64,000 nucleotides of DNA from Rhina ancylostomus. Taxonomy: Eukaryota. The stretch spans positions 60,819,695 to 60,883,694 of the forward strand of contig JARFYF010000063.1 of NCBI GenBank assembly GCA_030265395.1, in the 5' to 3' direction. The position numbers and the translations under genes are program-made. Positions within the stretch are counted from its first letter, which is position 1; each line of letters starts with the position of its first letter. Under the pieces are notes generated by a model, which searched no databases, was not told where the DNA came from, and worked only from the letters and a program-made list of their open reading frames with translations. Shown piece after piece: positions 1 to 64,000 of this stretch.

Positions 1-13761: not shown

Positions 13762-14560
13762 CCTGAGCTAGTCCCATTTGCCTGCATTTGGCCCATATCA
13801 CTCTAAACCTTTCCTATTTGTGTATCTGTCCAAATGTCTTTAAAGTGTTTTAATTGTACTTGCCTTGACCACATCGATGGCAGTTCATTCCATGTACCCA
13901 TCACCCACTGTGTGAAAACCTTGCTCTTCAGATCTTTAAGTATTTCCCCTTTCATTTTAAACCTATGCCTTCTCATATTAGATTCCCCTACCCTGGGAAA
14001 AAGACTGACTAATCCACCTTATCTATGCCCCTCATAATTTTGTAAACCTCAAGTCACCCATCAGTCACCTCTGCTCCAGGGAAAATAGTGGCAGCCAATC
14101 CATTCTCTCCTTGTGACTCAAGCCCTCCAGTCCTGCAACGTCATTGTGATTCTTTCTACTTAATCACATCCTTCCTACAGAATGCCAACCAGACCTGCAA
14201 ACAATACTCTAGGTGCAGTCTCACCAACATCATGTACAGCTGTAACAAGACATCCCAACTCTTGTACTCAGTGGCCCGACTGAAGGCCACCATGCCATAT
14301 GCTGCCATCACCACCCTGTGTCAGCTCCTTCAGGGAATTATGTACTTGTATCCCTAGGTCTTCTTGTTCAACAAGACTCCACTGGAAACTTCCCAAAATG
14401 CATCACCTCACACTTTTCTGAGATAAATTCCATCTGCCATTCCATTGCCTACTTTCCCAGTTGGTCAACATCCTGTTGTAATCTTGGATAACCTTCTTCA
14501 CTGTCTTCTACACCACAAATTTTGGTGTCATCTGCAAATTTGTTAATCATGTCACCTGTT
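13762..14560 (-). mobile_element. CR1 LINE 3' fragment
   Basis: KFADDTKICG...RLQQDVDQLGK RT motif and a typical CR1 3' region. Confidence 0.8.
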
Positions 14561-16714
14561 AATATTTCAAACACAATGTTGACAATGTGCACTGAAGCTT
14601 GATCATTTTCTTCCAAATTTGTATAAATCTTTTTACACCTTGCTTCTGTCAGCAACAGTGTCATCATTGATAATCATCTACAGTTAATATTAAAGCAAAA
14701 AAAAATTGAGTCATTTCATTGATTCTACTTGGTCTTCCTTTTATTTGGTGACCTACAACATTAATTGGCCCTTAGTGTTAAGTGTAATTGTTATTAGCTT
14801 TTGTGTTACAAATTTGACATTTTGAATCAGTACATTGCAAGTATAAAATAAAAATTGCTATGTACATGTAGGACATGTAAATTTATCAACGTAAGCTTGA
14901 GGGGCAAAACGTGTTACATAAAAACAAAGATTACTTGCATGAAATTACATACTGTGTGACTCAGGGTTTAACACATGCAGTGGGATACCTGCAATAGTAT
15001 TGTAACCAATGCAATAATGTTGTCACTTCACGTCTTCTGAAAATGTTAATGAAGATTCTACCATGTTGCCATTTATAATTTTTAAGGTATTTGTGTTGAA
15101 ATTCGTCAGACCTCCATGGTAGTTCACCTCAAGAGTTGAAGGTAAGTTTAGGCAAAATGGGAATTGTGAAGAATTATATCAGAGCAGCAGAGATGTTTTA
15201 GTTGCCATTTTAAAATTAGCAGTTTTGTCATATTGATATTTCACTTTGAATTCACATTATGCATTGCAATTAAGCAATAACATTTCCGGGAATTTAGGAA
15301 TCAGATTGCCTGTTCTAGTGGTTTGGGATGATATATAAGAGCCAATGATGCTACTATTGTTGAAAATGAGTAATAATCCTTCCCTGAACAAACATCACAA
15401 AATGGAGCATTCAACTCACTGCTCTTTGTGAAATCTTGCTGTGCACAATGCAAACAATGGCTCCCCTTTTTGCAGATATGCCAATAAATAAACGATTTGT
15501 TGAAGTGCTATATCAATGACACAATCCTCTCAATGTGTGAGATTGGATAAAATAACATTATAATACAGGTAGAGCTCTAAGGCACCCAAATATTTCATAC
15601 AAAATTTCATACTGATTTATTTCAGCTTAGAACATTATGTTGCCAGCACTGCCAAGAACAATTACTAACTACAATTTGAAATATCCCTTTGCAAAAGCTT
15701 TGTACAAAAAAGCAGAGTACCACAGTGATTCAAATTATCATTCAGGAATGTAGTTTGCAATTGCAGTCCCGATTGCTGATGATTTATTCCAGGCTGTTGT
15801 TGAATTGCTTCACTACCAAATGTCAGCAACTTCCTCATCCTGAATGGGATGAGGAAGTTGCTGACGTTTTTGCAGTAGCTACGTCCTACCAAACTATATT
15901 CACTTACACAAGGCAGGAAAAGACAAGGTGAGACATTGATAAAACATCAAGCAGTCTTTTGATGCCAGGGCATCAATAGGGAGAGCATTCTTTTGTAAGG
16001 AAGAACCAATGGGTGAAAATTCTATGCTGCCAGTGAAGCACATTCTGAATGTGCGAAGTGAAGAGCAATGAATGTCTGAAGGTTCAGATGAAGCCTCTCC
16101 TTCAGTCCAACAATAGGACAGCGGAAGTTTTTCAGCAGTTCCCTCATCTTCCTTCCATCACTGTGATCTTCATGTTTCTTCCTGTTCAGCCAAACGCCCT
16201 TCCCCAGATCATCTCTATATCACTCTCCAATGGAGTGAGAAGGTAGCTCCTCCTGCCACATGGAAAGGGTAAGCAGACTAGCAGAGATGGAATAGGGAAA
16301 GATAGAGAATTACAACTGGGTTTATGGGGGTGGGGGGTTGGGGGTTGCATGAAAACCAGAATATGGGAAGATATTGTAATTGGGTAAGATAGAGTTAGGT
16401 TAGAGAAGGTTCATTCGGAATATTGACACCAGCAGAAAATATATAGATTTTGGTCTTTCAACGTAATCAAGTCATGACAGAGGCTGAAAGTTCAGACTCG
16501 GTGATTCTCACTCTGATTTCTCTCTGTTGAAGAAAACATACCTGCACTGATTTTTGGAGGCTCTAAGTTTGGACCAGCTGCAATGCTCCTGCATGAACTG
16601 CACTTACTTAGACAGGAAAATAGCCAAGTCCCATAGAATGGTCCTATGTAAGTCTTTACCTTTGAGAGCGAAAGTTGGAAAACATTTGAATCGAGCAGTG
16701 AATGTATACCTTAC

Positions 16715-16822
16715 CTCTTCCAGTTTTTCAATATGCCTGACTAGTGTCGTTGTTATGGAGTGCAACTTTAAAAGGTCCAATCCAAAGATGGTGTCTTCTA
16801 ATAGATCCATCACTGATGAGAG
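16715..16822 (-). CDS. OLFML2B: OLFML2B-like coding exon 3 (coiled-coil region)
   Basis: Pyrimidine tract plus CAG acceptor, 108 nt, [36 protein letters not shown] (OLFML2B '[36 protein letters not shown]'). Donor GAG|GTAAGG. Confidence 0.93.
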
Positions 16823-17344
16823 CTGCAGACAAAATGGAAACACATTGGAACAATATTTAATGAAAAATATAAATCACAGGTCTCCTTCTCAAAACGATAC
16901 AATCACACACCAGCCTGGAGACAAACTGGACTCAAGTGAAAATGACTATCCCACTTATCACCACCAACAACATGTACTAAAAGATAATGTGGTAATAGTA
17001 CTTATTTAATGGTAAAAATACAAAATATTACAACTGAGCTTCTTCAGTAATAATTATAAGGTTGTTAGGGTTCCATGGAAGTAGAATAGTTAAAATCAGG
17101 GTGGCTGTCTGACTGGTTGCGTTGAACGGAGTAGTGTTTGACCCTTCATGTATCCGCATGGAGGATGTAATCTATGCCAATGCTGAGATCAAAGTGTTGC
17201 CCTGAGCTCTTGTCCTTCCGACAAAACACCATGTTGGTCATGGCAAGACCATGTTCCAAGCACTGCATCAAGAGGACTCCTGTTGGAATTAACTTCCTTT
17301 ATTCCTTCCATGCTAATTGCACTTTACCCGAGGTTTGTATCCTT

Positions 17345-17770
17345 TCTGATTGACGGGGATGTTGCCAGGACTGGAAAACATTAGCAATAAGGAAAGTTTG
17401 GAAAGGCTAGGATTGATTTAATTGGAAAAGTTGGAGGCTAAGGTAAGTTTTAATTAAACTGTATAAAATAATGAAGGACCTAGACTGGATAAATAGGTAG
17501 GATCTATTTTCCTTAGCGGTATGGTCAAAAAGCAGGGCAGATAGATTTAAAATATTTGGTTGAATGAGTAGGAGAGAGGTGAAAGAGATGTGGAACTCAC
17601 TATCCAACAAGGTAATAGAGGCAGCAACCTTCATCACATTAAAAAGTAAGTTGGATGTGTAATCAAAGAAATGTGAGATCAAGGGACACAGTCTTGGAAT
17701 GTGGGATCAGTCTGGGTGGCTCATTTCTTCAGCCAACTCAGACACAATAGGCCGAAAGGATGCTTCTAAC
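17345..17770 (+). mobile_element. CR1 LINE 3' fragment
   Basis: Degenerate 'MLPGLE...ERLG...LEK.RLR..LIK.YKIMKDLD' and a CR1 3' UTR. Confidence 0.7.
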
Positions 17771-18315
17771 TTTTTTTCCTTCTATCTTTCCCTCTGTTTT
17801 CTTCTTGTTCTTGTCCTTTTTTCTTTTCCACTTTCCTTTTTATTTTCTGAGGCATCAACGTTGCAGATACCACGTCCCCATAATGTTGCAAAATCCACCA
17901 GTTTACAATGTGAAGCGGATTTCACATCATCAGCAAATAACCTGTGTGAGCTCAGTTCAATTTTAACCACACATAATTGTGAATTAGAACATCATTTTCT
18001 GGTTGCTAAACATTCATGATGACTGAAGAGGTCCATACAGGTCAGTAAATGAAGTGACTCATTGCTGACCTCTATTGGTAATCCATGGGTTTGGGCTATA
18101 TCTAAACAGAGAATTTGGTGGCTGTTGCCTCTAGAGGCATGTTTGTTGTTACACACAAGATATGGGTGTTGCTAACAAGGCCAGTCCCTAATTTCCCTCG
18201 AAGATCATGGTGAATTGCTATCTGCTGAACTCTAATGGTGAAAGTACTACAACAATGCTGTCATATGGGAAGTTTCCAGGATTGTGATCCAGTGACAATG
18301 AAAGCTGGCAGAATT

Positions 18316-18420
18316 GCAATCTGATGAAAGGTCATCAACCTGAAACATTACCACTGAGTTCCTCCAGCAGTTTCTTTTTTGTTCCAGATTACAGCATCTG
18401 CAGTCTTTTGTGTTTTCAGT
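18316..18420 (+). mobile_element. Penelope-like terminal repeat with the best-preserved hammerhead core
   Basis: CTGATGA-A-AGGT-CATCA-ACCT-GAAA-CATTA at 18321-18350, then the family tail. Confidence 0.6.
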
Positions 18421-19469
18421 TAATCTGGCTGCACCTTGCAAAAGCCATGAAGAAGTGAATCTCTGCTGCTCATGGAATATTGAAGATCAGTTAATTTAAA
18501 ATTAGGGGACAAGTTGTCATTACTGAGCTCTAAAAAACCAAAGAGGGATCAGTACATGGCTGTCACCCTGGTTTGCTGTATCCCAGCAATGGTAAATTTG
18601 CAAGCATTTGGAACTCTGATTTACAAAGATTGGCTCACTGATCTTACTGGGTTATTATTGAACAAGGTTGTAAGGAGACTTGATCTAGGTTCTAAAATTC
18701 CAAGACAAATGGACAACATAGATGTAAGTAGGTTTTAAAATTGGACTTGGAACATAAGAGTTATGGAACAGAAACTTAACATCAAAGGGAGTCTATGAAG
18801 ACAGAATTTAAAGGGATTTCCTCAATGGGTAACTGGCTTATTGACACTGTCCCTCGTGAAGGCAATCAATGCTCTGTCAGAGTATCATCCCTTTTGAAAG
18901 GAACTGGGGGATTATTATTTTCTAGGCTAACTGCTGAAATGGTTCAAATATTGATAAAAATGTATGTGAGAAATTATACAGCATGTTGCTGTGTTGGTTA
19001 TTTTTAATGGTGGGAGGAAGACGATTAGCTAAAACTTTGTGAAACCTTTCCTTGGGATTACAGGGAATGGGTGAAGTGCACTGATGTTTCCAATTCTGTA
19101 ATGATTTTTCACAATGGAAAAACAATTTAAAGAAAACATTTACCTCAGTGAAATTTAATTCTTAATTTATTCTGAAACATTAAATATTAGGTTAAAAGGA
19201 ACATCTCGCTTGCTGCAAGTTTTGATGAGTACAACTGTCAACACAGAGAACTATGACCTCCCACTTCTCTTCTTCCAAATGGCAAAAGTTTATTGGTGAT
19301 TTCTGCCTTTAAATCGTTTGTTATTTTCCATCTTAATTTCATCTGTCAAATTAAGCCAAATCCCATGTGTTTGTTTAGCTGGTAATAAGGATGTCAGTGC
19401 ACTTTTTGATGAAGAGCAAGTGAGTTCTCCACCTTCTATCCTATTCTAACATCAACAACACATCTATTC

Positions 19470-20408
19470 TCAACAACTCCTCGCTAACAATCAACCCAGG
19501 CGCACCTCAAGGATGCGTGCTTAGCCCACTGCTCTACTCACTCTGCACTCATGANNNNNNNNNNNNNNNNNNNNNNNNNNNNNNNNNNNNNNNNNNNNNN
19601 NNNNNNNNNNNNNNNNNNNNNNNNNNNNNNNNNNNNNNNNNNNNNNNNNNNNNNNNNNNNNNNNNNNNNNNNNNNNNNNNNNNNNNNNNNNNNNNNNNNN
19701 NNNNNNNNNNNNNNNNNNNNNNNNNNNNNNNNNNNNNNNNNNNNNNNNNNNNNNNNNNNNNNNNNNNNNNNNNNNNNNNNNNNNNNNNNNNNNNNNNNNN
19801 NNNNNNNNNNNNNNNNNNNNNNNNNNNNNNNNNNNNNNNNNNNNNNNNNNNNNNNNNNNNNNNNNNNNNNNNNNNNNNNNNNNNNNNNNNNNNNNNNNNN
19901 NNNNNNNNNNNNNNNNNNNNNNNNNNNNNNNNNNNNNNNNNNNNNNNNNNNNNNNNNNNNNNNNNNNNNNNNNNNNNNNNNNNNNNNNNNNNNNNNNNNN
20001 NNNNNNNNNNNNNNNNNNNNNNNNNNNNNNNNNNNNNNNNNNNNNNNNNNNNNNNNNNNNNNNNNNNNNNNNNNNNNNNNNNNNNNNNNNNNNNNNNNNN
20101 NNNNNNNNNNNNNNNNNNNNNNNNNNNNNNNNNNNNNNNNNNNNNNNNNNNNNNNNNNNNNNNNNNNNNNNNNNNNNNNNNNNNNNNNNNNNNNNNNNNN
20201 NNNNNNNNNNNNNNNNNNNNNNNNNNNNNNNNNNNNNNNNNNNNNNNNNNNNNNNNNNNNNNNNNNNNNNNNNNNNNNNNNNNNNNNNNNNNNNNNNNNN
20301 NNNNNNNTTGTAACTTATAGTAATTTTTATGCCTTGCACTGTACTGCTGCCACAAAACAACAAATTTTACTACATATGTCAGTGATAATATACCTGATTC
20401 TGATCTAT
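19470..20408 (+). mobile_element. Rex/Babar-type LINE (mostly gap)
   Basis: 'GAPQGCVLSPLLYSLCTH' before the gap and a 3' end with (CTGATT)n tail after it. Confidence 0.7.
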
Positions 20409-20869
20409 TGGCCATTCATCTCACAACTATTTGTGACGCCTTGCTGTGCATTAAATGGCAATCATCTTCCCTCAATGTAATGACAATAAATATGCAAAGT
20501 CATTTACTGCACAAGAAGAGCAGTGGGATGTTTCTGAAATGGTGTTTCAGTAATTCAGTGTTTTTCTTTTCTCCTTTTGTGTTCCCTGGATTATTCTCCC
20601 AGCTCTCATGATAGCAACAATTTCTTAATTTTGTCCTCCATTTAAATAACATTAAAAATGTTCTTGGTTTATATTGGTGCTAATGACTATCTCATTTAAG
20701 TGGCTGCTGAAACAATACTAACCCCAGATCTGTCCATTTAATATCATAGTCAATCTATTCTTGAATTCAGAAGAATTCACTTCATCATTATGCAACAAGA
20801 GCACACTATCAGAAGTAAGGCCTAGCCTGATTATCTCCAGAGAACCTACATACCCAGCACAAAGTGGTG

Positions 20870-21680
20870 GGATGACAGGTAGGTAAGTGGATTGTAAAGA
20901 GGACATTAAAGAGGCTACAAAGAGATGTAGACAGGTTAAATGAGTAGGCAAAGACCTGGCACATGGGGAGTCGATATGGAAAAATGTGAAATTGCCCATT
21001 TTGGCAGAAAAAAATAGAAAAGCATATTCTCAAAATGATGAGAGATTGCTGAACTCCAAAATGCAAAAGGACTGAGGTGTCCAAGTGCATGATTCGACAA
21101 AAGGCTGGTATTCAGGTACAGCAAGTAATTTAAAAAGCTAATAATGTTATTGTTTTTTCACAAGGGGAAATTCCATTCAAAGGTAGGAAAGTTATGCTTC
21201 AGTTATAGAGGACATTGGAACACTATGTACAGTATTAGTCTCCTTATTTAAGGAAGGGCATTTGTGCATTGCAAGCAACTCAGTAAAAGCATGGACAGAC
21301 TAGGCTTGGATTTGTTGGAGTTTAGAAAAGTCAGAAGCGACTTGATTGAAATGTACAAGATCCTGAGGGGTTTTGTCAAAGTGGACGTGGAGGGGATGTT
21401 TGCTCTCATGGGAGAATGTATAACTATTGGTCACTGTTTAAGAATAAAGAGATGTCCATTTCTGACTTCTTACAGGCATCTTAAATTGTGCCCATAAGGA
21501 TTCTTAATGGGCTTCTTATGGACATCCATTAAAACTTTGTATATTTTTAAGGAAGAGGTAGATACATGATAATCAAGACGGTGAAAGGTTACCACAGGTA
21601 GAAAGGAATGTGGTTACAATCTGAAGAGCTGTCATCTTATTAAATGCCAGGGCTATCTAGAGAGGCCACATTTCTTGTTT
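20870..21680 (+). mobile_element. CR1 LINE RT/3' fragment
   Basis: 'RLQRDVDRL.E.AK.W' and 'MDRLGLDLLEFRKVRSDLIEMYKILRG'. Confidence 0.8.
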
Positions 21681-21699
21681 TTACTTATGACATACAAGG

Positions 21700-22025
21700 G
21701 GACTCAGCGTCTTGTTGAGTCTATGACAGCTCTCAGAACAACTTCAATCCTATTTCCTCCTCTTCTTTCCCTGTAACCTATTCTCACTCACATGTTCATC
21801 ATCTCCACCCTGATTCTTCTACCACCCATCTACATACGAGGGACAATCTGGAGAGGCCAATTAACCAGCACTTCTTTGGGATGAAACCGAAGCATCGGTG
21901 GAAACCCACATGGTCACAGGGAGAATGTCTAAGCTGCACACTGACAACACCCAAGGTCAGCATCAGACCTGGGGCCGCTGGAACTGTGAGGTAGCAACAA
22001 CATCTGCTGCATCACCATGCCACCC
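21700..22025 (-). mobile_element. V-SINE (HE1-like tRNA-derived SINE)
   Basis: Reverse strand has a tRNA-like head GGGTGGCATGGTG... and V-domain ...CATTCTCCCTGTGACCATGTGGGTTTCCACCGATGCTTCGGTTTC. Confidence 0.75.
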
Positions 22026-23197
22026 AGACAGCATAATCCTGCTTCTAATTTGTACGTTTATATGCACCCAGTCTCAATGAAACAAGCTTTCCCAATGTGA
22101 CAGTAAGGGACAAAGAGTGTGGGGGAAAGTTGGAGCCATACAGCAATAACTTGTTCAATGAGCTGTTTCACATTTTGAATGATTGAATCAGCATCCACCT
22201 GTGGATCTGGATGAACGTTAGTGTAGAGTTTATCAAGTGCAACAAATGCTTTGGCCCTAATTTTGGAAGATCACCATTTTATTCCATTTGCCATGCCATT
22301 TATCTCCATGGGTTCCTAACAGATGCCTAAGTAAACACAGTTTTGTGAGTATGGTGTTTGGTTGAGATTAGGTCACCAAGGTTAGGTTAGATACGAAAGC
22401 ACAGTGGGTAACATCACTCCAGCATCCAGTTCCAAACCCCAGGCCTGGTCAAAACATTATTATGAAGGTTAAGGTGCAATTAATCACTGGGTAAACAGCA
22501 ATTGATCTTTCAGGTTCAAAAGCTTCAGACAACCATGATATACTTCTCTTTTGAGAGAGCCATTTTCTGTGAACCTCTTACCTATCTTGGAATCAGGATA
22601 TCATCTTGATTGCAGTGTTATATCTGGCCTTGCTTCAGACAAATTGGCTGAAAGCCAGGGTTTTTTTTCTAGCATCTTACAGTACCCCAAATTCTTGGAA
22701 GACTCCATAAGCTTCCCCAAGGCAAAATCAAAAGGATGACTAATATCTTTCAGTTGGTGACACACAGCAAAATCAAAAAAGGAAGAAAAAGAACTCCAGT
22801 TGAATGGCTTCCAACAACAAAAGGCTTTTGCAGCTGTCAAAGTGCAAGTAAAATACAAGGATGCCAGAGAATGAAACACCCCTATGCACAGTTCCAGAGT
22901 GTGTCTGATTGGACTTTGTTCATGTTTCCAGACTCCAAAATACATAATTAGAACTGACGGAAGGATTGTGGTTGGATTTATAGAGGCCTTTCTCAGCGGT
23001 TCCTGAGAAATTAGTCTACTTTGTGGCCATACCAACTATACTAGCTAACTGCTCCTTTTGCTTACTGCATTTACTATGCCTTTTCCTTCTGTATTTCCCT
23101 CTTCTGAAGAAGATAACCATTGAATTAATGCCCACAAACACTCCTCATGTGATGCTGACACAGCATTGCTCTTGTTAGGGGAATAATTGGGTGTAAG

Positions 23198-23550
23198 TGT
23201 CACAATGTTGATCCAGAGCAAACTCACAGAGAACCCAAATGCAGCACACTGATACAAGACTGGAGTCAGNNNNNNNNNNNNNNNNNNNNNNNNNNNNNNN
23301 NNNNNNNNNNNNNNNNNNNNNNNNNNNNNNNNNNNNNNNNNNNNNNNNNNNNNNNNNNNNNNNNNNNNNACCTAAAGGTAGACCAATACTCTGGCAACTA
23401 GTGCCAGAGAACCACAGGTACTTATGCTAGGCCCCTGATGGGGCTCAGGTGTGTATTGTTATGCAATCAGTCCAACATGTAATCCATGTGCTGGACAACA
23501 AGGCATCATCAAAGGAGCCAAATTGAGGGCCAGAACTCAGAACCATGACA
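23198..23550. mobile_element. Solo LTR with 5-bp target site duplication
   Basis: Termini TGTCA...TGACA flanked by GTAAG at 23193-23197 and 23551-23555. Internal 100-N gap. Its end is nearly identical to 47352-47418. Confidence 0.75.
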
Positions 23551-25779
23551 GTAAGGGCTTTCTTGACCACGGGAGCATCATATTGCACTTCAAAAGTCAT
23601 GACTTGGAGCAGGAGTTCCAACAGTTTGTTTTCTATCCCATTTCAGGGGTGCTTTGTCAACTGTGGTAATAATAATCACTGTCCCAGCAGAGACCAGTTC
23701 TCTTAGCAGAGAGTCCAGCACCTTCCAATTCAGTTTCATCCTGGACAACACATTGACAAACTGAAGCCACTGAAACATTTGATTAACAACATCCCAGGGA
23801 AAGTGTTACAGTGAATGCCTAATATTAAAAATGAATTGGCAGGCAGATCAGTCTGAGCTTCCAATTCTGGAAATAGATCTCACTAAGGTCTGGGTGTAGA
23901 TTACAATAACTAGGAATAAATAGTTCTTTTTCAATCACCTGAACTTTTACTTCCTCCAAAAAATTGATCAGAAATCTTTTCATAACAGGTTTGCATAGCT
24001 GTATTTGATTTGCATGTCTGGGGCAGATTTTGATTTCTGGACTGCTCAACTTGTAAACCTGGACATAAGAACTTAAAGGCAATTTCACATTTTAGTTCGT
24101 GCTGTACCTGTTCTGGCACCATCATGTCAGGTCTTTATTTCATATAGTTAGGCTTGGATTTATTACGTTCAAGTTTTTAAAGACTTGGTCCTTCACACCA
24201 AAGGCAACGGTCACAGATCAGACATGATTGCACCTACACCATATATAAACAGTGTTATGCATCAAAAAACAAACTGCTGGAGGAACTCCACTGGTTGAGC
24301 AGTATCTGATGAGAAAAAGGAATTGTTGACGTTCCAAGTCAAGACCCTACATCAGGTCTCAAGCCTAAACATCAACAATTCCTTCCACCACCCACAATCC
24401 CCACCACCCCACAAGAGTGCCTTAAGAGACACTTAACAATCTTTTGCAAAGTCAGAGGCAAGGTTGTCCATCCTGTTCAGTTCCTCAATCAAATTTGGCA
24501 TCATTGGACTGCATCAAAGTGATTATTCCAAGAATTCCTGAATGTATTTTACAGTTTATCCTTAACAATCAGCTGACCAATTACACTGAGGTATAATTTT
24601 AATCCTCCTGATGTGAAGAGGACATATTCAAAGAAGCTTCTAAAAGATACTTTGGAAGGCACAGAGGGCATCTGATCCAACAGTTCTAATGGATGCTTTC
24701 TGTCTGGACACATTCCCTCAGGGAAAGAAGAGCAAAGTGAACTTTCATCCATCTTTCTTCAATTGCAGCAAAACTCTAGTTCAGGTTAAGCTTATAACAT
24801 TTCCATACAAATCTCTTCAGAGGTTTAGAACTCCTAGGCATACAATAGAATGATTATCTCAATACTGAAAGATTGTCTGTGTGGTAATGTTTACTCCACC
24901 CTGAAAAACTTCCCACCTATGTAATATAATTTCACTTGAGTGATGCAATTCATCTCTGTATTAAGTAACTCTTCCTCTCACCTTCCCCACATGAGATCAT
25001 GCAAACCTCTGTATACTAATCCTTTCACTTGTGATGTAACTCTTACCCATGTACAAGGCAATTATTCATCAATCTGAGAAACCTTCAACTTCTATATTAT
25101 ACTGAAACTCTCATCAGTCCTCCCTCAACCCCAACCCACCTTAAGTCAGTTTCCATTCTGTACTATGCAAGTCTTCTTCCATGTAAAATGACCACCACTA
25201 CATTCTGGGTTATCACTGTTTCCAAGTATTTGGTGATCTCCCCATCCCATGTAAAGTTTCACATCCCTCCACCACATCCCAGCACAGGGATCTCTGCTGA
25301 GCAAGACTCCTCCAGCAATCTGATCTTTGTTTTAATCGTGACAGAATTGCAGGCATACATTTTTGTGAACTTGATGTGGGTTTTCAATAAGGGAGCTGGC
25401 CTTTTTTTCACAAATGGAGACGTTCACTGGTCTCGGGCTGTAACTAATGAGGGCGTATGGTTTTGGCATTCTTCTACAGGAATAAGATGTAATTATAAGC
25501 TCAGCAAATTAATGCTTGGGTGAGTTCATCACTGTCACTCAGCTAATCTTAAAAGCCAACATCCTCAGTGTAAAATTGCAGCCATTTATAACTAACTCTA
25601 CGTCATGCAGTAAGGGTTGAAATTAATTACAAAGTTCACGGCTCCAGCTTAGTGTTCTTACAACATGTAAACTTTAAGGACTTTTTTTCCAGAGAATGTG
25701 GTAAGATGTGAGCAAGAGGCATCAGTGACTAATTAACTGGATAATGGTGAACTGTGACTCTGCCGCACTGCCGAAACCC

Positions 25780-26260
25780 TCATCAGTACCTCCATTAGCT
25801 GTGGACTTGCGACTAGAAAACACTCATGGTCCTGACTCCCATCTTTCAGCTTCCATAAACTTGAGGTGATCCAGAACTCTGCTCCCTTTTTCCAAATTGT
25901 TTCATCCCATTCATCATTCTGTCCTGTGCCAATTGACCTACATTGGCTCCTGGTTACGCAACTCCTTTTTGAAATCCTCAGACTTGTTTTCAAGTGTATC
26001 TGTGGCCTTGCCCATGATTATCTGCACCCTGCAATCCACCACTGGTGGACATCATCTTAGCTGTTGATATCCTGTGCTTTGGAGTTACCTTATCTTCCCT
26101 CTTTCTCTTCTTTGATTTAAGATACTCTTTAAACATTCCCTTTCAATCTCGCATTTGCTCATCATCTAACATTTGTACACATGATTTGCAGTCAGGTTCT
26201 GTTTGATTGTTCTCTTGTGAGACATTTTGAAATATTTTGCTGCAGTAAAGGAACAACAGA
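25780..26260 (+). mobile_element. Old L2-like LINE 3' fragment
   Basis: 'L.VIQNSA...HSSFCPVPIDLHWLLV.QL.FEIL.LVFK' (L2 'LHWLP' region). Similar pieces at about 270-480 and 11700-12200. Confidence 0.55.
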
Positions 26261-26377
26261 AACGTATCTTGTTTTATATGGTGGTCTCCGGCCCCGTGCA
26301 TCTTATTGGAAGCAGTGCGTGTGACAGGATATGAGAGTGTATTGTGTGGCAGTGATCAGTGAGTTTGTCAACAGTGG

Positions 26378-26683
26378 TACAGGTCTTCCCCAGGTTATGA
26401 ACACCCGACTTATGGACACCCCGTACATACGACCGAGTGGGATGGATGGGAATGAATTGCCAGCTGCTGGGGGCTGCATCCTGTTGGAACCAGGTATTTC
26501 CGTGTGCCTTCTCTCCCACCCTCCCCCACGAACAGATCTGCTCAGAGCTCCCAGGTGTGTCAGTGAGGGCGGCTGGCGGCCGCTCTCCCTGCGCCTGACC
26601 GCTCTCCCGTCACTGCTGCTTCTGCGATCCTCTCCCACTGTATGTTCATTTCCGATTTATGAACAGTTCGGGGTTACAGACAG
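26378..26683. mobile_element. Tigger/pogo-like DNA transposon or MITE (right end in gap)
   Basis: TA followed by CAGGTCTTCCCCAGGTTATGAACACCCGACTTATGGACACCCCGTACATACGA. A related subterminal CCGATTTATGAACAGTTCGGGGTTAC lies just before the gap. Confidence 0.55.
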
Positions 26684-27373
26684 NNNNNNNNNNNNNNNNN
26701 NNNNNNNNNNNNNNNNNNNNNNNNNNNNNNNNNNNNNNNNNNNNNNNNNNNNNNNNNNNNNNNNNNNNNNNNNNNNNNNNNNNNNNNNNNNNNNNNNNNN
26801 NNNNNNNNNNNNNNNNNNNNNNNNNNNNNNNNNNNNNNNNNNNNNNNNNNNNNNNNNNNNNNNNNNNNNNNNNNNNNNNNNNNNNNNNNNNNNNNNNNNN
26901 NNNNNNNNNNNNNNNNNNNNNNNNNNNNNNNNNNNNNNNNNNNNNNNNNNNNNNNNNNNNNNNNNNNNNNNNNNNNNNNNNNNNNNNNNNNNNNNNNNNN
27001 NNNNNNNNNNNNNNNNNNNNNNNNNNNNNNNNNNNNNNNNNNNNNNNNNNNNNNNNNNNNNNNNNNNNNNNNNNNNNNNNNNNNNNNNNNNNNNNNNNNN
27101 NAGCGGGCGGTTGGAGGGGCGGGGGGAAGCTCTTTGGTGACGCCGCCAAGAACGAGCTCGAAAAAGGCGCCAACTGTGTTTACAGTGCGTTGGTGAGGGA
27201 TGTGACCAATCAGTGCTTTGCATCCCTTCCAGCGATTGGTGCCGCGGAGAAATATGTGTGTACTTCTCTCCCTGCCCTCCATTGGTCACGTTGGCCACAC
27301 ACCTTCCCATGCAGCCGCCCACCCCTCATGACCCTGGTACTTGTTTGTCAATTCGTCCAGCTTCGCGACCAAC

Positions 27374-27637
27374 CTTGAATCCGCTGCCTCCCGCCTCCTG
27401 GGGCTTCTGCGATCTGATTCTCTGTGGGCAGGGGTCGAGCGCCGAGGGTGGGGCGAAGCAGGTACATTTACAGTGCGGTCCTGAGCTGATGGTCTCCATC
27501 GTGTACGAGTCGTCCGAGCTGAGGGTTCCTCCCTCGATCCGGTGGCAGGCCTCCCGGCCCAGGGGTCTGAACACACATTTACAGCGGCAACCCGACCCCT
27601 CAGACACGGCTTTCAGTTTGTCATAGTCCCGTAGCAA
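27374..27637 (-). CDS. OLFML2B: OLFML2B-like coding exon 2 (Cys-rich N-terminal region)
   Basis: CAG acceptor, 264 nt, [31 protein letters not shown]...[23 protein letters not shown], matching the OLFML2 '[28 protein letters not shown]...CKCACVAPPSALNPC' motif. Donor AAG|GTTGGT, phase 0. Confidence 0.93.
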
Positions 27638-28212
27638 CTGGAGGCAAGCGAAGAGCAAGTCAGTGAGTAAGGGACACGTAGAAATATTAAATATATAACC
27701 GTAATAATGACTGGGTTACTAAGTCCCTATAGTATATATTGTCAGCTCTGCACAGTTATTTAATGCAATAAGTGGTTCTTTGCATTTTTTGTTGTCTTTT
27801 AGGTTTCGGATTTTGCTTTTGGATAGACGTTCATTTGAAATATTTGCAGCTTTCCCTCGCTTGCATGGGTAACCGAGCCCCCGCGAAAGTAAACTCGTGC
27901 ATCGGCACCTTTGAAATGAAGACGCAGCACCCGGGGACAGTGTTAAGGTTCTAAGGGACAAGAGGTGCGCGTCTCCGAAATACAAACTTGGCAATGGGTG
28001 TTCGGAATGGCTTTTTTACTTAAACATTAAAACGGCACAGTGCTGCTGCACGAAAACTCAGCGTTGCAACTCTCCCACATAATCGGTAAGTTTGTTTACA
28101 AATGTCTGACGCGCTCATATCATTTATCTCCGTGCAACGGACCAAACCTGAAACCGTCCCAGTTCCGTTCGCACCCCCTTTACCTTCGTTATCGTCAGAG
28201 TGCTAACCTTAC

Positions 28213-28383
28213 CTCTGACAGCGTGTTGTCCTGCCTCTCGGGTTGACTGGCGGTTGTCCCGGTTTGAGTCTCATCCTTCGATTCCTCCCAAGCATCTGGC
28301 GTCGGCTTGGGAGATTTCCCGGTGAGGTTGCGGAACCCGCTGCACAGAACGAAGCCCAAGGCGAAGACTGCTCCCAACAGCAT
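28213..28383 (-). CDS. OLFML2B: Olfactomedin-like 2 (OLFML2B-like) coding exon 1, with signal peptide
   Basis: ATG in good Kozak context (GAAGATG). 57 codons MLLGAVFALGFVLCSGFR...QDNTLSE with a hydrophobic N-terminus. The end resembles OLFML2B 'NQENVLSQ'. Donor GAG|GTAAGG, phase 0. Confidence 0.85.
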
Positions 28384-31079
28384 CTTCGCCGGCTCCTTGC
28401 CCCTCGCCCTCTCCCAAGAGGAGTCAGACTGCTCGAAGCGATGGCAGGATTTGTCAGATCTGGCTGTCAGTTACCAGCAATTGCAGGAAGCGGGTGCGGA
28501 ATTTCCCCTCTCCCAAATCAGCAAAATCAAGGCAACGACTCACAACTGAGAGAGTTGGCTCTTTTCCAGCAAAGTGAGGGGGGGGTGCACAATAACGGGC
28601 TGCCCCTCACATCAAGACCCTATGGGGAGAGAGAGGGAGCGCTCACTTTCAGTTTGCGACTGATCTGGGTATCTCGTTGTTTGCAGCCAAGTGGCTGAAT
28701 GGAGTGAGGGGAAACTAGGTGGAGTTTAGAATCGGCAGTCAGCTGGAGGGGTTGCGTGAGATGAGGAAGGCGGGGTTGGCCAGAGTCTTCACAGCCTTTC
28801 TGACTAAAATATAGAACCAGAGAAGAGAGGGTCATGAAACCAAGGATCATGTCTCACTCACAACCTGGCAACATTCAGAACTCACACGCCGACAGAAACT
28901 CCACCCCTGTCGAAATTAATCCGTGAACTCACCCGAGGAAAAAATTCTCATTTTTCCTTTCTCGTTTTCCCTCAGATGGACGAGCATATTTTTCGACGTA
29001 CTGTAATGGCTTTTAATTCTCTTGCTCAACGTTTTAACTGTGTTTGAAATGTTAAAAAGGTTTCAATTGGGTAGCGACAGTGGCCAATCAAGAATGAAGG
29101 GCGACAGTCTTGAAAACAGACCTTGGTGCTCAAGGAAGAAATTAGGAGAGAGCTTGAAATTTTCTCCCACAGTGTTCTTGGAATTATTTTAGGTTTTAAC
29201 GCGCAGGACAAGGTGATTTTGTTGATTGAGAATACTAAGGACATCCAGCTATGATGGGTAAATGTAACTGAGATACAGTACTCACAAAATTTCGTAAGTA
29301 TCAAGACAAGCACTTGAATAACCAAAGCAAAGAAGGCTACACACTAAGTGTTGGTAAATGGGTTTAGGATAAAGAGTCTGTATGGACATGGACCAAAGGA
29401 CCTGTTTCTTTGCTGCATGATTTAATGACAATCTTATCGAATAGTGGTGCAAGTTCAAGGGATGTTATTGCCCATTTTTTCACATTAAAACTTTGAAATA
29501 TTTAGGTGAAAATAGTATTTTAAGTTAGCTTTATGTTGAACGATTGTCTTCCATTTGTATTNNNNNNNNNNNNNNNNNNNNNNNNNNNNNNTTTGTTTTA
29601 GCATTCAATAAATCTTCCAAAGATCTACAAATGCTTGATGCATAGCAACAAAAGCTAGTTTTGGGAAGTAGATTGTGCTTAGTTGAATCAACTTCACAAA
29701 AGCCAGGTAAATGCTGAAAATCCTTTGGAAATATGCACATATCAAAAAAGAATGGGAAGCTGAAAATGTGCTGCACTTTGATTCTGTAATCTGTTAGGAT
29801 CCAAGATGACCAGAATATATTGAGTTTTATGTTCCAGTTGTACCATTGTGAAAGCACGTTGCACAATATCTGGGAGCTCCCTTACAGAGATGGCATGATC
29901 TCACTGAGTCTGCTGGTGATCACCTCCTGCAGGCCAATTACTGAGCAGCACCCCTCAGAGATTGAGTTGTGGGGCTGGGTTGGGTGGACACTGCAGATTT
30001 CCTCCTCATCTGACTCTGGAAATAACTTGTCCGAGGAAACAGAGGAGCCCCATTTGGTTAGCTGAACACTGCCACTAACACTGAACTGTCCTACACAAAT
30101 TAAGTAGATTCCCAGAGTGTGCTGAGTTGGTTGCTCTCAATTAAGACTGCAATGGGAACCTACTATTGGTCTGGCCAAGACAAATGGCAAAATCAACCAA
30201 GGATACCATCTGCTATTCAATCCATTGCCTCTGTTCAGCAACCACCTTTTTGCTTAACAACAGTCCATAGTTGTGACCCAAACTGCATCCAATTGGAATA
30301 AGTAGAGAATACTGACAAAAGTCATCTGCAGACCATCATTTCCATTGCTTTGCTTTTTCACACCTCAGATTTTGCAGAGTAATTAATAGATGTTAATTGC
30401 TATGAGAAAATAATTACTCCTTTATCACTGTCTGAAGTATATTTCCCAGGTAACAGGAGATCATTTGGTATCTTTTAAATCTTTCTTTCTTACATAACGT
30501 CAAATGGGGGAGCCCATCACTTCATTCTGATTGGTTCAATTGGTAGTCTCTAATTTCCAGAGCAAAGGAATTTCTGTCAAGTCTTATACAGTCCTCATTC
30601 AGGCCTTTCTCATTCCAACATAAGGAACAGCTGGGACTTTCAAAATTAAATGCTGGGCATTTGTTGAACATTGCAATAAGATGACAGTTTCAAGCCAATA
30701 TTTTAATTAACATGGAAGTTATTCAAGAACATTAAATTGATTGTGATATAAACATTGAAAGGACCGACAAACTGGTTGTACAGTGAGCTCTTAGTGGCCT
30801 TGTTAAAACAAATTGAATTTAGAAAACATTGATACATTTCCATTAAATTACATTCCAAGAAACATAGAAAACATCTACTCCTATTGGATTTGCATTTACA
30901 GGCAGATGATTGTATTTACAATCACTTTTCTACATCATGTTGTCAAACTAAATTATTTTCAGACATAAGTTAGTAACAAGAGGTCAAATCACACAGCTTA
31001 CAGAAACACAGCTTGTGTAGTGTATTAAGATGGACACCATATTGCATTTTATTGGGTTAAATCAAGGGTAATGAAGAAA

Positions 31080-31345
31080 GCAGTTTGAGCGGGATGCAGC
31101 GACGGGCGGCTGAGGGTTCCAGCTGGTCCGCCTGCCTGCCTGTCTTCCGTGCGCGCGCGGGTTTCATTGGAAAAGGAGCACGTGGTCTCCGCAGGCACCC
31201 TGGCTGCGTTCCATGCTCGGTAGGCTCCCCAAGAGATTGCCTGTGTTGTGGATCGTGCCAATGAGATTTTAATCTGAAGTTCAGTGCGTTGTTGTAGCGG
31301 GCAGAGTGTTGCGTGCGTATTTCGCGGGCGTTTGTTTCGCATTAT
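31080..31345. promoter_or_regulatory. Small second CpG-rich element about 2.7 kb upstream of the ATG
   Basis: Dense CpGs (GTGCGCGCGCGGG), E-box CACGTG near 31179, CCAAT/ATTGG motifs. Not recognisably a repeat. Confidence 0.5.
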
Positions 31346-32917
31346 TCTCTGTTGCTCTGTAGTTGTGTCGTTGTTTCCTTTCTGTATTAGCTGTATATAC
31401 TGGTATTTGTTTTGTAGTGCTTTTAGTGAATAAATGTTTTGTAAAAAAAAGAAAGCAGTTTGAACAAAGTATATGTCTCTGGACCCTTGAACACAAAGTT
31501 TGCAGTATAAGAGTTTTCAGTAAAGGTGATAATTTTGGCTATAATGTGGCTGAATGTAGGTTCACATCTGCATCATTGTGGGAGCTGTCGAGTCGAAGCC
31601 AGATGGTCTATCACGGGGCTAGAGGAAAATTAGTCTAAGTGGCAAGCTCCAAGAGACAATGGTTGCCCCCTGGGAAAAAATTTGCCAACCACAGACATTC
31701 TTGCTTAACTGAGAAGAAGCAAGGTCACCAACAATGTTTAAATACATAACGGATAGAAAGTAGTTTGTGTGTGGTGTGTGTGTGTTTATGCATGTGTTTG
31801 TGTGAGGGGGTGGGTGGGATTTATGCTTTCAGATGGTAAGACTGAAAGAGGCGAGGGAACAGTTTCACTGTTATTTGAATTGTAAGGAAGAGATGTATTA
31901 GAAGACACAGAGTGCATTGCATTTATTTTCAATTCTGCGAGAGTGCAAACTGGATGTGTTAAACCAAGAAGTGACATGCAAAAAAATTAAAGAGTGCAGA
32001 GCATCTTCATAAGGCAGAAATATAAAATTCCTTGTGAAGAGTCTACACAGTGAGTGAAAGATCTTTGATCCTGTGACCTGTATTTATTTGTTTCCTGCTT
32101 AAGAGTGAGGTGAATTAATTGAAGAGCCCTCTCATAAGTCAGAAGTCTGTTCAAGCTTGAGACTGACATGGATTTGAGAGAGCACCAATGTTTGTACTAC
32201 AGGGAAACGTCATGAAAAGAATTGAATAAAATAATTTTTATTGTAAAATGTGTGTCATTCACCCTCAATAAATTAAACAACTGAAGTGTGTAGGCTTCCC
32301 AGGATGACTCATGTCATGGCAGTCTTAACAATTTAACATTCAACAATGTTGCTTCAACCAGCCTGATGCCAGATATGTCCAAGTCATAAACAAGGAATTA
32401 AGTAATAGTCATAAAGCTATGAGACTATTTATCCATATAAAGAACTAAGATAATTCCCAAGTCAGTACAAAATTTAGATGTGTATGTGTTGCTGCATTTC
32501 TGTCTGTGTTTGGAATTACTCTGCCATATGTCCCCTAAGTCCTTAAAACAATGCCATTTGCTGGACAGTATTTTATCACATGTTACCATCTTTGGGTGTA
32601 TACATATATATATACACACATACATACACATTATATAAAGTGCCCATTCTTCATCTGTGAGGTGAGATAACAAGTGCTGTGATATTGTACGTTAATGAAG
32701 CACCAAAGTGGCAAACAAGCCAAGCCAATCACCCAATGTACACATCTAACTTTGCACCTCTCAGAAAATGAAAAACAGTCACCGATTGAAAATAATATGC
32801 ATAAATTAGTAGTGCATAATCTTGGTCTAAAAGCATTGAGTTATTAATACAGTCAGCATTATTTAATGAAGTAAGCTGGGTAAGTTTTGCATTTTTTGTT
32901 AATCACATGGCATGAAA

Positions 32918-32985
32918 GTGTTGACTTATAGCACTGAGATGATCTTGTGTTGACTTAGAGCACTGAGGATGATTTTGTGTTTGAC
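32918..32985. repeat. About 29-30 bp tandem repeat, roughly 2.3 copies
   Basis: GTGTTGACTTATAGCACTGAGATGATCTT / GTGTTGACTTAGAGCACTGAGGATGATTTT / GTGTTTGAC. Confidence 0.8.
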
Positions 32986-33464
32986 ACAGATGAGATAATG
33001 GATTCATCTGAATGTAGGAGTTTGACATATTGTGTCATAACCTACTTACAAGTGTTATCAGATAAATATAATACAGCACTAACTGGTAGCCTTACTGAGG
33101 GAGACTATGCATGTGATGGATGAGGTATGAAGTAGAAAAAAAATCACTGATTCAACAAAGTTGCTTTCTCAACTCTTAATCATTTCTTAAAGCTCATTCA
33201 CTTTGATGGTGATTTTATATCCTTGCAGGTGATATGTCGTTGGCAACCCTTATATTCCCTGCCCAACGTTCCTTTCCATTACAGTCAATGGAGGGAAAAT
33301 GGGACAGATTTCATAACAGGCAGCTGATTCACTTTCACCTCTTTCTGACCATTACCCGAAGTTAAAAGACCTCTAATAGGTTCAGCTAATAAATGTTTTA
33401 CAGAGAAGTTAATTTTTTTCACTTTGCATTATCTTTCTTTGAATGGACCTCTTATACAATAAAG

Positions 33465-33686
33465 GTGAACTATGGATCTCACAATCTACCTCATCATGGC
33501 TCTTGCACCCTGTTCATCAACCTGCACTGCACGTTCTCTGTAACTGAGACACTATGTTCTGCTTCTTTTTCTCCTTTTGTACCACCTTAAAGTACTCATG
33601 TATGTTATGATCTGTCTGGATGGCATGTAAACAAAAGCTTTTCACTGTATCTCAGTACATGTGATGATAATAAACCAATTACCAAT
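33465..33686 (+). mobile_element. Rex/Babar LINE 3' UTR
   Basis: Ends AATAAACCAATTACCAATT. Same family as 9848-9951 (-), 48483 (-) and 58196-58465 (-). Confidence 0.65.
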
Positions 33687-35529
33687 TTTTCTGTTCCACT
33701 GATTGTATGTGCACCTTTACAGTATGAGTGATTTATAAATGTATGTCTCACAATTTATAAAAGGAGGATAAAAATTTGCAGTGCAATAGTATGATGTGTG
33801 AAGTCATACATGAAAATATGAAATGAATTTGGAACTTCAGGTCATATGTATTTTAATCAGAAAGTGAGAGTGAAAATGGCAATAAATCTCCAAAATAATA
33901 ATGAAAATATAAATATATATATACTGTACATCATCATAGTTATTTTTCATCTCATCTCAGAAAGTGTGCAATAGTGGCACTACAATAGCTCTCAGTGCCT
34001 CTGGGCTTAAAAAGGGAAAATTTGTGAGATTCCTTATTCTGATTGCAAGCCTGCTTGTTAGTTGTTCACTCAGTTTGATTCTGTAGCTTGTTCTGATTGA
34101 GAAAATATGAGGACAATAGCCCAGGGCTCTAACAAAGTTGAAAAGACAAAATAAATAAGGATCTTCCAAATGTAGGTGGATGTCACAAGAATGTAGATAA
34201 GATCAGGCAGGGAAAGGCTACTGGAGCTTGCTGCGAGAGTTGACATATGGAATTGATGGGATTATACCTTTGGACATCCCCTGCTTCACATCATACAAAG
34301 GGGGATGATGCTGGGATGTTTGGTAGGAGAGATGGTGATCAGCTTTAATTCTTCAAACTTCGCAATTTTTCCTTGTGGCACTGCTTAAAATGTTAGTGCA
34401 ACGAGAGCATGGTCATATACCTTTCTGTGCAAATCTCTAGCTGCCAAAAATATTTTAAGAAATGTTGGGGATTAGCCCACATGGGCAATTTAGTGAACTT
34501 GGGGTTCCACTGTAAACTGAAAATGCCAAAACTAAGATGTCAGGGTGCAGTGATGAAGGAAATAAACAAAGTTAATGTTTCAGGTCAGTGAACCTAAACC
34601 AGAGATTTGACATAATCAGAAAAGGAATCGTGTTGACAAGCAAGACAAATGATTTTGCAATATACTTTGTTTTACTCCTGAATTCAGCCATCAGCAAAGT
34701 TTAATTTGTAAGTACAAAATTGTTGGGCAGGTGAAGGCTAGCTAATCCATCACACCTGCCCTGTACCTCAGAGGGAGGCAGCCGACAACTTCTCTCTACC
34801 GCCCACCTGCTTTTCACTGCATCTCTGCAACCATTCCCTGCCCACGACAGCTGGACAATTTCCTAGCAGAGACAGAGAAAAAAAAACAGGGCCAGTGAAG
34901 GAAAAAAACCTGGTATTTCCTCTCTGATCCCCTTAAGTGGTCAAAATTGCTCTAAAGGACTACATTTTCTATAAAGGCACTCACTTTATGAATAATGAAT
35001 TTTCATGTAGCCAAGAACAGCTCCCTCTTGAAGGCATGTGGAGCTACTACACCTGCCAGAAATTGGGAAACTTCATTTAAAGCAAGAATATGTGCAGGAT
35101 TTTAAATCTTGACTGTTTTGGAGGGACAGTTAAATTCCCATAATATGCACATGCATGCATAGAGTGTGAAATGTGGCATTCCCTGTGATGCAGGTACTCT
35201 CATTCTGGAGAATAGAATTAATCCATCACTGATGAGGTAGTGGTGATATATCTCCAAGTCAGGTTAGCACATGACTTTGTTCAAATCAGAAGTTTATCCA
35301 AGAATTTACATCTCATTACTTTGATGTAAACACACATGATATGTATTGTGAGCATGGGCATAGTGAGCTGAAGGGAGGCATTTCATCATACATCTATGAT
35401 TCTATGCCATACCAGCACATAATATATCTGAAAGTTGGTCTCTGATAATATTATTTAAGGATTATTACACTTCAAACCCAGCAAAGGCCTGTGCTCCATC
35501 AGGCAGCACTGATCCCTGCTCTCCTGTGA

Positions 35530-35720
35530 ATCTCTGTGTCATGTCTGAACTGCAGCAGGCACCTCAAAGGCACAGGAGCGATATCATCATTACTACCTCC
35601 ACAGAATCCTCTATACTCACTGTAAGGATAAACCAATATCGGTGTCCTCTCCCAGGGCCAACATACCCAGCACTGAGGCCCCAATTACATAGTCAGTTCC
35701 AATAACTTGGACCATTGGAG
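35530..35720 (+). mobile_element. RTE (BovB-like) LINE fragment
   Basis: ACCAATATCGGTGTCCTCTCCCAGGGCCAACATACCCAGCACTGAGG ('TN..VLSQA.IPS.EA'). Confidence 0.45.
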
Positions 35721-36573
35721 GGAGTGAAAGGTGTTCACCCTCCAAGATCTTTTTAATGTCTTTCTTTGATGCCCACCCTACCAACTCAATCATTTGTATG
35801 ACTTCCTCAATCATCTGTATGAGGCCACCACTCCAATCCTCTATTCTGATTATTCCTTTGACTGCTCCGCATCTCCCCCAATAATCCTCTCTCTGACCCC
35901 TTCAACTATCCTCTATCTAAGGTCTCATCCCTTCCCAGCACAATTCTCCATGAGCGATCCCTTTCTGATACGCCCACTCCAATCCATCATGTGTGATTAG
36001 AGTATTTGAGCCTTGGGATGTCAGCCTGTTGGCCATCACTACTATGAATGGCACACACTGCAGCCCTCTCATCCACTGGGGTAATGGTTGACCTGCTTGC
36101 ACCTTTTTGGATTCAGAGGGTTTCTAGGTGTTTCTGACAATGGGATCCAAGGTTCTTAATGCCACTACAAGCCCCTTCTCAATTTTGCATAATCATGTGA
36201 CAGGGAATCCCAGAAGTTATTAGGGATAATTTCTCATGGAGACATTGAGAACATTCTTGAATTGTTTCTTCCATCCACATGGCATTTTCTTTCCTCAGAT
36301 GGACAAAAGCTGAGCTGGTACAGTAAAAGTATTGCCAATTAGATTCAGCACACCGGACAATGACTTTGCATTATAACTATATTTTTTTATTAATCAATGA
36401 CAACTACAAACAATGCAAAGATTCAATACATAATTTCAAATAGAACTCACTCATTCTGTAGTTACACAGCTCTTTTATTTACATAAGTCACGTAAATAAA
36501 AGTACTGTCTAACTAAAGAATTAAAATTTAGTTTCACAACTTTTAAACCTCACTACTTGTAATCAGATATTAC

Positions 36574-38320
36574 CTGCTCCAGATGAATCGAGTAAGATTT
36601 GACTTGACAAATTCTTCTCCAAGTACCTGACTCAGGCTCTTCTGTGATAGTATTCTCCAGAGTTTTCATTCCCAATCATCCTGTGAGGCATGTTTTAATG
36701 CATCTCTTTACATATCTCTGAGATGATGCTTTGGTTTTATGGCAATTGTATGTCCATAAGTCCATTATTTTCTTGATATGTATTTGTTTCTTTTAATTCC
36801 TTCAAATTCCTGCCAGCTTCCATAATCACTTTAGCCACCTGCTCCGCAGTTATCAGAGTGTCTATTTATGTTTTTACAATTTGCCAGATTGTCCATGGTA
36901 TACAGGGTCTCAAAGAGAGTAGGATGTTCTCAAGGCTATCCACACAGTTCCACTTCATGCTGACCAGGCCTCTTTGTTTCAATTCTTCCACTTACATCGT
37001 TTTCTCTTTCTCTCAACTGTCTACAGTAGCCACCCACCTCGTCCCCCCCCCCCCCCCACTTTTTGATCCATGATGAGTATGATTAATGGATCACACACTA
37101 TCTCAGCAGGTAAATCCAAACACAGTAATGAATGAATAATTGGAAGTTATAGTACAATTGAAAGATAAACACTCAGTGAAATGATACAGTAACAGGTGTG
37201 TTAAGTAACATTAATGCTACATGTAATTGCTAAGTAATTTCTCCTTTCTAGCAAGTAAATTAACAGTTGTAACTAACCAAATAAGTATATTAATAGTGTG
37301 GGCATGTTCTTCTAATTCAACACTAATCCTGGCAGCATTATTAATATCATCAAAGCAGGCATTATCATCCAAAATGTAAGAATTGACTGACCCTGATTAG
37401 AAAGAACATGTAACTTACCATCTAAAGTAACTAAATCTGAAGTATTAATGTTGGAGAGTTTAGCCCCATTAGCTGTGGTCATGGAATCAAACGAGCCCCT
37501 TCTACGAGGCTGAACTGGAGGGAGTGATTTATATTTAAATTCTTGTAAAAGTAAGTCAACAACTAGATCACTCAAAAGTTTCTGAATGTTGGAGGGGCAC
37601 ATTTCAGGAAGGAAAATAAAATAAATATTCAGGTTTACAGGGATCAATCTATGATAAATTTTGTCATATGTGGTCATTGGGGAAAACACCATGTATGATG
37701 AATTCAGGTAACATGTATAAGTACCCAAAACATTGAAACAATAATTAGTTTAATTTAGAACCATAATATAAATGAAGCTGTCATTAACAATCTCGGAAAA
37801 GTTAACAGCTCCCAACTATAAAATGCATTCACTGGCACAAAATAGATGATATAAAGTTATTGAGGTAAAGTGTGTTCTGTGGAATCTCTGAGAACGGTGA
37901 CCACTGTTGAAATGGTGCAAGTTAATAAAACTAAGAGCCGGAGAGCAATGTAGGTGAATATAGTGATCCCAGAGGCGAAGCTGAAAAGAAAAATAAGTGT
38001 AGTTTCTCCTCTCATATGTGGTTCAAAATTAAAAGGATAAAATTTAATCGCCACTGTAAAGATTGAGACAAGATAAAAACATCTGTCATCCTGAGACTGA
38101 GGGAATATGGGACAATTGGCATCCAATCTGTGAGCAGCCAAAATGTTCTCCAATAAAGTTTGAACTGCTGTTTGGCCCAGTTCCTGTTCTAAACGGAACT
38201 TCTTTTGCATTTTACAAGGCAGACACTGTGATTACATCAAGAACGAGCTTTCCAAGAGAACTCTAAATCTCAAAATAAGGACATCAAAAAGTCTTGAGCA
38301 ACATCCTTTAACCCTCTGGG
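36574..38320 (-). pseudogene. Degraded exons of an uncharacterised TBC1D19-like gene, apparently the N-terminal part
   Basis: Clean exon 37419-37581 (CAG...G|GTAAGT; KLLSDLVVDLLLQEFKYKSLPPVQPRRRGSFDS...). Its phase matches the next exon 36574-37020, which reads DS*EKEKTM*VEELKQRG...ELKETNTYQE...LKHASQDDWE*KLWRIL with stops and a frameshift. This resembles TBC1D19 'KLKGSNLYSQ...IKEFFKISGWEKKLQNAV' as recalled. Confidence 0.4.
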
Positions 38321-38809
38321 GAGAAAAGATATTCTTCTTAGCAAAAGCAACTTATGAGATCACTCCCCAATTGTTCCAATCCCCCAAAGTACCCATTTCA
38401 AATTCCCAGTTTAAGTATACCAATTTCCCAAATGCCAATTTCTCTCCGAAACATGGGAACCTCAAATCTGTAAGAGAGACACTCACATTTCTTTCACCTT
38501 AACCTGGATTCCACATGGTGAATTTCATTATCAATGACTGTCTTCAATGAGAGGTGATTTCCAGGAAATGGCAGATGGTCCACATTTTTCAGGGTCTCAT
38601 GGATCTTCTTGGTCAGGTGCTGGTGTTGCACAGCAAAGATTAGTCAACCTTTGTTTTGCAGATGTCAAATGTAGTGCCTGTTCTGTCACATGTGCACCTG
38701 AACCCACAGCCACCTTTGCAGACATAAGCTCAGTCTTCTGGAGAGTGAACCCACGGAAACCCACCATCTGGCCTGGATTGTGTCCCCAGCCACGTCCTTA
38801 GATTTTGCA

Positions 38810-39735
38810 TAGATCAGCTGGTGGAGGTATTTGCATACATTTTTAACCTCTCCCTGCTTCAACCTGAGGTTTTCACCTGGTTTAAGATGACCAATATTAC
38901 CCCAGTACCTAAAAAAACAAGGTAACGTGCTTTAATGACTACCATCCGGTGGCTCTGACATCCACCATCGTGAAGTGCTTCAAGAGGCACACATCATCTC
39001 CAGCCTCCCAGACAATCTCGATCCACTGCAATTTGCCTGCCACTGAAACAGGTATACGGTGGGTGCCATCTTCCTAGCCCGAAACTCCTCTCTGGAGCAT
39101 CTGGACAGTAAAGACATCTACATTAGACTCATTTATTGACTACTGCTCCACCTTCAATACTAGAATTCAAAGCAAACTCATCCTCAATCTCCTGGACCTG
39201 GGAATCAATGCCTCCCTTTGCAGCTGGATCTTTGACTTCCTGATCAACTGCAATCAGTAAAGAAAGGCAGCAACTCTTTTGCCAAGATTATCCTCAACAC
39301 TGGTGCCCCACAAGGCTGTGTCCTCAGCCCTCTACTCTACTCCCTATACACTCACCAATGCATGGCCAGATAATGCCCTAACTCCATCAACAAGTTTGTA
39401 GATGATCCCATCACAGTGGGCTGTATCTCAAATAACAATGAGTCAATGTACAGGAAGGAGATAGAGAGCCTAGTGATAGGGTGTCATGACATCAACCTTT
39501 CCCTCAATGTCAGAAAAACAAAAGAACTGGTCATTGACTTCAGGAAGGGGGCTGGTGCACACCCTTTTGCTTATGTCAATGGTGCTGAGGTCGAGAGGGT
39601 TGAGAGTTTCAAATTGCTGGGACTGAATATCACATAGCCTGTCCTGATCCAACCATGTGGATGCCATAGCCAAGAAAGCTCACCAGCGCCTCTAATTCCC
39701 CAGGAGGCTAAAAAGATTTGGCATGTCCCCTTTGA
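38810..39735 (+). mobile_element. Rex/Babar-type LINE RT fragment
   Basis: 'LNDYHPVALTS', '[19 protein letters not shown]', 'KFVDD', 'KTKELVIDFRK'. Confidence 0.85.
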
Positions 39736-40145
39736 ATCTTTCCCCTCTCACCTTAAACCTCTGCCCGATAGTTCTTGATTCCCCAGCCAAAGGTAAAAGA
39801 CTTTGCAAAAAGTGTGCATTCACCCTATCTATGCCACTCATGATTTTATACACCTCTATAGATCACCCCTCAGTCTCCTATGCTTGAAGGAATAAAGTCC
39901 TAGCCTGCCCAACCTCTCTCCGTAACTCAATCCCTTGAGTCCTGGCAACATCCTTTTATAGATCTTTACTGCATTCTTTCCAGCTTAATGGTACCTTTCC
40001 TATTAGCAGGATGACCAAAACAGAACACAATACTCCAAGTGGGGCCTCACCAACATCTTGCACAACTGCAACATAACATCCCAACTTCTATACTCAATAC
40101 CCTGACAGATGAAGGTCAGCATGCCAGAAGTTTTCACCACCCTGT
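39735..40145 (-). mobile_element. CR1 LINE fragment
   Basis: 'GIEYRSWDVMLQLCKMLVRPHLEYCVLFWS'. Confidence 0.8.
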
Positions 40146-40749
40146 CCGCCTTTGTTCTGCAGATTTTCTCCACTGCAGGAACAGTGTTGTTGTGACACGT
40201 CGTACTGTGATGAGAAAGATTGAGAAAAGCGTAGGAGTGCAGACACAACCTCACTTGGCACCAGTCTGCTCTGAGAATGTCTGTTATAGATCTGTTGGTT
40301 GAGGTCAAGGCTTGCTTGCCATCGCGTAGTAGGTGTAAGATGGCGATGGATCTCTGTAGCTCGTCAAACTTGAGAAGTATATTCCACATGATTGACAAGT
40401 CACGGTTTAATGAGATGGGAGAAGGGTGTGTATACTGGTTGGCACTGCTCCCTGCATTTCTCTAACAATTGATGGCGAGTGAAGATAGAACCATTGTGCC
40501 TCTTGGGTCTCAGGGAGCAGCTCTTCAACACTGAGGAACCTGGTGAAGACTTGCACTACGATTGCAAGGATGATGGATAATAAGGCTGTTGATGAAGCAG
40601 ATTGCTTGGTCCAACACCAATTCTGTCCTTTTAAATCTCAGCCTTTTCTCTCCCATATAATATTTAAGTTCCAAGACATACAAGCTCCAACAAACTCTTC
40701 CTGTTTGAGCTGTTGGTGATGAGCCTCCCATTACTTTCACATTGCACTT

Positions 40750-41340
40750 TTTTTTATTCATTCAAGAGACGTGAGCTTTGCAGGCTGAGCCAGCATTTAG
40801 TTGCCCATCCCTAATTGCCCTTGAGAAGGTGGTAGTAGCGAGCTACCTTCTTGAACTGCTGCAGCCCTTAAGGTGTGGGTACACCCACAGTGCTGTTAGG
40901 GAGGGAGTCCCAGGATTTCCAGCGACGGTGAAGGAATGGTGTGTGACTGGGAGGGCAGGTGGTGCTCCCATACTTTTGTTGTCCTTGTCCTTCTAGCTGG
41001 TAGAAATAATGGGTTTGGAAGGTGTTGTACACAGAGTCTTGTGAGTTGCTGCAGTGTGTCCTGTTGATGGTACAAACTGCTGCTACTGTGGAGTGAGTGA
41101 ATGGTTGTAGATGGGTTTCTTTAATGTTATTGAGGCTGCACTCATCCAGGCAAGTGGAGGCTATTCCATCACACTCCTGACTTGAGCCTTGTAGATGGTG
41201 AACATGATCTGGGGAGTTAGGAGGTGAGTTGCTCGCCACAGGACTCCTAGCCTCTAGCCTGCTCTTGTAGCCACATTGTGCATGTGGTTATTCCAGTTCA
41301 GTTTCTGGTCAATAGTAACCCCAAGGATATCAACAGTGGT
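40750..41340 (-). mobile_element. Non-LTR LINE 3' fragment (CR1/L2-group family other than the CR1s above)
   Basis: 'TIYKAQVRSVME.PPLAWMSAA...HSTVAAVCTI.RTHCSNS' and a (TGAA)-type tail. A shorter copy is at about 18150-18300. Confidence 0.65.
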
Positions 41341-42409
41341 TGGAATCAGCAGCAGAATGAAAGCAGCAACCTAGCCAATCACAGGTCGCAGCCTTCACCT
41401 CTATTTGCTGGATTTCATACCATTGTGCTGTCACTGGCTAAAATTAAGCTAATCAACATGCTCAGAGAAACTGAAGTTTTCCACAGAACCTTTGTCATAA
41501 CCCCTTGAATGGAGTTACAGCATTCTCATATTTGTATGGGTTACCCTACAGATTAGGGTGAACAGGTAATGTGACAGTGTGCACAGCTCCACTGTTTAAA
41601 GGATGACATTGATGGATTTTTGAGTTGGATTCACAATAGTTGGAGAAGAAAATAGATTATTAAAGTGTCAGCTCCACTTCACTTCAGTGATCTATCACCC
41701 AGTCATGCAGGGCGCCCAAGGACATCATATTCCTTTCTCATTTGAGGTAAATGTCTGCTGTGGTCAGGAGGAAGCTGGTGCCCCGCTCTTGGATTCAGTG
41801 CCTCAAGCAATTTAATAATCTCATTAAATCTGGAAAAGTGAGGCAAGCACAATGTTCACTTGTATCCTAAACCTGCCCTCTTTACTCCATTCCAGTGCAT
41901 CACATCATCACCCCTCGTATTCCCGTGTGTCCAGTCAGCCTTGCCTTTATGTGAAGTCATGCTTCTCAAAGTCACTTTCAGCAAATTTCCTCCATCCGTA
42001 CTTGCAGCGGATGCACCCTCACTCTCAGTCAGCTTGGAGAGAGTACAGACACCCGGGAGAAGCAGAAACCAATGATAACGTGTCCAGTCATCTTGCAACT
42101 CTCAGGTATGGAGATGGGAAGTCCTGGAGAAAAATGGCAAGATGACACCCACGGCATCAAAGTTGAGGAGATGGGGGCTCAATGACAGATTTATGGGTCA
42201 ATGGGGGCCCAGTGATGGACTTTGATTTCATTCAGCCAAGAATGTGAAGTCAGCAGTGAATGAAAAATAACCATCATGATAAACAACCTGAAGTAATGAT
42301 GCTTTGGCAGTTCAGTACCATAAAGCCTTCACTGCCCCATAGAATAAAAGCTCCTCGCTAAAGGGTGCTCACTTTAAGGGTGAACCGTCACGGAAGTTAC
42401 TCAGCTTCA

Positions 42410-43250
42410 GGTGGTGATGAGTCAGCTTACCGGAGCGAGATGGGACATCTTGTTGAGTGGTGTACAACAACCTCTCACTCAGCATCAGTAAAACTAAGGA
42501 GCTGATGTTGACTTCAGGAAGGAGAAGGAGGGCGGACATGCACCAGTCTACACTGGGGGATCAGTGATGGAGAGAGTCAACAGCTTTAAGTTCCTGGGCG
42601 TTAACATATTGGATGACCTGTCCTGGGCCCAGTGAATAGATACAACCAAAAGGAAAGCACGCCAGAATCTTTCTTAGGAGGTTAAGGAGGTTCAACTTGT
42701 CACTGAACACTCCAACAAACTTCTACAGATGCACTGTTGAAAGTATCCTGACTGGTTGCATCATGGCCTGGTAAAGCAATTCGAATGTGCAGGAACATAA
42801 GAAGCTGCGGAGACTAGTAGACTCAGCCCAGTACATCACGGGCACTTCCCTCCCCACCATCGGTAGTATCCACAGGAGGCACTGCCCCAAGAAGCCAACC
42901 TCCATCATCAAAGATCCCCACCATCCAGGCCATGCCATCTTTTCCCAGCTACCATCAGGCAGGAGGTATAGAAGTCTGAAGTCCCACTCCACCAGGTTCA
43001 AGAGCTACTTCCATTAACCACATTCCACACCATCAGCTACTTCCTGTCAACCATTCAGTTCTTTAACCAACCGGCAAAACCTAATCACCACTACATTTTA
43101 GCAGCACTCTGGTCACTTTGCACTAAAATGGACTTCTTTTTTGTTCTGCTTGTGTTTTTTTTCTGGTAAAAACTACGTATAATTTATGTTTAATTTATGT
43201 TATTCTTGTGAATGCTGCTTACGTCATGCCATGTGCCTGTGATGCTGCTG
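42410..43250 (+). mobile_element. Rex/Babar-type LINE 3' fragment
   Basis: 'FYRCTVESILTGCI.AW' and 'IIKDPHHPGHAIFSQLPSGRRYRSLK'. Confidence 0.85.
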
Positions 43251-43909
43251 CTCTACCCTGGAGTCTTTAACAAACAAAGTACTAAGGGGGCAACAGCAAA
43301 GAATGTGTGAGGTTCAAACAGGGATCTTATCAGCAGTTTGTACATTTGCAGAGAGATAGAAAGAGCCTCTCTTCAGCATTGGGATGTTGCAGGTTGTTGC
43401 AATGGAAAGTGCAGCTAACCATGGTGAGCATCAAATCCATCACTCACACATGTTTGCAGACCCTCTCCAAGGTACTGCACACAAGGACTGCCAGCTTGAC
43501 TAGGTTAGCTGATACATTGCTCAGTGCCCCAATAATCTGCAGTCACTCACTGCCACCAGAGAAGTGCAGGACAACCATAAAAGGGTTAAGAGTTTGAGAG
43601 GGCACAGGAGGTGGGGAATCTGATCAGAGTTACTTGGGTACTTTTCCTCATTCATCACCCCTCCATATTTTGCTCAGTGTTCAGATAGATACAAACCCCT
43701 GCAAGACCCTCATGGGTTCCAAACAGGGAGAGTGAAAGGCACTACAGCTCCTGCAGTGGAGTAGGGATCTAAGCAGTCTGACTCTCCCTCTCTGCTTAAT
43801 CCACAAGGATTAATCCGTTTAACATTTGGTTTTAGTTAAAATTTTAACTGGGGGAGCTGACATGACTTTCTTGACATGGTTGGGATGTGCTGCCCAGAGA
43901 TAATCCAAA

Positions 43910-44140
43910 ATCTTTTTCATGCACAGGGTGGTGAGTACAGGGTGGAACGAGCTGCCGGAGGAGGTGGTTGAGGCAGGTACAATGGTATCATTTAAGAAGC
44001 ACTTAGATAAGTACATGCAGGGTGGGTCTCTGAGGGATTTGGGCTGAACGCAGGAAATTGGGACTAGATGGGTGGGCACCGTGGTCGGCATGGACTTGTT
44101 GGGCCGAAGGGCCTGTATCCGTGCAATATGACTATCTGAT
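43910..44140 (+). mobile_element. CR1 LINE 3' end
   Basis: 'HRVVS..WNELPEEVVEAGT.VSFKKHLDKYM' plus the GGGCCGAAGGGCCTGT 3' UTR. Confidence 0.8.
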
Positions 44141-44149
44141 CAAACTGCT

Positions 44150-44515
44150 CCTGGACCCTTGTGGTAATCATCATTTGTATAGGCTTCTCTTCAAATTCTA
44201 AACAAGAAATGACGTTCACGTGAGCTGGGACCTCGAAAAATACCTCTTCTGGTTGGCAGTAAATAGTACATCCCCATTTGCAAAGGCTACCCTTTCCCAA
44301 CAGTTTCAATGGTAAAGTGGGAATGAGTGGTGATCGCTCGGGAGCCCGATAGCGATGGGTAAAGGATTTAATTGAGGAGTATTATCTATCTCTACCACTA
44401 AGCATTGCTGTCCTTATAGCGGCGCATTAGGTAACTCATCTTGCCTAATAGTTGAAACAGAGGCTCCGGCATCTGTTAAACATTCACGTCTTTTCCTTGT
44501 ACTTGTCCTTTCATA
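44150..44515 (-). mobile_element. ERV aspartic protease remnant
   Basis: Reads GQVQGKDV/CLTDAGASVSTI...VVEIDNTPQLNPL / LPLKLLGKGSLCKWGCTIYCQPEEVFFEVP, i.e. D(T)GA and LLGRD-like motifs of retropepsins. Same strand as, and downstream of, gag. Confidence 0.75.
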
Positions 44516-44534
44516 GAAAGTCTGTCATTTTGCA

Positions 44535-44880
44535 CTCGAACTCAGGGAAAAAGAGAATCTGTAACCTGTGGAAGAAGGGACTGTCACCCCATGAAAAGTA
44601 CAAGGATGTTAGGTTATGTAGAGAGAAAGTTAGAAAGACGAAGGCACAGGTGGAACTAAATCTGACCACTGCCATAAAAGACAATAAAAAGTACTTTTAC
44701 AAACGCAGTAGCAATAGAAGGAGGGCCAAGGAGAACCTCCATCCTCTACTGGATAGTAGCGGAAACCTAGTGACTGAGGATAAGGAAAAGGCTGAGGTAC
44801 TTAACAACTTTTTGCCTCAGTCTTTAATGGCAACCTCTCTTTCCACACCTCTCAAGTGTTTGGACCTCAAGGGTGGAGCT
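44535..44880 (+). mobile_element. CR1 LINE ORF2 fragment of avian-like sequence type
   Basis: KKRICNLWKKG...YKDVRLCREKVRKTKAQVELNLTTAIKDNKKYFYK...RRAKENLHPLLDSSGNLVTEDKEKAEVLNNF/ASVFNGNLSFHTSQVFGPQG. This is CR1 endonuclease-RT linker sequence. Confidence 0.8.
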
Positions 44881-44965
44881 GATCCAAGTAGGACACGCTT
44901 TAGGCAGAGGTCATAATTGTTTATGAAGGGCCGCTCATCAAAAAATACAGAGAACTTGTATCAAG

Positions 44966-45026
44966 CCATTATATTATAGGTCAGGGAACCATTCACCAGG
45001 GAACCATTATATTATAGGTCAGGGAA
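44966..45026. repeat. 23-bp direct repeat
   Basis: CCATTATATTATAGGTCAGGGAA occurs twice, 38 bp apart. Confidence 0.8.
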
Positions 45027-45189
45027 TAATCAGTGCAGATGAACCTGCAAAGTGGACTTAATGCATTGTCTGGACTCTCCCAGACAATTATTGGTGCACT
45101 ATATTGGTGTGAAAGACTGTAGTGTGGAGAAGATGACTTGGTTTGTAGTTGGAGAATTTTATTTTTCAGACTTGTATGAAAGATATGGT

Positions 45190-45392
45190 GTATCAAGAAG
45201 GCAGCATCCATCACTAATGATTCTCACCATCCGGGACATGCCTTCTTCACATTACTACCATTGGAGAGGAGGTACAGAAGCCTGAAGACCCACACTCAAT
45301 GATTTAGGAACAGCTTCTTCCCCTCCAGCATCAGATTTCTGAACAGTCCATGAGCCCATGAACACGACCTTGTTATCCCTTTGTGACTTGTA
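45190..45392 (+). mobile_element. Rex/Babar LINE 3' fragment inside the ERV
   Basis: 'KKAASI..DSHHPGHAFFTLLPL.RRYRSLKTHT'. Confidence 0.75.
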
Positions 45393-45494
45393 NNNNNNNN
45401 NNNNNNNNNNNNNNNNNNNNNNNNNNNNNNNNNNNNNNNNNNNNNNNNNNNNNNNNNNNNNNNNNNNNNNNNNNNNNNNNNNNNNNNNNNNNGG

Positions 45495-46752
45495 GGGGGG
45501 GGGGGGGCAATGGGAGGGAGGTGAACCTGATGCTTGTAGAGTTATTATTTGGACTTTTTGGACTATTATCAACTTTTGTGCTTGGACTTCAGATTTTTGC
45601 TATCTGATAGACTGGCAATGGTTTGCTTGCATCAGAAGTTCCTCCAGGGGTTTTGTCTGCCATCCTATGCAGTTTGTTTTTAACTGCTTTTGGATCGGGG
45701 GCAGCAGACCATTTACAAAGGCAGCTCCCACGGCCTGTGGGCCATTTTCGCCGGGTTCCCTAATGCCGGAATGCCCCTGGAACAACTATCATTCTTCCTC
45801 GGAATTCGGCATGAACCTCCTGTTGTTTTGCTGCCACTATCTTGCTCCCGTCAGGTCAGGTGGGCACGCCCATGGGATAGTGGACAAGAGTTCATCGAGC
45901 TCTCTGCCAATTGCTACTCTTCGCCCTGGCTCTATGTCGGGTCATTCTGCAGCTTCGAAAAGTCTCTTCCGTGGTTCTTCCAGTAACACAGCCCTTCAGA
46001 ATTGTTTACAATCGGCCCAAGTAGGGTGTAACATTGTTTGCTTATTTCTAATTCTCGGGCAAATGCTTCAGGGTGCTCCCTGAAGGATGGAAAATGTTTC
46101 ACCATTTGGCACAGATCTGTAGGTATCCAGGAAACATGGACATCCATAAGGTTACCATCTGCGCTAGGCAGCCGTCTCAAAGGGGCCTGGATCATGAGGT
46201 CACTGGAGTAACTTCAGGTCTGTGAGGATACCGGAGAGGAATCTGTGCTTCCCCCCCCCCCCCTCCCCGCCTTACCGAGTCCTGGACAAACCTGTGAACT
46301 ACTTCCACTGGCACTTGTGGAGGAATCTTCTTCTTTCTGTCCCTCGGTCCTCCTTCCTCCGCCGCCTTGTCAAAGGTGGACGGAGGGATAGGTGCTCAGT
46401 CAAGTAAATCGACCTGGGACTGGGATTCACCTGCCCCTTCCTTTTCTTGTACCAGTTGGGGATAAAGCGGGTGCAGTAAGGATCGCGGGCTGACTTAAGG
46501 NNNNNNNNNNTTTTCTTTCAACTTCCCTTTCTAACTTCGTATGCATATCCTGGAGCCTCTTCAAATTTGACTCCACTTTTCCTTTTGAAGTTTCGCTGTA
46601 CCGATCATAGTCGGCATGCCGCTGCCTCTGGCCGACCCTTGAACCTGGGGATTCAAGCTATCCCCTCGAGTGCACCATAACATCCATTTCAAAAGATCCT
46701 TCGGGAAATTGCGACCTAGGTTCGTCCCACGTTCCCCTATTCCAGTCATTTA
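45495..46752 (-). mobile_element. Endogenous retrovirus gag remnant (class I, gamma/epsilon-like)
   Basis: MA-like 'W...FPEGSF'. CA N-terminus 'QAPLRR...VHVSWIPTDLCQMVKHFPSFREHPEAF'. MHR-like 'D.SKIVAAKQQEVHAEFRGRMIVV/FQGHSG...AAFVNGLLPPIQKQLKTNCIGWQTKPLEELLMQANH'. Frameshifts and stops present. Confidence 0.8.
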
Positions 46753-47346
46753 NNNNNNNNNNNNNNNNNNNNNNNNNNNNNNNNNNNNNNNNNNNNNNNN
46801 NNNNNNNNNNNNNNNNNNNNNNNNNNNNNNNNNNNNNNNNNNNNNNNNNNNNNNNNNNNNNNNNNNNNNNNNNNNNNNNNNNNNNNNNNNNNNNNNNNNN
46901 NNNNNNNNNNNNNNNNNNNNNNNNNNNNNNNNNNNNNNNNNNNNNNNNNNNNNNNNNNNNNNNNNNNNNNNNNNNNNNNNNNNNNNNNNNNNNNNNNNNN
47001 NNNNNNNNNNNNNNNNNNNNNNNNNNNNNNNNNNNNNNNNNNNNNNNNNNNNNNNNNNNNNNNNNNNNNNNNNNNNNNNNNNNNNNNNNNNNNNNNNNNN
47101 NNNNNNNNNNNNNNNNNNNNNNNNNNNNNNNNNNNNNNNNNNNNNNNNNNNNNNNNNNNNNNNNNNNNNNNNNNNNNNNNNNNNNNNNNNNNNNNNNNNN
47201 NNNNNNNNNNNNNNNNNNNNNNNNNNNNNNNNNNNNNNNNNNNNNNNNNNNNNNNNNNNNNNNNNNNNNNNNNNNNNNNNNNNNNNNNNNNNNNNNNNNN
47301 NNNNNNNNNNNNNNNNNNNNNNNNNNNNNNNNNNNNNNNNNNNNNN

Positions 47347-47418
47347 GCATGGAATCCATGTGCTGGACAACAAGGCATTAATGGAGCCAAATGAGGGCCA
47401 GAACTCAGAACCATGACA
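47347..47418. mobile_element. End of a second copy of the same LTR (the rest is in the gap)
   Basis: AATCCATGTGCTGGACAACAAGGCAT...GAGGGCCAGAACTCAGAACCATGACA is shared with 23481-23550. Similarity stops exactly at TGACA. Confidence 0.7.
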
Positions 47419-47423
47419 CAGGG

Positions 47424-47970
47424 TCAGGTTTATCACTGACTTATATACTGTATTCCGTGAAATTTCCTGTTTTGCAGTAACAGTACAGTGCAAAGACATA
47501 AAATTACTATAAATTACAAAATAAATAAATCATGCAAAAAAAGGAATAAAGGAATAGTGTTTATGGGTTCATGGACAGTTCAGAAATCTGATGGCAGAGG
47601 GGAAGTTGTTCCTAAATCATCCAGTGTGGGTCTTCAGGCTCCTGTCCCTCCTCCCCGATGGTAGTAACGAGAAGAGGGCATGTCCTGGATAGTGAGGACC
47701 CTTGGTGATGGATGCTGCCTTCTTGAGGCACCGCCTCTTGAAGATGTCCTCGATGGTTGGGAGGGTTGTGCCCGTGATGGTGCTGGCTGAGTCTACAACC
47801 CCCTGCAGCCTCTTGTGATCCTGCACATTGGAGCCTCCATAAAAGGCGGTGATGCAACCAATCAGAGAGGTCCCCACCATACACCTATTGAAATTTGCAA
47901 AAGTCTTTAGTGACATATCAAATCTCCTCAAACTCCTAATGAGGTAGAGCCACTAGCATGCCTTCTTCAT
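47424..47970 (-). mobile_element. Rex/Babar LINE 3' fragment
   Basis: ORF 47617-47931 'NFNRCMVG..LIGCITAFYG...GHALFSLLPSGRR.RSLKTHT'. Confidence 0.85.
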
Positions 47971-48482
47971 GTATTTGATCTTATTACAGCATATCATTTC
48001 TGTCAGAGTTTTATGTTATTTCAAGTAGTTTAACCTTAATCACATTAAGTAGTTCAACTTCCATCATAATTATCATTTTAACGAATTTTCTCTCTCAGAT
48101 TAGTTGATGAAATTTCTTGTGGATGTGTCGCTTAGGTCATGTGACTCGTGTCTCTCATCACCTGGCTTCCTGCCTAGTTTCAAGAGCCATTTTTAAAAAG
48201 TGCATCTTGGATCAACTGATAAGTTTGTTTGGAAATATGAATGGGTTAGGGCAGATGAACAGTCAGGTACAGGTAGCATGGCAGCTGCTTGGTAATCACA
48301 TGCATACTGAAGAAGGATGTTTTTGTGATTACAGGCCAGCTGCATGGAGTGGAAGCCATTCTGGCTGATGAAGATTCCTGGGTGATCTATGGAGGTACCC
48401 TGCTGGTCACACACATGCAGTTGTTGACACCCCACAGCTGTGGGAAGCCAAACAGAGCTACAGCCCAGAGCCCTGCTTTTTC

Positions 48483-49615
48483 TGGTAATTGGTGGTTGTT
48501 TTGTTCTTGTCACATGTACCAAGGTTCAGTGGAAAAACTTTGTTTTGAATGCCATCATATAGATCATTTCATACATGGGTGAGTTGAGGTAGTACAAAGG
48601 GAAGAACCATAAAAATAATGCAGAATGTAGTGTTACAGTTCCAGAGAAAGTGCAGTGTGGGTAGATTGAAAGATCAAGGGTTCATCTTTATCATACAAGA
48701 GGTCCATTCAAAAGTCTTATAACAGCGGATAGAAGCTGTCATTGAGCCTGGTGGTGTGTGTTTTCAAGCTTTTGTATCTTCTACCCAATGGAAGGGAGGG
48801 AGAAGAGAGAATGACCAAGGTGGAAGGGGTCCTTATTTACATTGACTGCTTTACTGAGGCAGAAGGAAGTGTAGACTGTAAGAGAGGGGAGGCTGGTTTT
48901 CATGATAGACTGGGCTGTGTCCACAACTCTCTGCAATTACTTGTGGTCTTGAGCAGAGCAGTTGCCATAGCAAGCTGTAATGCATCTATATAAGATGCTT
49001 TCTATGGTGAATCTACAAAAATTGGTGAAGGTCATCAGGGACATACGGAATTTCCATAGCCTTCTGAGGAAGTAGAGGTGCTGGTGAGCTTCCTTGACCA
49101 TAGGATCTATATGGTTGGACCAGGAATAGTTATTGGTGATAGTTACACCTAGGAACATCAAGCTATCAACCATCTCCACCTCAGCACCATTGATACATAC
49201 AGGGGCACATACTCCATCCCGCTTCCTGAAGTCAATGACCAGCTCTTTCATTTTGCTGACATTGAGGGAAAGGTTGTTGAATTCACACCATGCCACTTGG
49301 CTCTCTCTCTCTTTCCTGTACTCCATCTCGTTATTGTTTGAGATGCAGCCCACTATGGTGGTGTCACTGTGAACTTGCGGAGTTAGAGCAGAATCTGGCC
49401 ACACAGTTGTGAGTGTACAGGGAGTAAAGTAGGAGGCTGAGGTTGCAGCCTTGTGGGGCACCAGTGTTGAGGATAATGGTGGCAGAGGTGTTTCCGCCCA
49501 TCCTTACTGTTTGCGGTCTGTTCATCAGGAAGTCAAGGAACCAGTTGCAGAGGAAAGTGCTGAGTCCGAGGTCTAGAAGTTTGCAGGTGAGTTTGTTTGG
49601 AATTGTGGTATTGAA
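48483..49615 (-). mobile_element. Rex/Babar LINE RT to 3' end
   Basis: ORF 48937-49461 'DTTIVGCISNN...KMKELVIDFRK...HQHLYFLRRL...ESIL..CITACYGN' and an ACCAATTACCA tail. Confidence 0.85.
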
Positions 49616-50014
49616 ATATAAGGCATTCTGTTCAACCTCTTCAGTGAAATAGATGAATCAATGAGAGAAGTAGAATGCATTAATACCACCATGTCCAGCA
49701 GGCAGCTAATATTATTACAAGATACAGCAAGTATCTACCATCACCTGCCTCATATTTATGTTCGGATGTGTCATTGAAACGCAAATCTGTTCACTATCTC
49801 TGCAGGCTGCAGCCAAAGAAATGGAACTACAGACAGATAGGCTAATGACCAACCCTGACATTTTATCAACCTGCTGGCAAGGGAAATGCTGTTGCAATTT
49901 GGAAACTTGTTTTCNNNNNNNNNNNNNNNNNNNNNNNNNNNNNNNNNNNNNNNNNNNNNNNNNNNNNNNNNNNNNNNNNNNNNNNNNNNNNNNNNNNNNN
50001 NNNNNNNNNNNNNN

Positions 50015-50640
50015 TTTCTGAGGTGTCTTCCTTTTCCCTTAACCAAGTCTACCATAGTTGGCATGGCTTCCAAACATGTTTGCTCCATTCCCTGACCTTC
50101 TTTTCTCACCTTTACTTCTCCAACTCAGAGCAAGGACAGCATTCCCCCCATCCTCATCTCCCACCCCACCAGCCTCCACGTTCAACAGATCATTCTCCAT
50201 AGTTTCTGCCACCTTCAATGAGACACCGCCACCAGATACATCATTCCCTTCCCCTGCTCCTGCACTATTCCCTCCACAACTCCCTGGTTCTCTTTCATCC
50301 TGAAGTATTAACCATTCGCCTTCTCACAGCACTTCCCCACACAATTGCAGGAGATGCAGTACTTGTCCTTTCACCTCCTCCCTTTCTACCATCCAGGCAC
50401 CCAAACATTCCTTCCAGATAACACAGCGATTCACTGGCATTTTTCTCCAGTTTTGTGTCCTACATCCAGTGTTCACGATGTGATCTCTACTATGTTGGAG
50501 AAACCAAAAGTAGATTAGATGAGCTTTGCAGGAAACCTCCTTTCAGTTCCCAAGGGTCACCCTCAGTTTGCAGTTGCTGTCACTCCCAAGCTGACCTCTG
50601 TCTTTGTTACACCATTACAGGTATTTGAACTTCACTGTTG
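50015..50640 (+). mobile_element. Penelope-like element ORF fragment (linker and GIY-YIG endonuclease)
   Basis: Degenerate 'HP.SL..Q.IIL..F.HLQ', Cys-rich linker and 'IQCSRCDLYYVGETK.RL...FAG.L' GIY-YIG-like motif. Confidence 0.65.
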
Positions 50641-50649
50641 AGTCTCAAA

Positions 50650-50950
50650 GGCTATAATGTGCCTATAATTGTCTTCACTGGAACAGCGAGGTCAGATAGT
50701 AAGTGGTGTGGATAGTTGGTGGTAGGCATCTGGGAGCTTAGGGTCATGCTTATGGATAAAACGGAGGTGTTTGGCATTGCAGTCACCCAATCTGTGGAGA
50801 CCCCATGCATAAGGTACACTAAGTGGAAAGAAGTACAACACTCCATCACCTGGAAGGAGTGCCCTGTGTCACAGGCAGTGGGAAGGTAAAAGGGCAGGTG
50901 TGGGTTTTCTGATGTTGCTCAGGAAGGCACCCTGGAAAAGTGGTGAGTTG
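50650..50950 (-). mobile_element. Second Penelope-like GIY-YIG fragment, opposite orientation
   Basis: Reverse strand reads as degenerate 'SFQV...CTSFHLVY...HRLGDCNAKHLR'. Confidence 0.5.
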
Positions 50951-50999
50951 GCGGTGACTGAGTGAGCCAAACACTGCGCGTTGTGCCTGGATCTATGGG

Positions 51000-64000: not shown

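Follow-up and report, generated by a model that had tools for sequence, protein, structure and literature searches.

Avian-lineage CR1 fragment with marks of two bird subfamilies in a contig of the ray Rhina ancylostomus, probably of technical origin

A piece of CR1 ORF2 linker, about 340 bases long, is situated at positions 44530–44872 (plus strand) of the 64-kb stretch of Rhina ancylostomus DNA analysed here (the window), and its relatives are the CR1 copies of birds. The piece is a true oddity of sequence, the origin of which is probably technical. The best explanation, which we hold with modest confidence, is that old bird genomic DNA was built into a gap-rich draft and is not in the germline of this animal. 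Judged by its residues, the piece also combines two bird CR1 subfamilies in a mosaic, the join lying in a block common to both; this is a new point, and a small one for CR1 evolution, whichever origin holds. A first-pass annotation of the window had reported the piece; the mosaic, the gap before the putative gag and the putative decayed reverse transcriptase start beyond a nested host CR1 are additions to it. The features of the region are as follows.

38740-39740, 42390-43060, 45180-45392, 47530-47950 and 48690-49620: cluster of Rex1-type copies, 72–83 % alike
43300..43905, minus strand: putative start of a decayed ERV reverse transcriptase (by motif), which runs on past the nested host CR1
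43907..44140, plus strand: host-type CR1 3′ end, 45–47 % aa identity to the bird CR1 C-terminus and 67 % nt identity to the host copy at 13768-13918
44150..44528, minus strand: putative ERV protease (by motif), with one stop and at least two frameshifts
44530..44805, plus strand: ORF2 linker of an avian CR1, from the stretch separating endonuclease and reverse transcriptase, type A, 5′-truncated, with stork, crane and penguin proteins as the subfamily match
44806..44872, plus strand: tail belonging to another avian CR1 subfamily, type B, matched by P0086 (ibis), P0002 (stork) and P0216 (godwit), with no reverse transcriptase, 3′ UTR or tail
44873..45179, no strand assigned: 307 bp of no assigned family, possibly bird flank or host DNA
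45180..45392, plus strand: 5′-truncated 3′ end of a host Rex1-type LINE, 82–83 % nt identity to 47540-47732 and 76 % to 42888-42987
45393..45492, no strand: unsized gap of 100 N, followed by a run of 15 G
45510..46752, minus strand: putative ERV gag (by motif), with stops, frameshifts and a 10-N gap

Rex1 is the family name that we presume for the host LINE end at 45180..45392.

Homology of the CR1 piece begins at approximately 44529–44535 and ends at approximately 44872. An open stretch of 91 codons without a stop occupies 44539-44811 (plus strand), and the peptide quoted in the first-pass annotation was found there. The 'ASVFNGNLSFHTSQVFGPQG' tail lies in another frame, entered by a 1-nt slip at a run of T at approximately 44811, with 21 further codons beyond the slip. 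A second 1-nt slip is present near 44548, and one codon is absent relative to most relatives, for a total of two frameshifts and one codon deletion. In a search against 5.8 billion proteins the best single-stretch E value was 7e–33, and a search without a word index returned 1428 representatives at E≤0.001; the homology of the piece to CR1 is far beyond chance.

When the piece was compared with longer proteins, 91 of 147 candidates matched, with aa identities of 51–76 %. Names could be attached to 86 of these, and all 86 derive from birds, the named sources being stork, crane, penguins, crow, kittiwake and ibis. Thirty further proteins, 29 of them drawn from the best 150 of the 1428 matches at E≤0.001, were named where possible; the 17 named comprise 13 birds, 4 turtles and 0 chondrichthyans, in protein collections that under-sample shark and ray CR1 ORFs and in which a low-copy ray family would be invisible. 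Identity was 62–76 % aa to the best named bird matches, versus 45–51 % to the four named turtle proteins. In these collections the closest bird match stands at 76 % aa, and a near-identical bird protein was not among the matches. The piece is a single copy within the 64-kb window.

A tree of 71 rows and 89 columns, midpoint-rooted, was drawn from 127 segments of full span found in 242 proteins; the near-identical stork rows were for the most part left out, no chondrichthyan row was present, and the host copy at 52.1 kb was too decayed for inclusion. It is apparent that, among these rows, the piece falls with the bird type-A copies in a group of 46 (97/94), and that a branch with support of 99/90 separates the turtle rows. 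Finer placement within the avian clade (87/88) is not firm. The end branch of the piece, 0.37, is similar to those of other decayed bird copies in the tree. One protein that is crane by name, P0236, groups with turtle CR1 (96/90), which points either to a contaminated record or to a CR1 lineage of great age. The matches and the tree support, as far as sequence comparison reaches, the assignment of the piece to the avian CR1 lineage; the first-pass description of it as an avian-type CR1 ORF2 piece of some 345 bp thus holds, and the phylogeny that it had called for places the piece with bird type-A copies. Bird CR1 proteins align with the other CR1 copies of the window at only ~25–50 % identity, and the host CR1 at ~52.1 kb gave no match to them at E<0.01. 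The CR1 type at 44530-44872 therefore differs from that at 52.1 kb, as had also been noted at first pass.

We take type A to be perhaps CR1-E-like and type B perhaps CR1-Y/W-like. Against majority sequences from bird proteins, 12 of type A and 6 of type B, the diagnostic sites in codons 1–70 are A at 20, B at 4 and neither at 10, and those in codons 71–88 are A at 1, B at 2 and neither at 2. Of the 16 variable residues in the tail beyond the slip, the type-B protein P0086 shares 9; none of 78 type-A proteins shares more than 3, and none of 28 other proteins more than 6. That score was reached by 0 of 100000 shuffles, P0086 having been picked as the best of 107. A slip at this T-run recurs in several type-B copies; the tail of P0241, itself slipped, agrees at 12 of 20. 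The combination of a type-A body with a type-B tail was absent among the 240 proteins checked; P0103 was considered as a type-A protein with a type-B tail and rejected as a false positive of a loose pattern. Recombination of two bird copies, a recombinant subfamily as yet unsampled and template switching of technical origin would fit the mosaic alike. A term search of the available text of PMC2817409 found no mention of CR1 chimeras.

The only DNA relative obtained for the piece is L001:1-540, an entire 540-bp bird CR1 contig, pigeon-like in our estimation, which occurs at a coverage of 0.15 in the Nocardia nova assembly that serves as the GTDB representative and is a contaminant there. Identity to L001, which belongs to another subfamily, is 72 % over 239 nt, with 22, 16 and 46 differences at the three codon positions, pS of 0.74, pN of 0.19 and pN/pS of 0.26 (0.17–0.39). 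Table S5 of PMC13343379, in the portion available, gives Ka of 0.11–0.15 and Ks of 0.45–0.64 for four bird–bird CR1 pairs; since such pairs already have Ka and Ks of this kind, the ratio is not assignable to the branch of the window. The path includes a bird lineage, and the low pN/pS was therefore rejected as a demonstration that an active element had been transferred. Read as neutral decay, the 64/88 identity of the piece corresponds to ~0.14–0.16 changes per site (0.10–0.24), and at a decay of 0.15–0.2 the absence of stops is unremarkable (P 0.26–0.37). If rates such as the shark-like 7e–10 per generation given in the accessible part of PMC10587355 hold, an elasmobranch could hardly have built up decay of this extent in the time since the origin of crown birds.

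The sequence around the piece points to another kind of genome. Cross-matching Rex1-type copies make up at least 3.6 % of the called bases in the window, and the Rex1 share is <0.02 % in birds and 6–9 % in two rays in the survey data available from PMC13343379. Such a load would exclude a bird and fits a batoid genome. An open stretch at 63597-63863 (minus strand) has zinc knuckles and matches PF00098 at E 0.0035, below the curated cut-off; it is probably a LINE ORF1. Two further open stretches, 27329-27715 and 28198-28470 (minus strand), resemble, in our reading, the initial coding exons of a gene for olfactomedin-like 2, and neither gave a usable Pfam or Atlas match.

The piece lies in the contig at 29592-45392 (15.8 kb, the longest of the window), 520 bp from its end, and there are 13 N gaps in the window. 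The contig is continuous here, with no N between the piece and the adjoining host repeats, in agreement with the first-pass annotation. The CR1 5′ end directly adjoins the putative protease without filler. On the other side, a 3′ hairpin and microsatellite tail were not found, nor anything CR1-like in 44873-45392, and they could sit in the 100-N gap. Likewise, no flanking direct repeat that might be a target-site duplication was found in 44100-45400, the far junction being perhaps within the gap. The 307-bp piece contains an exact 23-nt direct duplication (44966-44988 / 45004-45026), interleaved with a 12-nt one, and has no match in Pfam, Rfam, plasmids, phages or elsewhere in the window. Its minus-strand composition differs from that of the putative gag (p 1.6e–5) and not from that of the putative protease (p 0.11); the idea that it is the 3′ end of gag was rejected on this composition and on the absence of a zinc knuckle. 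The first-pass location 'between gag and protease' is correct on the putative protease side, while the putative gag lies beyond the 307 bp, the Rex1-type end and the 100-N gap.

The putative gag, protease and reverse transcriptase motifs at 43300-46752 look epsilon-like to us (class I ERV). No significant Pfam, PDB, homolog or Atlas match was obtained for these short and decayed pieces. Pfam on six frames of 40–49.9 kb returned only PF09004, in a Rex1-type copy, and nothing on the individual ERV pieces; homolog searches with one gag piece and one protease piece gave no match, a PDB search with the putative reverse transcriptase start in three frames gave chance matches only, and the protease piece had no usable match in Atlas. 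Paired LTRs were not among the self-matches of the window, and a 594-N gap lies beyond the putative gag, on the 5′ side of the ERV. Of the earlier statement that the CR1 lies within an ERV in opposite orientation, the orientation stands (CR1 on the plus strand, putative ERV on the minus strand), while the identity of the ERV is a putative one, read from its motifs. Provided that the motif reading holds, the putative ERV would be resident in the ray genome, since a host CR1 end is nested inside it. The protease and the CR1 piece as a single bird fragment were rejected, because by the same reading the element appears to run past that nested CR1.

Stops number 0 in 112 codons of the insert and 10 in 365 codons of the provirus (Fisher p 0.13), where the ERV frames were chosen by eye and the off-frame stop density is 13 in 318. 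By likelihood, equal decay of the two has p 0.14–0.17, or 0.43 without one stretch. The point estimates of decay, 0.24–0.36 per site for the provirus and 0.14–0.16 for the insert, differ ~2-fold, a difference that is not significant, and the proposition that the insert is clearly younger than the provirus was dropped as unproven on these values.

Several of these observations argue for foreign bird DNA in the assembly. Only bird CR1 is close to the piece (86 of 86 named matches, with a further 13 birds, 4 turtles and 0 chondrichthyans among the additional proteins). In contrast to the host LINE ends nearby, the piece lacks both a reverse transcriptase end and a tail; its change of subfamily falls within a common block, as in template-switch or assembly joins; and it sits near a contig end in a window with many gaps. 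Its decay would be more easily earned in a bird than at a slow elasmobranch rate, an argument from age, and L001 demonstrates that bird CR1 does get into foreign assemblies. Finally, CR1 is seldom transferred horizontally and birds seldom take part in such transfers, as judged from the available text of two surveys (PMC13343379, PMC7070016). In this scheme a CR1 fossil would have decayed and recombined in a bird, perhaps together with the 307-bp flank, and bird DNA would then have entered the contig as a chimeric library molecule, by gap filling or through a misjoin near the contig end. Most of the CR1 decay would thus have happened in a bird, and the joins on either side of the piece would be technical. 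The possibility of a chimeric or contaminated contig, already raised at first pass, is accordingly supported and ranked first; other misjoins have a slim chance. Against an assembly artefact stands the lack of any N at either junction, so that two seamless chimeric joins are required. The piece is also antisense in the ERV, like the two adjacent host LINE ends, and has a clean 5′ junction, as in a 5′-truncated insertion. Host repeats are 67–83 % alike, and decay of the size seen in the piece therefore does occur in this genome, which likewise counts against an artefact, as does a closest bird match of only 76 % aa among proteins.

The same gap-free junctions, 5′ truncation inside ORF2 and orientation as in nested host LINEs would be expected of entry into the germline without a retroviral carrier, a course of events that we regard as rather unlikely. 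Either an avian-lineage (recombinant) CR1 in a batoid ancestor would have retrotransposed into a resident dead ERV, its 3′ part later being deleted or hidden by the gap, or a scrap of bird DNA would have been captured at a DNA break. The pN/pS of 0.26 relative to L001 indicates selection somewhere on the path, although it is not assignable to the branch of the window, for the reason given above. No member of the 242 proteins has more than 7 of the 24 private residues of the piece, which fits an unsampled lineage, but neutral decay gives private residues equally well. Rex1 and L2 elements have been exchanged between rays and teleosts, according to the accessible sections of PMC13343379; those sections also report, for 101 species including rays, that avian and chondrichthyan CR1 are each a supported monophyletic group, which speaks against such entry. 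Avian CR1 is monophyletic in the part of an amniote survey available (PMC8665684). The slow host clock (PMC10587355, as cited above in part) is a further point against it, and the single copy in 64 kb is weak evidence either way.

That a retrovirus captured host CR1 and crossed vertebrate classes, as the first-pass annotation had proposed, found no positive support and is improbable. The CR1 would have been picked up in a bird by a defective, helper-packaged genome, which then entered the DNA of a ray ancestor with the CR1 on board. Capture during reverse transcription may leave an internal fragment without a tail at a gag–pro boundary, the data are compatible with equal decay in the insert and the provirus (p 0.14–0.43), and host switches between water and land and retrovirus transfers from birds are known from the available portions of PMC6001957 and PMC12287698. 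Set against this, the epsilon-like clade, which the element resembles in its motifs, is reported from jawed vertebrates almost throughout, with birds as the exception (PMC6001957, available text), and the named bird-sourced jumps in the accessible part of PMC12287698 lead to carnivores, turtles and monotremes, not fish. The provirus is also about twice as decayed by the point estimates, though not significantly so; a host CR1 is nested in it; the insert blocks the reading from gag to pro; and the junction on the gag side is outside the visible sequence. A native chondrichthyan CR1 subfamily that merely resembles bird CR1 is scarcely credible: shark and ray CR1 ORFs are, it is true, under-sampled in protein collections, but in the tree the piece groups with type-A bird copies (97/94), separate from those of turtles (99/90), has 72 % nt identity to L001, and bears the marks of two separate bird subfamilies.

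Taken as a whole, the proposition that a recombinant avian CR1, with a type-A body and a type-B tail (a combination absent from the 242 relatives), crossed into an elasmobranch germline and gave rise to copies there, including the one in a dead ERV, with a retrovirus as carrier in its boldest form, is a tentative one that we consider doubtful. If true, it would be a first: a CR1 transfer from an amniote to a cartilaginous fish, which is not in the surveys as far as their available text goes (PMC13343379, PMC7070016). It would break the pattern of near-absent sideways movement of CR1 and of birds as rare partners in transposon transfer, and would date a contact between a bird lineage and the ray germline. 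The accessible text of PMC13343379 reports only three horizontal transfers of CR1, none within amniotes. In that of PMC7070016, mammals or birds take part in <3 % of 975 transfers, and transfer groups with <5 copies were dropped as a guard against contamination. The literature searched, where subscription journals are thinly covered, yielded no account of bird CR1 from any shark or ray. If the preferred reading of foreign bird DNA is correct, the assembly carries embedded foreign DNA from the same kingdom, and this bears on every claim of transfer based on this assembly; DNA of this kind is under-reported by contamination screens, according to the part of PMC10898089 available.

The piece may be compared with several known systems. 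The vertebrate CR1-group LINE transfers of PMC13343379 and PMC7070016 would likewise, if the present case is real, involve CR1 crossing a deep host split; those described in the available text are, however, multi-copy and mostly of Rex1 or L2 among fishes, with none between birds and elasmobranchs. The epsilon-like class I ERVs (clade Mu in the accessible part of PMC6001957) appear to share with the putative element the gag-pro-pol order and the style of motif, whereas no LTR, integrase or env is visible here. Avian CR1 of type A (P0003, P0004 and P0092 of Mycteria, P0007 of Grus and the penguin protein P0005) resembles the piece in 64 of 88 aa of its majority and in clade; it is unlike the piece after the shared block (at most 3 of 16), and the piece differs in having no reverse transcriptase or 3′ end and in lying in a non-avian contig. 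Type B (P0086 of Theristicus, the second piece of P0002 of Mycteria, and P0216 of Limosa) has the tail residues and slip-prone T-run of the piece, but its majority matches only 49 of 88 aa in the upstream linker. With regard to contaminant contigs, L001 is a free contig of low coverage, whereas the piece in the window is embedded without Ns; the two are alike in being short stretches of bird CR1, from the same region of ORF2, in the assembly of an unrelated organism.
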